NCBI GenBank assembly: GCA_040290035.1
Contig: PSMG01000005.1
Span: forward strand, 17,727-81,726
Length of the DNA: 64,000 bases
Source of the DNA: Chitinophagaceae bacterium
GTDB taxonomy: Bacteria; Bacteroidota; Bacteroidia; Chitinophagales; Chitinophagaceae
Direction: 5' to 3'
Shown here: positions 1-64,000 of the stretch, in pieces
Numbering within the stretch: the stretch's first letter is position 1
Layout of the letters: each line of letters opens with the position of its first letter
The notes under the pieces: generated by a model
What the model saw: the letters and a program-made list of their open reading frames with translations, nothing else
Database searches by the model: none
Told to the model about the DNA's origin: nothing
Program-made: the position numbers and the translations under genes

Positions 1-1
1 A

Positions 2-276
2 CCTTCAAGCAAAAGGATTTTCGCTTCTATCCCTCACGCAAATAAAAAAATAAAATTTATCATTATAAGCAACGATAAAAATAATGAACGCAATGATCGT
101 TTCGAATCGTATCCAAAACCTTCAGAAACAGATCAGCGTTTAAAAAATCAACCAGAGTATATTGATCAGCAACCCGGCTATTTTCACAATAAATCAATAA
201 ATGATATTCCCGGAACGCAGTACCAACGTGAATCTGACGATCCTTCAAAAGATACGCAAGAGAGTGACGAATCTTA
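2..276 (+). CDS. Possible 3' part of a small hydrophilic protein (no ATG inside the window)
   Basis: Frame is open from base 2 to TAA at 274-276 (...SNDKNNERNDRFESYPKPSETDQRLKNQPEY...ESDES*) and converges on the fadD stop. No family recognised. Confidence 0.25.
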
Positions 277-2076
277 ACTCATTGCGTGATGCGGTTCGGC
301 ATAAATACGTTCAATGGCATCTCTGTATTTCTCCATCACTACTTTTCGCTTGAGTGAAAGCTTAGGAGTCAATTCGCCTGTGTCCACCGTCCATTCATAA
401 GGCAGTAACTCAAAACGTTTTACTTGCTCTATGTGATTGAAGAACTTATTAAAGCTCTCCACCAATTCTTTGTATAGCGCCAACACTTTTGGATGATGAA
501 TTAGTGCTTCGTTGGACAAATCGGCGAGGCCTTGTTTTCTTGCCCAATCACACAAGTTGGCAAAAGCGGGAACGATCAATGCACCAACGAATTTTCGCTC
601 GGGACCAACCAGCATCACTTGTTCAATAAAAGGTGATTCCTTCAATTTATTTTCAATAGGCAGCGGCGCTACATATTTACCGCCACTTGTTTTAAACAAT
701 TCTTTTTTACGGTCGGTGATCTTCAAAAATTTGCTGTCCACCATATTACCAATATCACCTGTTGCAAACCAACCATCGTTGATCACTTCAGCTGTTAGGT
801 CAGGTCGCTTATAATAACCCATCATGATGTTCGGACCTTTACACAATATCTCTCCGTCTTCTGCAAACCTCACTTGCACATTTTCTAATAGCGGCCCAAC
901 TGTTCCAAACATGCGACCATCTTCATTATACCTGTTCACAGCAATTACTGGTGAGGTTTCTGTCAATCCATAACCTTCCATGATGATGATCTTGGCCGCC
1001 GTAAAAATCCGGATCAATCGAACCTGGCAAGCAGCACCACCGGTCACAATGCATTTAATGTTATTACCTAAGGCTTCACGCCATTTGCTAAAAATTAGTT
1101 TATTGGCAAGCGCTAATTGTATATTGTACCAAGTGCCTTGATTTTTATTGATCTCAAACTTCTCAGCAAGACTGTGTGCCCAAAAAAACAATTTCTTTTT
1201 TGTACCTGTAAGTTCATTGCCCTTCTGCATGATCTTGTCATACACTTTCTCTAACAAGCGGGGAACGGTTGTAAATAAATTAGGTTGTACCTCTTTTAAA
1301 TTATCTGCAATAGTATCCAGGCTCTCTGCATAATAGATAGATGTCGTCTTGAAGAGATAAATGTATGTAACCATCCGTTCGAAAATGTGATTGAGTGGCA
1401 GAAAACTTAAGGATTTAAATTTTTCGCCAGGAGGAAAGCATGGAATAGATGCCATCACATTTGATAACACGTTATGGTGTGAAAGCATCACACCTTTAGG
1501 AGTGCCTGTTGTACCCGAAGTATAAATGATAGTGAATAAATCTTCACTGTCAATTTTCTGTGCAATTGCTTCTACCTGTTGATAATGTTCCTGTTTCCCC
1601 GCAGCAAGAATTTCTTTCCAATGAGGTGCATTGGGTACATGCTCAAAACTGTATACTTCTCTAATGCTTGTTACTTTAGAACGTACAGACTGCACTTTGT
1701 GAAACAGGTCTTCGTCGTTTACAAACACAGCTTTCACTTGTGCATCATCCAATACAAATTGTAAATCATTGATGTGAATAGTTGGATACAGTGGTACCAG
1801 AACGACACCAATTTGTTGCACTGCTAAGTCCAAGAACATCCATTCAGGCCGGTTTTTGGCAATGATGGCAATCTTATCTCTGCCTTCTATACTCATATCG
1901 CGGGGGCCATAACCCAGGGCCAGTAAACCAGCACTTAGGCGATTCACAATATCAATCACTTCGGCCGTGCTATACTTGCGCCACACACCGCCTTCTTTTG
2001 CTGCAAAGGTTGCCTCATTGCCACCCAAATCCATTTGCACTTGCAAGCAATCGAATAACCGCTTTGGTTGTACCAT
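274..2076 (-). CDS. fadD: Long-chain fatty acid-CoA ligase (AMP-dependent synthetase)
   Basis: 600 aa; adenylate-forming motifs YTSGTTGTPKG, GYGLTETSP, TGDIG, ITDRKKELFKTSGGKYVAP. Confidence 0.92.
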   Translation of the reverse strand: MVQPKRLFDCLQVQMDLGGNEATFAAKEGGVWRKYSTAEVIDIVNRLSAGLLALGYGPRDMSIEGRDKIAIIAKNRPEWMFLDLAVQQIGVVLVPLYPTIHINDLQFVLDDAQVKAVFVNDEDLFHKVQSVRSKVTSIREVYSFEHVPNAPHWKEILAAGKQEHYQQVEAIAQKIDSEDLFTIIYTSGTTGTPKGVMLSHHNVLSNVMASIPCFPPGEKFKSLSFLPLNHIFERMVTYIYLFKTTSIYYAESLDTIADNLKEVQPNLFTTVPRLLEKVYDKIMQKGNELTGTKKKLFFWAHSLAEKFEINKNQGTWYNIQLALANKLIFSKWREALGNNIKCIVTGGAACQVRLIRIFTAAKIIIMEGYGLTETSPVIAVNRYNEDGRMFGTVGPLLENVQVRFAEDGEILCKGPNIMMGYYKRPDLTAEVINDGWFATGDIGNMVDSKFLKITDRKKELFKTSGGKYVAPLPIENKLKESPFIEQVMLVGPERKFVGALIVPAFANLCDWARKQGLADLSNEALIHHPKVLALYKELVESFNKFFNHIEQVKRFELLPYEWTVDTGELTPKLSLKRKVVMEKYRDAIERIYAEPHHAMS

Positions 2077-2210
2077 ATAGTTCGTTTTCTACTTTTAATT
2101 TACAGTATTTCAAACGAAAAATACAGACGTTTAACTAAATAAATACAATTCATTAAACATGCTAACTCTATAGCTTTTGACACACCATTACCTTTGCCAA
2201 AACTTTTGCT

Positions 2211-3155
2211 ATGCGTTTTGACAGGCCGGTGCCGCTTACAGAGATTGCTCAATTGATTAACGCTACCGTTGTTGGTAACAAAGAAGGAAAAGCAACAGGT
2301 ATTAACGAAATACACAAAGTAGAAGAAGGTGACCTGGTATTTGTAGATCATCCGAAGTATTATGATAAGTGTATTCATTCTGCAGCAACATTTATCATCA
2401 TTAATAAAGAAGCAAGTTTTCCTGAAGGGAAAGCATTGTTGATTACCAATGAACCTTTTGAAGCCTACCAAAAAATAGTACAGCACTTTCGTCCATTTAA
2501 TCCATCAATGAAAATGATGAGTGATAGTGCTACTATTGGAGAAGGAAGTGTTGTGATGCCCGGAGCATACATTGGTAATCATGTGAGTATTGGTGAAAAT
2601 TGTGTCATCTATCCAAACGTTACGATTCTTGATTATTGCGTGATTGGCAATAATGTGGTGATTCAAAGCGGAACAACGATTGGCAGTGACGCGTTTTACT
2701 ACAATAAAAAAACGAACAGAGATATTCACTATAAGAAAATGTTGAACGGTGGCCGTGTGGTGATTGAAGATTTCGTGGAAATCGGCGCAAACTGCACGAT
2801 TGATCGTGGCGTAAGTGGTGATACCGTGATTGGTGCCGGAACAAAAATGGACAATCTAATTCATATTGGACACGATACCGTAGTGGGAAAAAATTGTTTG
2901 TTTGCTGCACAAGTAGGCATCGCCGGCGCTACCACCATTGAGGACAATGTCATTCTTTGGGGGCAAGTTGGTGTAAGTAAAACCTTGACCATTGGTGCAG
3001 GTGCAGAAGTGTATGCACAAAGTGGTGTGCCATCATCGCTAGATGGCGGTAAAAAATATTTTGGTTCACCGGCAGAAGATGCGATGCAAAAAAAGAAAGA
3101 GTTTGTATGGATCAAACGTATTCCGCAGTTGTGGCAAAAGATAATGGGAGAATAA
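2211..3155 (+). CDS. lpxD: UDP-3-O-acyl-glucosamine N-acyltransferase (LpxD-like)
   Basis: 314 aa; hexapeptide repeats, [27 protein letters not shown]. Not clustered with lpxC/lpxA here, so it may be a paralogue. Promoter box TACCTTTG at ~2189. Confidence 0.8.
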
Positions 3156-3163
3156 AGTGTAGA

Positions 3164-4036
3164 TTAATGATGAACAATTGCTAGTTGCACATAAATCCAA
3201 ACAAAGATTGAAGCAAATAACAACGAATCAAAACGGTCTAAGAAGCCACCGTGACCAGGCATGATGCTACCGCTGTCTTTCACACCAGCCATACGTTTTA
3301 GTTTGCTTTCAAACAAGTCACCAATTGTTCCTGTAATACCTGCGATGACCGCAATAGCAATGGAATGATAAATACTAAACTCCATGATCTTTCCAATGAT
3401 GGCTACTACAATGGCGCAAAGAATAACACCGCCAATAGTTCCTTCCCAGGTTTTCTTTGGTGAAATTTTAGAGAGTGGCGTTTTGCCAATCAATGATCCA
3501 ACTATATAAGCCATTGTATCATTGATCCAAAGAGAAAAAATAGTTAGCAAAGCGATAATCTCGCCACCACGTGCAACACCTGTTTGATCAACATGTAACA
3601 AACGCATGGATAGCAACAATGAAAGTGATAGTGATAAGTAAAGTAAGCCACCTATTGAATATCCGAAATTGATAACAGGGGTTGATTTCAATTCAAAGAA
3701 GATGGAGACTGGTAGAATAATGATTAAAGCAATGCCTAGCCAAAATACAATTTCAGACAAACGAATACTTCCCATCCACCGATTAGAATCGGTGAAGTAA
3801 AGCATCATGCACCAGCCAAGCAACATAATACCATACTTATGAAGCGGCGTGATTCTGGCATAATCAGGATGAAACGTAGCTACCAGCTTTTGATACTCTA
3901 CCCAGCAGCCAAAATGCACAATAGAAAACAAAATAAAAAACGACCATTGATTCCAAAGCAAACCTGCAAGCATCACTACTACAAAGATGATCGCTGTTAA
4001 AGCTCTTGTCTTAAAGGTTTGTACGTTAAACGCCAT
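3164..4036 (-). CDS. cdsA: Phosphatidate cytidylyltransferase
   Basis: Polytopic membrane protein with SPKKTWEG and GDLFES...KDSG...PGHGGFLDRFDS. Confidence 0.95.
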   Translation of the reverse strand: MAFNVQTFKTRALTAIIFVVVMLAGLLWNQWSFFILFSIVHFGCWVEYQKLVATFHPDYARITPLHKYGIMLLGWCMMLYFTDSNRWMGSIRLSEIVFWLGIALIIILPVSIFFELKSTPVINFGYSIGGLLYLSLSLSLLLSMRLLHVDQTGVARGGEIIALLTIFSLWINDTMAYIVGSLIGKTPLSKISPKKTWEGTIGGVILCAIVVAIIGKIMEFSIYHSIAIAVIAGITGTIGDLFESKLKRMAGVKDSGSIMPGHGGFLDRFDSLLFASIFVWIYVQLAIVHH

Positions 4037-4038
4037 GA

Positions 4039-5001
4039 TTAAAAACTGAGATCTTGATCATTCAATTGTGGCTTATCACCTGCATACACTTCTTCGTAAC
4101 TGGTAGTAGAATTGCGTTTCATAATCGCTATCAAAACAAAAACCAACACCGTACTAAAAATGGCGGCGATGGCCATGGCAGAGGGTTTCATGAGCGTTGC
4201 ATTTTCATCATTCACCATTGCCGGGTTTAGGTAAGCAAGCACAATAAACAATCCATCGTAAAAGAAATGGGCAATGATAGCGGGCCAAATGCTTCCGCTA
4301 TACCAATAAATAGCACCTAATAAAATGCCTAATAAAAATCTTGGTACAAATCCTAAAAACTGAAAATGAAAAAAAGAAAACAGAAATGCTGCCACCACAA
4401 TTCCCATCCAGGGATTTTTAAAAGCACGAATGAATAAACGTTGCAGCACACCCCTGAAAAACAATTCTTCACCAATACCTGCAAACAGCGCAATAAAGAT
4501 GAGGTTTTGAATGAGGTTGGCAGGTGTTCGTTCATTCAACATAAACTGGATAGTGGCCTGTGCCTGTTTTTCCATTCCTTCCATCCATTTACGTGTAGCA
4601 CTGCTTAATTGTATATCTCTATTTAATAATCCGGTATACTCCACAGCCGGAATAGCAACTAACATCACTACGATCGCTAAAATCCAATAAATACTTTTTG
4701 AAGGTGCTTTCAACCCAAGGTAAGTACGGGGCTTTGGATCGGAGAAGTAGCCAAACAATAATGTCGGAATCAAAAACAAGCCTAAAAACTGCAGCACCAA
4801 CATACCCCGGATAAACAACATCATTTTAGGATTATTCATGTTCCATTTGGTAGGATCGGACAATTGCAACAATCCCATTCCGGTCATACTGGATAAAATG
4901 ACCGTTCCAATCAGAGACAAAACCATGAAAATTCCGAAGGCCATCCCAATAAACAGCAATAATTGTATGATCGCAGGCCTCGTTTTAAGATATGTTTGCA
5001 T
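4039..5001 (-). CDS. CPBP (CAAX protease/Abi) family intramembrane metalloprotease
   Basis: GEELFFRG, FSFFHF and AHFFYD motifs within TM helices. Confidence 0.9.
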   Translation of the reverse strand: MQTYLKTRPAIIQLLLFIGMAFGIFMVLSLIGTVILSSMTGMGLLQLSDPTKWNMNNPKMMLFIRGMLVLQFLGLFLIPTLLFGYFSDPKPRTYLGLKAPSKSIYWILAIVVMLVAIPAVEYTGLLNRDIQLSSATRKWMEGMEKQAQATIQFMLNERTPANLIQNLIFIALFAGIGEELFFRGVLQRLFIRAFKNPWMGIVVAAFLFSFFHFQFLGFVPRFLLGILLGAIYWYSGSIWPAIIAHFFYDGLFIVLAYLNPAMVNDENATLMKPSAMAIAAIFSTVLVFVLIAIMKRNSTTSYEEVYAGDKPQLNDQDLSF

Positions 5002-5065
5002 AACGCCGATAGTTTGGAATTGTATTTTTGCGCCTCTAAGATAACCTTGTTAACGCAGAAGCATT

Positions 5066-6103
5066 TTGGTAAAAATAGATAACATAACGCTTCCCGATTT
5101 TCCACTCCTGCTTGCGCCTATGGAAGATGTGAGTGACCCGCCTTTTCGTGCTGTGTGCAAAAGCAATGGCGCTGATTTGATGTACACCGAATTCATTAGC
5201 AGTGAAGGTTTGATTCGTGATGCCATCAAAAGTCGTCGCAAGCTCGACATTTTTGAAATTGAACGGCCGATAGGTATTCAAATCTTCGGCGGTGATGAAG
5301 AAGCCATGGCCCTGAGCGCAAAGATTGTTGATACAGTGAATCCTGATTTGCTGGATATCAACTTTGGTTGCCCTGTAAAAAAAGTGGTGAGCAAAGGGGC
5401 TGGTGCAGGTGTGTTGAAAGACATCAACCTGATGGTTCGTTTGACAAAAGCTGTTGTGAATTCATCTTCGCTGCCTGTTACGGTGAAGACACGCTTAGGC
5501 TGGGATGACAGCACCATCAATATTGAAGAAGTTGCCGAACGTTTACAGGATGTAGGCATTAAAGCATTGGCTATACATGGTAGAACAAGATGCCAGTTGT
5601 ATAAAGGTGTGGCCAATTGGGATCCGATTGCAAGGGTGAAAAACAATCCTCGCATTCATATTCCAATTTTTGGTAACGGTGATATTGATTCGCCCCAAAA
5701 AGCAGTTGAGTACAAAAACAAATACGGTGTAGACGGAATTATGATTGGTCGTGCTGCCATTGGTTATCCTTGGATCTTTAACGAGATCAAACACTATGTA
5801 CAAACCGGCGAATTATTACCACCACCAACTATTCAACAACGTGTAGACGTAGCCCGTACGCATTTACATCAGTCAATTGAATGGAAAGGCTTGAAAACAG
5901 GCATTAATGAAATGCGTCGCCATTACACCAATTATTTAAGAGGCTTACCCAACATTAAAGAGTTTCGCCAGAAGCTTGTTACACTAAATGAAGTAGCAGC
6001 GTTGGATGAAGTATTGGATACAATTGAAAAAGAATACGCAGACTTTCAATTTGAACGCAAGCCAATTGAACTGATCAATTATCATGAGAAGTGTCCAGTA
6101 TAA
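5066..6103 (+). CDS. dusB: tRNA-dihydrouridine synthase B
   Basis: LAPMEDVSD, DINFGCP, IHGRT, NGDI, MIGRA; TTG start; promoter box TATTTTTG at ~5023. Confidence 0.95.
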   Translation: MVKIDNITLPDFPLLLAPMEDVSDPPFRAVCKSNGADLMYTEFISSEGLIRDAIKSRRKLDIFEIERPIGIQIFGGDEEAMALSAKIVDTVNPDLLDINFGCPVKKVVSKGAGAGVLKDINLMVRLTKAVVNSSSLPVTVKTRLGWDDSTINIEEVAERLQDVGIKALAIHGRTRCQLYKGVANWDPIARVKNNPRIHIPIFGNGDIDSPQKAVEYKNKYGVDGIMIGRAAIGYPWIFNEIKHYVQTGELLPPPTIQQRVDVARTHLHQSIEWKGLKTGINEMRRHYTNYLRGLPNIKEFRQKLVTLNEVAALDEVLDTIEKEYADFQFERKPIELINYHEKCPV

Positions 6104-6750
6104 ACTTCAGTCAAGACTTCTTCTAAAATTATTGATACATCTTCTGCCCTGTTAAAAACCATTAGGTGTGTTCCACCTTTTATTATATGTGTGGGTCGCA
6201 AAAATTTGATAGGTAAGATTTTATCCGAAGTACCGTGAATTTGTAGGATGTTACCAGGTGCTTCCTTTTTATTCCATTTCAATACAGCATCTGTTGCCCT
6301 TTTCATAAAAACAGGATCTGCAACTTTTAATAAAGCAACAAACAATCGTTTGTCTTCTTCTGTTTGCACGCCGATAAACCAATAAGCAGCTTTTCGCCAC
6401 TTGAATTGCCAGCGCAGTGGGATCCATCGATGCAAAGGAAGTATCCTGCCAAGGGCAAAATAAAAAGGTAGTTGTTTTTCACTGGATGCACTGGATATTA
6501 AGATCGTTTTTAGCGGATGCAGAAAGCTTTGCATCTCACTAGCAATCATTCCGCCCAATGAAAGACCAATAACAACAAAAGGTTTAGAAGTATCAATACC
6601 AGAAGCTAAGCGTCTTGCATAATGCGGAATGGTTTCACTTTTTTCAAATGGGATCCATCGCAGGTATTGTGGTGTGCAAAAAGCAGGCAGTTTCAAATTT
6701 GCAAATACCCGTTCATCTGCACCCAGGCCGCTGATGAAATACACATTCAT
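6082..6750 (-). CDS. Alpha/beta hydrolase
   Basis: ISGLGAD oxyanion loop, GLSLGG nucleophile elbow, HGTSD, GGTHL. Confidence 0.85.
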   Translation of the reverse strand: MNVYFISGLGADERVFANLKLPAFCTPQYLRWIPFEKSETIPHYARRLASGIDTSKPFVVIGLSLGGMIASEMQSFLHPLKTILISSASSEKQLPFYFALGRILPLHRWIPLRWQFKWRKAAYWFIGVQTEEDKRLFVALLKVADPVFMKRATDAVLKWNKKEAPGNILQIHGTSDKILPIKFLRPTHIIKGGTHLMVFNRAEDVSIILEEVLTEVYTGHFS

Positions 6751-6980
6751 TCTTTTGCTTTAATCCAACCTATTAATGAAACAATCGTCCATGTTCCTTC
6801 TAATACAAAAAAGGGCCAGTAAGAAATTAAATATGATGCAAAGCAAGTCATGGCTGCACCAATTGTATTTAATACAAAAAAGATTTTGCTGTGCGACGAC
6901 ATCCAATTGAATGTGCTGCAGAAGTAAGCAACTAAAATAAGAAAAACACCAACCGTTCCAATCCAATCACTAAAACTCAT
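6747..6980 (-). CDS. Small membrane protein (CBU_0592-like)
   Basis: 77 aa, three TM segments, DWIGTVGVFLILVAY...LEGTW; 4-bp overlap with the downstream gene. Confidence 0.7.
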   Translation of the reverse strand: MSFSDWIGTVGVFLILVAYFCSTFNWMSSHSKIFFVLNTIGAAMTCFASYLISYWPFFVLEGTWTIVSLIGWIKAKE

Positions 6981-6982
6981 AC

Positions 6983-7573
6983 TTAAAGTTTTATAGCCTC
7001 AATAACTTCATTACTCAATGGTGAAATAGCTGGATCGAAATACCGCATCAAAGCCCCATCTTCGCTGATCAAATATTTAGAAAAATTCCAGGTTGGTTCC
7101 TGCTCATTCCAACCATTTTCTTCTTTATGCGAAAGCCAATGAAATAATTTGTTTTGATAGCCTGTTTTTATAACCGTACTTTTTTTTGCTAATGGGAAAG
7201 TGACGCCATAATTTACCTGGCAGAACTGCGCAATCTCTTCATCGCTTCCCTTTTCCTGTTCCTTAAAATCATTAGACGGAAATGCAATGACTTCAACTTG
7301 ATCTTTATACTGATCATACAATTGTTGTAATTCTTTATACTGATCGGTATAGCCACAGTTAGAAGCAGTATTAACCAACAATAACTTCTTGCCTTTATAC
7401 TCAGCTAGTGTTTTCGTTTGCCCATTATTCATTGTGATGGCTACATCGTAAATGGGAACAATAGGCTGCACTGCTTTTTCATTTTTCATCACCATCGATT
7501 TTTTGTTACTCATTCTTGATGCAAGCATCACCAAAGGATATAACAGCTTTAATAATCGTTGTCTTACGGTCAT
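6983..7573 (-). CDS. Glutathione peroxidase family protein (Cys type)
   Basis: VNTASNCGYT, FPSNDFKEQE, WNFSKYL. Confidence 0.93.
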   Translation of the reverse strand: MTVRQRLLKLLYPLVMLASRMSNKKSMVMKNEKAVQPIVPIYDVAITMNNGQTKTLAEYKGKKLLLVNTASNCGYTDQYKELQQLYDQYKDQVEVIAFPSNDFKEQEKGSDEEIAQFCQVNYGVTFPLAKKSTVIKTGYQNKLFHWLSHKEENGWNEQEPTWNFSKYLISEDGALMRYFDPAISPLSNEVIEAIKL

Positions 7574-8955
7574 CGGATAATTTTTTTGAAGAGATTAAGC
7601 TTACCTTTAAACGGTGGATATTTTATGGATGGATCAAACCACGTTGGTGTCTTCATTACTGCCTTTTGGTGCGTAAATACATCGAATGAATATTTGCCAT
7701 GATAAGCACCAATGCCGCTGTTACCTCTGCCACCAAAGGGCAAATTGAAATTGGTTAAATGCCATGAAGCATTATTGACACATCCTCCACCGAATGAAAC
7801 TTCATTCAACCAATACTCTTCTTTTTCTGTTGAAGAAGTAAACACATAAAAAGCCAAAGGGTTTGGATTGCTATTAATTATCTTTTTTACTTCGTCTGAT
7901 GTTTGATAAGAAATAACCGGAAGAATGGGGCCAAATATTTCTTCCTGCATGATGGCCACTTCGTGAGATGCATCTTCCACGATGGTTGGTTCTATGTATT
8001 GCTTCACTGCATCGTGCTTTCCACCAAAAACAATTGTTACCTCATTGAGATAATTTACAAGACGGTTGTATTGCCTCTCATTAATAATTTTTCCATAATT
8101 GTAACTCTCACCGGGGGCATCGGAAAAAAATTGCTGAATAGTTTTCTTTAATGCGTCAATTAATTTTTCTTTTACTGGTGCATGCACTAATACATAATCA
8201 GGTGCCACGCACATTTGTCCTGCATTAGAAAACTTAGTAACTGCAATTCTTCTAGCAGCGACATCAATATTTGCATCTGCTTCTACAACACATGGACTTT
8301 TACCGCCCAACTCTAATGTAACTGGAACTAATTTTTTAGCAGCCATTTCATAAATCATCTTCCCTACCAAAGTACTGCCTGTATAAAACACATGATCAAA
8401 ACGAAAGTTGTTCATCAACTCTGGCACAACTGCTGCACCTTCACCTTCTATAAACTGAATATATTGATCAGAAAAAGTTTCTGCGACAATCTTTTTCATG
8501 ATTGCTGCTGTTGCAGGGGCAAACTCACTTGGTTTTAAAACCACACAGTTACCCGCAGCTATAGCACCAACCAATGGTGTAAACAATAATTGCAAGGGAT
8601 AGTTCCATGGGCCAATAACCAGCACCACACCCAAGGGCTCTTTGTAGATATAACTTTTACTGGGAAAATTGAGCAAGTTAGTTTTTACCTTTTCCCGCCT
8701 CATCCAGCTCTTCAAATGTTTTATCGTATGATTAATCTCTGCGATCAAAAAACCGATTTCTGTTACCCAACTTTCTTCGGGGCTTTTTTTCAAATCCTGA
8801 TACAAGGCATCATAAACTTGCTGCTCGTGTTGCAACAAACTTTTTTTCAAAGCTTCCAATTGTTGCTTACGAAATGCATACGAACGTGTAGCACCGCTTT
8901 CGTAATAAGTACGCAGTTGTTGTAATGATGATAAAGAAATAGTTTCTGCTGTCAT
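7570..8955 (-). CDS. Aldehyde dehydrogenase (ALDH3-like)
   Basis: IGPWNYP, LELGGKSP, NAGQMCVAPD, EEIFGP, PFGG. Confidence 0.95.
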   Translation of the reverse strand: MTAETISLSSLQQLRTYYESGATRSYAFRKQQLEALKKSLLQHEQQVYDALYQDLKKSPEESWVTEIGFLIAEINHTIKHLKSWMRREKVKTNLLNFPSKSYIYKEPLGVVLVIGPWNYPLQLLFTPLVGAIAAGNCVVLKPSEFAPATAAIMKKIVAETFSDQYIQFIEGEGAAVVPELMNNFRFDHVFYTGSTLVGKMIYEMAAKKLVPVTLELGGKSPCVVEADANIDVAARRIAVTKFSNAGQMCVAPDYVLVHAPVKEKLIDALKKTIQQFFSDAPGESYNYGKIINERQYNRLVNYLNEVTIVFGGKHDAVKQYIEPTIVEDASHEVAIMQEEIFGPILPVISYQTSDEVKKIINSNPNPLAFYVFTSSTEKEEYWLNEVSFGGGCVNNASWHLTNFNLPFGGRGNSGIGAYHGKYSFDVFTHQKAVMKTPTWFDPSIKYPPFKGKLNLFKKIIR

Positions 8956-8956
8956 C

Positions 8957-10294
8957 CTATTTTATTTGATATACTGCATAGTCCCACGGCTGCATTTTAG
9001 TATTGTTCTGTATTGTTTCTGTTTCACTGCTAAATACATTTTTCCACATCCTAGCAGAAGGAGTCGTTAACCAGCTAAAATAAACTACCTGATTACTTAG
9101 GTTCAATACAACTAAAACTTTCTTCTTTCCATTCATTCGTTCGAACGCATAAATAGCTGCATCATTTGTGGTTTTCAACTTCTTGAAGGAAGCATTAGTC
9201 GCTAACGCACTATTATTTTTTCGGAGGTTAAGCAAGGTCTTATAAAAAGGTGCCCGTGCATATTTGTTGAAGATGATGGTGTCTTTATAAAAAAAACTGA
9301 TGCTATCTAAATAAGGCTCTTCTTGTCCACTATAAATTAATGGTACTGATGCTTTGATGGTTTGCGTTAGCACAGCAAAAGGTGCATGGCTTGCTCCCGG
9401 CATAGTGGCATAATCTGCTTTGTTCCAACTATTCTCATCATGGTTGGAGGTGAAGTACATGCGTAGCGCATTTTTTTTATAAGTGTTTTCCACCTTTGTC
9501 AAAACGCTGTCGATACCAAAGGCTGGACGTTCACCTTTTACAATTTGCTTCATCATATTAAATGCATCCCAAGTATAAGTAGCATCAAAACCCGCAGTAT
9601 GCATCCACGCTTCATTACTTTCTGCCAGCATAAAAATATTTTTCAGCTTGCGTAATTGCGGAATGCATTTGCTCCAAAAAGATGCAGGTACATCTGTGGC
9701 AACATCGCAACGAAAACCATCGATATTACTATTGGTGATCCAAAACTTCATTGAAGCAATCATACTATCTGCCAATTGTGTGTTGCTGTAATTGAGTTTT
9801 CTTGCATCAGTCCAATCAAAGGGCGAAAGCGGATTACCATTTTTGTCCTTTACATAAAAATCTGGATGCTTGCTTAGCCAGGGATGATCAGCACCTGTAT
9901 GATTAGGAACCCAATCAATAATCACTTTAAAACCCATCGCATGCGCTTTCTGCACTAACGATTTCCAGTCGCTCATTGTTCCGTATTCGGGATTGATAGC
10001 TGTGTAATTAGACACGGCATAATAACTACCCAACAGACCTTTTCTATCTTTTTTACTAATGGGATTAATAGGCATAAACCAAAGGGTTTGAACACCCATT
10101 TCTTTTAACCGTGGTAAATGCTTTTCAAATGCTTTGAATGTTCCTTCAGGAGTGTATTGTCGAACATTCACCTCATAAATATTGCCTTGCATGATCCAGG
10201 CAGGATGGCCATCAATTACAGCAGACTGAGCTGCGGCAGTTAGGTTTATAATAATTGATAAAAAAATAAACAGCGTGATTTTAGTGTGGCCCAT
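8957..10294 (-). CDS. Secreted GH13 alpha-amylase family glycosidase
   Basis: Signal peptide; DWVPNH, GFRCDVA (nucleophile Asp), LAES (acid/base Glu), SNHDE. Confidence 0.9.
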   Translation of the reverse strand: MGHTKITLFIFLSIIINLTAAAQSAVIDGHPAWIMQGNIYEVNVRQYTPEGTFKAFEKHLPRLKEMGVQTLWFMPINPISKKDRKGLLGSYYAVSNYTAINPEYGTMSDWKSLVQKAHAMGFKVIIDWVPNHTGADHPWLSKHPDFYVKDKNGNPLSPFDWTDARKLNYSNTQLADSMIASMKFWITNSNIDGFRCDVATDVPASFWSKCIPQLRKLKNIFMLAESNEAWMHTAGFDATYTWDAFNMMKQIVKGERPAFGIDSVLTKVENTYKKNALRMYFTSNHDENSWNKADYATMPGASHAPFAVLTQTIKASVPLIYSGQEEPYLDSISFFYKDTIIFNKYARAPFYKTLLNLRKNNSALATNASFKKLKTTNDAAIYAFERMNGKKKVLVVLNLSNQVVYFSWLTTPSARMWKNVFSSETETIQNNTKMQPWDYAVYQIK

Positions 10295-10443
10295 GCGAAA
10301 ACTTTTTTATAAAACTACGTAGATATGTTCTTGCATTTGCAGCATTCTTTGTCTAACTTGTTGTTCATCCTCCTTTGCAGAAGCCATTTCTGCTTGCAAA
10401 TTATAGTCATAACTAAAACCACACATATATCAAAAAAACAACA

Positions 10444-11019
10444 ATGCTTCTATTGGCTGCAGGATTATTGGCTGCTTGTATGAGCGTGAGTACGTACGCA
10501 CAGCAAAAAGAAACAAAAATTAATGAACGTTATTTTATTGATGTACACGATGTGCAACCTGGCAAAGTAAACTTTGAGCAAGTATTAGCTGCTCACCAAA
10601 AAGGATTTACAAATGCAAGATGAGGATAAAGGAAAGATTTATTGCCTCTCTACAGCCCCAAACGGAGAAAGCGGAGAAAACGTAAATAATACACATAAAA
10701 ATGCGCACGGGCTAACTTATACGAGCATTTCGGAAGTAACACCTGGGGCTGAAGATGCTTCAAAGGAAGGAAAGCAATTTTATTTGTACATTCATGAACT
10801 GGGAAAATTACAGCTGCGGCAGTTGCAGACGCCCATAAAAAAAGATTTGGCTATTCAAGGTAGCAACAGCGTCAACTTTATTAATTATTAAGTAGATGAA
10901 AAGAATGGATTGGTGTACTGCTTATCGCAAAGTCCAAGTGCAGAAGCAGTTATCAAAACCACAAAGAAGCCCATGGTCTTATTCCACAAAAAGTATATAA
11001 GGTAAAGCAAGGTCAGTAA
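10444..11019 (+). pseudogene. Tandem DUF4242 (SCO4226-like) secreted protein, broken
   Basis: Pieces read MLLLAAGLL...YFIDVHD...AAHQK / KGKIYCLSTAP...THKNAHGL / AVADAHKKDLAIQ...FINY*VDEKNGLVYCLS...EAHGLIP. There are frameshifts, an apparent internal deletion, and an in-frame TAA at 10889-10891 where Trp is expected. Confidence 0.7.
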
Positions 11020-11110
11020 ACCTATAATAAAAAAGACTTCCAAATTGATACATTATTTACTGGTTGGAATATGCTAATACATAATGTAAAGGGTAAAACA
11101 TCTAAAAACA

Positions 11111-11139
11111 AAAAAAGCTTTCCACAAGGAAAGCTTTTT
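11111..11139 (-). terminator. Intrinsic terminator after tsf
   Basis: AAAGCTTTCC-acaa-GGAAAGCTTT flanked by A/T runs. Confidence 0.8.
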
Positions 11140-11157
11140 AAATATACTAATTAATGT

Positions 11158-11994
11158 TTATCCTAAAGCAACACGTTTAAATTCAGTTACTTGTAGGTCA
11201 CCACTTGATTTCAAATAATCACCAACAGACTTAGAGCTATCCTTTACAAATGCTTGTGCTGTTAATGTATTTTCTTTGAAGAAAGCGTTCAATTTGCCTT
11301 CAGCAATTTTAGCAATCATATCATCAGGCTTACCTGACATTTTAGGATCTGCTTTCATTTGCTCTACAACGATTGCTCTTTCACGCTCTACTGTTTCTGC
11401 AGGAACAGAAGCAGCGTCAACAGCCACAGGATTCATTGCAGCAATTTGCATCGCTACATCTTTACCAGCCTCGCCAGCTTCTTTATTGAACCCTACCAAT
11501 ACACCCATGCGGTAAGCGCCATGGATATAAGAAGCAACATAAGGAGCTTCTACTCTTTCGAAACGAGCAATACCGATCTTTTCACCGATAGACGCCAGTT
11601 TATCGTTGATCATATCTGATACTTTAGCTCCGTTCACCGTTACTTCATTTAATTCTTCAACGCTTTTTACATTGTTGGCTACAGCAGCATCGGCAATGCT
11701 TTGTGCAAAAGCAACGAAGTCAGCATTTTTAGAAACGAAGTCTGTTTCGCAAGAGATGGTAATAATAAAACCTGTTTTGTTATCAGGTGTTGTTTTAGCA
11801 ATCACTACACCTTCTTTTGCTTCACGGTCGCTACGCTTAGCGGCTACTTTCTGACCTTGCTTACGCAACCAGTCAATAGCGGCTTCGAAGTCGCCATTAG
11901 TTTCTGTCAAAGCTTTACGACAATCCATCATACCGGCACCAGTTGCCTGGCGCAGCTTATTTATATCTTGTGCTGTAATAGTTACAGTTGACAT
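11158..11994 (-). CDS. tsf: Elongation factor Ts
   Basis: LRQATGAGMMDCRKAL, CETDFVS, AMQIAAMNP. Confidence 0.99.
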   Translation of the reverse strand: MSTVTITAQDINKLRQATGAGMMDCRKALTETNGDFEAAIDWLRKQGQKVAAKRSDREAKEGVVIAKTTPDNKTGFIITISCETDFVSKNADFVAFAQSIADAAVANNVKSVEELNEVTVNGAKVSDMINDKLASIGEKIGIARFERVEAPYVASYIHGAYRMGVLVGFNKEAGEAGKDVAMQIAAMNPVAVDAASVPAETVERERAIVVEQMKADPKMSGKPDDMIAKIAEGKLNAFFKENTLTAQAFVKDSSKSVGDYLKSSGDLQVTEFKRVALG

Positions 11995-12002
11995 GTTTAA
12001 AA

Positions 12003-12033
12003 GTTTTAAATTCTACGTTTTAAATTCTACGTT
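12003..12033. repeat. 14-bp tandem repeat GTTTTAAATTCTAC x2 between rpsB and tsf
   Basis: Exact copies at 12003-12016 and 12017-12030. Confidence 0.7.
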
Positions 12034-12055
12034 AGTCTCCTGACTAACTGGCAAA

Positions 12056-13000
12056 TTATCTTGCGCCACCTGGACGACGAGCACCGCCACCGCCTGCACC
12101 ACCTGGTGTACGACGACGTTGACCACCGCCTGTACCACCGCCAGGGCCACGACCCGGACCACCAGGTCCGCGACCAGCGCCAACAGCTTGGCCAGCACCA
12201 CGGCCACGACCACCAGCTTCAGCTTGTGCTTCTGCTTCTAAGCGTGCTGCTCTTCTTTCGTTTTCCTGATCGTTTGCTGCATCATCTCCTTCATCATCTT
12301 TAGCAGCCTGACGCTCAGCTAAACCTTCCGCAATAGCTGCAGTGATGTAGTTAGTAATGATAGCGATTGATTTTGTAGCATCATCGTTACCCGGAATAGA
12401 GAAGTCAACTTTGTTAGGGTCGCAGTTGGTATCAACAATACCAAATGTAGAGATGCCTAAACGTTTTGCTTCGGCCAAAGCGATGTGCTCATGACCAATA
12501 TCGATAATGAACAAAGCAGCAGGTAAACGGCCCAATTGAGCAATACCACCTAATACTTTTTCCATCTTTTCTTTATCGCGGGTCAATGTTAAACGCTCTT
12601 TCTTTGTGATTGAATCCAAAGAGCCATCACCTAACATTTTTTCGATGCTTTGCATCTTCTTCACGCTCTTACGAACCGTATTGAAGTTAGTCAACATACC
12701 ACCTAACCAACGTTCTGTTACATAAGGCATGTTTACACGCTGAGCACATTCTGTAATGATGTCCTTTGCCTGCTTTTTAGTACCAACAAACAAGATCTTT
12801 TTACCGCTGCGTGCAATTTGTTTCAGTGCTGCTGCAGTTTCCAGCATGCCTTCCACTGTTTTATTAAGATCAATGATGTGAATACCTTTCTTCTCTGCGA
12901 AGATGTAAGGCAACATCTTTGGGTTCCACTTCTTTTTCAGGTGACCAAAGTGTACACCTGCTTCAAGGAGTTGCTGTTGCAATGAAGTGTTTTGTTCCAT
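12056..13000 (-). CDS. rpsB: 30S ribosomal protein S2 with Gly/Arg-rich C-terminal tail
   Basis: LEAGVHFGH, WNPKM, RWLGGMLTNF, DTNCDP, PGNDD. Confidence 0.99.
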   Translation of the reverse strand: MEQNTSLQQQLLEAGVHFGHLKKKWNPKMLPYIFAEKKGIHIIDLNKTVEGMLETAAALKQIARSGKKILFVGTKKQAKDIITECAQRVNMPYVTERWLGGMLTNFNTVRKSVKKMQSIEKMLGDGSLDSITKKERLTLTRDKEKMEKVLGGIAQLGRLPAALFIIDIGHEHIALAEAKRLGISTFGIVDTNCDPNKVDFSIPGNDDATKSIAIITNYITAAIAEGLAERQAAKDDEGDDAANDQENERRAARLEAEAQAEAGGRGRGAGQAVGAGRGPGGPGRGPGGGTGGGQRRRTPGGAGGGGARRPGGAR

Positions 13001-13030
13001 TTTATTTGAATAAAGATTTGAATAAATAAA

Positions 13031-13420
13031 TTAACGTTTAGAGAACTGGAAGCTTCTACGTGCTTTCTTCTTACCGAACTTCTTACGCTCTACAGAACGA
13101 GGGTCACGCTTCAGTAAGCCGGCAGCTTTTAAAGCAGGACGGAAATCCGGATTGATTTCTACCAATACACGGGCAATACCCAGCATAGCAGCTTCTGCTT
13201 GTCCTTTTACGCCACCACCAGTAGCATTGATCTTAACATCATACTTGTCGGCAACTTCAACAGTCTTTAATGGTTTTTCCACCTGGTTTTGCAAATACAC
13301 CAATGGGAAGTAGGTTTTGTAGTCTTTATCGTTTACAGTGATGGTGCCAGAGCCTTTAGAAACGAATACACGTGTAACGGCTTTTTTACGGCGACCCACA
13401 CTATTTTTTTGCTTTTCCAT
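13031..13420 (-). CDS. rpsI: 30S ribosomal protein S9
   Basis: GRRKKAV, GGGVKGQAEA, RDPRSVERKK...QFSKR. Confidence 0.99.
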   Translation of the reverse strand: MEKQKNSVGRRKKAVTRVFVSKGSGTITVNDKDYKTYFPLVYLQNQVEKPLKTVEVADKYDVKINATGGGVKGQAEAAMLGIARVLVEINPDFRPALKAAGLLKRDPRSVERKKFGKKKARRSFQFSKR

Positions 13421-13450
13421 TTATACTTTGTGTTTGGAAGATTTTAGTAA

Positions 13451-13894
13451 TTAGAATTTCAACTCTTTAGGTTGTTGTGCGGTGTGCGGATGCTGATCGC
13501 CGGCGTATACGAATAACTTCTTGTACATTTTGCGACCTAAGCGGTTTTTAGGCAACATGCCTTTTACACCTCTTTCGATGATCACTTCCGGACGACGCTT
13601 CAATAGATCTTTAGCGACCTCTTCTTTACGTCCGCCTGGGTAGCCAGTGAAGTGGTCGTACACTTTTTCTTCTAATTTGTTACCTGTGAATTTGATCTTG
13701 TCCGCGTTGATAACAATTACGAAATCGCCACAGTCTACGTGAGGGGTATAGTATGCTTTGTTCTTGCCGCGCAATACTGCAGCAATACGAGCACACATAC
13801 GTCCTACGGTTTGATTGGTACCGTCCACAACGTACCAGTTACGCTGTACGGTAGCCGTGTTTGCATGTTTTGTTGTAAAATGTAGTTTACTCAT
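13451..13894 (-). CDS. rplM: 50S ribosomal protein L13
   Basis: WYVVDG, YTPHVDCGD, GMLPKNRLGR; promoter box TACTTTTG on the minus strand at ~13944-13951. Confidence 0.99.
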   Translation of the reverse strand: MSKLHFTTKHANTATVQRNWYVVDGTNQTVGRMCARIAAVLRGKNKAYYTPHVDCGDFVIVINADKIKFTGNKLEEKVYDHFTGYPGGRKEEVAKDLLKRRPEVIIERGVKGMLPKNRLGRKMYKKLFVYAGDQHPHTAQQPKELKF

Positions 13895-14196
13895 TATTCT
13901 GATATTTATGCAGAGCCATCCCTCTGCGTTTTAAAATGGAGTGCCAAAAGTAGGTTTCCTGTGTGTGGCAGCCAAAGAAAAAGGGGTGTATTTTTAAACG
14001 CACCTTTGTAACTAATTGAAAAACAATAAAAATTTTGCCGCCTTTTTGAAGTCGTTAACAAAAAGGCGGCGTAATTGGCGTATGACAGTTGATAGATAAC
14101 AGGGGTAATAAGCTATAGCGCAAAATGGTGTCTACCTGCTGTATAACTGGTTTTTAAGTGGTTTAAAGATGGTCTATCCCTGTTGTGAACCTGCTC

Positions 14197-15844
14197 CTGA
14201 CTTCCTCACTGGGACACCCAAGACAAATCAAACAGTTTTAGTAAATCATATTGTTCCTGATTTTTGATTATTAGCCTTGTGTGTTTAGTATGAGAGTAAG
14301 GAGTGGTTATTGTCAGTGCGTAAATTGTTTTTAGGATGTCAATTGCTTTTTCCGGGCTTAGGTTTGCTTTTTTCCTTTTGAGTTGTCGTTCCAGTTCTTT
14401 ATAGACTTTACAAGCAGCAAAAGCAATACAGATGTGAGCCTCTATCCTGCGCTTTAGATAATGAAAAATGGGCCTGATGCGTAAATCTGATTTTGATATT
14501 CTAAACGTTTTTTCGATAAACCATAATTGCTTATAGCTTTCTATCACTTCTTCTTTGGTAAGTTGGGTGTTGGTGAGATAGCCTTTTAATCCATCCCACT
14601 TTTCATCTTCTTTAAATTTATTGTAATCAATGCTAATGTTTATTTCCCCTTCCAGCTTAAGATATTTATTATAGCCCTTATTGTTAATGTGCTTTTTAGA
14701 AAGCTTTCCACCAGCCAATGCCTTTTCTAATTTTTGCAATCCCCGTTTGCGGTTGAACGCATCATTTTTCGCTCGCCCTGCAGAATAGCTGACAATAAGT
14801 TTTTGGCCGTTGCCTTTGTCAATAGTACTGCTGCCGCCATCGTCAAGTTTTAAAGATAGCAGGTGTTGCTGGGCTTGAAGTGTTTCATTCTTAATTCTTG
14901 CCCCTAAAATAAATTCATGCTTTTTTTCGCAAAGTCCTTGTATGTTTTTAGCAGATAGCAGGCCTGCATCTGCCACTACTATTAATTTTTCCAGCTTGTA
15001 TTTTTTCTTTGAAAGTTTCTATAACCAGTATCATCGTATGACCTTCAAATTTGCTGCCTTCAAAGAGTTCATAAGCTAACGGATAACCTTCCGTACTTAC
15101 CAGGAGGCCTAAAACAATCTGCGGTTGTTGATGTTTTCCGTCTTTTGAAAACCCTGTCTGTCGAAAATCATCTTCATCTGCTGCTTCAAAATACAAAGTG
15201 GTTACATCATAAAATACAATGGAAATATCATTATCCAATATTTTTAAAGTATGCTGGTAACTTATCTGCTGAACCAATTGCATCTGCTGGGTTTGCAGCT
15301 TATCTAAGTAGCGATATATTTTTTCTACATCTATGATGAGGCCCTTGTATTTAAAAATATAATCGACCGTTTTGAGCTTGCTTACCGGATATACCAATCT
15401 GGCAATGACGAGTTGTCGAAATAGCTCATCCGGTATTTTGTCAAAACCAATTTCGTCAAATATCTTACCCAGTAAGAGTTCCAAACCAGTTAATTTAAAA
15501 TCTTCAACGCTATTGAAAAAAATATCTACTAATTCTTTTTCCTTATCATCATCAAAAGGTAATTTCTGCTGACCGGTGACATTTTCAATTTCCTTTTTAC
15601 CTTCTTTATAAAGCCGCTCAATCTCTGCCGGCTCTTTAGAACTTCCTATCGTACGATACAGTTCATAGCTTCCAGAACTTTTATCAATAATCTGGATGCT
15701 GACAACTCCGCTTTTATTTTTTTTTCTTCCTAACGAACATACCGCTAAAATACAGCGGGGACAACAAGAGCGAAAATACTTTTATAGTATTGTCAACGGT
15801 TTTAGAAGACTTTTCCATGTTTTTTATTGCAGTGAGGAAGTCAG
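14197..15844 (-). mobile_element. IS1634-family insertion sequence
   Basis: Perfect 15-bp terminal inverted repeats CTGACTTCCTCACTG (14197-14211) and CAGTGAGGAAGTCAG (15830-15844) enclose a DDE transposase. No target-site duplication is visible. Confidence 0.88.
14206..15740 (-). pseudogene. IS1634 transposase, split by two +1 homopolymer frameshifts
   Basis: MFVRKKK.. starts at 15740; A9 tract (15717-15725) and A6 tract (15001-15006) each carry one extra A. Motifs FYDVTTLYFE, GFSKDGK, VADAGLLS, IEKTFRISKSDLRIRPIFH. Confidence 0.85.
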
Positions 15845-16180
15845 AAAAAATTATTCAAAGAGAAAAAAGTGCTCAATTTATTCGAGCCGGTGAACAATGG
15901 TATGGCTTACTTGATAATATGATTTTTCTATATATCAGCAGTAAAAGAATAAATAAAGCGGATTTTCATTTTCTGTAATTGATCGCGGTACTATACAGCA
16001 AAGGTTCAACATCACCATTAAGCATAAACGAAAATATTTACAAGCTAAGGTATAAACAGAAATTTGATTTATTTGTTGGTTTGCCGGCGCAACTGAAATT
16101 TTCAATCTTGAAAATATTATCTTGGAATCTACTTTTTACGATCTGCCACATTTAATCTCTTTTAACCTGTTCTATCTACT

Positions 16181-16210
16181 AAAAAAAGTCCCTGTGTTCC
16201 GGGACCTTTT
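16181..16210 (-). terminator. Intrinsic terminator after nirK
   Basis: Minus strand GTCCC-ggaacaca-GGGAC followed by T7. Confidence 0.65.
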
Positions 16211-16232
16211 ATAAATTTTTTATAGCTGCAAT

Positions 16233-17378
16233 CTATTTTATCGCTGTTGGTTTTTCTATCTGCTTCATATAAGTGCTATCCCACTTTCCTTCCACTTTTA
16301 CCTGGGCCATCGCTCCATAATCAAATGCTTCTATCAGGTTGTGGTCTAAGAAGGCATAAGTGCCAGGCTCCCTGAATTTATACAAAGCTGCTGCTGCGGA
16401 ACCACCGGGAACTTCCCATGTTTCATAATCTGTAAATGGCTTGTTATTAAATTTACCGCCTGGCCAATACAGGTCAGCTTGTCCTCCTATCAAGTGTATC
16501 CTTGTATCACGGTTGGCCTCTCCTGTAATAAATAAAACTTTATCGCCCACTTTAGCAGTCATCGCATTATTGCCTGTCAATGCGCCTACATGCCCATTAA
16601 AAGGAAGAAGAGTTGGCTGTAGAGATTTCATTGCTTCTCCTACTGCGTTGATACTTTCCTGTGGAGTAGCGATATTCAGGACTTTACCATCTTTATCTTT
16701 GGGCAGATAGTAATCTTGCTGCATGATATAATAGGCCTTGTCAAAAGTAACAGAATTGCCATTTTCATCTTTCAAGCCTTCGCGTGGCAAAACCATAATA
16801 GCACCATTCATTCCTGATGTAACATGAATGGGAACCATTACTCCGCCCGGTGCGCAATGGTAAATAAACACTCCTGTTCTGGTAGCTTTAAATCTTAGTT
16901 TTACTTCTTGTCCTGGGTTTACAAGAGTAAGATCTCCACCGCCCATTGCGCCGGTTGATGCATGGAAATCTATATTGTGTGTTTGAGTATTAGTGGCTGG
17001 ATTTTTTAAAGTCAGTTCAATAAAATCATCCTGGTGCACCACTATCATTGGCCCAGGCACTGTGCCGTTAAAAGTAAACGCCCACATAGAATCACCGGGA
17101 GCTATTTCAATTTTCTTTTCTTCAACGGTAAAAGTAACCTGAACTACTTTCGGGCCGTCTTTATCTACCTGGTCAAACTTTGGTAGCATCGGCGGCGCCA
17201 CCATTTCCTGCGTCACTTTAGGTAAATTATCTCCATCTCCGTCATTTTTTTGATCGAGAACTGATGTGCTGCTGTAATTTTTACATGCAGATAATAATAT
17301 TACAAATGAAAATAACAGCATAGATAAAATTCTATAACTGGCTTTTTTTGGATTTGAAGGAAACATTAAATTTTCCAT
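16233..17378 (-). CDS. nirK: Copper-containing nitrite reductase (lipoprotein)
   Basis: Lipobox LSAC; HNIDFH, YHCAP..HVTSGM, RIHLIGG and DHNLIEA supply the type-1 and type-2 Cu ligands and the catalytic Asp/His. Confidence 0.95.
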   Translation of the reverse strand: MENLMFPSNPKKASYRILSMLLFSFVILLSACKNYSSTSVLDQKNDGDGDNLPKVTQEMVAPPMLPKFDQVDKDGPKVVQVTFTVEEKKIEIAPGDSMWAFTFNGTVPGPMIVVHQDDFIELTLKNPATNTQTHNIDFHASTGAMGGGDLTLVNPGQEVKLRFKATRTGVFIYHCAPGGVMVPIHVTSGMNGAIMVLPREGLKDENGNSVTFDKAYYIMQQDYYLPKDKDGKVLNIATPQESINAVGEAMKSLQPTLLPFNGHVGALTGNNAMTAKVGDKVLFITGEANRDTRIHLIGGQADLYWPGGKFNNKPFTDYETWEVPGGSAAAALYKFREPGTYAFLDHNLIEAFDYGAMAQVKVEGKWDSTYMKQIEKPTAIK

Positions 17379-17502
17379 TGAATTATACTTTTTTATTTTT
17401 TAATTGAAAATTAATGTTACGGTTATGACATGTTATTTCTAAAAGAGCGTTGCAAATTTCAATGTTACTCGCGTCTTAAAATATAATTACCCACATTAAT
17501 AA

Positions 17503-17520
17503 ATATGACTTGGATCATAT
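17503..17520. promoter_or_regulatory. CRP/FNR-family-type palindrome upstream of nirK
   Basis: ATATGA-cttgga-TCATAT, a perfect 6-N6-6 inverted repeat with a TGA-N6-TCA core, ~125 bp upstream of the nirK start. Confidence 0.55.
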
Positions 17521-17691
17521 TCTCAAATCCCGGATATTTTTATGAGTTTATAAATTTTAAAAAAACGGATTAATATTTTTTTGCACAAACAATAAATAGA
17601 AATTATGATTATTACCTGCTTTTGCCGGTAGGTAGGTTCTTTTGAAGCGCTTACGCTAACCTTTATTCAAAAATATGATGAGAACTTTTTA

Positions 17692-18044
17692 GTGATGCGC
17701 CCCATTACGTATATCAAAAACTACATGGGTTATTCCAGCTGGACTACACGATACACCACTCCTCCCTATCCTGAATATCCAGCGGGTCATTCTACCAATG
17801 GCGGTATGTTATCGGTAATGCTTGCTGATGAATTTGGCCCTAATTTTTCGTTTTATGTGAACCATTATACTTACTTAAATCAGCCGGCACGTCATTATAA
17901 TTCGTTTGAAGACCTGGCACAGGAAATGGCTATTGCCAGGGTGTATACAGGTATTCATTATAACTAGCGGTATATGCAGGATTGGCTTTAGGAAAGAAAG
18001 TAGCACAGAATATTTTAACCAATGTTCATTTTCTGAAAGAGTAA
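17692..18044 (+). pseudogene. C-terminal remnant of a vanadium haloperoxidase/PAP2-family gene
   Basis: RPITYI, TPPYPEYPAGHS, ARVYTGIHY; frameshift at ~17962 continues ..GLALGKKVAQNIL..KE*. The N-terminal part is absent. Confidence 0.75.
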
Positions 18045-18260
18045 ACTAAAGAACAATTTAAGTGCTTCACACTCTTAAGCATAGAAGCCAGACCAGACGC
18101 CCGGGTGAATTTCCATTGGGGCTTTTTGTTGGAATTCTCTTTACTATTCTTGCCTCAAGTGGTGTCATTAACAGAGAAGAACTCACGCAGGAATGCTTCT
18201 CAGATTAATTTATACAGTGATGTAATTTTCAACGAACCGGATCGATATGGCTTTCCCGAA

Positions 18261-18516
18261 TTAGTCTTTTATAATGGTTTTTTTCTACAACCGTGTTAGA
18301 ACCTCTACCACCTCTGCCACTTAGCAATGCAATTAGAACAATTAAAAACACCACACCAATCAAAATCCACAACCAAGGGATGTTGGTGGCACCGCTGCTA
18401 CTTGTTTTAGTAACACTTACCGAAGAACTTCCGTTACTACCACTGCTGCCATTGTCTTGTGCAAAAGCTACTACGCTTAAAAAAGCTGCTATTACTGAAA
18501 AATAAATCCGTTTCAT
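18261..18516 (-). CDS. Small exported protein: signal peptide, Ser-rich linker, C-terminal TM, basic tail (probable 1-nt frameshift near the end)
   Basis: MKRIYF...AFAQ / DNGSSGSNGSSS.. / IPWLWILIGVVFLIVLIALL / SGRGGRG. Removing one A from the A7 tract (18278-18284) gives ..VVEKTIIKD* ending at 18261. Confidence 0.65.
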
Positions 18517-18570
18517 AAAAATGGTTTACCAGCAGAGGTAACAATATTGTGTCACGCCTGCGGTGGTTCA

Positions 18571-18730
18571 AAAGAAAAACCCTCCACATAAGAGGGGTGC
18601 TTCAATGGTGTTCGTTCAGCGGTGTTAGGAGTTTGTTTTCTTAGGCTAAAGATTGGTTTTCATTTTCATAAGCATAAATAGGTTTTTATAAGGTTTGGTT
18701 CAACCGCTGAAAGGAGAATACCGTGCCAAA
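18571..18730 (-). ncRNA. Candidate sigma54-like short transcript A
   Basis: TTTGGCACGGTATT at 18730-18717, A/C-rich body with MLMKMKTNL* (18675-18646), ACGAACACCA (18615-18606), hairpin CCCTC/GAGGG plus U-tract (18596-18571). Confidence 0.5.
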
Positions 18731-18910
18731 CTGAAGAGTTTGCACAGATTATTTTAAGGTAGGACTGATTATTGCTCTTGCAAGTACCTGGAATTATATG
18801 AGGCTGATGTTGCCTTACTGCGGCATCATATTGATCAAATACACAAGAAAGATTATGAGCATTAAACCGAGAATGGTTATAATAAGTTTTACAGGGCGGC
18901 TTATAAAAAA

Positions 18911-19234
18911 TTAGGGTTTGTATTTAGCTAATTCTTCGGCTTTCATTTGTACTTCTTCCAACCGGGTATAATTTACTGAGTAATAAATTTTCTTTCCTTC
19001 TCTTTTGGTAACAACAAAACCTGCTGCCCGAAGGATGGCTAATTGTTGCGAGGTAACGGATTGCTCCAAACGAAGTTTGATATAGATTTCTGTAACCGTC
19101 AGGCGTTCAAATTGATGCATCAACGAAAGCATTTGCTGGCGCAGTTTGTGATTGATGGCCCTTAAAATAATAGCTGCTTTTTTCAGCTGAATAATTTGAA
19201 GGTCCAAGCCATTTTCCTGAAGCGTTACAGACAT
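18911..19234 (-). CDS. ArsR/SmtB family transcriptional regulator
   Basis: LRAINHKLRQQML, LEQSVTSQQLAILR, KREGKKIYYS winged HTH. Confidence 0.9.
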   Translation of the reverse strand: MSVTLQENGLDLQIIQLKKAAIILRAINHKLRQQMLSLMHQFERLTVTEIYIKLRLEQSVTSQQLAILRAAGFVVTKREGKKIYYSVNYTRLEEVQMKAEELAKYKP

Positions 19235-19493
19235 GTTAGTTTAGGTTTAATTGGTTAAGATAACTGCTGTTCGCAAAATCGTTTGTGTAAAAACGTTAAG
19301 CAGGAAGTAAGTGCCGATAAAGTACAGTTGTTTGTCGATAAGGTTGTTTATGTAACCAAATATTCGGTTTTATTTTAATTAGAAGCATACTGTTTACTTA
19401 TCGTAGTTCTACGAGGCCGTAAGTAATTTCCATAAAAGAAAATAGGGCATTTATGCTATTGTTTTGGCCTTGTGGCGGCTGTATGTTTGTACC

Positions 19494-19746
19494 AGAAGTT
19501 GATTGATGAATCATCAATTTAAAACAAATCCAAATCCTAACAGAAAGACAAAACAATATCCAGAATACCAAGTCGATCAACTTCTTGTTGTATCCTTTGA
19601 AAGTCCGTTTTTGATCCATGTGTCCTAAAGAAAACTACCAACCCTATGAAAAGCTGAAAAGGCGTCCTATCTCCGACTGAGAACTAATTAGGATTATTAA
19701 AACGCCTTGAAATAAAAAACCCTCTTCTTTGGAAGAGGGTTTTTTG
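19494..19746 (+). ncRNA. Candidate ~250-nt structured sRNA
   Basis: Promoter box TATGTTTG at 19482-19489 with TTG 20 bp upstream; perfect 10-bp pairing 19494-19503/19576-19585; a 3' stem; terminator at 19715-19746. Confidence 0.55.
19715..19746. terminator. Bidirectional intrinsic terminator
   Basis: AAAAAACCCTCTTC-ttt-GGAAGAGGGTTTTTT. Confidence 0.85.
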
Positions 19747-19785
19747 ATTCGTATAAATTGTGTAACACACGGCTTAATAACTGGA

Positions 19786-20661
19786 TTATGATTTTGGCTG
19801 TTCTAACAATTTAAAGAACTGATCCAACTGTGGCAGAATGACAATGCGTGTACGGCGATTAGCTGCTTTACCTTCTGCCGTATCGTTGCTTTGCAAGGGA
19901 AGATATTCGCTACGGCCACCAGCTGTCATACGCTTTGGATCGATATTGAATTTGTTTTGCAATAAACGAACAACTGCTGTGGCACGCTTCACACTCAAAT
20001 CCCAATTGTCCTGTACACAACTGCTTTTGATAGGCACATTATCTGTATGGCCTTCTACTAAAAATTCGATGTCGGGTTTGCTGTTTAATACCTGCGCCAC
20101 TTTGCCCAACACGGTCATTGCTCTATCGGAAACATCGGAGCTACCGCTTTTAAATAAAAGCTTATCCGAAATAGAAATGAACACAGCGCTTTTATCTACC
20201 TTGATCTCAATGTCGGTATCATTAATATCGTTCAAGGCACTTTTCAAATTAGTAACCAAGGCAAGATTCAATGAATCTTTCTTATTCATGGCTCTTTGCA
20301 AATCTTGTATATAAGCATCCTTAGCGCCGATATTGTCTAACGATTTTTTAATACTTTCTGCCTGGGCACTACTAATTACTGAAAGATCTTTCAACTGGTT
20401 TACCATTGTATTGTTGTTCTCTTTCATGAAAGCGACCTGCTTGTTCAGCCCTTCAATTTCTGTTTCCAACTGTGCTTTCTTTCGTGCTGCTTCCGATTGA
20501 TCATCACGACATTTTTTTAGATCGTCCTGCACCTGCTGATAAAACGTATTGAGCTTTGCATACTTGTCTTGCTCTGCCTGCAACTCCTTTCTACTAACAC
20601 AAGAAACAAATAGTGTTGCTGATAACAACACCCACATTGATTGTTGAATCTTCATATACAT
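19786..20661 (-). CDS. OmpA/MotB-family lipoprotein with a coiled-coil stalk
   Basis: Lipobox FVSC; coiled coil; LLFKSGS, VEGHTDN, NWDLSVKRA, ANRRTRI. Confidence 0.9.
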   Translation of the reverse strand: MYMKIQQSMWVLLSATLFVSCVSRKELQAEQDKYAKLNTFYQQVQDDLKKCRDDQSEAARKKAQLETEIEGLNKQVAFMKENNNTMVNQLKDLSVISSAQAESIKKSLDNIGAKDAYIQDLQRAMNKKDSLNLALVTNLKSALNDINDTDIEIKVDKSAVFISISDKLLFKSGSSDVSDRAMTVLGKVAQVLNSKPDIEFLVEGHTDNVPIKSSCVQDNWDLSVKRATAVVRLLQNKFNIDPKRMTAGGRSEYLPLQSNDTAEGKAANRRTRIVILPQLDQFFKLLEQPKS

Positions 20662-20741
20662 TGATTTAATGAACTATAGCTAATGCTTAAACGAAGCAAA
20701 AGTAAAAGCTATCTTTGCGAAAAAGAATGATTTTTTTTCTG

Positions 20742-21647
20742 TTAAAATAAACCGCCCTGTGTGTTGATGAACTGAGGAATAGGCAATTGCAGTTTGCACG
20801 TATCATTCAGTTTTTGAACCAGATAGACTGTTAGTTCAGGTGATAAAGCTTCGTCGTGCATGTGCATGAAAAAATGAAGTTCCTGAAGACCATTGTCGAT
20901 CCAATATTTGATGCGTTCTATCCACGCATCGATGCGTGTATAATCTGATGCATGCAGGCTATTACCTACATAGCGAATAAATGTTTTGGGAATGGTTAGA
21001 TGCATGTGGCAACAGTCTCTACGTCCGGCCGTATCGGTAATAACTGAGCCGATCTTTAAACTTCGTAATGTTTGAAATAATTCTTCGCTGTGCGGAGTTG
21101 TAAACCAGTCCGGGTATCTTACTTCTAAAAAGAACTGCACATCTTTTGGAAGCTTTGCTAAGTAATCGAAAAGTTCCGTTTTTCTTTTTGGGGCAAATTT
21201 GTCGCTTACCTGCAAAAACACTGGACCCAGGTGGTCACCAAATTCAGTAATGCTTCCTAAAAAAGCATCGGTTAAAAATTGTTTGTCGTTGAATGATCCG
21301 AAATGACTTATTCCCTGGTAAATCTTTGGAGCGAATTTGAAGTTTTTTCCTTTGGCTTTGTTCAACCACTTTTGAATGTCTTCCGGCTTGTATAATTTAT
21401 AATGCGTAGCATTTAATTCAATAGAATTGTAATGCTTTACATATTCGTCTAGGAACTGAGCATCTTTTGTGCCCTTTGGATAGATCTTGCCAATCCATTC
21501 TTTTCTACCCCATTTGGCGCAGCCTACATATACTTCAACATTCGGTGACTTCTTCCCTTGCAACATTAAACGATTGCTGGCCGGTTCAGGAGGTAAGCCA
21601 AAGTCGACATTTTTCAATTCTGTTTCTGCTACACGACCAAAATCCAT
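20742..21647 (-). CDS. DUF72 family protein
   Basis: YVGCAKW, SIELNATHY, GPVFLQ, LEVRYPDW, VITDTAGRRD. Confidence 0.85.
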   Translation of the reverse strand: MDFGRVAETELKNVDFGLPPEPASNRLMLQGKKSPNVEVYVGCAKWGRKEWIGKIYPKGTKDAQFLDEYVKHYNSIELNATHYKLYKPEDIQKWLNKAKGKNFKFAPKIYQGISHFGSFNDKQFLTDAFLGSITEFGDHLGPVFLQVSDKFAPKRKTELFDYLAKLPKDVQFFLEVRYPDWFTTPHSEELFQTLRSLKIGSVITDTAGRRDCCHMHLTIPKTFIRYVGNSLHASDYTRIDAWIERIKYWIDNGLQELHFFMHMHDEALSPELTVYLVQKLNDTCKLQLPIPQFINTQGGLF

Positions 21648-21651
21648 ATGC

Positions 21652-22140
21652 TTATTTTATTTCTTCAAACTCGCCGGTTTGTTTGTTTTTGCGCACATTA
21701 CCTGCGTGAAAGTAACGACCATTCATTACCACATATACACCCTGCGGCAAACTTTGCACAAAGGCCATGGCGCTGCCTAAATTGAACAACCCGTCCGATG
21801 AGCCAAATTTATAAGGAACCATGGCGCCTGTGAGCACAATGGTTTTATCCGTTACTTTTTGTGCTAAGACTTTTGCTGTATCAGCCATGGTATCGGTACC
21901 ATGCGTGATGATAATTTTTTCCTGCGGGCTTTTAATGCAATGATCTGCAATTAGGGAACGGTCTTCATCCGTCATTTCCAAACTATCTACCATCATTAAG
22001 GTACGCACTTCAACCGGAACCAAATTGCGGCCTAACTCTAACATTTCAGGAAGATGAGAGTCTTTGAAAAAAAGCTGACCTGTTAACTCATTGTATTCTT
22101 TGTCGAAGGTGCCACCAGTTATAAAAATGCGAATACTCAT
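21652..22140 (-). CDS. Short asparaginase-domain protein
   Basis: ITGGTFDK, ITHGTDTM, VLTGAMVP; N-terminal domain only. Confidence 0.85.
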   Translation of the reverse strand: MSIRIFITGGTFDKEYNELTGQLFFKDSHLPEMLELGRNLVPVEVRTLMMVDSLEMTDEDRSLIADHCIKSPQEKIIITHGTDTMADTAKVLAQKVTDKTIVLTGAMVPYKFGSSDGLFNLGSAMAFVQSLPQGVYVVMNGRYFHAGNVRKNKQTGEFEEIK

Positions 22141-22188
22141 ACCAACTTATTATTGGTAAAAATAAGAAGCGAACGAGGAAGAAAAATA

Positions 22189-22410
22189 TTACACTTCTTT
22201 CTCCATTGTTTTTCCAATCACATAACCTACTGCAGCACCAACGAGGCCACCAATAATAGGAGCCATATAACCATCGCTGGAAGCGAAAAAACCAATTAAT
22301 AGACCAAAAACACCTGCCAATAAGGCCCATACAATTCTTCCTTTTGTACGCTGCCTGGCAGGTATAGCAGCGGGTTGATGGTGACCCCGAGGTTTGCGAC
22401 TATTAGGCAT
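22189..22410 (-). CDS. Small membrane protein with a glycine-zipper-like hairpin
   Basis: Basic N-terminus, two TM segments, IIGGLVGAAVGYVIG. Confidence 0.7.
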   Translation of the reverse strand: MPNSRKPRGHHQPAAIPARQRTKGRIVWALLAGVFGLLIGFFASSDGYMAPIIGGLVGAAVGYVIGKTMEKEV

Positions 22411-22623
22411 AATTTATTTTTTATAAAAGTTACACCTAATTGCTTAAAAGAGGATGACTTTAATCACTACATGGTCCTGAGTTTTCTTCATACTTTAATC
22501 TATGACAAAGCAATACAATTACTAATAGACCGACTAGGCGATATCTTAAATAAGCGGGGGAAGACAAGTAGGCTATTCAACAACAAGAGGATATAGAAAA
22601 GCCACATCCCTGTGGCTTTTTAA

Positions 22624-22824
22624 TTAGTCGATAATTAGCTTAGACGGAGTTAAAGGCTGTATAGACTGAACAGGCGCCTGATGCTTTTTCATTTTTTTGT
22701 GATGCTTTGCTTTTGCCGGAAGCGGAGGTGGAGGTGGTGCTACTTTTTCTTTCTTCTGTGCTACTGATGCCAATGTGATGGTAATGGCCATTGCTGCAAG
22801 TGCTAATTTCTTAATCATAGACAA
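22624..22824 (-). CDS. Small secreted Pro/Lys-rich protein
   Basis: Signal peptide MSMIKKLALAAMAITITLASVA/Q, PPPPP; followed by a terminator at 22597-22621. Confidence 0.6.
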   Translation of the reverse strand: MSMIKKLALAAMAITITLASVAQKKEKVAPPPPPLPAKAKHHKKMKKHQAPVQSIQPLTPSKLIID

Positions 22825-22957
22825 ATGGTTTTAAACTATTATGCACGTCTCAATTATTTCCATAAAGCCTATTCAATATTTTGAAAAATGGTTGGTGCTG
22901 TTGCAGCAGTAGCGTTTATCCCTCGGTACATTCCCTTACTTTTGTCGCTTAGAATTT

Positions 22958-24220
22958 TTGTACATGAAGCTGTCGCATTTATCACAAACGTTAATCGGTT
23001 CCGAGATTGTAAAATTGGGTGGCGAAATAAAAGAACGCATCAGCAAAGGTGAAATCATTTACAATTTCACTCTCGGTGATTTTGATCCTTCCATATTCTC
23101 TATTCCGAAAGAATTGGAAGAAGCGATTATAGATGCATACAAAGCTCATTTTACCAATTACCCAACTGCGGAAGGCAACCCCGATCTGCGACAGTCGATC
23201 AGTTCATTTGTCAAAACATTCCAGGGACTGAATTATCAGCCTGATGAAATATTGGTAGCTTCCGGAGGACGTCCGTTGATCTATGGAGTGTATCGTGCCA
23301 TTGTTGACAAAGGTGACAAAGTGATCTATGCTGTTCCTTCCTGGAATAATAATCACTACACGCATTTTGTAGATGGTGAACATATCATTTTAGAAGCAAC
23401 TGCGGAGCATAATTTTATGCCTACTGCTGCTGACATAGAACCGCATATACAAGAAGCAACACTCATTTCTCTTTGCTCCCCTCAAAACCCTACCGGCACA
23501 ACATTTAAAAAAGAAGACCTGCAGGCCATTTGTGATTTGGTAATCAAGGAAAATAAACGCCGCGGTGATAGCGATAAGAAATTGTACGTGATGTATGATC
23601 AAATGTATTGGCATCTGACCTATGATGGTATCCAACATTATGATCCTGTTTCGCTGAATGAAGAAATGCGCGCCTATACTATTTATGTTGATGCGGTAAG
23701 TAAAGTGTTCGCTGCAACCGGCATTCGTGTGGGTTGGAGTTTAGGGCCTGCGCATGTGTTGAATAAAATGAAAGCCATTTTATCGCATGTAGGTGCATGG
23801 GCGCCCATGGCAGAACAAAAAGGGACAGCTAAATATTTGTTGCAAACAGAGGCTATTAAAAAATACCTGGCTCATTATAAAGCAGAAATTGATGAACGCC
23901 TGCACCGCATTTACGAAGGATTTATGCAGCTAAAAAAAGATGGTCACAACGTAGATGCGGTAGCGCCTGAGGCGGCCATTTATCTTACCATAAAACTAGA
24001 TTTAACCGGCAAGCACACTGCCGATGGAAATACATTAAAGGATCAAAATGATGTAACTGCTTACTTGCTCCAGCATGCTAAGCTGGCTGTGGTGCCTTTT
24101 TATGCTTTTGGCGCACCGAAAACATCACCCTGGTACCGTTTAAGCGTGGGCACTTGTAAGAAAGAAGAGATCGATGAAATGCTGCATCAATTAAGAACTG
24201 CCCTGGAAGGTTTACATTAA
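22958..24220 (+). CDS. PLP-dependent class I/II aminotransferase (aspartate aminotransferase-like)
   Basis: SPQNPTG, DQMY, SKVFAATGIRVGW; promoter box TACTTTTG at ~22938. Confidence 0.9.
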   Translation: MYMKLSHLSQTLIGSEIVKLGGEIKERISKGEIIYNFTLGDFDPSIFSIPKELEEAIIDAYKAHFTNYPTAEGNPDLRQSISSFVKTFQGLNYQPDEILVASGGRPLIYGVYRAIVDKGDKVIYAVPSWNNNHYTHFVDGEHIILEATAEHNFMPTAADIEPHIQEATLISLCSPQNPTGTTFKKEDLQAICDLVIKENKRRGDSDKKLYVMYDQMYWHLTYDGIQHYDPVSLNEEMRAYTIYVDAVSKVFAATGIRVGWSLGPAHVLNKMKAILSHVGAWAPMAEQKGTAKYLLQTEAIKKYLAHYKAEIDERLHRIYEGFMQLKKDGHNVDAVAPEAAIYLTIKLDLTGKHTADGNTLKDQNDVTAYLLQHAKLAVVPFYAFGAPKTSPWYRLSVGTCKKEEIDEMLHQLRTALEGLH

Positions 24221-24459
24221 TTTTTGTTAATCAGAAAGTAGAAAGGCTTTAATACAGGTTCGGAAATAGCATTTAGAAGTACACTTCTTCTCTGCGTGAT
24301 CTTAAAACGCTTCACCAGTTCATGCGCTCTACAGAAAGCTTCATTACTCTCCGCCTGACGGGCTATAGCATGTAATTCCTCCAGTTGTTTTTCCAACTCC
24401 TCTTCATTAGTGTCAGGAGTTTTTAGCAAAACCAATAGCTCACGATTATGCGCTTTCAT
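24217..24459 (-). CDS. Hypothetical 80-aa protein
   Basis: Helical ORF ending KPFYFLINKN; normal composition. Confidence 0.6.
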   Translation of the reverse strand: MKAHNRELLVLLKTPDTNEEELEKQLEELHAIARQAESNEAFCRAHELVKRFKITQRRSVLLNAISEPVLKPFYFLINKN

Positions 24460-24478
24460 TTCCTACCGTTGTTTTAAA

Positions 24479-24513
24479 TAAACAATCAACTTATTAAGAG
24501 GTTGATTGTTTTT
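24479..24513 (-). terminator. Terminator after the CGCP lipopeptide gene
   Basis: AAACAATCAAC-N10-GTTGATTGTTT. Confidence 0.7.
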
Positions 24514-24517
24514 CAAA

Positions 24518-24640
24518 TTAATGACTGATTGCGGGACAACCGCATTTGCTGCCCTTGCCCGAACCAGAATAATAATTTCTTTCGCAACTGCTTAAAATTA
24601 CTGTTGCCAGGAATAATGCCACATAGATTAACTTTCTCAT
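24518..24640 (-). CDS. 40-aa lipopeptide (not in the ORF track)
   Basis: MRKLIYVALFLATVILSS/CERNYYSGSGKGSKCGCPAISH*: textbook signal peptide II followed directly by a terminator. Confidence 0.75.
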   Translation of the reverse strand: MRKLIYVALFLATVILSSCERNYYSGSGKGSKCGCPAISH

Positions 24641-24712
24641 AGATGGATTTCTAAATTAAACTATTTTGGAAGCAATTTAGTATTCCATTGGTGAAACCAG
24701 AAAAAAATTAAC

Positions 24713-25816
24713 ATGGAACAACCCTTTACCAAGACTAAACCCAAAGTGCTTGTAGCCCCACTGGATTGGGGTTTAGGCCATGCCACCCGCTGCATTCCTA
24801 TTATTTGGCAACTATTACAATCAGGGGCTAAAGTGATTTTAGCCGCCGAAGGAAGAACAGAGGTAATTCTACGAGAAGAATTCCCGCAGTTGCCATTGCT
24901 TACACTAGCGGGCTATGATATTCGCTATGGTAAATCGAAGGTGAGCATGATGGGAAATATGATGGCACAAATTCCCAAAATGCTGATGGCGATACAGGAA
25001 GAATTTAACTGGCTGCAAAAAACAGTAGCGGTATATGGCATTGACCTGGTGATTTCTGACAACCGCTATGGTTTGTATCATACTGATGTTCGTTCTGTTT
25101 TCATCACGCATCAATTGCTGATCAAAACGCCATTCGGCAGCATTGGCGACAAAGCCTTGCAGCGTATGAATTACAGCTTTATCAATTCGTTTGATGAATG
25201 CTGGGTGCCTGATACAGATGACGCCATTAATTTGGCCGGCGACTTATCACATCCAGAAAAGCCGCCTAAAATCCCGGTTCATTATATTGGCGCTTTGTCG
25301 CGTTTTGAATTTTCAAGAGAAACAGGTAACAAACATTTGTTAGTAATGCTCTCAGGGCCGGAGCCGCAGCGATCTATTTTGGAAGTAAAACTATTGGAGC
25401 AATTAAAAGAGTATCCAAAAGCTGTTTTGTTTGTGCGTGGCTTACCGGGTGAAATGGAATTGCCCCAAGCGCCGATGAATATCCGGATCGTCAATCATTT
25501 GCCAACAAAAGAACTGGAAGTGGCGATCAAGGAAGCATCTATGGTTATTGGACGATGTGGTTATAGCACCGTGATGGACCTAATGCAATTACAGAAGCGA
25601 AGCATTTTAATTCCAACACCGGGACAAACCGAACAAGAATACCTGGCTGCGCATCTTACTGCACAACAACTAGCTTTTTGCCTGATGCAGGATGAATTTA
25701 GTTTGACCAATGCACTTCAATCAGCCGAAGCGTTTCCATATAACCTGCAAGCCATGCATTCAAAATATTTATTGAAAGAGGCCATTGATAATTTATTGTT
25801 GCATGTGAACAAATAA
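24713..25816 (+). CDS. GT-B glycosyltransferase (GT28/GT1-like)
   Basis: GLGHATRC, ISDNRY, GRCGYSTVMD, PTPGQTEQEY. Confidence 0.85.
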   Translation: MEQPFTKTKPKVLVAPLDWGLGHATRCIPIIWQLLQSGAKVILAAEGRTEVILREEFPQLPLLTLAGYDIRYGKSKVSMMGNMMAQIPKMLMAIQEEFNWLQKTVAVYGIDLVISDNRYGLYHTDVRSVFITHQLLIKTPFGSIGDKALQRMNYSFINSFDECWVPDTDDAINLAGDLSHPEKPPKIPVHYIGALSRFEFSRETGNKHLLVMLSGPEPQRSILEVKLLEQLKEYPKAVLFVRGLPGEMELPQAPMNIRIVNHLPTKELEVAIKEASMVIGRCGYSTVMDLMQLQKRSILIPTPGQTEQEYLAAHLTAQQLAFCLMQDEFSLTNALQSAEAFPYNLQAMHSKYLLKEAIDNLLLHVNK

Positions 25817-25826
25817 GCGCATTTCT

Positions 25827-26729
25827 TTGCTCCCAAACGTGAAACCAAGCACTAATGCACATATAGCTGTACTCTGCACCAATTTATTTTTTGCCTGCAA
25901 CTTCAGCTTTGTGAAGGCCATTTCACCAACACCTATGAAGCCGTTTGCGCTGAATATTTTCCGGGTGGGATTTAGTCTTGTTCTTTTCTGGAGTGTGTTT
26001 CTGTTCGGCAAATCATCTGCACGCATAGCCAAAGAAGATATTGGTCGGTTTATGCTCTGTGGACTCACCGGTGTTGCTATTAATCAAATGCTGTTCATCA
26101 AAGGGCTTACGCTAACGTCTACTATTCATGCTTCGTTACTAATGCTGGTAACACCTTTATTGATTACTGTATTTGCTTTGTGGGTTTTGAGGGAACAAAT
26201 AACCCTTTTTAAAATCATGGGGTTGTGTTTAGGCATAGCTGGTTGTGTTTTATTAATTACCACAAAAGAAGATCATCACAAAGCCACCAATTATATCTTA
26301 GGTGATATACTTATTTTGATCAATGCTATCTCCTATTCTTTTTATTTTATTCTTGTAAAGCCCCTAATGGAACGTTACAAACCCGTTCATGTCGTGCGGT
26401 GGGTATTTACGTTTGGATTTTTATTTATGTTGCCCTTTGGTTGGAAGGATGCCGTACATGTGGCCTTTTCATCATTCAGTACTTCAGACTACTTATTCCT
26501 GTTTTTAGTCGTTTTTACGGGCACTTTTCTTGCTTATTATTTTAATGCGTATGGCATTCAACATTTAGGCGCTGGTATTACAGGTATGTACATTTACACG
26601 CAACCAGTATTTGCCGTACTCATTGCTACCCTTATCTTACACGAAGGATTGAGCTGGCAAAAATTATTATCGGCCTGTTTGATCTTCAGTGGCGTGTATC
26701 TGGTATGTTTCCGAAAAAAAACTGCGTAA
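25827..26729 (+). CDS. DMT/EamA family transporter
   Basis: Ten TM helices in two EamA repeats. Confidence 0.9.
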   Translation: MLPNVKPSTNAHIAVLCTNLFFACNFSFVKAISPTPMKPFALNIFRVGFSLVLFWSVFLFGKSSARIAKEDIGRFMLCGLTGVAINQMLFIKGLTLTSTIHASLLMLVTPLLITVFALWVLREQITLFKIMGLCLGIAGCVLLITTKEDHHKATNYILGDILILINAISYSFYFILVKPLMERYKPVHVVRWVFTFGFLFMLPFGWKDAVHVAFSSFSTSDYLFLFLVVFTGTFLAYYFNAYGIQHLGAGITGMYIYTQPVFAVLIATLILHEGLSWQKLLSACLIFSGVYLVCFRKKTA

Positions 26730-26787
26730 AATCACGTTTTGGTATTTGCTTTTCGTTTGTATTTTAGTGTCATTAAATCCTCTATCA

Positions 26788-27210
26788 ATGAAAAGCACAA
26801 AACTAGTTGCTACACTACTTCTATTCCTATGTTCTCTTTCTTTTATTGGCTGTTCAAAGCAAACAGACGATTTACCAACAGAAACAAAAGACATTCTGAC
26901 GCAAGGGCAATGGAAAGTGAATTATTATTTCGCTGATCAGGACCGCACTTCACAGTTATCAGATTATAATTTTCAATTCAATCCGAACGGTACTCTGTCC
27001 TGTACGCACAATGCTTCTTTTTGCACCGGTACATGGAAAGTAATCAGAAATGTAAATGGATTTGATTTGTTAGAAATGAATGTTGGTCAAACCAACAGTG
27101 ATTTACAGCAGTTGAACCTTACATGGAAAATAACTGATAAAAATTTTCAATTGCTAAACATGCAAGGCCAAGCACAAAGTCAATACCAGTTGCGGATTGC
27201 CAAAAACTAA
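26788..27210 (+). CDS. Hypothetical lipoprotein (lipocalin-like beta fold suspected)
   Basis: MKSTKL...FIGC lipobox; LTQGQWKV, FQFNPNG, GTW. Start moved to ATG 26788. Confidence 0.7.
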   Translation: MKSTKLVATLLLFLCSLSFIGCSKQTDDLPTETKDILTQGQWKVNYYFADQDRTSQLSDYNFQFNPNGTLSCTHNASFCTGTWKVIRNVNGFDLLEMNVGQTNSDLQQLNLTWKITDKNFQLLNMQGQAQSQYQLRIAKN

Positions 27211-27216
27211 TTCAAC

Positions 27217-27246
27217 AAAAAGCCTCATCGAAAGTGAGGCTTTTTT
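27217..27246. terminator. Bidirectional terminator
   Basis: AAAAAGCCTCA-N7-TGAGGCTTTTT between convergent genes. Confidence 0.85.
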
Positions 27247-27256
27247 ATTTAGTTCA

Positions 27257-28477
27257 TTAAATTAAATGAGTCAATAATCCATCCCTTAACTTAGGCTCAA
27301 ACCAAGTGCTTTTCGGAGGCATTACATTGCCGCTATCGGCGATGTCAAATAATTGCCGAATGCTTACCGGGTACAAGCTGAATGCTACTTTTGCTTCGCC
27401 ACTATCCACTCGTTTTTTCAACTCGTCTAAACCTCGGATGCCACCAACAAAATCTACACGATTATCAGTGCGAGGATCTTTAATACCTAATATTTTATCC
27501 AGTACATTGTTTTGCAAAATGGTTACATCTAACACGCCAATTGGATCGCTACTGTAGGTACCTTCTTTTGCAGTAAGCTTATACCATTGATTATTGAAAT
27601 ACATACCAAATGTGTGCAAGCTATTTGGTGCAACCGCGGCATCTGCTTTTTCTACAGCAAAGGAATTGCTTAATTGATTCACAAAGTCATCATCACTCAA
27701 ACCATTTAAATCTTTTGCAATGCGGTTATAGTCTAAAATGGCTAATTGATTGGCCGGGAAAATAGTAGTGAGAAAATATTTTGCGTCTGGACTATCAGGC
27801 AATTGCTGGCTCACCTTAGCAGCAGATGCGGCACGGTGATGACCATCAGCAATGTATGTGAACGGAATTTTTTCTTTGAAAATATTTGTTATAATATCGA
27901 TTGATGCCAAATCGCTAACCACCCAAATAGTATGCGTTACACCATCCGCTGCAGTAAAATTATATTCTGCATTATGCTGCTTTTTCCAGTGTTCAAAAAA
28001 ATCATTTAACTCTTTTACATCTTTACAAGCTAGGAATACATTGCCTGTTTGTGCTTTTATAGTTCGCATGTGATTGATGCGATCCAATTCTTTTTCCGGG
28101 CGAGTGTATTCGTGCTTTTTAATGACATCCTTGAAATAATCTTCCACAGAAGAAACGCATACCAAACCTGTTTGTGTTCTGCCCTTCCACGCTAATTCAT
28201 AAATGTAGTAGCACGGCTTTTCATCCTGGAAAAGTATTTTATGCTCTATAAAACGATCTAAATTTTGCTTTGCTTTTTGATAAACTTCATCGCTGTGAAT
28301 ATCCACATCCAATGGCAGATCAATCTCCGATTTAGTAACGTGTAAAAACGACAATAAGTTATCAGCAGCCTCTCTTCTTGCTTCTTCCGAATTCAATACA
28401 TCATAAGGACGGGACGCAACCTGTGATGCGTATTCATTGTGCGGACGCAATGCTCTAAAAGGTTTGATATCTGCCAT
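27257..28477 (-). CDS. DUF1015 family protein
   Basis: IKPFRALRP, RPYDV, YIADGHHR, MPPKSTWFEPK. Confidence 0.92.
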   Translation of the reverse strand: MADIKPFRALRPHNEYASQVASRPYDVLNSEEARREAADNLLSFLHVTKSEIDLPLDVDIHSDEVYQKAKQNLDRFIEHKILFQDEKPCYYIYELAWKGRTQTGLVCVSSVEDYFKDVIKKHEYTRPEKELDRINHMRTIKAQTGNVFLACKDVKELNDFFEHWKKQHNAEYNFTAADGVTHTIWVVSDLASIDIITNIFKEKIPFTYIADGHHRAASAAKVSQQLPDSPDAKYFLTTIFPANQLAILDYNRIAKDLNGLSDDDFVNQLSNSFAVEKADAAVAPNSLHTFGMYFNNQWYKLTAKEGTYSSDPIGVLDVTILQNNVLDKILGIKDPRTDNRVDFVGGIRGLDELKKRVDSGEAKVAFSLYPVSIRQLFDIADSGNVMPPKSTWFEPKLRDGLLTHLI

Positions 28478-28480
28478 TGT

Positions 28481-29575
28481 TTAATATTTATGTTCTGCAA
28501 AATATTTCATTAAATCAGTCATTGCTTTTACCCTATCTAACGATAAAGCGTTATACATAGAAATACGAAAGCCACCTACGGTTCTATGGCCTTTCACACC
28601 TACCATGCCTTCCTTTTCACACAGTGCTAAAAATTCTTTTTCTGCTGTTTCATTTTCCATGACAAAGCAAGCGTTCATCTTGCTGCGGTCTTCTTTTGAC
28701 ACAGTGCCTTTGAAGATGGGTAAACTATCAAGTGTATCGTAAAACAATTTTGCCTTTGCGTCATTTTGCTTTTCGATAGCAGCAACACCACCTATTTTTT
28801 TCAGCCAACGAAGAGTAAGCATGCAAACATAAATAGCAAACACTGGTGGTGTATTCAACAAGGAGCCTGCTTCAATGTGGTTGCGATAATCCATCATAGT
28901 GGGCAATGCACGATTTACCTTTCCCAGACATCTTTTATTCACCACTACTACATTTGTTCCTGCTGCACCAATGTTTTTCTGTGCACCGGCATAGATCAAA
29001 TCAAACTTATTGAAATCAACTTCTCTACTTAGAATATCACTGCTCATATCGGCCACCAGCGGTACACCTTCATTATAGAAAAGAGATAAATCTTGCCATT
29101 GCGTACCGTAAACCGTATTGTTCGTTGTTAAATGCAGATAAGCAACATTTTTATCTACAGAAAAATCCTTAGGTAAAAAAGAATAGTTTGCTTCTTTAGA
29201 ACTACACACTACCTCTACTTTACCATAAAGCTTTGCTTCTTTAATAGCTTTTGCTGCCCAAATGCCCGTGTCGGTATAGGCAGCAGTTGCCTTATCATCT
29301 AACAAATTTATAGGTACCTGGAAAAACTGCGTAGATGCACCGCCGTGCAAAAACAACACTTCATGTTCATTGTCTAACTGCATTAGCTCTTTTAAGGTAA
29401 CAATTGCTTCGTCAATCACCGCCTGAAACGTTTCGGTGCGATGACCGATCTCTAAAATAGACAAACCGGTTTCATTGAAGTTTAGCAATGCACGGCTCGC
29501 TTCTTCAAAAACTTCTTTTGGAAGAATGGAAGGACCTGCGCCAAAATTGTGAATCGTTGCTGCTTTTGTAGCCAC
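28481..29575 (-). CDS. serC: Phosphoserine aminotransferase
   Basis: NFGAGP, DMSSD, YAGAQKN, NTPP, GHRTVGGFRISMYN; GTG start. Confidence 0.97.
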   Translation of the reverse strand: MATKAATIHNFGAGPSILPKEVFEEASRALLNFNETGLSILEIGHRTETFQAVIDEAIVTLKELMQLDNEHEVLFLHGGASTQFFQVPINLLDDKATAAYTDTGIWAAKAIKEAKLYGKVEVVCSSKEANYSFLPKDFSVDKNVAYLHLTTNNTVYGTQWQDLSLFYNEGVPLVADMSSDILSREVDFNKFDLIYAGAQKNIGAAGTNVVVVNKRCLGKVNRALPTMMDYRNHIEAGSLLNTPPVFAIYVCMLTLRWLKKIGGVAAIEKQNDAKAKLFYDTLDSLPIFKGTVSKEDRSKMNACFVMENETAEKEFLALCEKEGMVGVKGHRTVGGFRISMYNALSLDRVKAMTDLMKYFAEHKY

Positions 29576-29615
29576 AGTGAATTATTAAGAAGCAGCAAAG
29601 TAACGAAATGTCGTT

Positions 29616-30263
29616 TTAAGGAGTTGGTGTCTTTTCGCTATGCCTGTCATCTACTTTGGTTACCCCGCCGCTAATAGCAAACCTCATAGCTTCTGTAGCA
29701 TTGATATTGGTTACAGGCTTCACTCTAATTTTTGGAAGTAAATAAACATTACCGGCAATGGAATAAGACATAGGTATATAAACTGCGACGTATTCATTAA
29801 ACCCAAAATCATTCGAATCTTCCTGAGTAATAAAGCCAATACGCCACACGTCTTTATCATCAATATTAGCCAGCACAGGTTTATTAAACTTTTTCTTTTC
29901 GCCTGCAAAGGCTTCAAAAAAATCTTTTACAGTAGAATAAATAAAACTAATACCCGGAGCTTTTGCTAAGACATCATCAAACAAGCTGAATAAACGCAGC
30001 TTAATAAAGAAGGAGCTGAAATAACCAATGATAATGATAGCTACAATAACAATTAAAAAGCCAAGGCCGTAGTTCTGTACGTAGACATGTCCGTTCTCAT
30101 CCTTATAGGTAAAAATGGGAATGAGCTGATCAATAGAAGACACAATACAATACAAGGCATAAGCTGTAATAGCCACAGGTGCAATGACCAATAAGCCTTG
30201 CAAAAAATATTGAAACAGTTTGCTAAACCGAAAACCTTTAGCTGGTGGCGGAACTGGCTCCAT
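29616..30263 (-). CDS. DUF502 family membrane protein
   Basis: YFLQGLLVIAP, IYSTVKDFFEAF, VYIPMSYSIAG. Confidence 0.88.
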   Translation of the reverse strand: MEPVPPPAKGFRFSKLFQYFLQGLLVIAPVAITAYALYCIVSSIDQLIPIFTYKDENGHVYVQNYGLGFLIVIVAIIIIGYFSSFFIKLRLFSLFDDVLAKAPGISFIYSTVKDFFEAFAGEKKKFNKPVLANIDDKDVWRIGFITQEDSNDFGFNEYVAVYIPMSYSIAGNVYLLPKIRVKPVTNINATEAMRFAISGGVTKVDDRHSEKTPTP

Positions 30264-30321
30264 TGAACAAAAGTAATCTACTGTTCATCCTTAAAAATCC
30301 ACTGTTCATAAAAAAAACAGT

Positions 30322-30359
30322 TGGAAACTTTGGTTACAAAAAAAGTTTCCATAGTTTTG
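30322..30359 (+). promoter_or_regulatory. Candidate TetR operator abutting the -7 promoter box
   Basis: TGGAAACTT-N12-AAGTTTCCA (30322-30351) followed immediately by TAGTTTTG (30352-30359). Confidence 0.65.
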
Positions 30360-30369
30360 CGCCTCAATT

Positions 30370-30996
30370 ATGGAACCCAAAGAAAGAATATTAGTGAAAG
30401 CGCATGAGCTGTTTAACCGCTACGGCATCCGCTCTGTATCTATGGACGATATCGCTGCACAATTAGGCGTGTCGAAAAAGACACTGTATCAGTATTACAC
30501 CGATAAAGACGAATTGGTAAACGCTGTGTTCGCCGTCATTATGGAGGAAAACAAGGTAAAATGCCAGGCCTGCCAAGCAAAAGGCGAAAACGCCATTCAT
30601 GAAGTGTTCCTCTCTTTTGACATGTTGCAGGAAATGCTCTCTAACATGAACCCTTCGGTGCTGTTTGATATGCAGAAGTATCATCCTACCGCATTCAAAA
30701 AGTTTCAGGATTACAGAAATAATTTTTTATACAAAATCATACGTGACAACCTGGAACGGGGAATCGAAGAAGAATTGTACCGGGAAGATTTTGACGTGGA
30801 CATTCTAACCCACTACCGATTGCATAGCATCATGCTGTCGTTTGACTCGGACATTTTTCCGACCAATAAAACGCAATTGGTGTACATAGAACAGCAACTG
30901 TTAGAGCATTTTCTATGGGGATTGGCAACAACTAACGGACAAAAATTAATAAGCAAATACAAACAACAACGAACCAAAAAAGAAGCATTGAAATGA
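30370..30996 (+). CDS. TetR/AcrR family regulator
   Basis: SMDDIAAQLGVSKKTLYQYY HTH. Confidence 0.95.
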   Translation: MEPKERILVKAHELFNRYGIRSVSMDDIAAQLGVSKKTLYQYYTDKDELVNAVFAVIMEENKVKCQACQAKGENAIHEVFLSFDMLQEMLSNMNPSVLFDMQKYHPTAFKKFQDYRNNFLYKIIRDNLERGIEEELYREDFDVDILTHYRLHSIMLSFDSDIFPTNKTQLVYIEQQLLEHFLWGLATTNGQKLISKYKQQRTKKEALK

Positions 30997-32387
30997 AACA
31001 AGGATTAGTAAGCATGGCTATTGTGCTGTGTTGCTGGCTTACATTACCAGCGGCAGCACAGGCAAGGCACGATTTTTCAGCAAAGCAGGCAGCAGACTAT
31101 GCAAAGAAAAATAGCGTACAGGTAAAAAACGCATTGCTTGATATACAAATTCAGCAACAAACCAATAAGGAAATAACTGCATCGGCTTTGCCATCAATAA
31201 CCGGCAATGCAGGCCTCAATTATTTCCCAAACGTAGGCGTGCAAACCTTTCCCAACTTTATTGCAGCAGGTACATACGGCGTATTAGCTGCTAATGGTGT
31301 GAAAGATGGAAATGGCAATCCTATTGTTGCACCTAACGATTTTGGCTTTATTCAAGCACAGTTTGGTACTAAGTTTACCAACTCCGTTGGTTTAAGCCTG
31401 CAACAATTGTTATTTGATGGCCAGGTGTTTATTGGTTTACAAGCCCGCAAAACGTCTATTGATTTAATAACAAAAACATCGGAAGTAACTGAAGAGAATA
31501 TCAGGACTAATGTGTACAAAGTCTATTATCAGTTAGCAGCTAGTAAAAATCAATTAAGCATTCTGGATGCAAACATTGCACGGATACAAAAGTTAGAATC
31601 GGACACAAAAAAACTTTTTGAAAACGGATTTGCTGAAAAACTAGACATAAGCAAACTTAATGTGCAACTAGCCAACCTGCAGACAGAACGATTAAAAGCT
31701 TTAAACACCATCAATAATGGTTTCTTAGGGTTGAAACTTTTGATGGGCATGCCGATACAAGACACGTTGGTGTTAACAGACAGCGTAACCTATAATGATA
31801 TTCGTAACGGCGTATTGGAAGCAACACAATATCAATACACGGATCGAAAAGAATACCAGCAGGCGCAATTGGGTGCTAAATTGGGTGAGTTCAACATCAG
31901 AAGGTACCAGTTAGCTAAACTTCCTACAGTTTCTTTAAATTCTAATTATAACATTAACCGCCAAGCAAACACGTTTGGTTTTGGTGGTAATTGGTTCAAG
32001 AGTTCATTAATCGGCTTAAACATTAGTGTGCCCATTTTCAGAGGCTTTGCTGCTGATGCCCGCATTGAAAGTGCTCGACTACAGCAACAAAAAAACCTGA
32101 ACAACATTGAAACATTGAAGATCTCCATTGACCGGGATGTGCAACAAGCATTGAACAATTACAACAATGCATTAGCCACGCTAGATGCGCAGAAAAGAAA
32201 TATGGAGTTGGCAGAAACAGTGTATAATCAAACGCTGTTAAAGCAACAAAATGGCATTGGCTCTTCAACTGAAATCACATCTGCACAATCAGATTTACAA
32301 GTAGCACAAAACAATTACATACTGGCACTGTATGATGCCATCAATGCAAAAATTGATTTCTTAAAAGCAACAGGAAAATTACCATAA
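30993..32387 (+). CDS. TolC family outer membrane efflux protein
   Basis: Signal peptide, two OEP repeats, first gene of the efflux triad. Confidence 0.93.
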   Translation: MKQGLVSMAIVLCCWLTLPAAAQARHDFSAKQAADYAKKNSVQVKNALLDIQIQQQTNKEITASALPSITGNAGLNYFPNVGVQTFPNFIAAGTYGVLAANGVKDGNGNPIVAPNDFGFIQAQFGTKFTNSVGLSLQQLLFDGQVFIGLQARKTSIDLITKTSEVTEENIRTNVYKVYYQLAASKNQLSILDANIARIQKLESDTKKLFENGFAEKLDISKLNVQLANLQTERLKALNTINNGFLGLKLLMGMPIQDTLVLTDSVTYNDIRNGVLEATQYQYTDRKEYQQAQLGAKLGEFNIRRYQLAKLPTVSLNSNYNINRQANTFGFGGNWFKSSLIGLNISVPIFRGFAADARIESARLQQQKNLNNIETLKISIDRDVQQALNNYNNALATLDAQKRNMELAETVYNQTLLKQQNGIGSSTEITSAQSDLQVAQNNYILALYDAINAKIDFLKATGKLP

Positions 32388-32418
32388 CCAACAACCACCA
32401 ACAATAAAATTATAGCAC

Positions 32419-33585
32419 ATGCAAAAGAATATTTTTTGGATACTATTGATCGGGATAATGGCCAGCGCTTGCGGCAACAGTAAAAAAGATGCTGTCGGTG
32501 ATTTGAACGACAAAAAAGCAAAGCTGGAAAAATTAAAAGGCGAACAGAAAAAACTGAATGACCAAATTGCTGCTTTGCAAACAGAAATTGATAAGATAGA
32601 TACATCTGCAAAAGCAGACAATGCAAAACTGGTTGCTATCACTGCTATACAACCTGGAGCATTCTCGCATTTTATTGAATTACAGGGAACAGTTACAGCG
32701 CAGAACATTTCTTACGTAGCGCCTCCAAACGGACAAGGCGGTATTGTAAAGGCTTTGTATGTAACACAAGGACAGTACGTAAACAAAGGACAACTGTTAG
32801 CGAAGTTGGATGATCAATTAATTCGTCAGCAAATAGAGCCAATACGTGCACAGTTAGTAGCTGCAGAAGACACTTATCGTCGTACAAAAAATTTATACGA
32901 CCAGGGTATTGGTACGTATCAAAATGTGTTAAATGCAAAAACACAGGTTGAAACCTTGCAACGTCAGATTGGTATCATTCAAAAACAAGTTGCATTAACA
33001 AATGTTACAGCGCCTTCTTCCGGCGTGGCTGATCAGGTGAATGTGCGTGTGGGCGAAATGTTTGTAGGCACTTCTGCTGCTGGTCCGCAGATTAGGATTG
33101 TTAATACCTCTGATTTAAAAATCACCACTCAGGTTCCTGAAAACTATTTAGAAAAGATCAGTGTGGGCAGCCCTGTGGAAATTATTTTACCTGATCAAAA
33201 CAATCAAATTATTAATGCCAAAGTGAATGTAATTGGAAAGACAATCGATCCGAATACAAGAACATTTTATATAGAAGCAAAAGTTCCAGCCAGTTCGAAT
33301 TTAAAACCAAACCAGGTTGCCAAAGTACGTATCAAAGATTATGGCAATAGCAATGCATTAACCATTCCTGTAAACACCTTGCAAAACGATGAGAAAGGTA
33401 AATACGTAATGGTGGCTGCTACGGAAAACGGAAAATTGATTGCCCGTAAGCGTACAGTCACTGTAGGTGAATTAAATAATGATCAATTGGAAGTGAAAAG
33501 TGGTTTGCAAAATGGTGATCAATTAATCACGGAAGGTTTTCAGGGATTGTATGATGGGCAAGCTATTACTACTGCGATAAAATAA
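32419..33585 (+). CDS. RND efflux periplasmic adaptor (lipoprotein)
   Basis: Lipobox ASAC; KGQLLAKLD, APSSGV, IDPNTRTF. Confidence 0.93.
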   Translation: MQKNIFWILLIGIMASACGNSKKDAVGDLNDKKAKLEKLKGEQKKLNDQIAALQTEIDKIDTSAKADNAKLVAITAIQPGAFSHFIELQGTVTAQNISYVAPPNGQGGIVKALYVTQGQYVNKGQLLAKLDDQLIRQQIEPIRAQLVAAEDTYRRTKNLYDQGIGTYQNVLNAKTQVETLQRQIGIIQKQVALTNVTAPSSGVADQVNVRVGEMFVGTSAAGPQIRIVNTSDLKITTQVPENYLEKISVGSPVEIILPDQNNQIINAKVNVIGKTIDPNTRTFYIEAKVPASSNLKPNQVAKVRIKDYGNSNALTIPVNTLQNDEKGKYVMVAATENGKLIARKRTVTVGELNNDQLEVKSGLQNGDQLITEGFQGLYDGQAITTAIK

Positions 33586-33618
33586 TTAGACAGGACAAGT
33601 CACTACTAAAAAGATTGT

Positions 33619-36600
33619 ATGAGCGCATTAGAAAATTTCACAGGTAAGTTCAAGCAATTCAAGCCTACTACCTGGAGTATTAAAAATAAGACCTCCATCT
33701 ACCTGATGATGATCTTCATCACACTGGCTGGAGTATACCAATTTGTTACCTTACCAAAAGAGCAGTTTCCGGATATTGTTATTCCCACTATTTATGTACA
33801 AACTGTTTATGTAGGTAACTCACCAAAAGACATCGAGAATTTAGTAACCCAGCCTATTGAAAAACAAATTAAGGGTATTACCGGCGCTAAGATCAATAAA
33901 ACAACCAGCACTTCTGTGCAGGACTATAGTGCCATTATAGTAGAGTTTAGCACCGATGTAAAAACAGATGTGGCATTACAAAAAGTAAAGGATGCTGTAG
34001 ATAAAGCGAAGCAAGATCTACCAACCGACCTTACTCAACAGCCTACTGTTTTGGAAGTAAGTTTTTCCGATCAGCCCATTATGTACGTAAACATTAGTGG
34101 TGATTATGATTTGCAACGATTGAAATTAATGGCTGATGAAACAAAAGATCGCCTCGAAGGCTTAGCCCAAATCAATCGTGTTGACCTCGTAGGTGCACCA
34201 ACACGTGAGTTTCAGATCAATGTGGACAACTACCGCATGCAAGCTGCTGATGTAAGCTTCGACGATATTGCCAACGCAGTATCTCGTGAGAATATGGACA
34301 TTTCAGGTGGTCAGTTGGAAGTAGGCAATATGCGTCGCACCTTGCAATTGAAGGGGCAATTCAAAACAGCCTATGACATTCAAAATGTAGTGGTAAGAAA
34401 TTCACATGGCGCTCCAATCTATTTAAAAAATATTGCTGATATACGTGACACAGTAAAAGAAACTGAGAGCTATTCACGATTGGATGGGAAAAAAGTGATT
34501 ACACTCAACATCATCAAACGTGCAGGCGAAAACCTGATTGAAACATCAGATGCGGTGAAGAAGGTGGTTGAGGACATGAAGAAGACGTACTACCCTAAAG
34601 ATGTAAACGTGGTAATAACAGGTGATCAAAGCAAAGCGACACGTACGTCGTTCAATGACCTGGTGAACTCCATTGTCATTGGTTTCGTGTTAGTATTAAT
34701 CATCCTTATGTTTTTCATGGGTGTAACCAATGCCTTCTTTGTGGCATTATCAGTGCCGCTTAGTATGTTCGTAGCCTTTGTGTTTTTGCCTGCGGCAGAT
34801 TTGATTGTTGGCTCGCATGTAACGCTCAACTTCATTGTACTCTTTGCCTTATTGTTTGGATTAGGAATTATTGTGGATGATGCGATTGTTGTAATTGAAA
34901 ATACCCACCGGATCTTTGTGGAAGGCAAGGGAAGGTTAAGTGCACCTAAGTCAGCAATGATGGCTGCGGGTGAAGTGTTCATTCCGGTATTGGCTGGTAC
35001 ATTAACCACACTTGCTCCATTTTTCCCCTTAATTTTCTGGCCGGGCATCATTGGTAAGTTTATGGTGTACCTGCCTACGATGCTGATCTTTACTTTATCG
35101 GCCTCATTGATCGTTGCCTTTATTATGAACCCTGTATTTGCAGTGGACTTCATGAACCATCCCGAAGGTGAAAAACAACCAAAGTCAGCCCTCTTCCGCA
35201 AGCCAGCCTTATGGATTGCTTTGGGCGGCGGCATCTTCTTAGACTTGTTAGGAGCGACTTTCTTAGGCAATCTTATTATCTTCTTTGTAATACTGGCAAT
35301 ACTGAACAGGTATTTTATTGATGACATGATTCATTCGTTCCAAAACAGAGTATTACCTCGCATTATGGAACGCTACGAACGATCATTACGATGGGCCTTA
35401 AAAGGATGGCGCCCAGTGTATTTGTTACTTGTAACATTCGGCTTACTGATTTTATCTATCATTGCGATTGCTGTTCGCAAAGTGCCTGTGGTATTTTTCC
35501 CAAGCGGTGATCCTAACCAAATTTATGTTTACCTCAAGCTACCAACGGGAACGGATGTAGATTATACGGATTCCGTTACTCGTTTGTTGGAAGACAAGGT
35601 ATACAAAGTGTTGGGCATGGAGAACGGAAAGAAAAATCCGATGGTAGAAAGTGTAATCACTAATATTGCCGTTGGTGCATCTGACCCAATGAGTGGTGAT
35701 AGGAGTACTCGTTCGGAACGAGGCAGGATACAGGTTTCTTTTGTTGAATTTGAAAAACGAGATGGCAAATCAACCGCTCCTTATTTAGGCGAAATCAGGA
35801 AAGCAGTTGGTGGCATTCCGGGTGCAGAAATTTCTGTTGACCAACAGAAGGGTGGCCCGCCAACAGATCCTCCTGTTAATATTGAAGTAGCCAGCGATGA
35901 TTTTGATCACCTGATTAAAACATCAGTGGCCTTAAAGAACTATTTGGATTCAATCAAAGTTCCCGGTGTTGAAGAATTAAAGATGGATGTTGATTTAACC
36001 AATCCAGAGATCACTTTCACGGTAGATCGTGAACGGGCCCTGATTCAAGGTTTATCTTCTGCACAGATTGGTATGGCTATTAGAACTGCATTGTTTGGTA
36101 GAGAAGTTTCGAAGATCAAAGAAGGTGAAAATGAATATAAAATTCAATTGCGTAATAATGAAGTGCAGCGCAAGAGTTTGACCGATTTGTTGAATATGAA
36201 GATTGCTTTCCGTGATATGGCAACGGGTTCGTTTAAAAGCATTCCTATTTCATCAGTGGTAAATGTTGATTATACCAGCACATTAGGTAGTGTAAAACGC
36301 AAAAACCAAAAGCGTACTATTTCGCTTACTTCAAACGTAACACAAGGACATACACCAACAGAAGTAAACGGAGTGATCAAAGGATATATTAGTGATTTTA
36401 AAAAGAAGCCGGAAGATGTAACGATTAGTCAGACAGGTGAAAGTGCACAACAAGCAGAGACTGTCGCCTTCTTAGGAAAAGCATTGATCATTGCATTGAT
36501 GTTGATCTTGTTTATTCTGGTGTTGCAATTCAACTCTATCAGTAAACCAGTGATCATTCTAACGGAGATTCTATTTAGTGTTATCGGTGTACTCCTTGGC

Positions 36601-37194
36601 TTTGCATTAACTGGTATGACGATTTCAGTAGTAATGACCGGTATTGGTATTGTTGGTTTGGCAGGCATTGTGGTTAAGAATGGTATCCTGGTGATTGAGT
36701 TTACGGATGAATTGAGAGCAAGAGGGATGAAAACAAGGGAAGCAGTAATACAGGCTGGTAAAACACGTATCATTCCAGTGTTGCTTACTGCACTGGCAGC
36801 TATTTTGGGATTCATCCCAATCGCTTTTGGTTTCAATATCAATTTCGTTACATTATTCTCTGATTTGAATCCACACATCTTTTTCGGTGGCGATAACGTA
36901 GTGTTCTGGAAACCGCTTTCATGGACCATCATCTTCGGTTTAGCATTTGCTTTCTTCATGACTTTGTTGATTGTGCCAAGTATGTATTTGATTGCAGAAC
37001 GCTTGAAACGTCCAATGAGAAGAATGTATGGCGGTAAATGGATTTCGATGCTGGGCATTCCGCCATTAACCATTTTCTTTATTCCACTGATGTTGGTAAC
37101 AATGGTACTGCATCGAAAAGAAGTAATGCGCAGAAGAAAAAGATTAGCAAATAACGATAAAGTGAATGACGCTTTTATTGGTAGTTGGTTATAG
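33619..37194 (+). CDS. RND efflux permease (AcrB/D/F family)
   Basis: 1191 aa; KEQFPDI, GIIVDDAIVVIEN, GIVVKNGILVIE, RIIPVLLTA. Confidence 0.96.
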   Translation: MSALENFTGKFKQFKPTTWSIKNKTSIYLMMIFITLAGVYQFVTLPKEQFPDIVIPTIYVQTVYVGNSPKDIENLVTQPIEKQIKGITGAKINKTTSTSVQDYSAIIVEFSTDVKTDVALQKVKDAVDKAKQDLPTDLTQQPTVLEVSFSDQPIMYVNISGDYDLQRLKLMADETKDRLEGLAQINRVDLVGAPTREFQINVDNYRMQAADVSFDDIANAVSRENMDISGGQLEVGNMRRTLQLKGQFKTAYDIQNVVVRNSHGAPIYLKNIADIRDTVKETESYSRLDGKKVITLNIIKRAGENLIETSDAVKKVVEDMKKTYYPKDVNVVITGDQSKATRTSFNDLVNSIVIGFVLVLIILMFFMGVTNAFFVALSVPLSMFVAFVFLPAADLIVGSHVTLNFIVLFALLFGLGIIVDDAIVVIENTHRIFVEGKGRLSAPKSAMMAAGEVFIPVLAGTLTTLAPFFPLIFWPGIIGKFMVYLPTMLIFTLSASLIVAFIMNPVFAVDFMNHPEGEKQPKSALFRKPALWIALGGGIFLDLLGATFLGNLIIFFVILAILNRYFIDDMIHSFQNRVLPRIMERYERSLRWALKGWRPVYLLLVTFGLLILSIIAIAVRKVPVVFFPSGDPNQIYVYLKLPTGTDVDYTDSVTRLLEDKVYKVLGMENGKKNPMVESVITNIAVGASDPMSGDRSTRSERGRIQVSFVEFEKRDGKSTAPYLGEIRKAVGGIPGAEISVDQQKGGPPTDPPVNIEVASDDFDHLIKTSVALKNYLDSIKVPGVEELKMDVDLTNPEITFTVDRERALIQGLSSAQIGMAIRTALFGREVSKIKEGENEYKIQLRNNEVQRKSLTDLLNMKIAFRDMATGSFKSIPISSVVNVDYTSTLGSVKRKNQKRTISLTSNVTQGHTPTEVNGVIKGYISDFKKKPEDVTISQTGESAQQAETVAFLGKALIIALMLILFILVLQFNSISKPVIILTEILFSVIGVLLGFALTGMTISVVMTGIGIVGLAGIVVKNGILVIEFTDELRARGMKTREAVIQAGKTRIIPVLLTALAAILGFIPIAFGFNINFVTLFSDLNPHIFFGGDNVVFWKPLSWTIIFGLAFAFFMTLLIVPSMYLIAERLKRPMRRMYGGKWISMLGIPPLTIFFIPLMLVTMVLHRKEVMRRRKRLANNDKVNDAFIGSWL

Positions 37195-37218
37195 ACAGGT
37201 AGATAACACCAGACAGGT

Positions 37219-37248
37219 AGCGGCTCGATTTCTTCGGGCCGCTTTTTT
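37219..37248 (+). terminator. Terminator of the efflux operon
   Basis: AGCGGCTCGA-tttct-TCGGGCCGCT followed by a T-run. Confidence 0.85.
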
Positions 37249-37512
37249 ATTTTAAAAAAGAAAACTTTCAGCTGACTACTAGCTATTCACCTATTGATTT
37301 CTCATTCTCACTGTATCACCTAAATCATCACCTTTTTCTTTTTTCTTTCGGGCTAATCATAAAAACATAACCACAATAACAATCACTGCAATAAGCGCCA
37401 CAAATGAAATAATCATAACCAATATTTTATACAATTAGCACTGGAAAAATAATCTCATAGAAAAAGAAAGTACTTCCGTTTAGAAGTGCTTTAACGACGA
37501 TTTGAAAGATGT

Positions 37513-38067
37513 TTAGGCCAATGCTTGTTCGCCATTTATCCTCGTTTGACCGGCATCATAGTTTTGATAGAACACTTTTGCAGCGAGTAATAGATTAAAA
37601 ACTATTGCAATGATTAATAATGTGCGTGATTTTAAATTACGCATGGAATATAAAAACAATCCGCAGATGGCATAGGCATATAAAATATCACCCGGCCATA
37701 AGAACACAAATGCGTTGATCAAACCAAATAAAAAAAGAATGATCATGCGGCGGTAGTACACATCGGCTGGAGTAAAGAATGCTATGCCTCACTTTTCTAA
37801 GTGTCCCAATAACAACACAGCTCCAGCACCAAACAACATAGAGAACAAAGCACGCATAGAGCCATTGAAAAATCCAGATACAAAAAACCGGGTATAAAAA
37901 TTAGCGCCGTGCCATTCATTAAAAACATTTAAGTTGTCGGCTTGGTCGGGATTGGAGAAATAGAGAATGTTCATCATTAGGATCCCTAAAAGTGCAACCC
38001 CTCGAATGGTGTCAATAATTTGAATGCGATTTTTTTCTTTAACAGGTGCAAAGGCTGCAGAAGACAT
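37513..38067 (-). pseudogene. DUF418 (YeiB-like) membrane protein, nonsense-interrupted and truncated
   Basis: RIQIIDTIRGVALLGILMMNI...MRALFSMLFGAG; in-frame TGA at 37789-37791, then YYRR...GDILYAYA in the same frame; ends after ~185 codons. Confidence 0.8.
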
Positions 38068-38169
38068 AACTATTGGTTTTAGTTTGTGTGTAATGCAGTA
38101 CGGAAGCAGTTTTGAAAGGAAGGCTCGGTTTAATTAATGTAAAAAATATTTTATTAATATGCAATTAAA

Positions 38170-38394
38170 CTAAGGGGCTTTGCTCTTACGTTCCCAATGG
38201 TCTTTGATGAGTTTACCCTCACGATCACCTTTGATAATGCCTTGCTCATTTGCTTTACCCATAAATAATTGAATGGCATTGCCTGCTGCATCTGTTTTAA
38301 AAGCAAGGTCGTAATTGCAATAATGCATGGTAATCATGGTATCGGGCTCAAATCTTTTACTTATTTTTTTAATTAAGTCTTCACCTAATGCCAT
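38170..38394 (-). CDS. Hypothetical protein, possibly with an internal deletion
   Basis: MALGEDLIKKI...DLAFKTDAAGNAIQLFMGK...KLIKDHWERK; start moved to ATG 38394. Confidence 0.55.
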   Translation of the reverse strand: MALGEDLIKKISKRFEPDTMITMHYCNYDLAFKTDAAGNAIQLFMGKANEQGIIKGDREGKLIKDHWERKSKAP

Positions 38395-38481
38395 TTCTTT
38401 TTTTAATGATCCTACTAATCGGAGGTCAATAAAAAAGCGCCTCATTGCTAAGGCGCTTAACAATTATTAGAAAACAAAATT

Positions 38482-41331
38482 TTAGAATGCTTTTTTATCA
38501 ATCGGCTTACCGTCGGCATCCAGTTCAACAACAGGATAACCTAACTTTTTTACGCCTTCGATGATCTTAGCTTTATCACCTACTAACAAGATATTCATTT
38601 TGTCAGGACGAACATATTTTTGAACAACCTGTGTCAATTGTTCTTTAGTCATGCTCTGCAAAATTTTAGCTTGTGCTTCTACATAATTTGCAGGCAAGTT
38701 ATAATCTAAAATTCTGCGGATGAAAGCTGCTTTCTGCATATTGGTTTCATAGCGCAATGCATCTCTTTGACCAACAGCTTTTTTAATGAAGCTTAACTCA
38801 TCATCTTTCACACCTTCTTTAACAATCTCGTTGATGATCTTCATCGTTTCTGCCAATGCACTATCAGTAGCATTTACTTTGATACCAGAAGAGAATTGGA
38901 AATCCCCACTGTATTGGTCGCCGGAGAAAGAACTGCGGGCATCATACGTCCAACCATGACCTTCACGCAAGCTCAGGTTCAAACGGCTACTAAAGTCTCC
39001 TCCTAAAATAAAGTTGGCAAGATTTGCTTTAAAGTAATCGCCAGTTGCATCCCATTTCAAACCTGTAGCGTAACCAATACGGAATTCCGTTTGCGCACTT
39101 TTAGGTACATCTACCAAATACACTTGTGTTTTTGCAACAACTGGTGCTGGATTTACAGAAGGCAATGTAATCTTTTTCTTAGGTAATTTAGAAATAAAGC
39201 CCAATATAGCCAACGCATCTTCTTGTTTGATATCACCTACTATTACCACTTTTGCATCCTGTGATGTCATGTAGTTATTGTAATAACCTTGGATATCATC
39301 CAATGTAATATTCTTTACAGTTTCTTCAGTACCATTTTCATCAATGCCCAAGATGTTATTTGGACCATAATTTACTTTAGCAAAAACATTACTGGCAATA
39401 GTTGCAGGCTGTGATTTAGCTAATTTGAAGCTTTCTAAGGCTTGCTTTTTTTGACGGTCAAATGCATCTTGTGTGAACTTAGGATTCAGCATACGCTCTT
39501 GCAACAATATGATGGCTTTATCTAAGTTCTTCTTCAATGTATTCAATGTAAATGTTACACCGTCAATGCCGCTGGATACATTGATAGAAGCACCTAACTT
39601 CTGCAGCTCTTGTGTCATTTTTTCTGCAGTATAGCTCTTGGTGTCTTCAGTCATCATATCAGCGAAGAAACCAGCCAAGCCTGCTTTAGACAAATTGTTG
39701 GCTTGTGCCAAATGACCACCAGGAATAGTTATGGACATAGTAACCGTAGGCACTTCGTTGGTTTCAGAACCAATCACCTTTGCACCGTTCGGTAAATCTT
39801 TTCTCCAGAATTTAGGAACCTTCACAATTGGGTTAGGACCTAACACAGGTATTTTGGTACGGTCGAAATTATCTTTTGCCTTTACATATTTTAAACCTGC
39901 ATAACCATAATTAGGCGCAGTGTAATGTGTAGAGTCAATAGTATAATTGTCGGCAGCAGCTACTAAGTTTTCCTGGCCTTTAGGCAATACGCTTAACACC
40001 ACTGAATATTTTCCTCTGATGTATTTATTGTAAGCTGCTATCACATCTTCTTTAGTTAAAGAAGAATAGCTCTTCAACAAATCAGCAATTTTGTTTGGAT
40101 TACCAGTGAATGTTTGGAAGGCAGCTAATTGCACACCTTTACCTTGAACACTCTGTAAGCCATTGATCAATTGTGATTCTTTACTGCCTTTGAATTTAGC
40201 AATGTCGTCATCGCTTATACCTTTAGCTTCGAATGAATCTAAAGAAGCACGGACTAACTTTTCCATATCACTCAATGTCTTGCCAGGAGTTGGCACTACA
40301 ATGATACTAAACTCACCTGCCAATTCATTTAACCGGCTGAATGAAGAAGCTTGTATAGCCAATTGCTTTTTTACTATATTCTGATACAATGCGGAATTCT
40401 TTCCTTGGCCGATAAATTGAGCCAATGCTTCTAAAGCAGCCATATCCTTATGATAATTGGGAACAGTAGGATAAGTAATACGTAACAAAGGAAGACGTGC
40501 ATAGTTATCAGTATAAGAAGCATAACGGGTTTTATCCAACACTACAGGTGGATAAGAAACCGGAGCCACTTCTGGACCACGAGCTATAGAGCCGAAATAT
40601 TTTTCTGCCAGCTTTACCGCGTTCGCAGGTGTTACATCACCTACAATAGTTAGCGTAGCATTGTTTGGTCCGTACCAACGTAAGAAGAAGTTTTTCAAGT
40701 CGTTTACATCACTACGATTCAAATCTTCCAGGTATCCAATTACAGGCCATGAATAAGGATGTCCATAAGGATACAATACCTGCCCATTCAATTGTCCTAA
40801 TAAACCATAGGGAACATTGTCAATGCGCTGTCCTCTTTCGTTCTTTACAGTAGAGCGTTGGATCTCAAATTTCTTTTGAGAAACAGCGTCTAACAAAAAG
40901 CCCATACGGTCACTTTCTGCCCACAAGAATTTTTCTAATTGATTGCTTGGAACTGTTTCAAAATAATTCGTACGATCTTCAGTTGTGCTACCATTCATCG
41001 TACCACCGGCCTCAGTTACCATCTTGATGTGCTGACCATCTGCAATGTGGTCACTGCCCTGGAACATCATGTGCTCAAAAAAGTGTGCAAAGCCAGACTT
41101 TCCAATCTGCTCACGGGAGGAACCTACGTGGTAAGTCACATCCACATATACAATCGGATCGCTGTGGTCTTCTGACACGATCACCGTTAAGCCGTTTGGC
41201 AAAACATATTTCTCATAAGGAATAACGATTTCGTTACCAGTTTTGGTAACCTTTTCAACCAGCTTGGCTTGCCCAAAAGAACACAAGGCAAGGAACAGAG
41301 ACGAAGCCAGCACCAGCATTTTTTGTTTCAT
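38482..41331 (-). CDS. M16 family zinc protease (PqqL-like, two-lobed)
   Basis: Signal peptide from MKQKM (41331); HFFEHMMF inverzincin motif; LREGHGWTY in the second lobe. Confidence 0.95.
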   Translation of the reverse strand: MKQKMLVLASSLFLALCSFGQAKLVEKVTKTGNEIVIPYEKYVLPNGLTVIVSEDHSDPIVYVDVTYHVGSSREQIGKSGFAHFFEHMMFQGSDHIADGQHIKMVTEAGGTMNGSTTEDRTNYFETVPSNQLEKFLWAESDRMGFLLDAVSQKKFEIQRSTVKNERGQRIDNVPYGLLGQLNGQVLYPYGHPYSWPVIGYLEDLNRSDVNDLKNFFLRWYGPNNATLTIVGDVTPANAVKLAEKYFGSIARGPEVAPVSYPPVVLDKTRYASYTDNYARLPLLRITYPTVPNYHKDMAALEALAQFIGQGKNSALYQNIVKKQLAIQASSFSRLNELAGEFSIIVVPTPGKTLSDMEKLVRASLDSFEAKGISDDDIAKFKGSKESQLINGLQSVQGKGVQLAAFQTFTGNPNKIADLLKSYSSLTKEDVIAAYNKYIRGKYSVVLSVLPKGQENLVAAADNYTIDSTHYTAPNYGYAGLKYVKAKDNFDRTKIPVLGPNPIVKVPKFWRKDLPNGAKVIGSETNEVPTVTMSITIPGGHLAQANNLSKAGLAGFFADMMTEDTKSYTAEKMTQELQKLGASINVSSGIDGVTFTLNTLKKNLDKAIILLQERMLNPKFTQDAFDRQKKQALESFKLAKSQPATIASNVFAKVNYGPNNILGIDENGTEETVKNITLDDIQGYYNNYMTSQDAKVVIVGDIKQEDALAILGFISKLPKKKITLPSVNPAPVVAKTQVYLVDVPKSAQTEFRIGYATGLKWDATGDYFKANLANFILGGDFSSRLNLSLREGHGWTYDARSSFSGDQYSGDFQFSSGIKVNATDSALAETMKIINEIVKEGVKDDELSFIKKAVGQRDALRYETNMQKAAFIRRILDYNLPANYVEAQAKILQSMTKEQLTQVVQKYVRPDKMNILLVGDKAKIIEGVKKLGYPVVELDADGKPIDKKAF

Positions 41332-41469
41332 AGATAATTTCTTGAAGTTAATTTTAGAGAGGTGACAAAATAAGGCAAAACTTTCTGTTTTCAACCACCG
41401 CTCATCATTTTCTTTTAAAGATGAAAACCTAAGCCCCGCCGATGTCTTACCTTAGAAAAAATTTTTTGT

Positions 41470-42286
41470 ATGAGCCAGTTTTAGCCACGAAATAGACTAT
41501 AAAATTTTAGGAGAAGAAATGCAATGCGTAGAGATAGAATTAGATCCAACAGAAACCGCCATTGCAGAAAGCGGTGCTTTTATGATGATGGACGACGGCA
41601 TTGAAATGCAAACCATTTTTGGCGATGGTTCGGGGCAAGATAAAGGATTGCTGGGTAAATTGTTTAGTGCCGGTAAACGAGTGCTCACTGGCGAAAGCCT
41701 GTTTATGACAGCTTTTACCAATGCAGGCTCTGGCAAGAAGCGCATTTCTTTTGCCGCACCTTATTCCGGAAAGATCATTGCTTTGGATTTAGCCAAATTG
41801 GGCGGTAAAATGATTTGCCAGAAAGATGCTTTTCTCTGCGCAGCAAAAGGAGTATTAGTAGGAATTGAATTTCAACGCAAGTTAGGAACGGGTTTGTTTG
41901 GAGGCGAGGGCTTTATTATGCAAAAGCTCGAAGGTGATGGATTGGCCTTTGTGCATAGTGGCGGTTATGTGGTAGAAAGAGAATTGCTACACGGCGAATT
42001 ATTGAAAATTGATACAGGTTGTATTGTTGCTTTTACGCCTTCCTGTGATTACGATATCCAGTTTGTAAGAGGCATCAAGAACGCCATTTTTGGCGGCGAA
42101 GGATTATTCTTTGCTACACTAAGAGGGCCCGGAAAAGTATGGATACAATCATTGCCGATTAGCCGCCTAGCAAGCAGGGTTTTACAATATGCTTCGGGCA
42201 CACGCAAAGAGGAAGGAAGTGTGTTAGGCGGATTGGGTAATATTTTGGATGGAGATGGATGGCAAGCGCCTTTAGCTTCTTATTAA
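41470..42286 (+). CDS. TIGR00266/AIM24 family protein (1-nt frameshift near the 5' end)
   Basis: Removing one T from 41479-41482 gives [21 protein letters not shown]; [34 protein letters not shown]. Confidence 0.88.
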
Positions 42287-42316
42287 TTATAAGGCACCGG
42301 CAATTATCTGGTGCCT

Positions 42317-42898
42317 TTATTTTTTGATGATTACCGGGGTGCCAATTGGAATATAACTGTACAGGTCTTCAACATCTGCCCGCTTTAGCGAAATACAACC
42401 ATCCGTCCAGTTTTTATAACGATCAATAACAAAGTCTTCATGTGGCCAGGTACCATGAATACCTACGCCGGCGCCAGGCGTTGCCCATGCAGGAATTTCT
42501 CCTCTGCGCTTGCGTTCCTGAAACCTGGCTATACTTTCCGGGGTTGGATAATCTAAACCCATATAACGATCCCACTTATCGTGTACCCGTTTGTTGACAA
42601 TTCGAAAGGTTCCTTCAGGTGTGTTTTTATCACCCTCCATTCTTTTATCGGCCAGGGAGCTGTTACCAAAAACAACAGGATAAGTAGCATACCAACCTTT
42701 AGTATCATAAACACTTAGCTCATATTTCTGCTTTTCAATAACAATACGCAACGGAGGGATGGGCATCGATAAAAGTTTGTGCGCCGTATTTGCAGTATAG
42801 GCAGGCAATGCAGTAGTTTTTGTGGTAGTGCTATTATGAAATTTAGCAACAAGACTGCCTCCTACCAGCATACAAGAAAGTATGATTGTTGTTTTCAT
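42317..42898 (-). CDS. L,D-transpeptidase (YkuD) family protein
   Basis: EGDKNTPEG, GIHGT...WTDGCISL catalytic His/Cys. Confidence 0.9.
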   Translation of the reverse strand: MKTTIILSCMLVGGSLVAKFHNSTTTKTTALPAYTANTAHKLLSMPIPPLRIVIEKQKYELSVYDTKGWYATYPVVFGNSSLADKRMEGDKNTPEGTFRIVNKRVHDKWDRYMGLDYPTPESIARFQERKRRGEIPAWATPGAGVGIHGTWPHEDFVIDRYKNWTDGCISLKRADVEDLYSYIPIGTPVIIKK

Positions 42899-43138
42899 GT
42901 GCACATCAATTTGTGTTTTTCAATTACCATATAAAATTTACTTTAAAAAAATCGTTGCTAAGTGGTAAAATTGCCCGATCATTTTTAAAGTTCATTTCAT
43001 AATATGGATAGAGTTTTAAAACCATTCTTTTCCCAAAAATATTTTTGTTGAGGAAATATTTAACGGAATTTTTTTACAACAAGAAAAAATCCTGCCGAAA
43101 CCGGCAGGATGATCTGTGTATGACTATTCAAAAAATTA

Positions 43139-43957
43139 TTACCAACTGCTTAAGCGAATACCAAATGTATATGGAGTTTGATCTAATCCTTTTTCCCACA
43201 TGCTTTTGGTAGCATATGAACCATAGAAGCGTATAACTCCCAAACTTAGTTCACCAATGTATGAAACTTTCCAACGGTTGAGATCAAAGTCATCATGTTC
43301 TTTTTCTTTCTTACCATCGTTGTATTTAAATTTCTGACGAGCAGAATATAGATAGCCAACGCTTGCACCTGCGCTGAACCCAAAGCCTCTTTTACGATTT
43401 GGAGTGAAGTTGAAGTTAAGCATAGCAGGAACGGTGAGGTAGTCGGCTGCCAGTTTGTTTTTCTTTAGCTTATCAGTAAGAAAAGGATTAATGGTTACCA
43501 TTGTAGGGTTCTTGCTGAAATCTACCTGTGTATTGGAGAAATGGTAATTATTCAGTTCTAAACCCAAACCATATTTTAAGTTCACTACATGCTTTGCCAC
43601 GTTTAGCTTCTGCATGAAGAACCAAAGGTTTACGTTCACTGATTTACCGGCACGTAGTTTTAATGCATCGCTATTATTGATACCAGGAGCAAAAGCCTGT
43701 GCACCAGCGCTTGCATAATTAGTATTATCATTATAGTTGGTGAAGCCAATATCAATAATACCCCAGTTGGTACTTATGTTTGATTTAGGCCGTTTGCTTT
43801 CGTTAGAGATAATTGTTTTCTTATTAGCATCTCTACTGCGCATGATGGTAATGCCGCCTACTTTAATAGTGTCTACTTTTTCAGTAGCTGTTGAATCTTG
43901 TGCGGTGGAAGCAAAACCAAGACTTAATGCAATCGCTGCAAGTACAATTCTTTTCAT
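43139..43957 (-). CDS. Outer membrane beta-barrel protein
   Basis: Signal peptide, alternating beta-strand pattern, C-terminal ..FGIRLSSW; terminator at 43085-43110. Confidence 0.8.
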   Translation of the reverse strand: MKRIVLAAIALSLGFASTAQDSTATEKVDTIKVGGITIMRSRDANKKTIISNESKRPKSNISTNWGIIDIGFTNYNDNTNYASAGAQAFAPGINNSDALKLRAGKSVNVNLWFFMQKLNVAKHVVNLKYGLGLELNNYHFSNTQVDFSKNPTMVTINPFLTDKLKKNKLAADYLTVPAMLNFNFTPNRKRGFGFSAGASVGYLYSARQKFKYNDGKKEKEHDDFDLNRWKVSYIGELSLGVIRFYGSYATKSMWEKGLDQTPYTFGIRLSSW

Positions 43958-43977
43958 AATTCGGTTTTTAAATGTAA

Positions 43978-45051
43978 TTAATCCAGTTTAACAGCAACAG
44001 AAGCTATCAGCACTTCATTGTTCTCATTGGTGGTAGGAATACCCGTTGTACGTTCTATAAAGCGGGTGGCTTTTCGTAACAAACCTTTGAATGGTGATCC
44101 GCTACTGTTGTTGCTTTCTTCCGTAACAGGTTCTTTGTATGTAGTACGCACTACAGATGGAGATGTTACAAGCGAAGTGTTAAGGATATGTTCAGATGTT
44201 TTAGGAATAGTATTGTTGACAGTTACGGCATCAACCGTTGTTGTTCTTTGCACAGGTATATTGTTGGCTATTTCAGCAGGAGTAACTGCTGCAATTGCAT
44301 TATTAGTAGTTGTGTGCTCACCTATCTTATTAGTTACATTATTCTTTGCACTATTATCAGAAGCAATAACTATATGGTGAGTAGCAGGGCCAGTGTCTTT
44401 TACAGCAACTAGTGTTTGTTCTACTGGTGTTGTACTTGTAGTATTAGTAGTATTAGTGGTGCTGGTAATACTTGTTGTATTCTCTTCAACAACTTTTGCA
44501 GGTTCGATAGGATTAGCATTCGCTACATTGATAACAGGCCTATCACCGTTTTGTGCAGAATGCGTCCAGAACCAGGCACCAGCCAGCAGAATGAGTATGG
44601 CAGCTGCTATTTGCAACCATTCGTATCTCTTCTTTATGTGATGGTATAGTTCTTCTTTATTGGGGTAAGCGATGACCTCGTTCTTGTCTAATTTGGTTTT
44701 TAGTAATAGCTGGTATTGTGCCTGCGTGATCTTATTCTCTTCGATCTGTGCAGCCAGTTTGCTTTTTTCATCAAAGCTTAATTCATCATCAATATATAGC
44801 AATAAGGATTCGTCGATGCTGTTCAGGCTCATGCGCTCTGCAAAAAGATCTTCTTTATTAATAGTGATCTCCTCTGTTGGCAATACCACACTTTGCAACA
44901 ATTCCAACTCTGCCTGCAAATCGGGGTGTAACGCAAGGAAGGCATCTACTGCAGCTTTTTGTTCTGGGCTTAATTCGTTGTCCACATACAATAACAAATA
45001 CTCTTCATAGTTGCTGTGGGTAATATTGATATGGTTTGAATTAGATGACAT
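43978..45051 (-). CDS. Membrane-anchored anti-sigma factor
   Basis: Two repeats of LLLY[VI]D[ND]ELS, one TM, a Thr-rich periplasmic tail; overlaps the ECF sigma stop. Confidence 0.75.
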   Translation of the reverse strand: MSSNSNHINITHSNYEEYLLLYVDNELSPEQKAAVDAFLALHPDLQAELELLQSVVLPTEEITINKEDLFAERMSLNSIDESLLLYIDDELSFDEKSKLAAQIEENKITQAQYQLLLKTKLDKNEVIAYPNKEELYHHIKKRYEWLQIAAAILILLAGAWFWTHSAQNGDRPVINVANANPIEPAKVVEENTTSITSTTNTTNTTSTTPVEQTLVAVKDTGPATHHIVIASDNSAKNNVTNKIGEHTTTNNAIAAVTPAEIANNIPVQRTTTVDAVTVNNTIPKTSEHILNTSLVTSPSVVRTTYKEPVTEESNNSSGSPFKGLLRKATRFIERTTGIPTTNENNEVLIASVAVKLD

Positions 45052-45526
45052 TTTCAATTGTTACTAGGTAATCTTTTAATTGTAACCGGGCACGATGCAG
45101 GTACACTTTCACCTGGCTTTCGCTCAGGTTCGTGATCTTTCCTATTTCTTCGTAGCTATAGCCCTCGTAGTCTTTCAACATCACCAGGGAACGCTGCGTT
45201 TCGCTTAGCCGGGCCAATGCCTGTTGTAAGACCTCTTTGGTATTGTTGATTGGTTTATGCTGAATTCTTGTCTCTTCGTTGAACTCCTCCTTTAAATACA
45301 CCCGCTTTACCTTGCGCAGGTGATCGATCATTTGGTGATAAGCCACTGTGAAGAGATAAGACTTGCTTTTGGCATAATCCACTTCTTCCCTGGCCCGCCA
45401 CAGGTTTTCGAAGGCGCTTTGCACCACATCACGTGCATCCTCTTCGTGCCGGAGGTTTTTGACAATGAAGCGGAACACACCGTCGGCATGCTCAGAAACA
45501 CAGTGATTATATTCTTTTTCGGTCAT
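45041..45526 (-). CDS. ECF RNA polymerase sigma factor
   Basis: DARDVVQSAF, SYLFTVA, LKDYEGYSYEEIG, VKVYLHRAR. Confidence 0.95.
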   Translation of the reverse strand: MTEKEYNHCVSEHADGVFRFIVKNLRHEEDARDVVQSAFENLWRAREEVDYAKSKSYLFTVAYHQMIDHLRKVKRVYLKEEFNEETRIQHKPINNTKEVLQQALARLSETQRSLVMLKDYEGYSYEEIGKITNLSESQVKVYLHRARLQLKDYLVTIENVI

Positions 45527-45560
45527 AAACAGTGGTGAAAAAAGTCGTTTGAACACCTAT

Positions 45561-45588
45561 AATACGATGCACCCGAACTAATGTTACA
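45561..45588 (-). promoter_or_regulatory. ECF-type promoter upstream of the sigma gene
   Basis: TGTAAC-N16-CGTATT on the minus strand. Confidence 0.55.
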
Positions 45589-45606
45589 GCAAAGGAAAAC
45601 TTTTTT

Positions 45607-45816
45607 CTAGCGAAACAGTACCGCTGATACAAAATGCTTGGAGATAGCCTCCCAAGGCATATCTGCTGCTTTTTGCTCCATTTTGCGGCAACAGGTTTTG
45701 TTGAGATGCTGGTAGGTTGCGGCTGCTTTGGTATAAGAAACAAACACACAGGAGAGTACGGCCACGGCTAAAATACTGCAAATAAAGAGTATTTTGTTGG
45801 TTGAGAACTTGCTCAT
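45607..45816 (-). CDS. Small exported or membrane protein upstream of the ECF sigma
   Basis: N-terminal hydrophobic helix, TCCRK, MPWEAISKHFVS. Confidence 0.65.
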   Translation of the reverse strand: MSKFSTNKILFICSILAVAVLSCVFVSYTKAAATYQHLNKTCCRKMEQKAADMPWEAISKHFVSAVLFR

Positions 45817-45837
45817 GGCTGTTGGTTTGAATGGTTT

Positions 45838-45864
45838 GACGAAAATAATATCGCTTATGTTACA
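45838..45864 (-). promoter_or_regulatory. Second ECF-type promoter
   Basis: TGTAAC-N17-CGTC on the minus strand, upstream of the 69-aa gene. Confidence 0.55.
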
Positions 45865-45906
45865 GGATATTTAAACTTTTTTGATGCGGTAGTTTGCGGA
45901 GAGTGG

Positions 45907-45972
45907 TAGTTGGCAGATGATAGTTGGTAGATGACTGACTGGTGTCTCCCTAGTGCCAACCTGCTGTCATCC
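45907..45972. repeat. 14-bp tandem TAGTTGG[C/T]AGATGA x2 with a partial inverted arm
   Basis: Copies at 45907-45920 and 45921-45934; TGCCAAC...GTCATC downstream. Confidence 0.5.
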
Positions 45973-46226
45973 TTTTGTGAAACTGCTGGCATAGTGGGGT
46001 GAACTTAAGTATAAGTATAGTATAAGGGGTTGGTTAGTCCCTTAGATGATTTGGATATTTAGCTTTGTTCATAAAGCCATCCAAGTGCAACAAAAAAGTG
46101 AACAAGTTAGCTTTGATTTTCAATAGATACCGTACTTTAGATGTAACGATTTGTTCATATATTTATGTGTTGGTGGCAATGCTATTTTGGACACACCCGA
46201 ATAATTCAAAGAGCTATTTTTGACAA

Positions 46227-46985
46227 ATGATAAAAGATTTTCCAGGCGAACAATGGAAGACAGTTCGGTTCGATTTTGAATTTACTAATGACTTTCGTCT
46301 TGAAGTTTCCAATTTTGGACGACTTCGGACTTTTAATAAAGTTTCCAATGGCAACCTTATTAAAGGCTCGATGATTAACGGATACCGTATTGTTCGACTG
46401 AAGTTGTATAAGCCGAGAGATGAAAAAGTGCAAGCAAAACTTGACAACCTAAAGCAACAAGTTTTTAAATTGGCAAGGAAACTGAAGTCGCAACAAATTA
46501 ATGGTGAAAACAAGGAAATCATTCACGAAACAACTGCATTGCTGCACATATTTAAAAAGAAGGTGAGTAAAAAGTTTCAGCAAGACCTCAAAGAACGGAC
46601 AATAAATTATCATTCGCTAATTCACCGCCTCGTGGCTGACTATTTTCTTCCAAAACCAAAACCTAACCAAACCATTGTTGCGCATCTTGATTATGACAAA
46701 CTAAATAACAGAGCTGCTAACCTAAAGTGGATGACACCTGAAGAGAATTATGAGCATCAAAAAAGAAGTCCATATGTAATTAAGGACAAGCAACAACGAC
46801 AATTAAGACAACAGTCCAATCCTAACAGAGCAAAGCTGACCGTGACGAGAGTAATGCTATTAAAAAAATTACTTAATGAAGGCAAACCAATGAAACAACT
46901 CGTAAAGGTGTTCAAAGTGACAGATACGCAAATACTTAGAATAAAACGTGGTGAAAACTGGGCAAACGTACCAGCAAAAAGATAG
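46227..46985 (+). CDS. NUMOD4/HNH endonuclease-like protein with a coiled-coil insertion and C-terminal HTH
   Basis: EQWK..EVSNFGRLR (NUMOD4), IHRLVADYF, AHLDYDKLNNRAANLKWMTPEENYEH (HNH), QILRIKRGENW. Confidence 0.85.
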   Translation: MIKDFPGEQWKTVRFDFEFTNDFRLEVSNFGRLRTFNKVSNGNLIKGSMINGYRIVRLKLYKPRDEKVQAKLDNLKQQVFKLARKLKSQQINGENKEIIHETTALLHIFKKKVSKKFQQDLKERTINYHSLIHRLVADYFLPKPKPNQTIVAHLDYDKLNNRAANLKWMTPEENYEHQKRSPYVIKDKQQRQLRQQSNPNRAKLTVTRVMLLKKLLNEGKPMKQLVKVFKVTDTQILRIKRGENWANVPAKR

Positions 46986-47003
46986 AGACAGAAGTGATGC
47001 ACA

Positions 47004-47205
47004 TGCCACCAACAAGGGCTTTAGCGTTATTGGGGCAGCACGTTGGCAGTTTCGGCTGTAACTCGCTATCAGCTTCGGTTACGGCTTGACGTTATTAATT
47101 TAGCTTTAGTTCTCACCTTCAACTTTTAAATCATTTTTCGGCTTCAGTTGTGGGCTGATGTTTTTCAAATCCCCAACAACGCCAAGTCCTGTTCCGTTGG
47201 TGGCA
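47004..47205 (+). other. attC-like recombination site (~200 bp)
   Basis: R'' ..CCAAC (ends 47013) and R' GTTGGTG (47196-47202); inner arms match at 17 positions with one extra base and mismatches; ~135-nt variable loop. Confidence 0.65.
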
Positions 47206-47219
47206 ATGCTATTTCAGGG

Positions 47220-49258
47220 CTAGACGCTTGCGGTAATGGTAAAATTGGCATTAGAAATATCAAAGAAGATATTACCAACTGCTTCCACTTTAATGCGTGC
47301 CGTGGTAGTAGCTGTATTTGGAATGGTTACTACCTCAGTACCATCGTTTGGTGTACTGGCAGCCAATACCGTTGGGAAGGTTTGTCCACCATCGGTAGAT
47401 AAAGAGATCTTTACATTGGCACAACTGATGGGTGCTGCTGTAGTACCGTTCACACTCCAGGTAATGGTTTGCGCAGAACCGCCAGCCCAGGTAACAGCTG
47501 TATTAGGCGCTGTGACTGCGAAAGGATCAGCTGTATCATTCACCGTTACTACCATGTCGGTATATTGTGTTTGACCTACACTAACAGGAGCGGTTGAACG
47601 ATAAACTGCATTGTCCCGAACAGTTAATCTAAAGTTTAACGTACGGGCTACAGAACTTAATGCTTCAATGTTGGCACCCGCATCGCCACCTGTTAGCGGA
47701 CCGGTAACCGTACCCCGGCCAGAATGGTTGACAATTGCGGAAAATACCTTGTAGGCGATGTAGTAGGTCTGAATGAAATCCAGTTAGGACCAGATGCTTT
47801 AGTAGGGCTTGCTACGCTACTAGCCCCTGTTTGAGAAGAGGAAGCGCTGTTGTTTTGCTCCCAGCAATAAGTTAGTACATCACCTGCGTTAGCGTCGGTA
47901 GCAGAACCAGTTAGTGCAAAAGGTGTGCTCTTTGGAATAGTATAATTGCTAACAGATGCTACAACCGGTGTGGCATTGGTTGATGAAATGCCTGTTGTAA
48001 CGGCGCACGTTTTAGTAGCCAAATTAGACTGTATCTGTGCAATGGATGCAGCGTGATAAAAGTCAAATGAGTGATTGGATAAATCCTGACTAGTGATACC
48101 TGCATAACCCATGATGGTAATACCAGAAACGGGTTCCACATTGACACCTGTACCTTCATTATTCATGGAGAAGGTGTGGTTAGCGCCTAACTGATGGCCT
48201 ACTTCGTGTACCACATAATCAATATCAAAATTGTCGTCTTGTGGAATACCATCGGCAGGAGAAGTGAAGCCACTACCTTTTGAGCCATTGGTACAAATAC
48301 AACCGATACAGCCAGCATTACCACCACCACCACCAGATGCACCAAACAGGTGACCGATGTCGTAATTGGCCTCACCAATTACATTGGTCAAGGTAGTTTG
48401 CAACTGGTTGTTCCAGGTACCGCCTGCGCCGGTAGAGGCGGGATCATACGGATCAGTAGAAGGATTATAATAAAAAACAGATGTTGTGTTTGCAATAAGG
48501 TTTAAATGCAAGGCCACGTCCTTTTCATACACACCGTTACAACGGGTAAGCGTGTTATTTACTGCTGCCAGTACAAAGTTTACCTGCGACGAACTGGTAG
48601 CTCCAAAGTAATTGGAATATTCTGCAGTAACGGATTGGGCTAGACGAAGTGTTTTTAAATCACCTGTTGAACGTGCAGCCATATTACCTACAGCATTATT
48701 CAAACCAGAAATAGCTCCCGCTTCGGGAGTACTGCATGTCCAGGGAATAGCACCACAATTACGTTGCGAACGATAAACAGCATATACAGTATGTTCGGCT
48801 GAATAAGGCTCGATAAATTCGTTGTCCTTTTCCGTACGAAAGACTATGGTTTGAATACCACGAGGTGATATACTCAATTTTACCGTTGCCGATCTATCGG
48901 TAATTCCCTTGCCGGAGTAAGCTCTTATCTCTGGGAAACGTTCCTGCAAGGCAGGCTTGAAGTTGGAAGCTTCGTACACTTCAAATTTTTCCAAAACGCC
49001 ATCCGCATTTGGTAATGAGATAACAGTAGACGTTTGTGCCGGTCGTTGGCAAACAATCCTGAATACTTCTCTTTGAAAAGAAGCAAAGTTTAGATTGAAT
49101 ACCCTTAGATCTGTAGGAAAGGTCAGCCGTGTTGTTGCCCTATCGGCCACAATACTGCTGCGTGCTGCATTGTTAACAGACCAGAAACGATCTGATTGTG
49201 AAAAAGCGTAAAGAGTGCATGTTACCAATAACGCAGTGACGAATAGAAGTCTATTCGT
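47220..49258 (-). pseudogene. Reprolysin-like (M12B) secreted zinc metalloprotease, broken
   Basis: HEVGHQLGANH and TIMGYAG Met-turn are intact. The expected start reads ACG (49256-58: acg-NRLLFVTALL..), there is a frameshift at C4 47713-47716, and the gene stops at 47220 with no T9SS C-terminal domain. Confidence 0.85.
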
Positions 49259-49430
49259 ATTGTTGATTTAGTGTGTGCGTGTGTGGAAGAAACAAATATA
49301 CTTATCTCTTTTTGGAAAAACCCAGGAGAGCAGAGGATTTTATTGCGCCTTGAGGCTAACCAGGGGTTATTATTTAGCGTGTTCGAAGAGAGCAAGATAG
49401 ATGTGCGTTACCATCTTTCCATGAAGAATA

Positions 49431-49631
49431 CTAGTCCTGCTTTCCCTTTGAATCTATATCCAGGTTGGAGGCAATGCCTAAATATTTGCCGCAGTCGGGG
49501 CAATAAATCTCGATTTCATCGGTCAGCAGTTGCGGTTCCAGCTCGGCATTTTTCCCTTTGCAGGACCAAGCACATTTTTCGCAGGTAATAATTTCTTCTT
49601 CGAACGTTTGAATAGCGTAGATGTGAGGCAT
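49431..49631 (-). CDS. Small CxxC-CxxC zinc-ribbon protein
   Basis: TCEKCAW...YCPDCG. Confidence 0.65.
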   Translation of the reverse strand: MPHIYAIQTFEEEIITCEKCAWSCKGKNAELEPQLLTDEIEIYCPDCGKYLGIASNLDIDSKGKQD

Positions 49632-49729
49632 AAAAGTAAATACGTATACCTCGTATTGATTGGTTTGGCTAATGAGCAGAAAGTTTTGATTTTAGGAGAA
49701 AGTTTATAACCAGGACTAAGTAGTATTTT

Positions 49730-50058
49730 GTAGAGAAGTTGTTCAGCTTTTTCATACACTTCGCTCATTAATTCTTTAGAAGGATCGATAATGCATTGTT
49801 ATTCTGTGAAGTATGCATCAGTTTTTTCAGCTACAATCATCATAATCTTATTCCAACCAATGGAACGATAATAGTAATGATGTATAGAGCCGTCTTCCAA
49901 TCTAAAGACCAATGCAGGCCGTTCAATGACCGTTACCGTATCATCGTACACCCTCTTCCTTTGTTTGATGCTCTACTGCACAAACCGAGATGGGTAATAA
50001 ACGAGATGGGTAATAAAACAGTATTGCCCAAAGGGTCTTTTAATTCTAAGTCTGCCAT
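49730..50058 (-). pseudogene. Hypothetical protein broken by a 16-bp tandem duplication, a +1 indel and a nonsense codon
   Basis: MADLELKDPLGNTVLLP / VYDDTVTVIERPALV...YYYRSIGWNKIM...TE*QCIIDPSKELMSEVYEKAEQL; CGAGATGGGTAATAAA is duplicated at 49986-50017; the 3' end is uncertain. Confidence 0.65.
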
Positions 50059-50159
50059 TAGCTGCTCCGCTTAACATAACGCAGCAATCTCTATACCACT
50101 CATTATATTTTTTATGAATAACTTATAACCCCGAGCTATTGTTTGCAACCAAGGGCTAT

Positions 50160-50197
50160 AATTCAAAACATCCACGCCAAGGTGGATGTTTTGAATT
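50160..50197. terminator. Long bidirectional terminator hairpin
   Basis: AATTCAAAACATCCAC-gccaag-GTGGATGTTTTGAATT, perfect 16-bp arms. Confidence 0.8.
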
Positions 50198-50210
50198 AGC
50201 ATTTGTTCTT

Positions 50211-50873
50211 TTATTTAGTTTTCTTTTTTTTCAATTCTTCAAGCCTAGCACGTTCAGCATTTACCACTTTTAACTGGTTTTCCTGCTGCTGTTTGTTGCT
50301 CTTCAATTGCTCCTCGAGGTCTTTGATCTTTTTAGCGAGCTCAGCCCCATCGTTTTGCAGCCTGCCGTATTTTTTCTCAGCTGTTTTTACGGTCTCGTCC
50401 TGCGATTGGATATCAACATCTAATTTATAAGCAGCGCTTTTCTCCAGTACGCTGTTTAAAAAACCTTGAGCTACGGTATACGTTTTAGCATCGCTTTCAG
50501 CGGATAAGTATTCCTCTCCTCTTGCCATCATCATATATACTAATGATTGCGGCGTTTCTTTTTTTCCTTTTTGTTCTACTTTGATATAGAGATCAACTAA
50601 CTTATCGTTTAATTCTTTCAGCGAAACGTTTTTGAAAACATAATAACCATTAATGGTGTTTTTCTTGCCAAACAACGGGCTTGAAGATTCCGGATTGAAG
50701 CCCATCTCTTTCATTTTTTGCAGGATAGCTCCCTCTGCAATTTCGGGTGCGTAAGGTAGCAATAACATCAATGCAGGACGGGTAGCTTTGTTGTACGAAA
50801 CCGTGGTAGCTGTTGATTGTGCAAACGAGGTATACGTAACAAGCACAAGTGCAGCAAGCAGCAATTTTTTCAT
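50211..50873 (-). CDS. Secreted protein with a C-terminal coiled coil
   Basis: Signal peptide MKKLLLAALVLVTYTSFA/Q from 50873; heptad-rich tail. Confidence 0.75.
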   Translation of the reverse strand: MKKLLLAALVLVTYTSFAQSTATTVSYNKATRPALMLLLPYAPEIAEGAILQKMKEMGFNPESSSPLFGKKNTINGYYVFKNVSLKELNDKLVDLYIKVEQKGKKETPQSLVYMMMARGEEYLSAESDAKTYTVAQGFLNSVLEKSAAYKLDVDIQSQDETVKTAEKKYGRLQNDGAELAKKIKDLEEQLKSNKQQQENQLKVVNAERARLEELKKKKTK

Positions 50874-51114
50874 TTTGGTGGTTTTTCTTTTTATCTTTTG
50901 AAATGGCTTATAAGCGCCTAAAATAAAGGACTTCGGCCAATGCATCAAATAAAGAATCAATAATTTTGGGCTTCATTTACCTATTGGCAATTTGCATTTT
51001 GATTTCTGATAAAGACAATTACTTTTGTGCACTAGTAATGTTTATCACCCAACTTTCCGAAACAATCAAAAGCACCACGTGTTTTGTGGCTCTTTCAACG
51101 AGGAGGCTGAAGAT

Positions 51115-51360
51115 ATGACGCTGTTTGATTTTAAACTGCTCGGTATGGAAGACCAGATTGAGCAAGTGTATAGAGAAGGTGTTTACATTGGTAAAAGAAG
51201 AATGCTAGAACAATTTGTACTACTGTACCAGGTAGAAAGTTTTTACGTGGAGTTGTATTACAAGAAGTACCGGCAAAGTGTGTTAAGCATTAAATGTTCT
51301 GCATCGACCAGTATTTTAGATCCTTACTTAGAACAAATAGAAGTGGAAGACTGGGCATAG
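51115..51360 (+). CDS. Hypothetical 81-aa protein
   Basis: MTLFDFKLL..DQI..V...GVYIGKR..LYQVESFYVELYY..LDPYLEQI; start moved to ATG 51115. Confidence 0.7.
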   Translation: MTLFDFKLLGMEDQIEQVYREGVYIGKRRMLEQFVLLYQVESFYVELYYKKYRQSVLSIKCSASTSILDPYLEQIEVEDWA

Positions 51361-51386
51361 TCTAAAAACAAGCCACCATTAATGCC

Positions 51387-51836
51387 ATGACAAAATCGAT
51401 AACGCCGAAGAACATTGTTTTGTACGCAGATGATGATGTAGATGATTTGGAACTGGTGCAAGATGCGTTTGCCAAATATTCGAGAGATGTAGAAGTGATC
51501 ACTGCACGTGACGGCAAGGAAGCTTTGCGCATTTTGCAAAAGCTTTCTCCACTTGATCCTAAGCCTTGCCTGATCATCCTGGATGTAAACATGCCTGTAA
51601 TGGATGGTAAGGAAGCACTGGTAAGGATCAGAGAAATGGATGCATTCGACGATGTGCCTGTTGTTTTGTTCACTACTTCTTCTATGCCGATTGATAAGAA
51701 TTTTGCCAGACAGTTCAATGCCGGTTTTATTACCAAGCCGCTTGATATAAAACAAATGGAACTGATTACCGAACAGTTCATTGATCATTGCACAGACGAA
51801 ATTAAAAAGAAAATACGCAGACAAATTGGTAACTAA
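51387..51836 (+). CDS. Single-domain response regulator
   Basis: YADDDVDD, IILDVNMPVMDG, FTTS, FITKP. Confidence 0.93.
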   Translation: MTKSITPKNIVLYADDDVDDLELVQDAFAKYSRDVEVITARDGKEALRILQKLSPLDPKPCLIILDVNMPVMDGKEALVRIREMDAFDDVPVVLFTTSSMPIDKNFARQFNAGFITKPLDIKQMELITEQFIDHCTDEIKKKIRRQIGN

Positions 51837-51844
51837 ATCATACA

Positions 51845-51968
51845 ATAAAAGCCTCTTGTAAGAGGCTTTTACGTTGGTGTTCGTCATTGTCAGAGGGTAG
51901 ACTTAAAAGGTTTCCATAGGAATCAGTTGTCAGTCGCTGCGCTGCTAAAAGTAAATACTATGCCAAAA
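51845..51968 (-). ncRNA. Candidate sigma54-like short transcript B
   Basis: TTTGGCATAGTATTTAC (51967-51951), METF* (51917-51903), ACGAACACCA (51884-51875), terminator AAAAGCCTCT-tgta-AGAGGCTTTT (51847-51870). Confidence 0.55.
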
Positions 51969-52129
51969 ACTTAGCCTGCGCAGTTTTACGATAAAATCAT
52001 TTGTATTTCAACCTTAGTAATGAAGTGGAAGTGCTCTTTTATGAGCCGATGCTGCCGAGTAGCTTTGTTGTTCAAAGCAGTTTTCTCTTGAGCAATTAGT
52101 TTGGTAAGCCTGTGTATCTACACAGGCTT

Positions 52130-52726
52130 TTATTTTACTACAGGTTTATAGCGTGCCTGCTGTGTACTTAGCTTTTGCAATAGGGCTTTTATTTTTTCTA
52201 CACCAATTTTTTGGCTCCATTCAAAAGGACCATATGGATAATTGGTGCCGAGCTTCATAGCGACATCTATTTCTTCTTTTGTACTTACACCTTCTTTTAA
52301 TGCGTAGTAAGCTTCGTTTACGATCATGCTAATGACACGAGGTGTGATGAAGCCAACTACATCAGTTACCCAGCGTATTGTTTTATTGAATTGCTGGAAG
52401 ATGCTTTCGGCTAATTCTTTTTTGCTTCCGTCGATGCAAACCGCTTCGACGACAGCTGCTTTTAATAAGGTAGGCCAACCGTTGATACGAATAAAGGAAG
52501 GATCGATTTCGGGCAGTGTATGTTCAACACTATTAACGATCACTAATGAAGTAGCGGTCTGTAACTTTTGAATACGTTCGGTTTTGTTCTCAAACAATAA
52601 ATCAACAATAACTTCTGCTTCACTTGATAATTCACTTAGATCATTGATCCAAACAGCATCTTGTGGCGCACCGATACTACACAACTCTTCTTTTAATTCA
52701 TCATTAGCAATAATTACTAATTGCAT
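52130..52726 (-). CDS. 3-hydroxyacyl-CoA dehydrogenase family protein (degenerate N-terminus)
   Basis: GFITPRVISMIVNEAY, IDVAMKLGTNYPYGP; no GxGxxG motif; start moved to ATG 52726. Confidence 0.85.
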   Translation of the reverse strand: MQLVIIANDELKEELCSIGAPQDAVWINDLSELSSEAEVIVDLLFENKTERIQKLQTATSLVIVNSVEHTLPEIDPSFIRINGWPTLLKAAVVEAVCIDGSKKELAESIFQQFNKTIRWVTDVVGFITPRVISMIVNEAYYALKEGVSTKEEIDVAMKLGTNYPYGPFEWSQKIGVEKIKALLQKLSTQQARYKPVVK

Positions 52727-52743
52727 ATTCCAACAATTGAAAC

Positions 52744-52824
52744 ACGAATTACACGAATGATTGCCAATTAGGCAAATAATAGTCTTGGGTGATTTGAAAT
52801 AATTCTTCAATTCGTGTCATTCGC
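52744..52824. repeat. REP-like palindromic element
   Basis: ACGAATTACACGAAT (52744-58) and ATTCGTGTCATTCGC (52810-24) are 13/15 complementary, with internal heptad periodicity. Confidence 0.6.
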
Positions 52825-52846
52825 ATTATTCATGTAGTAAATTCGT

Positions 52847-53230
52847 GTGATGGAAAAACAAATCATTAATACACCCAATGCTCCAGCACCCATTGGTCCT
52901 TACAACCAGGCAGTACTCGTAAACGATACTCTATACATTTCCGGGCAAATATGCATTGATCCCACTACAGGCAATTTAAAAAACAGAGATATACAGGAAG
53001 AAACACACCAGGTAATGCAAAACCTAAAGTCTATTTTAAGCGCAGCCGGAATGAGCTTTGACAATGTGGTGAAAACAACGATCTTTATTACAGACATGAA
53101 TCGCTTTAGCGAGATCAACGAGATCTATGGCAAATATTTTAACGGCGAATTTCCTGCAAGAGAAACAGTACAGGTGTCAGCTTTGCCTAAGTTTATGAAT
53201 GTAGAGATCAGCATGATTGCTGTGAAATAA
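52847..53230 (+). CDS. ridA: RidA/YjgF enamine deaminase
   Basis: APAPIGPYNQAV, YISGQI, FPARETVQV, VEISMIA. Confidence 0.93.
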   Translation: MMEKQIINTPNAPAPIGPYNQAVLVNDTLYISGQICIDPTTGNLKNRDIQEETHQVMQNLKSILSAAGMSFDNVVKTTIFITDMNRFSEINEIYGKYFNGEFPARETVQVSALPKFMNVEISMIAVK

Positions 53231-53264
53231 TTTTTAGTTGGTAGTTGAATCTTTAACCAATTAT

Positions 53265-54809
53265 ATGCGTTCAACTCTTTTCATCCTTTTCCTGTGTTTG
53301 GTTGTTACCCCTACTATGGCGCAAAAAATAGAAACACCAGATGAGTTATACGGCGATTTGTTTGTAGATGTACAGATGAGTCATATTTTTCCGGACAGTA
53401 AAACCTTTGTTGATTGTATCCCGAAACGTGATCCAAAAGCCATTGTTACAGATTATAAAAAGATCAAAAACAATCCCGCCATACGGTTTAGTTTAAAGCT
53501 TTTTGTAGAAGAGAATTTTATTGTTCCGCAAGTACCGCAAACTGATTTTGTTACCAAGGGCAAGGATATTGTTCAACATATTAATAATCTTTGGGTAGCG
53601 CTGCGCAGACGAAGCGACACCTTAAAAAATCGTGGCAGCCTGTTGCCTTTGCCCAAAGAATATATTATTCCCGGTGGCCGCTTTCGTGAGATTTATTACT
53701 GGGATTCTTATTTCACTTTGCTAGGATTGAGAGAAAGCAAGCAGTACGATTTGATCGAGCACATGATCCAAAACTTTGCTTATCTAATCAACACGTATGG
53801 ACATATGCCTAACGGCAATAGAACTTATTATTTGAGTCGATCGCAGCCGCCTTTCTTTTCCCTGATGGTAGATCTGCTGGCAGGTATTAAAGGCAAGAAT
53901 GTATACGCCACTTATTTACCTGCTTTGGAAAAAGAGTATGCTTACTGGATGGATAAAACAGCACCTACACAACATGTAGTTAAGATGCCGGATGGTAGTG
54001 TGTTGAATCGTTATTGGGATCAATTATCAAAGCCACGACAAGAATCCTATGCAGAAGATGTAACGGTAGCAAAAACGGTTGCTGAAAAAGACAGAGCTGC
54101 TTTATATAAAAACTTTCGTTCGGGTGCTGAAAGCGGTTGGGATTTTAGCAGCAGATGGATGAAGGATGGAAAGAACTTAAATACCTTACAAACAACAAAT
54201 CTAATTCCTGTAGATTTGAATTGTTTGCTTTATCACTTAGAGCAAACATTAGCAAACACCTATCAACAAAAAGAAAACAAAATCAAAGCGGCACAATTAC
54301 AAAAGGCAGCGCAACATCGCAAAGAAGCCATCAATCATTATTGCTGGTCGAAGGAGCAAGGATTTTATGTTGATTACGCCATTGCAGAAAAAAAGCAATC
54401 TCCGCACTTAACACTTGCGGGCATGTTTCCTTTTTTTATGCAGCTTGCCAACGCATCGCACATGGATGTTGCAAAAAAAATTATTACGGAAAAATTTTTG
54501 CAATCCGGTGGCGTTGTAACCACACTTATTACAACAGGGCAACAATGGGATGCACCGAATGGCTGGGCGCCTTTGCAATGGATAACGGTAGTGGGTTTGG
54601 AAAATTATCACCAAGCCGAATTAGCAAAGATCATTGCCAGTCGGTGGATTTTCTTGAACAAACGTGTGTTTGATGTCACCGGCAAGCTGCTAGAAAAATA
54701 TGATGTGGTAGATGCCAATAAACCAGGAGGTGGCGGCGAGTATCCATCACAAGATGGCTTTGGATGGACAAACGGTGTGTTATTGGCGCTAATAAGTAAA
54801 TACCAATAA
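53265..54809 (+). CDS. treA: Secreted alpha,alpha-trehalase (GH37)
   Basis: DSKTFVD, PGGRFREIYYWDSY, AESGWDFS, QWDAPNGWAPLQW, QDGFGWTNGV. Confidence 0.93.
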   Translation: MRSTLFILFLCLVVTPTMAQKIETPDELYGDLFVDVQMSHIFPDSKTFVDCIPKRDPKAIVTDYKKIKNNPAIRFSLKLFVEENFIVPQVPQTDFVTKGKDIVQHINNLWVALRRRSDTLKNRGSLLPLPKEYIIPGGRFREIYYWDSYFTLLGLRESKQYDLIEHMIQNFAYLINTYGHMPNGNRTYYLSRSQPPFFSLMVDLLAGIKGKNVYATYLPALEKEYAYWMDKTAPTQHVVKMPDGSVLNRYWDQLSKPRQESYAEDVTVAKTVAEKDRAALYKNFRSGAESGWDFSSRWMKDGKNLNTLQTTNLIPVDLNCLLYHLEQTLANTYQQKENKIKAAQLQKAAQHRKEAINHYCWSKEQGFYVDYAIAEKKQSPHLTLAGMFPFFMQLANASHMDVAKKIITEKFLQSGGVVTTLITTGQQWDAPNGWAPLQWITVVGLENYHQAELAKIIASRWIFLNKRVFDVTGKLLEKYDVVDANKPGGGGEYPSQDGFGWTNGVLLALISKYQ

Positions 54810-54810
54810 G

Positions 54811-55893
54811 ATGTTGTGGTTGCGCAAGCTGCTTTTTAAACCAGTGCTTTGGCTCTCCAACAAACTATCTTCACGACCCAAGAAAGAAGCGGTGTTTGGT
54901 GCACTTACTGATTTGTATAACAATATTCAGCAAGGAGCAATAAAGAAAGGTCTAGTTATTCCGTTCGAATGCAATACAGGCAGGTTTATCATTTTTTCTG
55001 ATCAACACAAAGGCGCTAAGAACGGTGCTGATGATTTTGCCACCAACGAAAACAATTATTTAACAGCACTTAATTATTACTACGAGCAGGGCTTTCATTT
55101 CATTGCGATGGGTGATTGCGAAGAGCTTTGGGAGAACACTATTCTTGCCGTAAAAAAACATCAACAGCCTTCATTTGAAAGGGAAGGAAAGTTCATTCCT
55201 AAAAATGCGTTCATCAAAATATTTGGCAACCACGATTTGTACTGGAGCAATGATCCGTTTGCACGGTTGCAGTTGAAAGATATTTTTAAAGAAGACGTGC
55301 CCATTTATGAAGGCGTTGTTTTGCAAACAACCATACAACAACAAACACTCAATATTTTTTGTACGCACGGTCATCAAGGTGACGCTATGAGCGATGGTAA
55401 TTGGTTCAGTAAGTTTTTTGTGTCGAAATTATGGGCGCCTACGCAAATGCTGCTAAAGATCAATCCTAACACGCCTGCTTACGATGCACAATTAAAAACG
55501 CTTCACAATAGGCTGATGTACGAATGGAGTTCGCAGCAGCAGAATGTATTATTGATCACCGGACATACACATCAACCTGTATTTAAATCGCTAACACATA
55601 TTGAAAGTTTGTACCAACAACTATTGGAAGCACAAGCAAAAAATGATACCGACAATATTGCTACTATTGAAAAAGAAATTGCCTTGCGCAAGTTTGCCTA
55701 CAATAACATTTCAAATGACTATTTACAATTGAAGCCTTGTTACTTCAACAGTGGTTGCTGTTGTTATGACGACGGGGACGTTACCGGCATTGAAATAGAT
55801 GAGGGCTGCATTCGGTTGATCAAATGGCATTCGAGTGCGAATGATCCGCAGCGCATTGTTTTAAACGAAGCCATTTTAGAGAACCTCTTATAA
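54811..55893 (+). CDS. Calcineurin-like metallophosphoesterase
   Basis: SDQH, GDCEE, GNHD, THGH, GHTH, NSG. Confidence 0.88.
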   Translation: MLWLRKLLFKPVLWLSNKLSSRPKKEAVFGALTDLYNNIQQGAIKKGLVIPFECNTGRFIIFSDQHKGAKNGADDFATNENNYLTALNYYYEQGFHFIAMGDCEELWENTILAVKKHQQPSFEREGKFIPKNAFIKIFGNHDLYWSNDPFARLQLKDIFKEDVPIYEGVVLQTTIQQQTLNIFCTHGHQGDAMSDGNWFSKFFVSKLWAPTQMLLKINPNTPAYDAQLKTLHNRLMYEWSSQQQNVLLITGHTHQPVFKSLTHIESLYQQLLEAQAKNDTDNIATIEKEIALRKFAYNNISNDYLQLKPCYFNSGCCCYDDGDVTGIEIDEGCIRLIKWHSSANDPQRIVLNEAILENLL

Positions 55894-55939
55894 CAACAAA
55901 AGCCCATGAAGGGCTTTTGTTTATAGAATGAGCTTTGTA

Positions 55940-57886
55940 TTACTGACCACGCCATGTGTTGTTGGCACGGTTTACATCAGGTAATTTCTTATCAGGATCT
56001 AATATTACTTCTGTGATACGTGAAGTGGTGGGTACGGTGAACGTCCATGTAGAGCTGCGTTGCCATACTTCTATTGGCAAGGTTATTCTTCTTGTACTAC
56101 CATTTGCTTCTTTAATAGAAGCAATCACCGGCATAGCCATGCGATCTAAATTCTGAATAGTGATCTTAGCGCCGTTCGCTACATTGTTATCATTGTAAGC
56201 AACGCCTGTTACGGCCTGATCTAAACTATAATTAGTAAACACCCATTCTCTCCAAAACCAACTTAAATCTTCACCTGCTGCATTTTCCATACTGTGGAAA
56301 AAATCATATGGTGTTGGGTGCTTGAATGCCCAGCGGTGCACATAGGTTCGGAATGCAGAATCGAAACGTTCAGGCCCAAGCACTACATCACGTAAGGCAT
56401 CGAGCATCATGCCTGGTTTTAAGTAAGCAGATACACCTAAGCTTTGTTGTTGAATAACATCAGGCGCCGTCCAAAGCGGATCCACTTGATCGGAGAATAC
56501 CTGTTTCAACATTTCATCGCCAGGGAAAAAGGTGAACGAAGCAAACTCGCCTTTGTTAAACTCTTTGGTTGATAAACCATTGATGAATGTGTTGAAACCC
56601 TCATCCATCCAGGCATATTTACGTTCGTTACTGCCCACAATCATTGGGAACCAAGTATGACCAAACTCATGATCGGTTACACCCCAAAGATTAGCGCCGC
56701 TATCATTGGCGCTGCAGAATACAATGCCCGGATATTCCATACCGCCTACGATACCAGCTACGTTGGTAGCAACAGGATACGGAAATTCAAACCACATACT
56801 GGAATAATGTTCGATAGCACCCTTGGTGAATTCGGTGCTGCGTTGCCAGCCATCTTGCTTAATGCTTTCGACCGGATAAGCACTCATGGCTAATGATTTT
56901 TTCCCGCCAGGTAAGTTAATGCGAGCTGCATCCCATACAAATGCTCTTGAAGCTGCCCAGGCAGCGTCACGGGTATTATTTATCTTAAAATGCCAGGTAA
57001 GCTTTGCTCCCGATGGTCTTGTGCGAGGATCGGTAACTTCTTGTGCAGAGCGAATCATTACCGTTTTATCACTGTTTCGGGCAGTTGCCAGACGGCTAAT
57101 CTGCGTTGCGGTCAACACTTCTTTTTCGTTTACTAATTCACCTGAACCAACAATGATCAAATTGGCCGGGGCTGTTATAGTATAATCAATATCACCATAC
57201 TCCAAGTAAAACTCTCCTTGTCCTAAATAAGGTAAGGTGTTCCAACCTTGCACGTCATCGTACACGGCCATGCGAGGATACCATTGCGCTATTTCATAAA
57301 TCCACCCGTTTTTGGTAAGCAGGCGGCCCATGCGGTCGCTGCCATATTCCGGAACGGTGAAATCATAAGAGATGAACAATTTCACCTTATTACCTGCGCC
57401 TTTTAAAGCACCTTGCAGCCATACCTGCATGCGTGTGTCGGTGATGCTGTATTTAGGTGTATAGCGTTTGCCAGCAATGTCTATTGAAATTGATTTAATC
57501 ACCTCGCCTTGTGTAAAGGCTGCATTGGCCCAACGTCCACCTGCTTGTGTTGTGGTTGCAGTAGCTCTTGATTCCTGCTTGTAAATATTTTGATCTAATT
57601 GCAGCCATAAGAATTTCAAACCATCCGGGCTGTTGTTGGTATATGTAATCTCCACATCGCCTGTAACACGATGCGCTGTGGTGTCTAAAGTGCAGGCAAT
57701 TTTATAGTCTGCACGATTTTGCCAATAACGAGGGCCGGGCTCACCACTTGCACTGCGAAACTCAGTACCTGTTTGCGGATAAAAGCCAGGGGCAAATAAT
57801 TCTCTCGGATTGTAGCGGGATTGTTGTTGTGCAAAGCCAGCCAATAAAAAACAATTTGTCAATAGGAATAGTGATACTTTCTTCAT
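55940..57886 (-). CDS. M1 family metallopeptidase
   Basis: GGMEYP, HEFGH-x18-E (WMDEG), signal peptide. Confidence 0.93.
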
Positions 57887-57975
57887 AGTTCTAGAACATT
57901 AGTAAGGGAAGTTAGAATTTTTAGAGGAATACATTGGTGTTATGAATTGCATAAAAATTATGCCTTAGTGTTTTG

Positions 57976-58053
57976 AACCACGAAGGCATAAAGACACAGA
58001 GGAACACAAAGAAAAAAATCTTTGTACAACTTAGTGGCTTCGTGTCTTTGGTT
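57976..58053. repeat. REP-like imperfect palindrome with CACGAAG/GACAC units
   Basis: AACCACGAAGGCATAAAGACAC...CACAAAG is mirrored by CTTTGT...GCTTCGTGTCTTTGGTT. Confidence 0.55.
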
Positions 58054-58150
58054 TTTCTTATCGCTCGATAGATTTCCTGAACGTATAAAGCTTAGTACCA
58101 AATAAAAAGAGCTTCCGATGAAGCTCTTTTTTATCAGAATGATGATATGA

Positions 58151-58756
58151 TTATTTAGATGCGTTCTCGAAATGCTCGGCTACTTTGTTCCAATTGATCA
58201 CATTCCAAATATTAGTCAAATACTCTGGACGGCGATTTTGATACTTTAAATAATAAGCATGTTCCCAAACATCAATACCTAAAATAGGTGTACCTTTTAC
58301 TTCCGCTACTTCCATCAATGGATTGTCTTGGTTAGGTGTAGAGGTAACTTCCAGTTTGCCGTCTTTTACAATCAACCATGCCCAGCCACTACCAAAACGT
58401 GTAGTGCCGGCTACGTTCATTTTTTCTTTTAAACCATCCAACGAACCGAATGTGCTGTTGATAGCGTCTGCAAGTTTGCCGCTAGGCTGTCCGCTATTGG
58501 GACCTAGGATTTCCCATAAGAACGTATGGTTCCAATGACCGCCACCGTTGTTGCGAACAGCAGGAGAAATGCTGCCTGCATTGCGTACTAGTTCTTCCAG
58601 GCTTTTGTTTTCGTTTTCGGTGCCCGCAATGGCTTTGTTTAAATTATCTAAATATGCCTGGTGGTGTTTGTCGTGATGTATTTGCATAGTTTGTGCATCG
58701 ATGTGTGGCTCCAATGCATCAAATGCATAAGGTAAGGGGGGAAGTGTAAATGCCAT
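58151..58756 (-). CDS. sodA: Superoxide dismutase, Mn-type signature
   Basis: [27 protein letters not shown]; terminator at 58104-58131. Confidence 0.88.
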
Positions 58757-58849
58757 AAGTTTAAGATTTAAAATTTATCTGTTGATTCCTTTTGAAGCAC
58801 AAATTTACTATAGTCTACATTAGAAACAGAAACGAAAATGAATTCTTCC

Positions 58850-59151
58850 TTAATTCGAAAGGCTGTTCAGCTTCTTTCCTTTTTCATTAATAACGGAAAT
58901 AATACCTCTTGCTTCCATATCGTTCTTGACCGTCACCGTGTACCATTCTACAGAACCATCGAAAGAAATATTTTTTTCATTAAAGTATTGATGAACAGCT
59001 TTGGCAAGTGCCGTATATGTGAGCTTTTTGTGGCCTTTTAATTCAGACCGAATAGCTGTAGCAATCAAGTCATAACAGACTTATCGATGTTCATTTTTCC
59101 GCCAGTGTTTGGATTCAAACACTCTACTTTGGAAGCAGTTGCAGCAGGCAT
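58850..59151 (-). pseudogene. DUF6958-like protein with a -1 frameshift
   Basis: MPAATASKVECLNPNTGGKMNIDKSV / YDLIATAI...FDGSVEWYTVTVKNDMEARG; one T is missing at 59074-59075. Confidence 0.65.
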
Positions 59152-59154
59152 GAT

Positions 59155-59598
59155 TTATCTTTTTGGTTTGAAAAATGTTTTCATCAGTTCACTACATTCA
59201 TCTGCCAATACACCTTTGGTTAGTTGTGTTTTGGGATGAAAGGGATAAGCATCACGTGTAATATGAAGATAACCATTCTTCTCGTCTGAAGCGCCATACA
59301 CAATGCGGCCAATCTTACTCCAATACAAAGCACCGGCACACATTAAGCAAGGTTCTACTGTAATATAAATAGTAGCATCGGGCAGGTATTTGCTCCCCAG
59401 CAAATTGAAAGCTGACGTCAGCGCAATGATCTCGGCATGTGCCGTTGGGTCTGCAAGTTTTTCTACCTGGTTATAGCCTCGGGCAATGATTTTATTATTA
59501 GTAACAATAACAGCACCTACAGGTACTTCATCTTCATCAAATGCTTTTTGAGCCAGTGCTAATGCCTGTCGCATGAACTGTTCGTCATTTTGAGCCAT
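59155..59598 (-). CDS. tadA: tRNA adenosine deaminase-like nucleoside deaminase
   Basis: EVPVGAVIV, AHAE, TVEPCLMCAGA. Confidence 0.9.
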   Translation of the reverse strand: MAQNDEQFMRQALALAQKAFDEDEVPVGAVIVTNNKIIARGYNQVEKLADPTAHAEIIALTSAFNLLGSKYLPDATIYITVEPCLMCAGALYWSKIGRIVYGASDEKNGYLHITRDAYPFHPKTQLTKGVLADECSELMKTFFKPKR

Positions 59599-59689
59599 AG
59601 TTTGAGAAGCTTATTTGATTTGCGGGAAGGTAAGTTTTCTCTTGAACAACACCACTCATTCTGTTCGTCTTCGTTCTACATTTGCCCCA

Positions 59690-60205
59690 ATGAGCTTAAT
59701 CATAAGACTAGCTTCTGCTGCTGATGCCCAATTGATTGCGGATATTAGCCAACAAACCTTTTATGATACGTTTGCTGCAGACAACCGTACTGAAGACATG
59801 CATAAGTTTTTGACACAGCAGTTCACCAAAGGCCGTTTGATGATGGAAGTAGGCACCCCGGAAAATACCTTCTTTCTTGCTTTTGACAATACAATTGCTG
59901 CTGGCTATGTAAAATTGAGAGATGCTAAAAAGCCAACCGCTCTTTTTCCGTTTAATGCATTGGAAGTTGCCCGTATTTATGCCACCAAAGAAATGATTGG
60001 CAAAGGAGTAGGTAAAGCATTAATGCAAAAAAGCATAGCTATAGCCAAGGAGCGAAACAAAGAAGTGATTTGGTTAGGCGTTTGGGAAAAAAACAAGCGG
60101 GCTATTGATTTTTATACCAGATGGGGATTTGTAAAATTTGGTGAGTGTGATTTTTTGTTGGGCGATGATGTGCAACGAGACTGGCTGATGAAAAAGATGT
60201 TATAG
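59690..60205 (+). CDS. GNAT family N-acetyltransferase
   Basis: LEVARIY, GKGVGKALM, WLGVWEKN.RAI.FY..GF; promoter box TACATTTG just upstream. Confidence 0.92.
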   Translation: MSLIIRLASAADAQLIADISQQTFYDTFAADNRTEDMHKFLTQQFTKGRLMMEVGTPENTFFLAFDNTIAAGYVKLRDAKKPTALFPFNALEVARIYATKEMIGKGVGKALMQKSIAIAKERNKEVIWLGVWEKNKRAIDFYTRWGFVKFGECDFLLGDDVQRDWLMKKML

Positions 60206-60241
60206 TGGCGTACTAGTTGCAGGTGGTTGTGAAACTAAATT

Positions 60242-60496
60242 ATGGATTGGCGTTCTGTAGTTGGAATGGTAGCTGCATTTAGTACAACGTTCTCTTTTTT
60301 ACCTCAAGCCATTAAAACCATTCGTATAAAGGATACTTCAGCAATATCCGCAGCTATGTATGGTGTATTCAGCCTTGGGACATTAATGTGGCTGCTGTAT
60401 GCACTTACCACTAACAACTTACCAGTGATCCTGGCAAATGCGGTCAGCTTGTTGTTTGCTCCGATTATCTTGTATTAGAAGTTCAGAAACAATTAA
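60242..60496 (+). CDS. SemiSWEET/PQ-loop transporter with a premature stop near the C-terminus
   Basis: TTFSFLPQAIKT, WLLYAL, PVILAN; TAG at 60476-78 is followed in frame by KFRNN*. Confidence 0.8.
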
Positions 60497-60592
60497 TCAG
60501 GAGAGCAAATGATTCAATACAAACAAAACGGTTATAACAATAAATAGGCGGAAAATGGTGCGGATAGAATGGGCACTAAGTAGGTTGTTCAT
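60497..60592 (-). CDS. 31-aa single-TM peptide (not in the ORF track)
   Basis: MNNLLSAHSIRTIFRLFIVITVLFVLNHLLS*, preceded by an A/C-rich initiation region. Confidence 0.45.
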   Translation of the reverse strand: MNNLLSAHSIRTIFRLFIVITVLFVLNHLLS

Positions 60593-60755
60593 AATAGTGG
60601 TGATTTGGATAGTGGCAAAATTGACTGTAACAAGTTTAATAAACATTATTGATTAGTCAAAGCAAAAAGTTCTATCGACAGACAAAATTTTTTCATCGGT
60701 CAATAAAAAAGTGATAGTGGCTACTATCGCTTTTATTTATTTTTTACAAAGCTTA

Positions 60756-61018
60756 CTACTTCTTAGTACTTGAATCCGCTCTGCCATTTCCCGGCATTAA
60801 ACTTCTATAGGCTGGTGAAGATGCAGGGGCACCATTAGGCGTTGGTGTTCCTGCATCGTTCGCATCACTTACATGCATGCCGGAAGCTGTATCCATCATT
60901 GGCCTTGGTTGTTCTGATTGAAAGGTTGTTGTATCTGTATTTGCCTTTCCATCTGTTGCTCCGCCACAATTCATAAAAAAATGGTTAGGCTGATTATCCT
61001 ACATCCTATCTTTTTCAT
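60756..61018 (-). CDS. Small low-complexity lipoprotein (-1 frameshift in the signal peptide)
   Basis: MKKIGCRIISLTIF / FMNCGGATDG..; adding one base to the A7 tract at 60975-60981 restores an 87-aa lipoprotein. Confidence 0.6.
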
Positions 61019-61060
61019 AACTGCTGTTTGCAGCAAGAAGTACAATTAGCCTGCTAAGCG

Positions 61061-61879
61061 TTACTTAACTAAGGCTACACTATCATAGATGCCGGAAAAA
61101 CCTTCCAGGCTTTTTTGATAAGCTGCCATTTCAGCCTTGGTGAGGCAAGTAATACTTGCACAACCTTCAAAGTAATATTGCGTGGCAATGTATCTTTTTA
61201 CGTGACCTCTGGTTTCAGCCGGTAAATAAGATTGCATGCTCCAGAAATTTTTACTGCCTGCTTTTTTTATTGCCTTGGCAATAGTTCCCGTGCCGCAGTT
61301 GTAAGCAGCAATTGTTAGCAACCAATCACCATAAGTAGCATACAAGCCTTTAATATACTTAGCAGCAGCAATCGTACTTTTATACAAATGCTTGCGCTCA
61401 TCACCATTCTTGGTAATCTTCAGACCATAGTCATGCGCTGTTCCCGGCATTAACTGCCATGGACCTACAGCACCTGCACCAGACGTAGCATGGGTCTTTA
61501 AGTCCGACTCTACAATAGCCAGATACTTAAGCTCTATTGGCAAACCATATTTACGAAAAATAGCCTCGGCAATTTTGAAATAGCCAGAGCTACGGCCTTG
61601 AACATCGGCCAGGGCTTCGTTCTCTCTTTTAATGAAATCATTCACGAAAGAGAGTATTTTTTTATTGAGCTGAATAACCGGCGCTGCTTTTGTTTTAGTA
61701 TAGGCAACGGTGTTGGCTCCACTGTTGGTGGATGCATCAGCTACATAGGCAGTTTCTGTTTTGGTGGCGAAATTCTGAAAGTTCCTTACGGGCTTTGTGT
61801 CGAACTTGCCGTAAGGCATTGCAATTAACAATAAGTGCGGACTTAAAAGACCTGCTCGGGTAATAGTGTTTTTCAACAT
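61061..61879 (-). CDS. Lytic transglycosylase (SLT domain, MltD-like)
   Basis: LAIVESDL, GPWQLM, IAAYNCG, ETRGHV. Confidence 0.9.
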   Translation of the reverse strand: MLKNTITRAGLLSPHLLLIAMPYGKFDTKPVRNFQNFATKTETAYVADASTNSGANTVAYTKTKAAPVIQLNKKILSFVNDFIKRENEALADVQGRSSGYFKIAEAIFRKYGLPIELKYLAIVESDLKTHATSGAGAVGPWQLMPGTAHDYGLKITKNGDERKHLYKSTIAAAKYIKGLYATYGDWLLTIAAYNCGTGTIAKAIKKAGSKNFWSMQSYLPAETRGHVKRYIATQYYFEGCASITCLTKAEMAAYQKSLEGFSGIYDSVALVK

Positions 61880-62277
61880 CGTTTTAGTTTTTAGGGTTAA
61901 AACAATGTCGTCCCTGAGGGTTTGGATTAATAGTGGCTCTTCACAGGTTTATTCTATTGGCAAAGAACTGAAAACACACTGCCGGTGGGCGACTAAGTTT
62001 GGGCTTTTCATTACCGGCAGAGGTTTTTGACGGGGTCAAAGGTAGCTTTTAAAACCCAGACGACCCAGCCTTCAAAGCCTAGAAAAACTACGAAGCATAT
62101 GTAAAATGCTGGTTTTCAGCATATAAAGCAAAGCCTAAGCAAGTATGAAAATGTGGCAGAGGGGGCCCTTTTAACAGGAGGTTCTTATTTCTCTAACAAA
62201 GGTTTTGGGAATTTGAGGCGCATTTCTTTGGTTTGTCAATGACCAAAGAATCTATCTTCGCAGCGCAATAAATAACT

Positions 62278-62994
62278 ATGCTACCTAAATATAAACGCAT
62301 TCTGCTTAAGCTTTCCGGAGAATCATTAATGGGTGATAAAAGTTTCGGTTTCGATACCGATGTGTTGAACCAGTACGCTCAGGACATTAAATCTATCACT
62401 GAGTTAGGCGTGCAGGTAGCCATTGTGATTGGTGGTGGCAATATTTACCGAGGGATGAATGAAGCAGAAACCGGTATTGAACGGGCTCACGGTGATTATA
62501 TGGGCATGCTGGCAACCGTAATTAATGGAATGGCATTACAAGCTGGTTTAGAAAAGATTGGTGTTTATACCCGTTTACAAAGTGCTATCAAAATGGAACA
62601 AATCGCAGAGCCTTATATCCGTCGTAGGGCAATACGCCATTTAGAGAAGGGTCGTGTGGTAATTTTTGGCGCCGGTACAGGTAATCCTTACTTTACTACA
62701 GATACAGCTGGTTCTTTAAGAGCTATTGAAATAAAGGCTGATGTAATTATGAAAGGGACCCGTGTAGACGGAATTTATACGGCCGATCCTGAAAAAGATT
62801 CTTCCGCTACAAAATTCGGAACCATTACGTACCAGGAATGTATTTCCCGCAAGCTGAACGTGATGGACATGACTGCATTTACGCTTTGCATGGAAAACAC
62901 ATTGCCGATTGTTGTTTTTGACATGAACAAGCTCGGAAACCTACGCCGGGTGGTCACGGGAGAGAAAGTGGGCACTTTGGTAACAGGTTCATAA
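62278..62994 (+). CDS. pyrH: UMP kinase
   Basis: [32 protein letters not shown]. Confidence 0.98.
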
Positions 62995-63064
62995 AACATC
63001 AGTGTTTTATTTACTATTTCAATAAAAATAGGTAGCTTGTACGCTGAAACACTACACTAACTGC

Positions 63065-63970
63065 ATGTTCCTATCTGTTCAATTAAATCTGCTGGAGTTT
63101 GTTGTCCTGTTTGTATCGGCTGCTATTTTAGGCGGTGCGATTAAGTTTTTTATTGAGAGCAGAAAGACATTAAAGCAAACCCTCAACGAAAACACCTCAT
63201 CTGTTTTAGCCAATCTTTCTTTTAGAAAAAATAATACGTCCCTTGCACCAACGGATGAGGAAGCATTTCAACCCGAATTTCTTACTGCAAAAAAAGAAGA
63301 TGGGCTGGTTAATAGTAAAGAAGTGAAGGCGCTTCGTGAGCAAATGACCCAGCAGCAAAAGACCATCGATAGTTTACTTGAAAAATTGGATGAACTGGAA
63401 CTTGCTTCCGTAAATAAAACTTTACTACAAGAGAATGAAGAGTTAAAAGAAAAGATAGACCAGTTAGAAGAAGAATTAGAAAACAAAGAAGCAGACCTCT
63501 ACCATATTAAACAAAAAGAAGCGGTTACGCAGAAAATGTCTACACGGCTTGAAGATGTGTACAAAGAATTTGAATACCTCCAAAAAAAGATTGCCACTTT
63601 AGAAACACAATCAGGTAATGTAAGCCATATAGAATTGCAGCTTGCTGAACTAAAAGAAAGCTACGAAGGCACAAAACGAGAATTACAACGTAAACAAGAC
63701 AAGTTGGAAGAGGTGCTGGCAGAAAACCAACAACTACATCAACAGCTTAGCGAAGTAGAAGATAAGCTTGCTGAAGCCAACATGCAACGTCAGCAATTAC
63801 TAAAGAAAGTACAATACCTCACAGAGATGAACAACGATATGCAAGGCATTTCTGATACCAACAAAAGACTGCAAAACGAACTTCGCAGAATCAGCGAACT
63901 CGAAGGCATGCTGAATATGATGGTTGAAGAACGTGATCAATCACTGCGCAAAAAGAATCCCGGTATTTAA
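63065..63970 (+). CDS. N-terminally anchored long coiled-coil protein of unknown function
   Basis: One TM segment, then ~200 aa of E/Q/K/L heptads. Confidence 0.75.
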   Translation: MFLSVQLNLLEFVVLFVSAAILGGAIKFFIESRKTLKQTLNENTSSVLANLSFRKNNTSLAPTDEEAFQPEFLTAKKEDGLVNSKEVKALREQMTQQQKTIDSLLEKLDELELASVNKTLLQENEELKEKIDQLEEELENKEADLYHIKQKEAVTQKMSTRLEDVYKEFEYLQKKIATLETQSGNVSHIELQLAELKESYEGTKRELQRKQDKLEEVLAENQQLHQQLSEVEDKLAEANMQRQQLLKKVQYLTEMNNDMQGISDTNKRLQNELRRISELEGMLNMMVEERDQSLRKKNPGI

Positions 63971-64000
63971 TTGTTCCTAACTTTGCGGGCTATGAATCCA

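Follow-up and report, generated by a model that had tools for sequence, protein, structure and literature searches.

The window, that is, the whole stretch of 64,000 nucleotides analysed here, comes from an uncultured member of the Chitinophagaceae known from soil metagenomes, including the NCBI MAG GCA_040289715.1. It contains two short units, A and B, both read on the minus strand (Table 1). Unit A is flanked by a gene for an ArsR-like regulator and by a gene for a 95-aa membrane protein, beyond which lies a copper nitrite reductase gene. Unit B is flanked by a 3HCDH-domain gene and a response-regulator gene. Because these two genes converge, unit B is neither the promoter region nor the leader of its neighbours, and the convergent layout is also kept in the relative L138. 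A leader or attenuator of a downstream gene, which was considered as an alternative, is thus impossible for unit B and for its L138 orthologue.

Table 1. Coordinates of units A and B, their parts and their surroundings in the window.
Feature	Coordinates	Strand	Remarks
Copper nitrite reductase gene	16233-17378		beyond unit A
95-aa membrane protein gene	18229-18516		flank of unit A
Unit A, whole unit	18730-18571	minus	
Unit A, TTTGGCACGGTATTCTC	18730-18714	minus	
Unit A, conserved promoter-like block TTTGGCACGGTATTCTCCTTTCAGC	18706-18730	minus	
Unit A, TGGCAC in the block	18728-18723	minus	
Unit A, -12 position	18717-18714	minus	TCTC instead of TTGC
Unit A, 5' helix arm UUCAGCGGU	18704-18712	minus	predicted fold; pairs with 18614-18622
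Unit A, start predicted by sigma-54 spacing	18701-18703	minus	GG at -25/-24 places +1 near 18702; predicted from sequence
Unit A, alternative start	near 18722	minus	if TCAGTTTG (18734-18727) is a sigmaA -7 box; predicted from sequence
Unit A, tiny ORF	18675-18646	minus	ATG to TAG, 9 codons, MLMKMKTNL
Unit A, invariant 48-nt segment before the terminator	18598-18645	minus	100% identical in X7 relative
Unit A, 10-mer ACGAACACCA	18615-18606	minus	
Unit A, intrinsic terminator	18571-18596	minus	hairpin and T-run
X7 contig, 198 nt	18589-18786		93% identical to the window
ArsR-like regulator gene	18911-19234		flank of unit A
Response-regulator gene	51387-51836	plus	convergent flank of unit B
Unit B, whole unit	51969-51843	minus	
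Unit B, TTTGGCATAGTATTTAC	51967-51951	minus	
Unit B, conserved block TTTTTGGCATAGTATTTACTTTTAGC	51944-51969	minus	24/26 identical in L138 orthologue
Unit B, TGGCAT in the block	51965-51960	minus	
Unit B, TTAC in the block	51954-51951	minus	retained in L138
Unit B, sigmaA-like -7 box TACTTTTA	51953-51946	minus	
Unit B, conserved body	51886-51922	minus	
Unit B, second copy of 10-mer ACGAACACCA	51875-51884	minus	not kept in L138 orthologue
Unit B, terminator, strong, bidirectional	51845-51872	both	conserved in L138
Conserved spacer between B and unit C	51970-52059		AAGAGCACTT.. AAATACAA.. CGTAAAAYTGC, ~90 nt
3HCDH-domain gene	52130-52726	minus	flank of unit B

The elements that a preliminary description had listed are all present on the minus strand, where it had placed them. 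The terminator of unit A consists of the hairpin CCCTCTTATGTGGAGGG (18596-18580) followed by TTTTTCTTTT, and its T-run is present on the minus strand only. The inverted repeat noted in that description, TTCAGCGG/CCGCTGAA, was also found, and in the predicted fold it gives a 9-bp helix (18712-18704 with 18622-18614), whose 5' arm would be transcribed only if the start site lay upstream of ~18712. Unit B carries the identical 10-mer at a second locus, as reported earlier, and its body contains a hairpin, UUCC-URU-GGAA (51922-51912), and the invariant CTACCCTCTGACAA (51900-51887). The terminator at its end is bidirectional: on the minus strand it serves unit B, and on the plus strand it serves the response-regulator gene.

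Several other features of the window were observed. The segment that contains nirK (16000-17643) is ~85-99% identical in three unrelated runs (X2-X4), with a likeness that stops abruptly at 17643, which suggests a laterally exchanged cassette; an ORF fragment resembling vanadium haloperoxidase/PAP2 adjoins it on the opposite strand (17692-17967). A free-standing gene resembling HNH/NUMOD4 homing endonucleases (46227-46985, plus) and a gene whose Pfam match to DDE transposases is sub-threshold (14206-15484, minus; 22.1 bits, cut-off 23), overlapped by a second ORF, may be mobile-element remnants. Upstream of unit A, TTGATCAATATGAT (18838-18825, minus) bears a loose likeness to an FNR/NnrR box (TTGAT-N4-ATCAA); it may matter, nirK being 1.2 kb downstream, and may equally be a chance match.

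The repeated 10-mer alone is uninformative, as it is expected many times in 128 kb, and the best local alignment between A and B is by itself not significant, its score being reached in 28 of 500 shuffles. The two loci are collinear over ~300 nt, and their extended global alignment scores 97, compared with 60.7 +/- 8.7 in dinucleotide shuffles, none of which (0/300) reached 97. When unit B was scanned against 6324 window segments of 220 nt, the top match was the A locus, with a score of 85.5 (mean 40.2, sd 7.5), and the next unrelated segment scored 68. Similarly, the best two matches to TTTGGCACAGTATTTGCTTTT in the window are the unit B block (19/21) and the unit A block (17/21), followed by a match of 15. 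We conclude that the whole-unit similarity between A and B is beyond chance. Its best-conserved segment is the block TTTGGCAYRGTATT..C.TTT. An nhmmer search of all the collected sequences with a profile of B and its L138 orthologue gave box-level matches only and did not recover unit A, indicating that the paralogy of A and B is distant or old. The earlier picture of discrete, repeated, terminator-ended non-coding units is supported for both loci; the 'multi-copy' family that it also proposed comes down to just two copies within the 64 kb.

Contigs of the same species (L001-L010) are ~100% identical to the window, which makes them uninformative, with the exception of L001. Among six of them, the sole difference in the 394-nt spacer between the ArsR-like and small-protein genes is a change of TGGCAC to TGGTAC in the -24-like box (L001 position 10510, window 18725), and run X1 carries the same change. 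A more divergent copy of unit A was present in run X7, which was guessed by the tool to be RNA and consists of assembled contigs without strand or end information. Its 198-nt contig shows 14 differences, of which one falls in 18589-18597, none in 18598-18645, nine in 18646-18747, and four in 18748-18786. Thus, there are 0 differences in the 48 nt before the terminator versus 13 in the adjoining 141 nt (18646-18786); at the flanking difference rate, our own arithmetic gives p ~0.01 for such an invariant run. The 48-nt segment, which includes CUCCUAACACC, the 3' helix arm and the 10-mer, is proposed as the putative functional core of unit A. Both arms of the 9-bp helix are unaltered in the X7 relative, and the promoter-like block has a single difference (18713 C>T). 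When X7 was compared with 28 kb of the window, two of its contigs matched over their full length, this one and a 174-nt fragment of a protease gene, and ribosomal protein genes had no X7 coverage. Since X7 covers little else, the 198-nt contig represents an RNA that is abundant or else an element of unusual conservation. The next homologues of the ArsR-like neighbour are at most 72% identical and lie in a persulfide-dioxygenase context; in L140 and L141, which have 61% homologues, the downstream spacer is unrelated. A metagenome scan with TTTGGCAYRGTATTYWCYTTTMRSM returned one chance match, within a eukaryotic ligand-gated channel gene.

For unit B, a clear orthologue is found in L138, whose 3HCDH protein is 60% identical to that of the window and whose gene order is the same. 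The nucleotide identity of unit B (71.8%) compares with 68.4% for the 3HCDH gene and 55.7% for the RidA/3HCDH spacer. The invariant or nearly invariant parts are TTTTTGGCAYRGTATTTACTTTTAGC (24/26, with TTAC kept), TTCCTRTGGAAACCTT, CTACCCTCTGACAAYGA, and the terminator, and conservation upstream of the block equals that of the RNA body (69.6% identity to L138 in the upstream part). Unit B is absent from the other 3HCDH relatives L139 and L143-L148; L137 and L142 are uninformative on this point, as their contigs end 34-78 nt past the 3HCDH gene. The purifying selection on A and B is comparable to that on the adjacent genes.

Next to unit B and divergent from it, we observed a candidate small RNA of ~65 nt, unit C, at 52060-52137 on the plus strand of the window and at 2079-2005 on the minus strand of L138. 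It has a perfect Bacteroidota -7 box, TAGCTTTG (52060-52067, plus), with an equally perfect box, TACTTTTG, at the aligned L138 position. Its body of ~65 nt is highly conserved (AAGCAGTTTTCTCTT.AGCA.TTAGTTTGG), and its hairpin (52106-52129), with one stem pair showing a two-sided change, is followed by a T-run on the plus strand only. In Rfam, this strand gives a sub-threshold MicC-like match (24.8 bits versus a gathering score of 90). The conserved spacer at 51970-52059 is possibly a shared control region of B and C.

The explanation that the A-B likeness is fortuitous, or the neutral decay of an old duplication, with terminators that are those of the neighbours and no RNA gene at all, is disfavoured, and we regard it as very improbable. 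It would account for the local alignment score, the response-regulator gene is also served by the unit B terminator, and with the B-scan segments the A-B pair (69.5) is not among the 12 best of 4416 terminator-upstream pairs. Nevertheless, the extended alignment statistics point to homology, the unit B orthologue is better conserved than the neighbouring coding gene, and unit A contains the 48-nt invariant run.

Two claims of the preliminary description were not supported by the comparison with relatives. It had proposed a micropeptide, MLMKMKTNL, for unit A. In the X7 relative, the tiny ORF holds four of the nine listed differences, including one at 18673 that makes the start codon ATT instead of ATG and one at 18671 that turns codon 2 from CTT to CCT, and B and its L138 orthologue have no ORF in common. 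The micropeptide-gene reading was rejected. It had also regarded the 10-mer as a conserved seed. In the L138 orthologue this sequence reads ATAAACCCGT, with 5 of 10 positions matching, while the neighbouring CTACCCTCTGACAA is invariant; when A, B and L138 were realigned by eye, roughly CC.CUGA(CA)AYGA was found in common rather than the 10-mer. Target prediction across the 51 gene starts in the window gave pairing no better than that of shuffled seeds, although a scan of 51 starts is uninformative for a genome of several megabases.

No match was obtained when the window was scanned with Rfam 15 at the gathering score, and scans of both loci at E<=10 gave sub-threshold noise, bearing out the expectation that the units belong to no described Rfam family. 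Comparison of the units with plasmids and phages gave no match, and a mobile-element origin was rejected. A 6S-like abundant RNA was likewise rejected: Rfam gives no 6S match, and the predicted folds lack a rod-like shape, with z-scores that are weak.

Because the units are real, mutually related and kept in two relatives, we take them to be probable genes for small regulatory RNAs, and the best reading is that they form a new, narrowly distributed small-RNA family. We put at roughly 0.6 the probability that A and B are ancient paralogues, two copies of a small non-coding RNA gene restricted to this lineage, and that each is free-standing with its own intrinsic terminator. Like trans-acting sRNA genes, they stand free, end in an intrinsic terminator, are conserved across species and have no conserved ORF. 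Against this reading, the secondary structure common to A and B is the terminator alone; the four copies, from three organisms, permit no real covariation test. Conserved C/U-rich stretches precede the terminator in both units (CUCCUAACACC..CUGAACGA in A and CUACCCUCUGACAAYGA in B), and conservation points to the pre-terminator segment as the likely working part of the RNA. We envisage that the block TTTGGCAYRGTATT..C.TTT would be, or overlap, the promoter region and that a start at the block would give an RNA of ~100-150 nt, a start upstream of it a longer one. The C/U-rich stretches would then base-pair with mRNAs, so that the RNAs act in trans, with CUCCUAACACC (A) and CUACCCUCUGACAA (B) as candidate seeds. 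The putative promoter block combines a good sigma-54 -24 half with a non-canonical -12 half, overlapped in B by a sigmaA-type -7 box.

Three readings of this block differ in the start that they predict. The preliminary description favoured RpoN (sigma-54). In this reading, RNA polymerase with sigma-54 would bind TGGCAY-N5-TNNC, with an enhancer-binding protein at the conserved region upstream, and transcripts would begin near 18702 and 51939. The GG expected at -25/-24, as in TGGCAC, is present in A, B, the X7 relative and L138; of the GC expected at -13/-12, 10 nt after GG, the C at -12 is present, at the exact -24/-12 spacing, and the G at -13 is absent. TGGCAY(G/A) is kept in all four copies (A, its relative, B and its orthologue). 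Its variable positions, Y and R, are ones that sigma-54 logos tolerate, and variation is limited to these two. The unit-derived pattern TTTGGCAYRGTATTNNCYTTT had >118 genomic matches, 42 in Bacteroidota and 16 in Chitinophagales, and it finds many Bacteroidota boxes with a full -12 element (TTGC/TGGC/TCGC); the boxes with the full GC lie 25-50 nt ahead of htpG, thioredoxin and outer-membrane protein genes or of short terminator-ended units. G at -13 occurs in 12 of the 16 Chitinophagales matches versus 17 of 76 outside the phylum, and two orthologous Flavisolibacter promoters have TGTC, likewise without G at -13. In Bacteroidota, sigma-54 governs chaperone and envelope protein genes (PMC9723704, PMC12316311), and the matches near htpG and outer-membrane genes fit this published regulon. 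Moreover, paralogous sRNAs driven by sigma-54 are known, namely Qrr (PMC2632942) and GlmY/GlmZ (PMC3045617). On the other side, the forms without G at -13 (TCTC in A, TTAC in B) are conserved in the orthologues, whereas the five F. psychrophilum SM4 promoters inspected all have this G. A and B also lack TTATCCACA, an element found upstream of canonical Chitinophagales boxes, and the X7 contig reaches 56 nt upstream of the box and 84 nt upstream of the predicted start. Matches to the sigma-54 consensus with <=2 mismatches are at chance level in the window, since 54 were found and 69 are expected from shuffles. Neither an rpoN nor a PF00158 gene was found among the ten window ORFs scanned against Pfam, and the sequence upstream of the blocks is conserved but no known enhancer-binding-protein site was recognised in it. 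RpoN dependence is thus weakened: the correctly spaced TGGCAY stands in 4/4 copies, and the missing G at -13 and the upstream extension of the X7 contig speak against it. The evidence for a sigma-54 promoter at A and B is weak, and we consider their dependence on sigma-54 unlikely.

The block could instead be a housekeeping sigmaA-type Bacteroidota promoter (-7 box TAnnTTTG ~4-7 nt before the start, with an optional -33 TTTG), its sigma-54 likeness being coincidental or vestigial; this we hold to be doubtful as well. Two registers would be possible. With TACTTTTA in B and its counterpart in A as the -7 box, the scores are 5/6 in B and L138, where TACTTTTA is retained and places the start no more than 3 nt from the sigma-54-predicted one, and only 3/6 in A; three mismatches in A count against this register, which also leaves the conservation of GGCA unexplained. 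With nnnnTTTG ending at the first G of GGCA, GCAYRGUAUU.. would be the conserved 5' end of the RNA and the scores across the copies are 5/6, 5/6 and 4/6; TCAGTTTG (A), CATTTTTG (L138) and AGTTTTTG (B) share one end point, and the 9-bp helix of unit A could form with a start near 18722. A SigA promoter of F. psychrophilum in the TSS table reads GTATTTATTTACTTTTAGC, and at E. coli glmZ a housekeeping promoter replaces the sigma-54 one (PMC3045617). However, -7 boxes with one mismatch occur about once per 108 nt (1186 in 128 kb), too common to weigh, and the X7 contig extends upstream of this promoter too. Should X7 be RNA, transcription does not start at the block, the contig beginning 56 nt upstream of it. 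A third reading takes the RNAs to be longer, ~215-290 nt, with a start well upstream (for example near 18831, after TGTATTTG at 18843-18836) and with the TTTGGCAYRGUAUU block as an internal RNA element rather than a promoter. It accommodates the span of the X7 contig (18786-18589), although it is the tool's guess that X7 is RNA, and the conservation of B upstream of the block as much as downstream, for which the divergent candidate unit C, with its perfect -7 box, largely accounts. In the RNAalifold structure of B and L138, AAAUAC..RUG and AAAAY are partners of the block, and three two-sided changes are seen, but these pairs rest on the two sequences on which the structure was chosen, and the helices of B are not shared by A. 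In A, UUUGGCAC of the block pairs with the upstream GUGCAAACU in a hairpin that the relative's change at 18744 disrupts, and the fold z-scores are weak (-1.7 and -1.9). We judge the longer RNAs improbable.

Short units with canonical sigma-54-type boxes were observed elsewhere in the phylum. In Ferruginibacter and other Chitinophagaceae MAGs (L027, L075, L079, L102, L104, L115), a canonical box, TTTGGCATAGTATTGGCTTTT, stands 40-45 nt before a conserved 11-codon ORF, ATGATAAAGACTTTTGCTGGTTTAGGGTTTTATTAG, which encodes MIK[T/S]FAGLGFY, shows synonymous variation at codon 2 (ATA/ATT/ATC), and is followed by a conserved terminator; it is a candidate micropeptide gene that is not in Rfam. A DnaA-box-like 9-mer, TTATCCACA, is present 10-11 nt ahead of TTTGGCA in L027, L048, L075, L079, L102, L104, L106, L115 and L125 and in weaker form in L062 and L036; these are several unrelated Chitinophagales units with sigma-54-type boxes, and the 9-mer is absent from the units of the window. 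Short units without an ORF follow a full TGGCAC-N5-TTGC/TCGC/TGGC in Bacteroidales (L040, L044, L084), Saprospiraceae (L063, L069), and Chitinophagales (L048, L125, L062, L106). Those of Bacteroidales and Saprospiraceae are ~80-90 nt long and end in a terminator. Conservation between species is seen among the three Bacteroidales units, between the two Saprospiraceae units and between L048 and L125. None of the ORF-less units is in Rfam 15, and nineteen Bacteroidota loci with canonical boxes scanned with Rfam gave no sRNA family.

No Hfq is known from Bacteroidota. We entertain, as a speculation with little weight, that sigma-54-type promoters of Bacteroidota, here with a lineage-specific -12 element other than GC, may drive many tiny stand-alone genes for sRNAs and micropeptides, which would make up a post-transcriptional arm of the sigma-54 proteostasis and envelope-stress regulon that works without Hfq. 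Almost nothing is known about the small RNAs of the Chitinophagaceae, which are abundant in soil and rhizosphere, and the A/B pair offers an entry point. Recognition by sigma-54 of a box that lacks the -12 GC would widen the accepted promoter definition for the phylum and tie sRNAs to the chaperone and envelope stress regulon (PMC9723704, PMC12316311). Without such recognition, A and B would be ordinary sRNA candidates of local interest.

As two related small-RNA candidates, A and B can be set beside known systems. The sigma-54/LuxO-dependent quorum regulatory sRNAs Qrr1-5 of Vibrio are also several paralogous short genes per genome, each gene having a promoter and a terminator to itself, with conservation likewise focused on the promoter and one stretch of the RNA (PMC2632942, PMC10162802). 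They differ in having the canonical -12 GC and defined LuxO sites and in needing Hfq, whereas A and B are without the -12 GC, no activator site was identified for them, and the 10-mer that they have in common is not conserved in an orthologue. GlmY and GlmZ of Enterobacteriaceae are homologous sRNAs whose sigma-54 promoters can overlap housekeeping ones with the same start, and in E. coli glmZ the sigma-54 promoter was lost in favour of a sigma-70 promoter (PMC3045617). Unit B resembles them in having both a sigma-54-like box and a sigmaA-like -7 box, with predicted starts 3 nt apart; A and B share no sequence or structure likeness with GlmY/GlmZ, their promoters are putative, and there is no RapZ/GlmS context here. 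Within the same phylum, the independent small RNAs Rfp1 and Rfp36 of F. psychrophilum are annotated with putative sigma-54 (SM4) promoters (PMC9723704 supplement). At 202-348 nt, these RNAs have no sequence likeness to A and B, and the inspected SM4 promoters, including that of Rfp1, keep the G at -13. The canonical short units of Chitinophagales, Saprospiraceae and Bacteroidales (the L027 and L048 families, L063/L069 and L040/L044/L084) are like A and B in their extended box, TTTGGCAYRGTATT..CTTTT, in the ~80-130 nt and the terminator that come after it, and in their absence from Rfam. They differ from A and B by the GC at -12 and by unrelated bodies, those of Chitinophagales also carry TTATCCACA 10 nt upstream, and one family encodes a conserved 11-aa peptide.

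What the first reader, a model, noticed from the sequence alone, without database searches (positions are those of the whole stretch)
19459..19746. ~250-nt structured sRNA candidate with repeated UCC motifs between arsR and the OmpA-family gene
Seen: a promoter (TTG, 20 bp, TATGTTTG), a perfect 10-bp long-range stem AGAAGTTGAT/ATCAACTTCT, a competing hairpin ATTGATGA/TCATCAAT, a 3' stem AAGGCGT/ACGCCTT and a strong terminator. At least eight TCC motifs lie in A/C-rich context (AAATCC, AATCCT, ATATCC, GTATCC, AGTCCG, GATCCA, TGTCCT, CGTCCT). It also holds a possible 40-codon ORF (MNHQFK..) and a 3-codon ORF MKS* in the same CCTATGAAAA context as units A and B. Inference: a protein-titrating sponge RNA, analogous to CsrB's repeated GGA but with a different motif, possibly for Bacteroidota RRM proteins.
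Basis: partly seen in the sequence, partly recalled or inferred. Interest (0 to 1): 0.62.

Follow-up and report, generated by a model that had tools for sequence, protein, structure and literature searches.

The report
Multi-site sponge RNA for FopS-like sRNAs
The flagged stretch is a real gene for a ~250-base non-coding RNA of an undescribed multicopy family found only in Chitinophagaceae, and its repeated UCC motifs are best read as about six docking sites for a small FopS-like regulatory RNA of the same genome, which makes it a sponge for an RNA, not for a protein.

Summary
There are nine TCC in 224 nt against 2.2 expected.

The unit is one of four copies in this genome. It belongs to a family of more than 100 distinct units, 1-8 per genome, in 54 of 151 Chitinophagaceae genomes sampled. 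I found none in other Bacteroidota, none in Rfam, and no match in GenBank phage records.

Conserved parts are a Bacteroidota promoter with upstream boxes, a 14-bp 5'/3' closing stem whose only variation is U-A/U-G, and a G-poor unstructured body. The 40-codon ORF is not conserved.

The new result is that the body consists of ~25-nt modules complementary to the single-stranded 5' end of a ~58-nt, almost invariant FopS-like sRNA. That sRNA has two genes in this genome.
- Family RNAs carry 6.3 sites of -12 kcal/mol or better, against about 2 after dinucleotide shuffling.
- 62 of 106 hold a perfect complement of 10 nt or more, against 5 of 530 shuffles.
- All 54 genomes with the RNA also carry the sRNA.

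Most likely it is a regulated multi-site decoy for FopS-like sRNAs. The sponge idea is supported; the protein (RRM) partner is untested.

The parts
19402..19413 (+). Palindromic box CGTAGTTCTACG about 90 nt upstream of the RNA start; candidate transcription-factor site
   Evidence: CGTA-N4-TACG-like boxes recur at this position in many copies (CGTAGATCTACG, CGTAATCTTACG, CGTTGATTTACG). 'tttac' is conserved at about -87..-83 in the 104-unit consensus. Function is inferred.
19420..19461 (+). Conserved upstream block TAAGTAATTTCCATAA-N-AAAATAGGGCATTTATGCTATTG, ending in the -33 TTG (19459-19461)
   Evidence: Consensus of 104 units: gtaA.t.c..ta.....aAAAt.gggcA.t..tgC..TTg; alignment. In this genome the box occurs, at up to 2 mismatches and in this promoter context, only at the family copies on C29, C37 and C64.
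19482..19489 (+). -7 promoter box TATGTTTG (Bacteroidota TAnnTTTG type)
   Evidence: T, A and TTTG are invariant in 21/21 aligned copies while the nn positions and the 20-nt spacer vary. The E. coli-type sigma-70 scan finds no promoter for this unit, as expected for this phylum.
19494..19745 (+). Predicted transcript, about 252 nt, from the start of the 5' arm to the terminator T-run
   Evidence: The start is inferred from the distance to the -7 box. The end is inferred from the terminator. Covariance model R1 matches window 19480-19593 with 76.7 bits, E = 2e-14.
19494..19507 (+). 5' arm AGAAGTTGATTGAT of the closing stem
   Evidence: Invariant in nearly all copies. It pairs with 19572-19585. 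99.7% of cells are paired over 21 copies. RNAalifold predicts the same stem and nothing else.
19502..19518 (+). Proximal hairpin (TTGATG/CATCAA) that competes with the closing stem; its loop holds the ATG of the non-conserved ORF
   Evidence: Present in most copies but missing in 5 of 21 aligned copies (L011, L013, L014, L018, L020).
19525..19550 (+). Predicted FopS-like sRNA docking site 1 (CAAAUCCAAAUCCUAACAGAAAGACA)
   Evidence: RNAduplex -21.6 kcal/mol with sRNA nt 2-26.
19553..19570 (+). Docking site 2 (ACAAUAUCCAGAAUACCA)
   Evidence: -14.7 kcal/mol. It corresponds to the family's conserved AAAAUCCAAUAUC site next to the 3' arm.
19572..19585 (+). 3' arm GTCGATCAACTTCT of the closing stem
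   Evidence: Variation in the family is only A/G opposite U (U-A to U-G). That keeps pairing on the plus-strand RNA and would give C-A mismatches on the minus strand.
19589..19608 (+). Docking site 3 (UGUAUCCUUUGAAAGUCCGU)
   Evidence: -17.7 kcal/mol.
19612..19637 (+). Docking site 4 (UGAUCCAUGUGUCCUAAAGAAAACUA)
   Evidence: -21.6 kcal/mol.
19637..19657 (+).
   Evidence: -23.0 kcal/mol, the best site in the window's RNA. CCUAUGAAAA is the exact complement of sRNA nt 5-14 (UUUUCAUAGG). It ranks among the strongest sites in the whole genome.
19659..19708 (+). 3' hairpin AAGGCGU/ACGCCUU enclosing docking site 6 (19663-19686, -13.5 kcal/mol)
   Evidence: The stem is a subfamily feature, present in 15 of 104 units.
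19714..19745 (.). Intrinsic terminator, A-run + CCCTCTTC/GAAGAGGG + T-run. It is bidirectional and also lies 41 nt downstream of the convergent OmpA gene stop (19786).
   Evidence: The weak Rfam matches in the region fall mainly on this hairpin. 69 of 106 family units have a terminator within 300 nt.

Best explanation
Window 19494-19745 (+) encodes a stand-alone, non-coding RNA that is probably conditionally expressed. It belongs to an undescribed multicopy family restricted to Chitinophagaceae.

The RNA starts with a 14-bp stem that closes a 64-nt loop. It continues as a G-poor, unstructured tail and ends in a hairpin and an intrinsic terminator.

The loop and tail consist of about six degenerate ~25-nt modules of the form (A/G)AUCC-N-(A/U)UCC-U-N-GAAAAACC. 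Each module is complementary to the single-stranded 5' end (CGGUUUUUCAUAGGAUAUUGGAUUUU) of a ~58-nt FopS-like sRNA. That sRNA has two genes elsewhere in the genome (contigs C16 and C39).

The proposed mechanism is that, when transcribed, each molecule base-pairs with several FopS-like sRNA molecules. Their seed is thereby sequestered, and possibly degraded together with the sponge. The mRNAs that the sRNA would otherwise silence at their start codons are released. With 4-5 sponge genes of about 6 sites each against 2 sRNA genes, the system would act as a high-capacity buffer or switch.

Shown here: the family, the strand, the non-coding nature, the complementarity and its statistics, and the nested phyletic distribution.

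Inferred: transcription, physical pairing in vivo, the direction of control (sponge versus target), the inducing signal, and the mRNA targets of the sRNA.
For: 1. It is a real family.
- BLAST finds matches of the region, some of them multiple per genome, in 28 of 61 related genomes.
- Model R1 finds 4 copies in the own genome.
- R1 hits 54 of 151 Chitinophagaceae genomes, with 1-8 copies each.
- No convincing hit was found in about 270 other genomes of the order or about 284 other Bacteroidota.
- Named records are Ferruginibacter, Flavisolibacter, Ginsengibacter, Hanamia, Terrimonas and Puia.

2. Strand and transcription signals.
- The TTG / TAnnTTTG promoter has a variable spacer.
- The closing stem is 99.7% paired, and all 16 variant cells are U-A/U-G or A-U/G-U.
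- 69 of 106 units have a terminator within 300 nt.

3. Motifs.
- TCC is enriched 3.4x, ATCC 6x, and AATCC/ATCCA 8x over shuffles. The median is 8 TCC per RNA.
- TCC-TCC spacing peaks at 6-7 nt, which matches the spacing of the two GGA in the sRNA. A second peak at about 18-26 nt matches the length of the sRNA seed.

4. Complementarity to the sRNA.
- The real seed gives 7.6 sites per RNA and a mean best energy of -22 kcal/mol. Twenty shuffled seeds give 0.7-5.8 sites and -4.7 to -15.8.
- There are 6.3 sites of -12 or better, against about 2.0 for dinucleotide-shuffled targets. The best energy is -21.2 against -12.4 to -14.8.
- A perfect complement of 10 nt or more occurs in 62 of 106 RNAs (AAAATCCAATATC in 23), against 5 of 530 shuffles.
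- In the genome-wide scan, several of the 40 best windows after the sRNA's own antisense fall in the ~1.2 kb of UCC-RNAs.
- The sRNA positions paired most often are GGAU 13-16 and UGGA 19-22, at 0.82-0.98.

5. Distribution and linkage.
- All 54 genomes with the RNA have the sRNA. 50 of the 97 genomes without it also have the sRNA (Fisher p = 7e-12, not corrected for phylogeny).
- In 6 of 97 units the sRNA gene lies 180-284 nt upstream on the same strand.

6. The partner is FopS-like.
- Its 5' end, GUUUUUCAUAGGAUAUUGGAUUU, aligns with the Rfam FopS consensus GUUUUUCAUgG-UAUUAGAUUU.
- It has its own -7 box and a terminator stem that varies in sequence between copies, and its 5' end is predicted to be largely unpaired.
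- In B. thetaiotaomicron, FopS blocks translation by pairing next to start codons (PMC11697453).
Against: - There is no expression or interaction data.
- The sRNA seed is almost invariant, so no co-variation between seed and sites can be tested.
- The duplex energies ignore intramolecular structure and any proteins.
- Part of the signal is compositional: U/G-rich shuffled seeds that contain GGAU reach up to 5.8 sites.
- Own-genome mRNA start regions pair with the seed no better than with shuffled seeds. The six SusC-type genes have ordinary start regions. So the regulon that a sponge would relieve is unidentified.
- The closing stem is conserved in sequence with no compensatory change. The sponge model does not explain this, and it hints at an additional partner.
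- The FopS-like label rests on a match far below threshold (15.6 bits against a 56-bit gathering score).
- The phyletic nesting is not corrected for phylogeny.
Confidence: 0.6

Rival explanations
1. The single-stranded (A/G)UCC(A) repeats would titrate an RNA-binding protein such as one of the RRM proteins, a KH-domain protein or Rho, in the way CsrB titrates CsrA. The complementarity to the FopS-like sRNA would be secondary, or would serve to displace the protein.
For: - The repeats are numerous, regularly spaced and lie in unstructured, G-poor RNA.
- The genome encodes at least 6 single-domain RRM proteins and shows no Hfq, CsrA or ProQ.
- In Bacteroides the RRM protein RbpB binds single-stranded sRNA regions and interferes with FopS action.
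- The invariant closing stem could be a protein site.
Against: - The conserved unit is not a 3-5-nt motif. It is a ~25-nt module that mirrors the whole sRNA seed, including the GAAAAACC part that pairs with GGUUUUUC.
- Perfect 13-nt complements are common.
- No candidate protein co-occurs with or neighbours the RNA. Neighbours vary and none is an RNA-binding protein.
- Protein binding cannot be tested with these tools.
Confidence: 0.17
2. The hierarchy is reversed. The long RNA would be the effector, a multi-seed regulator or scaffold acting on GGA-containing targets, and the FopS-like sRNAs would be its antagonists or guides.
For: - The same complementarity data apply, and they are symmetric.
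- The RNA has an elaborate, conserved upstream regulatory region, as a primary regulator would.
Against: - The sRNA is far more widespread (104 of 151 genomes against 54 of 151) and is present in every carrier of the RNA. So it has a function without the long RNA, but the reverse is not seen.
- The sites are many and degenerate while the sRNA seed is invariant. That is the signature of a decoy, not of a seed.
- Homologous FopS sRNAs are themselves the regulators in Bacteroides.
Confidence: 0.13
3. It is a small mRNA coding for the 40-residue MNHQFK... peptide or the MKS mini-ORF.
For: Both ORFs exist in the window.
Against: - The ATG lies in the variable loop of the proximal hairpin.
- The longest ATG ORF has a median of 7 codons across 106 units, and only 13 reach 30 codons, with unrelated peptides.
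- There is no Pfam match.
Confidence: 0.02
4. It is not an RNA gene. It would be the 3' UTR or terminator region of the OmpA gene together with the promoter or leader of arsR on the minus strand, or a repeated DNA element such as a MITE with terminal inverted repeats.
For: - The terminator is bidirectional and sits 41 nt after the OmpA stop.
- The minus strand also folds well.
- The 14-nt arms are inverted repeats.
Against: - Family copies sit in many different gene contexts.
- The plus-strand promoter is conserved while its spacer varies.
- Stem variation is G-U-compatible on the plus strand only.
- Conservation extends 100 nt upstream of the 'repeat', unlike a MITE.
- There was no match in GenBank phage records, and the conserved 5' pattern occurs in a single IMG/VR viral contig.
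Confidence: 0.03

Closest known systems
Base-pairing sponge RNAs (anti-sRNAs) of enterobacteria: SroC for GcvB (PMC4474525), 3'ETS-leuZ for RyhB/RybB, the chbBC spacer for ChiX, AgvB for GcvB
   Same: An RNA whose function is to pair with the seed of a trans-acting sRNA and so relieve that sRNA's targets. The decoy sites resemble target sites.
   Different: - By my background knowledge, the known examples have one or two sites and are mostly by-products of mRNAs or tRNA precursors that work with Hfq.
- This RNA is a dedicated gene with its own regulated promoter and about 6-8 sites per molecule.
- It is present in 1-8 copies per genome, in a phylum without Hfq.
- Its function is predicted here, not shown.
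FopS / GibS sRNAs and RbpB of Bacteroides thetaiotaomicron (Rfam RF04319; PMC11697453, PMC7366714)
   Same: - The predicted partner has the FopS build: a single-stranded 5' seed that includes an anti-start-codon CAU, then a terminator hairpin.
- It is multicopy and shares about 19 of 21 seed positions with the FopS consensus.
- In Bacteroides, FopS activity is also countered by titration.
   Different: - In Bacteroides the titrating agent described is a protein, RbpB. The words 'sponge' and 'decoy' do not occur in the main text of PMC11697453.
- The RNA studied here is the antisense-like counterpart, not a FopS member.
- The partner itself scores only 15.6 bits against the 56-bit Rfam threshold.
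CsrB/CsrC, RsmX/Y/Z (CsrA/RsmA-sequestering RNAs) and CrcZ (Hfq/Crc sponge)
   Same: Long non-coding RNA built from many repeats of a short motif in accessible context. Multicopy, with its own regulated promoter, and acting by titration.
   Different: - The motif is UCC, not GGA or A-rich, and GGA occurs once.
- The motifs are not presented in hairpin loops.
- CsrA and Hfq were not found in the genome.
- The ligand proposed here is an RNA.
Eukaryotic competing endogenous RNAs and target mimics (CDR1as/ciRS-7 for miR-7; plant IPS1 for miR399)
   Same: Many tandem, imperfect sites for one small regulatory RNA on a dedicated non-coding transcript. In the sponge sites the centre of the sRNA, including its CAU, pairs less often (0.33-0.58), so the start codon of a real target is usually not mimicked.
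   Different: Different domain of life and machinery (no Argonaute). The resemblance is by analogy only.

Membership tests
Any Rfam family (6S and Bacteroidota motifs included) | Score at or above the family's gathering threshold | tested here: not met
   There were 0 matches in the whole window and 0 in ten related loci. At relaxed E-values the weak matches fall mainly on the terminator hairpin, e.g. BTnc231 at 22 bits against 80.4.
Base-pairing sponge RNA / anti-sRNA | Extended complementarity to the seed of a trans-acting sRNA encoded in the same genome, beyond chance | tested here: met
   Six sites of -13.5 to -23 kcal/mol in the window's RNA. The sRNA genes are on C16 and C39.
Base-pairing sponge RNA / anti-sRNA | Sponge and sRNA co-occur | tested here: met
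   54 of 54 genomes with the RNA carry the sRNA pattern, against 50 of 97 genomes without it. This is not corrected for phylogeny.
Base-pairing sponge RNA / anti-sRNA | Both RNAs are expressed, and the sponge lowers the sRNA's level or activity | not testable with these tools
CsrB/RsmZ-type protein sponge | Repeated (A)GGA motifs, mostly in hairpin loops, and a CsrA/RsmA protein in the genome | tested here: not met
   GGA occurs once in the RNA and has a median of 1 per family RNA. There is no CsrA hit by tblastn at E <= 0.01.
CrcZ-type Hfq sponge | A-rich (ARN) repeats and Hfq present | tested here: not met
   No Hfq was found by tblastn. A-rich spacers exist, but they form part of the antisense modules.
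FopS (RF04319), applied to the partner sRNA and not to the flagged RNA | Rfam gathering score of 56 bits; a single-stranded 5' R1 seed followed by a terminator hairpin | tested here: inconclusive
   The score is 15.6 bits with E about 1, so formal membership is not met. The seed alignment (about 19 of 21 positions) and the architecture do match.
Small protein-coding mRNA | A conserved open reading frame | tested here: not met
   The median longest ATG ORF is 7 codons over 106 units, and there is no Pfam hit.
RRM-protein (RbpB-like) ligand | Direct binding by an RRM protein | not testable with these tools
   At least 6 RRM genes are present, but there are no binding data and no genomic linkage.

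The most novel reading that the evidence does not exclude
Chitinophagaceae would run a bacterial 'competing endogenous RNA' circuit. Several dedicated, signal-induced sponge genes, each with 6-8 or more tandem decoy sites, would buffer or switch off a whole family of FopS-like start-codon-blocking sRNAs. RNA-RNA titration would then do here what the RRM protein RbpB does in gut Bacteroides. To my knowledge this would be the first natural multi-site sRNA sponge family in bacteria, and the first sponge described in Bacteroidota.
Probability: 0.5. Interest if true: 0.82.

Novelty: new variant of a known kind. Interest (0 to 1): 0.72.

Why it matters
Post-transcriptional control in Bacteroidota is poorly understood. 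The phylum lacks Hfq, ProQ and CsrA, and only a handful of sRNAs (GibS, FopS, MasB) have mechanisms.

A dedicated, multicopy RNA carrying many decoy sites for a FopS-like sRNA would add a new layer, RNA-versus-RNA titration with high capacity. It would show that tandem-site sponge architecture, known from eukaryotic microRNA sponges and from protein sponges such as CsrB, also evolved for bacterial base-pairing sRNAs.

It also gives an immediately testable pair of RNAs with exact sites. Cultured carriers exist, for example Ginsengibacter hankyongi BR5-29. The conserved promoter architecture points to an unknown regulator and signal.

Tried and rejected
- **Rfam.** Gathering and relaxed thresholds gave nothing for the flagged RNA. 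RF04319 FopS scores only 15.6 bits for the partner.
- **Coding potential.** Rejected.
- **Conserved gene neighbourhood.** Only one syntenic locus recurs: a CBS-domain cysteine-synthase-like gene upstream in 31 units, with a periplasmic-binding-like gene downstream. Otherwise the contexts vary. arsR and OmpA are not conserved neighbours.
- **mRNA targets of the FopS-like seed.** The whole-genome scan and the start-codon scan give candidates that look, from their sequences, like secreted or outer-membrane proteins (not checked against Pfam). There is no enrichment over shuffled seeds: 23 start regions at -18 or better, against 7-32.
- **SusC/RagA genes.** The six genes have ordinary start regions, -8 to -17.5 kcal/mol. 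A FopS-like role in SusC control is therefore not supported in this genome.
- **Full 23-nt complement in mRNAs.** None found.
- **Phage or viral origin.** No match in GenBank phages. One IMG/VR contig holds the 5' pattern and none holds the sRNA 24-mer.
- **3' hairpin as a family feature.** Rejected; it occurs in 15 of 104 units.
- **Sigma-54 reading of the GGCA-N5-TGC box.** Rejected by inspection of the spacing: 9 nt, not 12, between the GG and GC elements.
- **Earlier notes.** A sequence look-up did not find this family.
Full report
**Observation**

The 551-bp spacer lies between an ArsR-family gene (18911-19234, minus strand) and a convergent OmpA-family gene (19786-20661, minus strand).
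- TTG (19459-61), a 20-nt spacer and TATGTTTG (19482-89).
- The arms AGAAGTTGAT / ATCAACTTCT. They extend to 14 bp (19494-19507 with 19572-19585) with two G-U pairs.
- A proximal hairpin (19502-19518).
- The stem AAGGCGT / ACGCCTT (19659-65 with 19702-08).
- A strong terminator (19720-19745) flanked by A- and T-runs, so it is bidirectional.

TCC occurs nine times in 224 nt. Shuffles give 2.2 +/- 1.3, and 0 of 5000 shuffles reach nine. GGA occurs once.

The predicted fold keeps the long-range stem, the 3' stem and the terminator, and leaves the rest open. The minus strand folds about as well. Strand and function therefore had to be settled by comparison with other copies.

**It is a family**

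A BLAST of the spacer against related genomes showed that window ~19397-19600 is repeated within this genome and in its relatives. Oriented copies share four parts:
- An upstream block, TAAGTAATTACCATAA ... AAAATAGGGCA-N5-TGCnATTG.
- A spacer of fixed length but free sequence, followed by TAnnTTTG.
- The invariant AGAAGTTGATTGAT.
- An A/C-rich stretch of 60-240 nt, then AAAATCCAATATCAGTCAACTTCT.

A covariance model (R1) finds:
- Four copies in this genome: C29, C37, C69 and the window.
- 54 of 151 sampled Chitinophagaceae genomes, with 1-8 copies each and sometimes in tandem.
- No convincing hit in other families of the order or in about 284 other Bacteroidota.

Named records with the 5' pattern are Ferruginibacter, Flavisolibacter, Ginsengibacter, Hanamia, Terrimonas, Puia and unclassified Chitinophagaceae. 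Rfam has nothing for it.

**Strand, ends, coding**

- The promoter hexamers are invariant while the bases between them vary.
- The closing stem is paired in 99.7% of cells. Every variant is U-A to U-G or A-U to G-U, which is neutral on the plus-strand RNA and disruptive on the other strand.
- RNAalifold finds this stem on its own and no other consensus structure.
- There is no compensatory double change, so the stem is conserved in sequence. That remains unexplained.
- 69 of 106 distinct units have an intrinsic terminator, giving total lengths mostly of 240-300 nt.
Across the family the longest ATG ORF has a median of 7 codons.
- Neighbouring genes differ between copies.

The unit is therefore an autonomous, non-coding, plus-strand transcription unit.

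**What the UCC motifs are**

Over 106 units the body is 44% A, 24% C, 22% U and 10% G. TCC is 3.4-fold enriched, ATCC 6-fold, and AATCC/ATCCA 8-fold. GAAAA, TGAAA and AAACC are enriched too. Successive TCC are spaced either 5-8 nt or about 18-26 nt apart.

I searched the genome for the complement of the most conserved motif, AUCCAAUAUCC. This gave two homologous intergenic units, on C16 and C39. They read CGGTTTTTCATAGGATATTGGATTTTA, followed by a G+C-rich hairpin and a T-run. Each has its own TAnnTTnG box.

This ~58-nt unit is almost invariant. Its 21-nt core, allowing up to 2 mismatches, is present in 104 of 151 family genomes, with 1-9 copies each. Its 5' 26 nt are predicted to be largely unpaired.

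I checked that claim. The Rfam FopS model aligns end to end, with the seed GUUUUUCAUgG-UAUUAGAUUU against GUUUUUCAUAGGAUAUUGGAUUU. The score is only 15.6 bits against a threshold of 56. So it is FopS-like in seed and build but is not a formal member.

In B. thetaiotaomicron, FopS sRNAs block translation of susC-type mRNAs by pairing next to the start codon, and the RRM protein RbpB titrates them (PMC11697453).

**The modules mirror the whole seed**

The reverse complement of the sRNA 5' end is UAAAAUCCAAUAUCCUAUGAAAAACCG. The family's modules, such as GAUCCAGAUCCUGAAAAACC and AAUCCAAUUCCUGAAAAAAAACC, are degenerate copies of it.

In the window's RNA, RNAduplex finds six non-overlapping sites:

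| Site | Coordinates | Energy (kcal/mol) |
|---|---|---|
| 1 | 19525-50 | -21.6 |
| 2 | 19553-70 | -14.7 |
| 3 | 19589-608 | -17.7 |
| 4 | 19612-37 | -21.6 |
| 5 | 19637-57 | -23.0 |
| 6 | 19663-86 | -13.5 |

All six lie in regions that are predicted to be open or only weakly paired.

Family-wide statistics:
- The true seed gives 7.6 sites per RNA and a mean best energy of -22 kcal/mol. Twenty shuffled seeds give 0.7-5.8 sites and -4.7 to -15.8.
- Against dinucleotide-shuffled targets, the RNAs hold 6.3 sites of -12 or better compared with about 2.0. The best energy is -21.2 compared with -12.4 to -14.8.
- 62 of 106 RNAs contain a perfect complement of 10 nt or more (AAAATCCAATATC in 23), against 5 of 530 shuffles.
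- The two GGAU blocks of the sRNA are paired in 82-98% of sites. The CAUA that would face a start codon is paired in only 33-58%.
- The 6-7-nt TCC spacing equals the spacing of the sRNA's two GGA. The ~25-nt period equals the length of the seed.
- In the genome-wide scan, several of the 40 best sites after the sRNA's own antisense fall inside the UCC-RNAs.

**Distribution and linkage**

Every one of the 54 genomes with the RNA has the sRNA. The sRNA also occurs in 50 of the 97 genomes without it. Fisher's p is 7e-12, uncorrected for phylogeny.

The sRNA therefore has a life of its own and the long RNA is an accessory. This is the expected order for a regulator and its sponge.

In 6 of 97 units the sRNA gene sits 180-284 nt upstream on the same strand. 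These are probably few independent events.

A fifth UCC-rich RNA in this genome has a promoter and a terminator but no closing stem (C29 minus strand, ~42,850-43,050). The class is therefore wider than model R1.

**Mechanism proposed**

On an unknown signal, read through the conserved upstream boxes, the cell transcribes the long RNAs. Each binds several FopS-like molecules through their seeds and frees the mRNAs that the sRNA represses.

The closing stem may protect the 5' end and present sites 1-2 in a loop. The family's best-conserved site overlaps the last three pairs of that stem, so sRNA binding could open it.

Shown here: family, strand, non-coding nature, complementarity, nesting. Inferred: expression, pairing in vivo, direction of control, signal and regulon.

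**Weak points**

- The seed's invariance prevents a co-variation test.
- Part of the pairing signal is compositional.
- I could not identify the sRNA's mRNA targets. Start regions genome-wide pair no better than with shuffled seeds, and the six SusC/RagA genes look ordinary.
- A protein partner remains possible. At least six RRM proteins are encoded, and there is no Hfq, CsrA or ProQ. A protein could also explain the sequence-invariant stem.

**Comparison with known systems and novelty**

It works like the base-pairing sponges of enterobacteria (SroC, 3'ETS-leuZ, chbBC spacer, AgvB; PMC4474525, PMC8383071). Unlike them, it is a dedicated, multicopy gene with about 6-8 tandem sites. That architecture is known from CsrB-type protein sponges and from eukaryotic microRNA sponges.

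The words 'sponge' and 'decoy' do not occur in the main text of the FopS/RbpB paper. My three literature searches on Chitinophagaceae sRNAs and Bacteroidota sponge RNAs listed no relevant paper.

I rate it a new variant of a known kind. Confidence is about 0.9 that it is a real ncRNA family and about 0.6 for the RNA-sponge mechanism.

Noticed in passing
own genome, outside the window: G000:C16:~15,850-15,915 (minus strand; locus L176) and G000:C39:21,699-21,760 (plus strand; locus L177): Two genes for a ~58-nt, nearly invariant FopS-like sRNA (CGGUUUUUCAUAGGAUAUUGGAUUUUA plus a terminator). The core pattern is present in 104 of 151 Chitinophagaceae genomes, up to 9 copies each. Rfam FopS scores only 15.6 bits.
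   Followed up: yes
own genome G000:C29 minus strand ~42,850-43,050 (contig end): A fifth UCC-rich, G-poor RNA-like unit. It has a CATCTTTG -7 box and its own terminator but lacks the AGAAGTTGATTGAT closing stem. A degenerate FopS-like sequence (TTCATAGGATTTGG) lies just upstream. Model R1 does not detect it.
   Followed up: partly
window 19714-19745: The terminator is symmetric (A-run, stem, T-run) and lies 41 nt after the stop of the convergent OmpA-family gene. It probably ends both transcripts.
   Followed up: partly
own genome G000:C44:141,634-143,366: A cluster of RNA-binding protein genes: an RRM protein (141634-141891, +), a cold-shock-domain protein (142282-142443, +) and a second RRM protein (143366-143112, -). 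The genome has at least 6 RRM genes in all.
   Followed up: no
loci L013, L014, L018, L020 and own copy C37 (L179), 3' part of the RNA: A subfamily replaces the AAGGCGU/ACGCCUU hairpin with a long hairpin, CUAUCACCAUCCUCC...GGAGGACGGUGAUAG, which contains anti-Shine-Dalgarno-like CCUCC. Function unknown.
   Followed up: no
G258:C4:93,900-94,714; G462:C26:33,906-35,061; G388:C1:2,091,893-2,092,670: Tandem arrays of two or three family copies at 300-600-nt spacing in other genera.
   Followed up: no
window 19402-19413 and the upstream regions of FopS-like genes (e.g. L003, L007, L111): Similar palindromic boxes ((C)GTAGTTnTAC(G)) occur about 90 nt upstream of the long RNAs. They also overlap the -33 region of several FopS-like genes, which hints at a shared regulator acting in opposite ways.
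   Followed up: partly
'Unit A' (18,571-18,730) has no comparable site. The exact CCTATGAAAA string occurs only once in the window, at 19643.
   Followed up: partly
L211 (IMGVR_UViG_3300034198_004682, 1128-1149): A single IMG/VR viral contig carries the family's promoter and 5'-arm pattern. It may be a prophage flank or a mis-binned host fragment.
   Followed up: no
L102, L106 (QFQQ010000xx, labelled 'MAG: Citrobacter freundii'): Two contigs carrying the Chitinophagaceae-specific RNA are filed under a Citrobacter MAG. This is probably a binning or labelling error in the public record.
   Followed up: no

What the first reader, a model, noticed from the sequence alone, without database searches (positions are those of the whole stretch)
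46169..47214. Solitary integron-like cassette with a long Bacteroidota attC-like site, carrying an HNH nuclease gene
Seen: the 19-mer GTTGGTGGCAATGCTATTT occurs 58 bp before the ATG and again 1027 bp later. The reverse complement of its first 10 nt (TGCCACCAAC, 47004-47013) lies 18 bp after the stop codon. Inner arms AGGGCTTTAGCGTTATTGGGG (47015-35) and CCCCAACAACGCCAAGTCCT (47171-90) pair with one unpaired base. Two of the three mismatches become G.T on the bottom strand. Established: this layout (gene, inverse core AAC, L boxes with an extrahelical base, variable loop, core GTT, bottom-strand folding bias) defines attC sites used by integron tyrosine recombinases. Inference: one complete cassette (46170-47196) plus the first 18 nt of a second. 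The site is atypical (about 200 bp, 9-nt right spacer) and no integrase lies nearby, so this may be a little-described Bacteroidota cassette system acting in trans.
Basis: partly seen in the sequence, partly recalled or inferred. Interest (0 to 1): 0.8.

Follow-up and report, generated by a model that had tools for sequence, protein, structure and literature searches.

The report
Stranded gene cassette of integron-like system
The window holds one mobile gene cassette (an HNH nuclease gene plus a 200-base folding recombination site) next to the stump of its capture platform. It belongs to a large, apparently undescribed integron-like gene-capture system of Chitinophagaceae, run by a Xer-like recombinase rather than a true integron integrase.

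Summary
In detail: the 19-mer pair, the fold-back and the HNH gene are all at the stated coordinates.

The fold-back belongs to a large family of 140-240-nt sites. They form dense same-strand arrays, up to 12 sites per 10 kb, in Chitinophagaceae and some other Bacteroidota.
- The 19-bp inner stem covaries strongly.
- The box that starts each cassette (GTTRnnnGCMAT) complements the box just after that cassette's own gene, not the box of the site next to it. This is integron cassette logic, with the crossover at or near G|TT.

A tyrosine recombinase sits at the array edge on the same strand in 10 of 10 informative loci. It lacks the IntI-specific insert and scores below the integron-integrase cut-off. 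It carries an extra N-terminal region of about 100 aa. The system is therefore integron-like, but not an integron in the strict sense.

In the window the cassette (46170-47196) is solitary. Its parts, left to right:
- the last 10 codons of a recombinase gene (46030-46062);
- an attI-like junction with a promoter box;
- the cassette;
- 18 nt of a further cassette;
- an irregular junction with a truncated protease gene.

I found no description of this system in the literature I could search. No excision or activity has been shown.

The parts
46030..46062 (+). Relic 3' end of a recombinase gene (LVSPLDDLDI*). In-frame stops lie directly upstream.
   Evidence: It matches the C-termini of the array-associated recombinases (L091 IVSPLDDL.., L052 IISPLDGLDL*). 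Its stop codon lies 106 nt before the G|TT junction, against 103-170 nt in six other loci. The match is short (8-10 aa); its position gives it weight.
46063..46168 (+). attI-like region with a promoter-like -33 TTTA (46136-39) and -7 TATATTTA (46158-65), ending 3 nt (TGT, 46166-68) before the crossover G at 46169.
   Evidence: The junction ttcATATATTTatgt|GTTGGTGGCAAT resembles the junctions downstream of recombinase genes in L052, L091, L037, L122 and L202. A sigma-70-like hit lies at 46136-46163. That TAnnTTTG is the Bacteroidota -7 box is from my own knowledge.
46169..46187 (+). Left 19-mer: the crossover G plus the 5' R' box of the cassette (GTTGGTGGCAATGC..).
   Evidence: Homology with the L007-L009 HNH cassette starts here. 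The box fits the family consensus GTTRnnnGCMAT and is complementary to R'' at 47004-13.
46170..47196 (+). The complete cassette (1027 nt): 5' R' box, HNH gene and recombination site up to the crossover G.
46227..46985 (+). Cargo gene: NUMOD4 + HNH_3 (+ weak HTH) endonuclease, 252 aa.
   Evidence: There are 1137 homologues at E <= 0.001; most of the 120 listed are 252 aa and all are 71-100% identical. They come from Chitinophagaceae.
46999..47013 (+). R'' box (gcacaTGCCACCAAC).
47015..47035 (+). L'' arm (left arm of the inner stem).
47036..47170 (+). Conserved loop. It holds box A (GGCAGCACG, about 47034-47042, overlapping the end of the L'' arm), box B (GGCTTGACG, 47083-91), box C (GGGCTGATG, 47152-60), two TCAACTTTT / TTAGCTTCRGTT units and TTTTTCAAAT.
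   Evidence: Alignment of sites and the nhmmer profile. The site is 80-87% identical to sites in other genera.
47171..47190 (+). L' arm (right arm of the inner stem).
47191..47195 (+). Unpaired 3' spacer (GTTCC) before the crossover.
   Evidence: family consensus ctgaaC.
47196..47214 (+). Right 19-mer: the crossover G plus the first 18 nt of a further cassette that has the same R' box.
   Evidence: In arrays the box 3' of a site belongs to the next cassette.
47215..47234 (.). 20 nt of unclear origin at an irregular junction with the 3'-truncated metalloprotease gene (stop codon at 47220-22 on the minus strand).
   Evidence: The homologue in L118 continues past ..NFTI into further domains, whereas the window reads ..NFTITASV*.

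Best explanation
Window 46170-47196 is one gene cassette of an integron-like site-specific gene-capture system found in Chitinophagaceae and some other Bacteroidota.

Shown:
- A cassette is a short 5' box (TTRnnnGCMAT..), usually one gene, and a site of about 200 nt. The site reads R''(..YAAC), a 19-bp stem arm, a conserved loop with 2-3 GCTGACG boxes, the other stem arm, a 5-7-nt spacer and G.
- Cassettes stand head to tail in arrays.
- A Xer-like tyrosine recombinase gene sits at the upstream edge of the array, on the same strand.
- An attI-like junction follows the recombinase gene. It lies just 3' of a TAnnTTTG-type promoter box.

Inferred:
- The recombinase cuts at or near G|TT in two flanking sites and releases the cassette as a circle. 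In the circle the 5' box and R'' form a stem of about 15 bp next to the 19-bp stem.
- The circle is reinserted at the attI-like junction, where the platform promoter reads into it.
- Conserved A.C mismatches on the top strand are G.T pairs on the bottom strand. This suggests the folded bottom strand is the substrate, as in integrons. That step is uncertain, because the enzyme lacks the IntI element that reads folded attC.

The window copy is stranded.
- On its left only the last 10 codons of a recombinase gene and the attI-like junction survive.
- On its right 18 nt of a next cassette, with the same box, are fused irregularly to a truncated protease gene.
- Any further movement would need a recombinase supplied in trans from elsewhere in the genome.
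For: 1. Unit boundaries.
- blastn of the window against an HNH copy in another genome (L007-L009) aligns 46169-47038, starting at the G of the left 19-mer.
- L008 has two extra cassettes (256 and 439 aa) between HNH and the next gene, compared with L007 and L009. The breakpoints lie at the right end of the site.

2. Site family.
- A pattern scan of one genome per species found 95 stretches, most of them in Chitinophagaceae.
- nhmmer finds up to 10 sites per 8 kb, all on one strand, and several separate loci per genome.
- The 164 inter-site gaps have a median of 689 nt. The longest ORF lies on the same strand in 129, on the opposite strand in 12, and 23 have no ORF of 50 aa or more.

3. Cassette logic (108 consecutive site pairs).
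- The R'' box of a site complements the box at the 5' end of its own cassette: 0.79-0.88 at the four variable positions next to AAC/GTT, and 0.63-0.84 out to position -15.
- Against the box directly 3' of the same site, complementarity is at background level (0.3-0.5).

4. Structure.
- Cognate arm duplexes average -17.6 kcal/mol, non-cognate ones -10.5.
- On 70 distinct sites, 85.7% of cells pair against 60.2% in shuffles (0/500). The covariation score is 0.595 against 0.163. Slid controls pair at 35-48%. 15 of 19 pairs show changes on both sides.
- A top-strand A.C, which is a bottom-strand G.T, is conserved in the stem: 85% of 154 arm pairs and 67 of 70. In the R stem, position 11 of R' is A in 97% and faces C in 73%.
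- The bottom strand is the more stable in 128 sites and the top strand in 46.

5. Recombinase.
- It lies at the array edge on the same strand in L037, L046, L052, L055 and L091, and in L122 and L123.
- In three independently chosen homologues from complete genomes (L199, L200, L202), 7-12 sites lie downstream and none upstream.
- The first cassette's 5' box at the attI-like junction is cognate to the R'' of the first site in 13-15 of about 15 positions (read by eye).

6. Window relic: LVSPLDDLDI* at 46030-62 and the junction motif.

7. Recent copying. In a soil metagenome the cassette has about twice the depth of its flanks, 38.8 against 20.
Against: - No excised circle, empty site or joint was seen. 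Only assembled contigs of one run were available.
- No empty site could be found in relatives. The nearest flank homologue outside the species is 74% identical and not syntenic.
- The recombinase lacks the IntI I2 insert, which in integrons recognises folded single-stranded attC. Single-strand recombination is therefore unproven; a double-strand mechanism, or one helped by accessory proteins, is possible.
- The recombinase remnant in the window is only 8-10 residues (tblastn E 7-17 on its own). The same stop-laden stretch appears to be about 4-copy in the genome, which I cannot explain.
- The 18-nt identity of the right box to the cassette's own box is unusual for this family and needs an extra event, such as a tandem copy followed by a deletion.
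- One cassette (cupin) has different 5' boxes in L007 and L008.
- Many HNH homologues stand alone without any site.
- Sites within one genome are related to each other, so the counts are not independent.
Confidence: 0.75

Rival explanations
1. The HNH gene is a free-standing homing endonuclease gene that inserted here through its own cutting and repair. On this view the 19-nt repeat is microhomology and the fold-back is unrelated intergenic DNA.
For: - The domains (NUMOD4 + HNH_3) are those of phage-type homing endonucleases.
- Close homologues sit alone among housekeeping genes at different places in different genomes, several with no site nearby: L014, L015, L019 and, at the gene itself, L010.
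Against: - Homology between contexts starts exactly at the G|TT box and runs into the site.
- The 5' box is cognate to the R'' box, as in 108 other cassettes with unrelated cargo.
- The same HNH gene sits as an ordinary member inside an array in L007-L009.
- Homing explains neither the fold-back family nor the platform relic.
Confidence: 0.08
2. The 200-nt element is a REP-, MITE- or terminator-like intergenic repeat with no role in moving genes. On this view the arrays only reflect its spread through intergenic regions, and gene gain or loss comes from homologous recombination between repeats.
For: - The loop is highly conserved in sequence (80-87% across genera), as in repeat families.
- A terminator-like hairpin with a T-run lies in box C.
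- Some inter-site units have no ORF.
Against: - The cognate relation between the box before a gene and the box after it, across 0.3-3 kb, is not expected for independent repeats.
- Sites show strict one-strand polarity with the genes.
- A recombinase sits at the array edge in 10 of 10 loci.
- The strain difference between L007 and L008 has its breakpoints at the right end of the site.
Confidence: 0.07
3. It is a canonical integron cassette. On this view the sites are unusually long attC sites served by a true IntI integrase encoded elsewhere, and the adjacent Xer-like gene is incidental.
For: - The layout has R''/L''/L'/R' boxes, AAC/GTT cores, a bottom-strand bias, promoterless same-strand cassettes and mostly unknown cargo.
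- Surveys report integrons in Bacteroidota (PMC8618304, PMC9668308).
Against: - Every recombinase found at an array edge scores 164-186 bits on TIGR02249 against a cut-off of 265. Each aligns in two pieces that skip the IntI-specific region.
- Against VchIntIA, the query has 15 residues where IntI has 57.
- No other tyrosine recombinase was seen in any locus fetched up.
- IntegronFinder surveys found almost nothing in Bacteroidetes (PMC9024848).
Confidence: 0.05
4. Each gene is a small transposon bounded by 15-bp terminal inverted repeats (the 5' box and R'') and moved by an unseen transposase. On this view the L''-loop-L' segments are static spacers.
For: The 5' box and R'' are inverted repeats that flank the gene (I13).
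Against: - No transposase is associated with the arrays; the IS elements present are secondary insertions.
- The L008 against L007 difference removes units together with their sites.
- Site stems covary, so they are under structural selection.
Confidence: 0.04

Closest known systems
Integrons, especially sedentary chromosomal integrons (for example the Vibrio superintegron with its conserved VCR attC sites)
   Same: - A tyrosine recombinase gene at the array edge, followed by an attI-like insertion point with a promoter reading into the array.
- Head-to-tail, mostly promoterless, same-strand cassettes of about 0.5-1 kb with mostly unknown cargo.
- Sites with imperfect inverted repeats in two tiers (R and L boxes), with AAC...GTT cores and the crossover at or near G|TT.
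- The cassette's first bases complement its own inverse core.
- A bottom-strand folding bias.
- Site sequence conserved within the lineage.
- IS110-family elements that target the sites, like IS1111-attC.
   Different: - The recombinase lacks the IntI-specific insert (I2 helix), is below the integron-integrase cut-off, and has an extra N-terminal region of about 100 aa.
- It is transcribed in the same direction as the cassettes.
- Sites are mostly about 200 nt. By my recollection attC sites are about 57-141 nt.
- The loop is conserved and holds 2-3 GCTGACG boxes.
- The R stem of the circular form is about 15 bp rather than 7.
- Strand asymmetry comes from conserved A.C / G.T positions.
- Several arrays occur per genome.
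Xer recombinases and Xer-mobilised modules (pdif modules of Acinetobacter plasmids; archaeal XerA)
   Same: The enzyme's best solved relative is archaeal XerA/XerC-like protein 4a8e, aligned in one continuous stretch. NCBIfam XerA, XerC and XerD scores are similar to the integron-integrase score. From my own knowledge, pdif modules are also small gene modules bounded by recombinase sites.
   Different: No dif-like 28-bp site with paired arms is seen. The sites are 200-nt fold-backs, the arrays are long and polar with a dedicated adjacent recombinase, and the cassette boxes follow integron logic.
CALINs (clusters of attC sites lacking an integron integrase) and solo cassettes at secondary sites
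   Same: The window copy has a cassette and a site but no nearby recombinase.
   Different: It is not at a random secondary site. It sits at a truncated platform (recombinase 3' end plus attI-like junction).
Free-standing HNH homing endonuclease genes of phages (NUMOD4/HNH_3 type)
   Same: The domain make-up of the cargo protein.
   Different: Here the gene is packaged as a cassette. No DNA match was found in the phage or plasmid collections.

Membership tests
Integron (sensu stricto) | An IntI integrase: a tyrosine recombinase with the IntI-specific extra domain (I2 helix) that passes the integron-integrase model. | tested here: not met
   TIGR02249 gives 164-186 bits for the four full-length proteins (138 for the L091 fragment) against a cut-off of 265. 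The match comes in two stretches that skip profile positions of about 180-240. Against VchIntIA (2a3v), the query has 15 aa where IntI has 57. The window itself has no intact recombinase.
Integron (sensu stricto) | attC sites: R''-L''-loop-L'-R' imperfect inverted repeats with AAC/GTT cores and extrahelical bases, recombined as the folded bottom strand. | tested here: inconclusive
   The layout, cores, covarying stem, conserved irregular positions and bottom-strand bias are all present. Length and loop conservation are atypical. The IntegronFinder attC model could not be run. Single-strand recombination cannot be tested here.
Integron (sensu stricto) | Cassette boundaries at G|TT, with the cassette's first bases cognate to its own inverse core. 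| tested here: met
   108 consecutive site pairs. The window-to-L007 homology starts at 46169. The exact phosphodiester bond is not resolved, because GTT is invariant.
Integron (sensu stricto) | A platform with attI and a promoter next to the integrase gene, and an array downstream. | tested here: met
   Junctions lie 103-264 nt after the recombinase stop. A TAnnTTTG/A box precedes GTT in most of them, and the first cassette starts there. Promoter activity was not tested. The orientation is co-directional.
Xer/dif systems | A core site of about 28 bp with two inverted arms around a 6-8-bp centre, used for dimer resolution. | tested here: not met
   I saw no such double-stranded core at the junctions when reading them. 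The conserved right end is spacer + GTTRnnnGCMAT with no inverted partner beside it. This rests on inspection, not a dedicated search.
HNH homing endonuclease (cargo gene) | HNH_3 catalytic domain with a NUMOD4-type DNA-binding motif. | tested here: met
   PF13392 at 8e-10 and PF07463 at 1.4e-5, both above their cut-offs. Nuclease activity and target cannot be tested here.

The most novel reading that the evidence does not exclude
Chitinophagaceae and some other Bacteroidota carry a second kind of integron. It is a chromosomal gene-capture and gene-shuffling system whose recombinase is Xer-like, has no I2 insert and has a new N-terminal domain. Its 200-nt sites combine an attC-like folded core with repeated GCTGACG boxes that may be arm-type binding sites. 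Standard integron finders would probably miss it. If so, integron-type cassette capture either arose more than once or is older and broader than the IntI clade.
Probability: 0.55. Interest if true: 0.88.

Novelty: new variant of a known kind. Interest (0 to 1): 0.8.

Why it matters
Integrons are the textbook example of modular gene capture in bacteria. They are defined by one recombinase clade and its special insert for reading folded DNA.

A large family of cassette arrays with the same logic but a recombinase without that insert would have three consequences:
- it would open the question of how folded or structured sites are recognised without the I2 helix;
- it would reveal a big, unsearched pool of mobile genes in soil and freshwater Bacteroidota, which tools built on IntI-specific signatures would probably not report;
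- it would give a second system for testing how cassette capture evolves from Xer-like enzymes.

The window's copy is only a stranded relic, but it is the thread that leads to the whole system.

Tried and rejected
- Rfam at gathering thresholds and a tRNA scan of the window found nothing.
- The 10-mer TGCCACCAAC occurs 7 times in the window against 0.22 expected. The four extra copies lie in unrelated contexts with no shared flanks, so they are not a repeat family.
- I first read the metagenome branch at 46182/83 as the cassette boundary. The array statistics place it at G|TT, and the paralogue simply shares the first 14 nt of the box.
- I asked whether the left flank 45945-46190 was a second fold-back site. 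It does not fold (z = -0.85) and does not match the site profile. It is better read as an attI-like region.
- Empty site: homologues of the flanking protease are either the same species (the contig ends before the cassette) or at most 74% identical and not syntenic.
- The one informative run gave no joints or circles, and it holds contigs only.
- DNA searches of the phage and plasmid collections gave no match.
- The metagenome scan with the recombinase alignment used generic Xer motifs. Most of the 80 loci are unrelated recombinases, and only L122 and L123 were informative.
- I did not build a covariance model.
Full report
**1. The observation**

The 19-mer GTTGGTGGCAATGCTATTT occurs exactly twice in the window, at 46169-46187 and 47196-47214. 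Shuffles give 0.05 matches even with up to 3 mismatches allowed. Between the copies lies ORF 46227-46985 (252 aa). It matches HNH_3 (8e-10) and NUMOD4 (1.4e-5), with a weak C-terminal helix-turn-helix.

TGCCACCAAC at 47004-13 complements the first 10 nt of both 19-mers. The arms 47015-35 and 47171-90 pair. As single-stranded DNA, 46995-47215 folds into one long fold-back: bottom strand -33.3 kcal/mol (z = -3.75), top strand -32.2 kcal/mol (z = -2.86). Rfam and the tRNA scan find nothing.

**2. The gene is mobile and its unit starts at G|TT**

The protein has 1137 homologues at E <= 0.001. Most of the 120 listed are 252 aa and all are 71-100% identical; they come from Chitinophagaceae. Their genomic contexts differ completely between genomes.

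blastn of the window against one such copy (L007-L009) aligns window 46169-47038. The alignment starts at the G of the left 19-mer and runs through the left stem arm. That copy has its own fold-back, with different but mutually complementary arms, and the next gene starts about 30 nt after its GTTG. L008 encodes the identical HNH protein but has two extra genes, each with its own fold-back, between HNH and that next gene.

**3. A large family of sites in arrays**

A profile built from four sites finds further copies directly 3' of small ORFs, all on one strand. A degenerate pattern from the loop was scanned over one genome per species and hit 95 stretches. Most are in Chitinophagaceae MAGs (Ilyomonas, Ferruginibacter, Flavisolibacter, Sediminibacterium, Segetibacter). 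Some are in Saprospiraceae, Cytophagales, Flavobacterium and Ignavibacteria, and one is in the isolate Fibrella aquatilis.

These stretches hold up to 10 sites per 8 kb, always on one strand, and a single genome has several separate loci. The 164 inter-site gaps have a median of 689 nt. The longest ORF lies on the same strand in 129, on the opposite strand in 12, and 23 have no ORF of 50 aa or more. Ten sampled cargo proteins mostly have no Pfam match. The window's site is 80-87% identical over about 190 nt to sites in several genera. The window holds only this one site.

**4. Anatomy and structure of the site**

The consensus reads..C-tGC-nnn-YAAC, A(A), a 19-nt arm, GGCTGACG (box A), one or two units of TCAACTTTT..TTAGCTTCRGTT..GGCTKGACG (boxes B and C), TTTCAAAT, the other 19-nt arm, the spacer ctgaaC, then GTTRnnnGCMAT. 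Short versions of 120-156 nt have one loop unit or none.

The arms are very diverse. There are 102 distinct left arms among 179 sites, yet each pairs with its own partner. Cognate duplexes average -17.6 +/- 4.0 kcal/mol, non-cognate ones -10.5 +/- 3.3.

I ran a formal count on 70 distinct sites with the loop spliced out:
- 85.7% of cells pair, against 60.2% in shuffles (0/500);
- the covariation score is 0.595, against 0.163;
- slid controls pair at 35-48%;
- 15 of 19 pairs show changes on both sides.

One stem position is almost always a top-strand A.C, which is a bottom-strand G.T. This holds in 85% of 154 arm pairs and in 67 of 70 sites. The bottom strand is the more stable in 128 sites and the top strand in 46.

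**5. Cassette logic**

I compared R'' and R' boxes across 108 consecutive site pairs in arrays.
- The R'' box of a site complements the box that follows the previous site, which is the 5' end of its own cassette. Identity to the reverse complement is 0.79-0.88 at the four variable positions next to AAC/GTT, 0.64-0.84 at positions -10 and -9, and 0.63-0.74 at -15 to -12.
- Position -11 is a conserved non-pair: R' has A (97%) facing C (73%). This is again A.C on the top strand and G.T on the bottom.
- Against the box directly 3' of the same site, complementarity is at the non-cognate background (0.3-0.5).

So the unit that stays together is [TTRnnnGCMAT.. - gene - R''..L''..loop..L'..G]. The exchange point is at or near G|TT. 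A circular form would rebuild an R stem of about 15 bp. This is the rule known for integron cassettes (my own knowledge of the 59-base-element literature), extended from 7 to about 15 bp.

**6. The recombinase**

A motif screen found tyrosine recombinase genes in five of the loci. Each lies at the upstream edge of an array, on the same strand, 750-1250 nt before the first site. A metagenome scan added two more such loci.

The family is large: 7672 proteins at E <= 1e-30 among the 8000 candidates scored, about 390-410 aa. Sources name them only 'site-specific integrase' or 'XerD'. As an independent test I took three homologues of 55-58% identity from complete genomes. All three are followed by 7-12 sites in the next 10 kb and have none upstream.

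The proteins have Phage_integrase and SAM-like domains. They score 164-186 bits on the integron-integrase model TIGR02249 (cut-off 265), in two stretches. Their scores on the XerA, XerC and XerD models are similar. The best solved relative is archaeal XerA/XerC-like protein 4a8e, aligned continuously. Against VchIntIA the alignment breaks: the query has 15 residues where IntI has 57. This is the region of the IntI-specific insert, which the literature calls essential for integron function (PMC8138268; PMC7790495 for the I2 helix). An N-terminal region of about 100 aa is conserved within the family and has no firm Pfam match (one weak DUF5710 hit in P0311).

**7. The platform junction**

In each locus a box of the GTTRnnnGCMAT type lies 103-264 nt after the recombinase stop codon. 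By my reading of the printed sequences it is cognate to the R'' of the first site in 13-15 of about 15 positions, so the first cassette starts there.

In most loci the bases just before GTT read TAnnTTTG/A: L052 TATATTTGA|GTT, L037 and L202 TATTTTTGA|GTT, L091 TATATTTACGT|GTT. From my own knowledge this is the Bacteroidota -7 promoter box. I read it as a platform promoter pointing into the array. This is an inference.

**8. What the window holds**

The left junction reads ttcATATATTTatgt|GTTGGTGGCAAT, the same type as above. 106 nt upstream, 46030-46062 reads LVSPLDDLDI*, the C-terminal motif of these recombinases (..IVSPLDDL....IISPLDGLDL*). In-frame stops lie just before it, and there is no further similarity upstream. 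The peptide match is short, but it lies at the right distance and in the right order.

On the right, the 19-mer is followed by 20 nt of unclear origin and then the end of a reprolysin-like protease gene on the other strand. That gene stops at ..NFTITASV*, whereas a homologue continues into further domains.

My reading, left to right: recombinase stump, attI-like junction, HNH cassette (46170-47196), 18 nt of a further cassette with the same box (most simply a second copy of the same cassette), then an irregular deletion junction.

Other assemblies of the same species have the same left side. An IS is inserted after 47061 in another copy. In one soil metagenome the cassette has about twice the depth of its flanks, and 45998-46125 about four times.

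**9. What is not shown**

- No circle, empty site or strain polymorphism of this particular cassette was seen.
- No activity is shown for the recombinase, the promoter or the nuclease.
- Whether the substrate is single-stranded is open.
- I cannot explain why a truncated platform stump would be about 4-copy.
- I cannot explain why the cupin cassette has different 5' boxes in L007 and L008.

**10. Comparison with what is known**

The system works like an integron in every architectural respect tested. It fails the defining test for the integrase, so I do not file it as an integron.

IntegronFinder surveys reported only In0 elements, and later one complete integron (Salinibacter ruber), in Bacteroidetes (PMC9024848). 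Reviews list Bacteroidota only as a phylum in which integrons occur (PMC8618304, PMC9668308). Eight full-text searches found no paper on cassette arrays or such recombinases in Chitinophagaceae. Two further papers that I checked use IntegronFinder only on other taxa. The library is incomplete, so a prior description cannot be excluded.

**11. Verdict**

The finding is a genuine, stranded cassette of an integron-like system whose recombinase and sites differ from every integron described in the literature I could search.

Noticed in passing
window 47220-49228 (minus strand): The reprolysin-like metalloprotease is split into two ORFs in different frames (47693-49228 and 47220-47555). The same split is present in an independent assembly (L117). 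The protein lacks the FN3 and Por_Secre_tail end that most homologues have, so it is probably a pseudogene.
   Followed up: partly
window 47061/47062; L003 967-1138: In another copy of the cassette (SRR6519253, and metagenome run X1) an IS-like element is inserted in the site loop right after 47061. Its end reads TGTAAATGTCTCGTCCTGAAATAGG and it has an ORF that looks like a helix-turn-helix transposase. This explains why five of the six contigs carrying this HNH gene (L002-L006) break at 47038-47061.
   Followed up: partly
L199 17690-18975; L202 17395-18680; L007 about 440-1790: IS110-family (DEDD) transposase elements sit inside sites. In L199 and L202, from two genomes, they are at the identical point (..YAACATG|) and in the same orientation. 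L007 has a different one inside the left arm. This resembles the IS1111-attC elements that target integron attC sites.
   Followed up: partly
window 45998-46182 (metagenome run X1): The stretch holding the recombinase stump and the attI-like region has about 4 times the depth of the flanks. About half of that depth continues into the HNH cassette and half into a different sequence after GTTGGTGGCAATGC (AGCAAAATCTTCTTATG..). Paralogues seem to continue leftwards with divergence. I cannot explain why a truncated stump is multi-copy.
   Followed up: partly
L023 1634-1781, 1979-2124, 6480-6625; L090 5065-5220, 6191-6347: Repeated inter-site units of about 145-155 nt have no ORF. They recur within one array in similar form. 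They could be non-coding cassettes or part of composite sites.
   Followed up: no
L016 9888-9942 and 10899-10953: Another solitary HNH copy among housekeeping genes has a decayed full site downstream and a half-site upstream (a 55-nt imperfect direct repeat, spacing 1011 nt). The upstream half-site's arm complements the HNH site's left arm.
   Followed up: partly
window 18382, 27439, 35806, 55038: The 10-mer TGCCACCAAC, or its complement, occurs four more times in the window (7 in all against 0.22 expected). The flanks are unrelated and they look like coding sequence. This is probably a codon or peptide bias.
   Followed up: partly
window 45887-45931: A short tandem-like motif (CGGTAGTTTGCGGA / TGGTAGTTGGCAGA / TGATAGTTGGTAGA) lies in the non-coding stretch left of the relic (D2).
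   Followed up: no
L007 6995-7005 versus L008 6732-6745: The same cupin cassette carries different 5' boxes in two strains (GTTGGGCGTAATT against GTTGTAGGCAAGC), although the rest is identical. Only the L008 version is cognate to its R''. So the box can be exchanged in a minority of cassettes (12-21% non-cognate).
   Followed up: partly
L046, L037, L052, L055 recombinases, residues 1 to about 105: A conserved N-terminal extension (..H....I...FE.......K.....FS.T..W..P..) has no firm Pfam match; one homologue gives a weak DUF5710 hit. It might bind the repeated GCTGACG boxes of the site loops, but that is pure conjecture.
   Followed up: no

Follow-up and report, generated by a model that had tools for sequence, protein, structure and literature searches.

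A spacer with two opposed hairpins between convergent genes of a soil Chitinophagaceae bacterium: ordinary junction or small RNA unit?

The DNA analysed is a stretch of 64,000 nucleotides, referred to below as the window, from an uncultured soil Chitinophagaceae bacterium near Flavisolibacter. The locus under study is the junction spacer at 51837-52129, which lies between two convergent transcription units and holds two hairpins. On one side, a receiver-only response-regulator gene is located at 51387-51836 on the + strand (PF00072, E 2.7e-16), convergent with the candidate transcription unit discussed here, which is called unit B. On the other side, the spacer is entered on the − strand directly from the gene upstream of unit B, a 3HCDH-like gene of 198 aa with a 3-hydroxyacyl-CoA-dehydrogenase C-terminal domain (52130-52726, − strand; PF00725), whose stop codon is at 52132-52130. 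Read along the − strand, this stop codon is followed by the hairpin at 52129-52106, approximately 140 nt, the box TTTGGCATAGTATTTAC, CAGCG in two copies, a tiny ORF (METF*), the 10-mer ACGAACACCA, and the other hairpin, and the response-regulator stop codon is found 10 nt past that hairpin (51872-51845 in the − strand reading).

A preliminary description of this DNA, made from the letters, had assigned to unit B a promoter-like box, CAGCG as in a second unit (unit A), the METF* ORF, the 10-mer, and a hairpin 4 nt later, and each of these elements was found in its place. The −24/−12-like box occupies 51951-51967 on the − strand, with GG at 51964-51963 and the "−12" doublet AC at 51952-51951. 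The two CAGCG copies are read from the sequence at 51944-51935 (−), and the four-codon ORF ATG GAA ACC TTT TAA is at 51903-51917 (−), a sequence reading that is unsupported as a gene. The unit B copy of the 10-mer, common to unit A, is located at 51875-51884 (−), 4 nt 5' of the hairpin. Once its terminator is removed, unit B shows no more structure than shuffled sequences (z +0.25); the z of −2.77 obtained for the whole unit is due to its hairpin. The view that unit B has no protein gene to drive also held, as there is no downstream gene on the same strand and the next gene is the convergent response regulator. On the − strand, a 187-aa ORF spans 51324-51887, with its ATG one base 5' of the 10-mer (ATGACGAACACCA...); it is not a gene but a shadow ORF, lying antisense to that of the response regulator.

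Unit A is flanked by a gene of the ArsR family and by an ORF for a 95-aa membrane protein, and the order of its parts is that of unit B, namely box, CAGCG, 10-mer, and hairpin. The unit A box TTTGGCACGGTATTCTC lies at 18714-18730 on the − strand with TC as its "−12" doublet, and the 10-mer is at 18606-18615 (−), 9 nt 5' of the unit A hairpin. The unit A terminator (18570-18596, −) consists of a CCCTC/GAGGG stem with a 7-nt loop, followed by TTTTTCTTTT, where the hairpin itself (18596-18580) is weaker than that of unit B. The 10-mer is present in exactly two copies in the window, both on the − strand and both just 5' of a hairpin, and it is unpaired in the predicted folds of both units.

The two hairpins of the spacer differ in polarity. 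The hairpin that follows the 10-mer is a perfect AAAAGCCTCTT/AAGAGGCTTTT stem of 11-12 bp at 51870-51847, extendable to 51872-51845, and acts in prediction as an intrinsic terminator in both directions; on the − strand, it is followed by UUAUUGUAUGAUUU, a long U-rich tail. Under the criteria for intrinsic terminators, which are a GC-containing hairpin and a U-tract, it passes on both strands and best on the − strand. This hairpin also closes the + strand response-regulator gene. At five or more other places in the window, a single hairpin is likewise read as a terminator on both strands. The second hairpin (52106-52129, 10-11 bp) is oriented on the + strand and begins directly past the 3HCDH-like stop codon. 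Its U-tract TTATTTTACT is present on the + strand only, while the − strand continues with ACCAAACT, and the terminator scan accordingly called 52106-52129 on the + strand only and 51845-51872 on both strands. Unit B had been described as insulated between two other terminators at 51847-70 and 52106-34. However, the hairpin at 51847-70 is the unit's own, so that the spacer holds two hairpins and not three, and the insulation does not stand, because the hairpin at 52106-52129 has no U-tract on the − strand and unit B is thus not insulated from the 3HCDH-like gene. Read-through from that gene is likely the simplest source of − strand RNA in the spacer. A reading of the hairpin ends as the terminal inverted repeats of a MITE was rejected, as the 14-nt repeat at 51841-54 and 52124-37 represents the AAAAGCC...GGCTTTT ends typical of the terminators of this genome.

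The relation between units A and B was evaluated by several statistics. The count of the 10-mer in the window is 2 against 0.09 expected, in a test which ignores the look-elsewhere effect. A set of 336 pairs was obtained from the 160 nt upstream of the 27 terminator-like hairpins in the window, and an exact 10-mer or longer word is common to 17 of these 336 pairs. In the same set, the local alignment score of the A-B pair ranks from 3rd to 7th depending on the scoring scheme, with 2-6 other pairs equal or better, and when either unit was used as the nhmmer query, the other was not recovered at E ≤ 10. Among shuffled windows, 11% contain one or more pairs with a common 10-mer within 25 nt of both terminators (p~0.11). 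When the terminator-proximal 10-mer is combined with a 12/14 block upstream, the share is reduced to 0.7% of shuffled windows (p~0.007; 0/60 in another run), for a test that was chosen post hoc. As this joint statistic was defined after the data had been seen, its true significance is weaker, perhaps 0.01-0.05. The co-occurrence of motifs in A and B is somewhat beyond chance; it is borderline and not compelling. Explanation of the 10-mer as a target-site duplication around a 33-kb insertion was rejected, since the boxes would then fall on opposite sides of the junctions. AGTTTTTGGCA occurs a third time at ~27200, as does GCAGGC-TGGCAT at 30561; as candidate boxes both were set aside, since they fall within coding regions.

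The box of unit B had also been taken as a canonical −24/−12 promoter. The GG doublet and its spacing do fit TGGCAC-N5-TTGC, but the sequences TGGCAT-AGTAT-TTAC in unit B and TGGCAC-GGTAT-TCTC in unit A show that the "−12" doublet is not GC in either unit (AC in B and TC in A). In the sigma-54 consensus, the GG and GC doublets are marked as invariant (PMC4253122), and validated promoters that deviate at the −12 GC exist as rare exceptions (PMC12316311). Matches to TGGCAY-N5-TTGC with at most one mismatch number 8 in the window compared with 12.75 expected from shuffles, and a sigma-54-like match of this kind carries no weight. A GAFTGA-type activator motif was not found in any frame of the window, nor was an inverted repeat common to the regions upstream of A and B seen by eye. 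Both boxes are preceded by a Bacteroidetes −7 box with one mismatch, TCAGTTTG in A and TAAGTTTT in B. The primary-sigma (sigma-ABfr) promoter of Bacteroidetes is given as TAnnTTTG at −7 with an optional TTTG near −33 (PMC7366714). Over the whole window, exact TAnnTTTG sites are depleted, with 53 found against ~84 expected from shuffles, and they are concentrated in non-coding DNA upstream of genes; this depletion and placement fit selection against spurious primary-sigma promoters.

Four contigs of the same species are identical at 100% across the spacer, and a fifth is identical across unit A. In a strain from metagenomic run X1, which is ~0.4% diverged, there are zero changes between the two hairpins, and two changes in the hairpin at 52106-52129, both of them loop bases; the other hairpin has a single change, located in its tail. 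In the 321 nt of unit A, the sole SNP of this strain, C->T at 18725, turns TGGCAC into TGGTAC, a single event that points away from selection on the box. The proposal that the promoter and the 10-mer are kept by selection is not supported: the same-species contigs are identical, an orthologous spacer was not found, and the only SNP in unit A hits the box.

The orthologous spacer was sought from both flanks. On the side of the 3HCDH-like gene, none was found in 80 GTDB Chitinophagaceae genomes, where the relatives of this gene reach at most 58% identity and the gene runs directly into tsaB. On the response-regulator side, the relatives at 83-86% have no such spacer, a second regulator gene following ~70 nt on along the same strand, and the relatives at 71-73% have other genes downstream and no orthologous spacer. 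The absence of an orthologous spacer is explained by the fact that the flanking genes have other neighbours in the relatives, and it therefore counts neither for nor against conservation of the promoter and the 10-mer. For unit A, the ArsR gene in its relatives (64-68%) is flanked by tsaB on one side and by an MBL-rhodanese gene on the other; the window contains no copy of either flanking gene. In relatives (loci L076, L092, L093, and L096), the 3HCDH-like gene, tsaB, ArsR, and the MBL-rhodanese gene form one co-directional cluster. In the present genome, the 3HCDH-like gene (52130-52726) and ArsR (18911-19234) keep their order and strand and are 33 kb apart, and units B and A are placed exactly where tsaB and the MBL-rhodanese gene would start. 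These differing neighbours indicate that both units lie at lineage-specific junctions. The units were also considered as remnants of decayed genes (tsaB or the second regulator for B, the MBL-rhodanese gene for A), which was rejected as no protein or DNA similarity was found. AACGAACACCA also occurs in a Sediminibacterium MBL-rhodanese gene, where its distance from ArsR is similar, but other orthologs do not keep it and the match is regarded as a coincidence.

Searches for further family members used the pattern TTGGCAYRGTATT-gap-ACGAACACCA, which recovers A and B in the window. It gave no further match among Chitinophagaceae loci totalling ~960 kb. In 241 million metagenome records, TTGGCAYRGTATT...ACGAACACCA was matched once, on L091, within a liv permease gene of high GC content, and this match is considered a chance occurrence; this negative result is weak because the collection missed a JGI contig known to carry an identical unit B. 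In the X1 metagenome, paralogs of either unit at 80% likeness or more were not found besides the loci themselves. With Rfam 15, the whole window gave nothing at gathering thresholds and no family at permissive thresholds, where the best sub-threshold scores are terminator-driven (MicC, 24.8 bits vs 90; Phe_leader, 21.6 bits vs 55). The plasmid and phage collections gave no match, the host was present in none of the RNA-seq runs searched, and the literature matches for the 10-mer were primers only.

A third box of the same shape, TGACACAATATTGTTAC, lies at 18538-18554 on the − strand, 38 nt upstream of the ATG of the 95-aa ORF. Its positional counterpart is TGGCACGGAATTATT at 191-205 of L103, located 36 nt upstream of the ATG of an ortholog with 69% identity. 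The motif GCAGG precedes the box before the 95-aa gene, the box before the L103 ortholog, and the box of unit B. From these sequences, the TGRCAC-N5-T box may be a real promoter or operator of the 95-aa gene.

Several other features of the window were observed near this gene and elsewhere. Between the 95-aa ORF and a copper nitrite reductase-like gene (16233-17378), a 91-aa ORF is stranded at 17692-17967 (+); it has a weak PAP2 match (VCPO_2nd on contig L102) and resembles a gene fragment. At 14206-15484 (−), between nirK and ribosomal-protein genes, two overlapping ORFs of 178 and 256 aa resemble a frameshift-split transposase, of which the 256-aa ORF has a sub-threshold DDE_Tnp_1 match (E 1.4e-4); contig L102 shows this split as well. 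At 46227-46985 (+), a homing-endonuclease-like gene with NUMOD4 and HNH_3 adjoins an ECF sigma/anti-sigma pair (43978-45556) and has three exact TAnnTTTG sites upstream (46060, 46108, 46215).

The RNA-based and DNA-based explanations of unit B can be considered together. In one reading, which is essentially that of the preliminary description, unit B would be a gene of its own for a small non-coding − strand RNA of ~95 nt, related to unit A as a sibling that has diverged. Its transcription would be driven by a promoter at or near the TTTGGCAYRGTATT box, of a type that need not be sigma-54. The body of the RNA would be unstructured, and the single-stranded ACGAACACCA just before the Rho-independent terminator would serve as a seed for base-pairing with mRNAs that contain UGGUGUUCGU. 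In a variant based on the −7 boxes (unit A, TCAGTTTG; unit B, TAAGTTTT), transcription would start inside GGCAYRGTATT. This reading is rather unlikely, although likelier than the other rivals. The equal order, strand, and layout of both units, the joint motif statistic (p~0.007), the 10-mer unpaired in the predicted folds, and the lack of a same-strand gene downstream of B are in its favour, and paralogous sRNA families with a single-stranded seed and a terminator, FopS/GibS, occur in the phylum (PMC11697453). However, the statistic is post hoc and the 10-mer alone gives p 0.11, homology between A and B is not seen by nhmmer, further copies are absent from the ~960 kb of Chitinophagaceae loci and from the metagenome scan, a search of the X1 metagenome at 80% likeness gave no close paralogs, the units match none of the Rfam families (FopS/GibS among them), and the box is hit by the SNP in strain X1. 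The part of this reading in which the RNA is driven by sigma-54 is very improbable, as the −12 GC is missing from both units. That A and B are lineage-specific sibling regulatory RNAs with a non-canonical TGGCAY-N5-T promoter class and ACGAACACCA as a 3'-proximal single-stranded seed is judged unlikely.

RNA from the opposite strand was also considered. A candidate promoter, TTTT-N19-TAGCTTTG, is located at 52037-52067 (+) and contains an exact TAnnTTTG at 52060-52067 with a −33-like TTTT. From it, a + strand RNA of ~60-65 nt would start at ~52073-52076 and end at the terminator at 52106-52129, with its 3' end complementary to the final codons of the 3HCDH-like gene and to the terminator of that gene. 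In the candidate region (52037-52140), a 5' hairpin is followed by this + oriented terminator, which begins 38 nt downstream of the exact −7 box, and the predicted fold of a 73-nt stretch is much more stable than those of its shuffles (z −4.33). The −7 motif is predictive in this window: of its 53 exact sites, 24 are in the non-coding part, which makes up 21% of the sequence as called, and ~14 of these 24 precede a called gene start by at most 160 nt. However, by the site density, an exact −7 box would occur by chance in ~18% of stretches of 470 nt (both strands), the terminator dominates the fold score, and the hairpin may be a mere backup terminator for the response-regulator operon. By its exact −7 box and fold z, the ~60-nt + strand RNA is signalled at least as well as unit B, and its existence is nevertheless improbable. 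A smaller chance still is given to an action of the boxes on DNA, as operators or as a non-canonical promoter class TGRCAY-N5-T under one regulator or alternative sigma factor, with the 10-mer incidental; units A and B would then be orphaned or duplicated copies of the promoter of the 95-aa gene. The boxes at 38 nt (TGACACAATATTGTT) and 36 nt (TGGCACGGAATTATT) before the ATGs of the two orthologs, both preceded by GCAGG, and the ECF sigma/anti-sigma pair encoded in the window agree with such an action. However, TGRCAYNNWATT is found 4 times vs 2.6 expected, which is not significant, the GCAGGS...TGRCAY pattern is post hoc and its third match is in a coding region, and the argument is based on one ortholog.

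The reading that we prefer, tentatively and at slightly below an even chance, is that of an ordinary lineage-specific junction spacer between convergent units, closed by two opposed terminators, in which the resemblance to unit A is non-functional. The + strand unit would be the response-regulator operon and the − strand unit the 3HCDH-like gene, with hairpins of opposite polarity closing the spacer between them. The 3HCDH-like mRNA would pass the first hairpin, which has no − strand U-tract, and end at 51872-51845, and − strand RNA over unit B would mainly be the 3' tail of this mRNA. Read-through on the + strand from the response-regulator operon would be caught by the hairpin at 52106-52129, and between them the hairpins would prevent antisense transcription of either gene. 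On this view, neither the TGGCAY box nor the tiny ORF nor the 10-mer would serve as a signal of a sigma-54 sRNA, and their likeness to unit A would be due to chance or to an unselected remnant. The hairpin polarity, the unstructured body of unit B, the absence of the −12 GC and of a GAFTGA motif, the lack of A-B similarity in nhmmer, the differing neighbours in relatives, the metagenome scan, and the SNP in the unit A box speak for it. Random promoters are expected in low-GC Bacteroidetes genomes (PMC7366714).

Transcripts of this kind, 3' tails and partial-termination transcripts, are common in the flavobacterial transcriptome (PMC9723704). In Flavobacterium psychrophilum, 586 3' regions and 67 partial-termination regions have been reported (PMC9723704), and the 3' tails resemble the RNA proposed here in that non-coding RNA extends past a weak terminator to a stronger second one and is partly antisense to the end of the convergent neighbour (PMC9723704). 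The F. psychrophilum classes were derived from RNA-seq (PMC9723704), whereas the present assignment is drawn solely from hairpin polarity. Some observations speak against the ordinary spacer. Single hairpins serve both strands elsewhere in the window, so that two hairpins 235 nt apart leave the DNA between them unexplained, and no trace of tsaB, of the second regulator, or of the MBL-rhodanese gene is seen in this DNA. The combination of the 10-mer with the 12/14 box is reached in 0.7% of shuffles. In addition, the third same-shaped box before the 95-aa gene and its ortholog means that TGRCAY-N5-T may be a real promoter type in this lineage.

If the units are sibling sRNAs, the closest model is FopS/GibS of Bacteroides (PMC11697453) and not Qrr. 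FopS/GibS belong to the same phylum, with several diverged copies per genome that have a common seed (PMC11697453, PMC7366714), and the structure of FopS has been deposited in Rfam (PMC11697453). The seed of FopS is at the 5' end (PMC11697453), whereas the common 10-mer of units A and B is 3'-proximal. FopS is expressed from 14 copies, its promoters are of the sigma-ABfr or PM2 type, it has RbpB as a partner, and its susC targets have been validated (PMC11697453), in contrast to two candidates here. The preliminary description points to another model, that of sigma-54-dependent sRNAs such as Qrr and NrsZ of Pseudomonas (PMC4253122), in which sibling sRNAs have −24/−12 promoters, a common stretch, and their own terminators. 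The promoters of Qrr and NrsZ have both GG and GC doublets and an identified activator (LuxO and NtrC, respectively), whereas A and B lack the −12 GC, and an activator or upstream activator site for them was not identified in the 64-kb window. Qrr1-5 of Vibrio are sigma-54-dependent sibling sRNAs. To our knowledge, Bacteroidota do not have the Hfq pathway that is used by the Qrr and NrsZ sRNAs, and we know of no described sRNA from Chitinophagaceae.

The analysis indicates that AT-rich spacers near terminators easily give promoter-like boxes and shared 10-mers, and that hairpin polarity needs to be checked before a unit is called insulated. If the sibling-sRNA reading is true, A and B would add a member to a kind of regulator that is already well known and would be, as far as we know, the first sibling-sRNA pair proposed for soil Chitinophagaceae, and they would give a hint of an unrecognised promoter class in a phylum which lacks Hfq and has unusual promoters.
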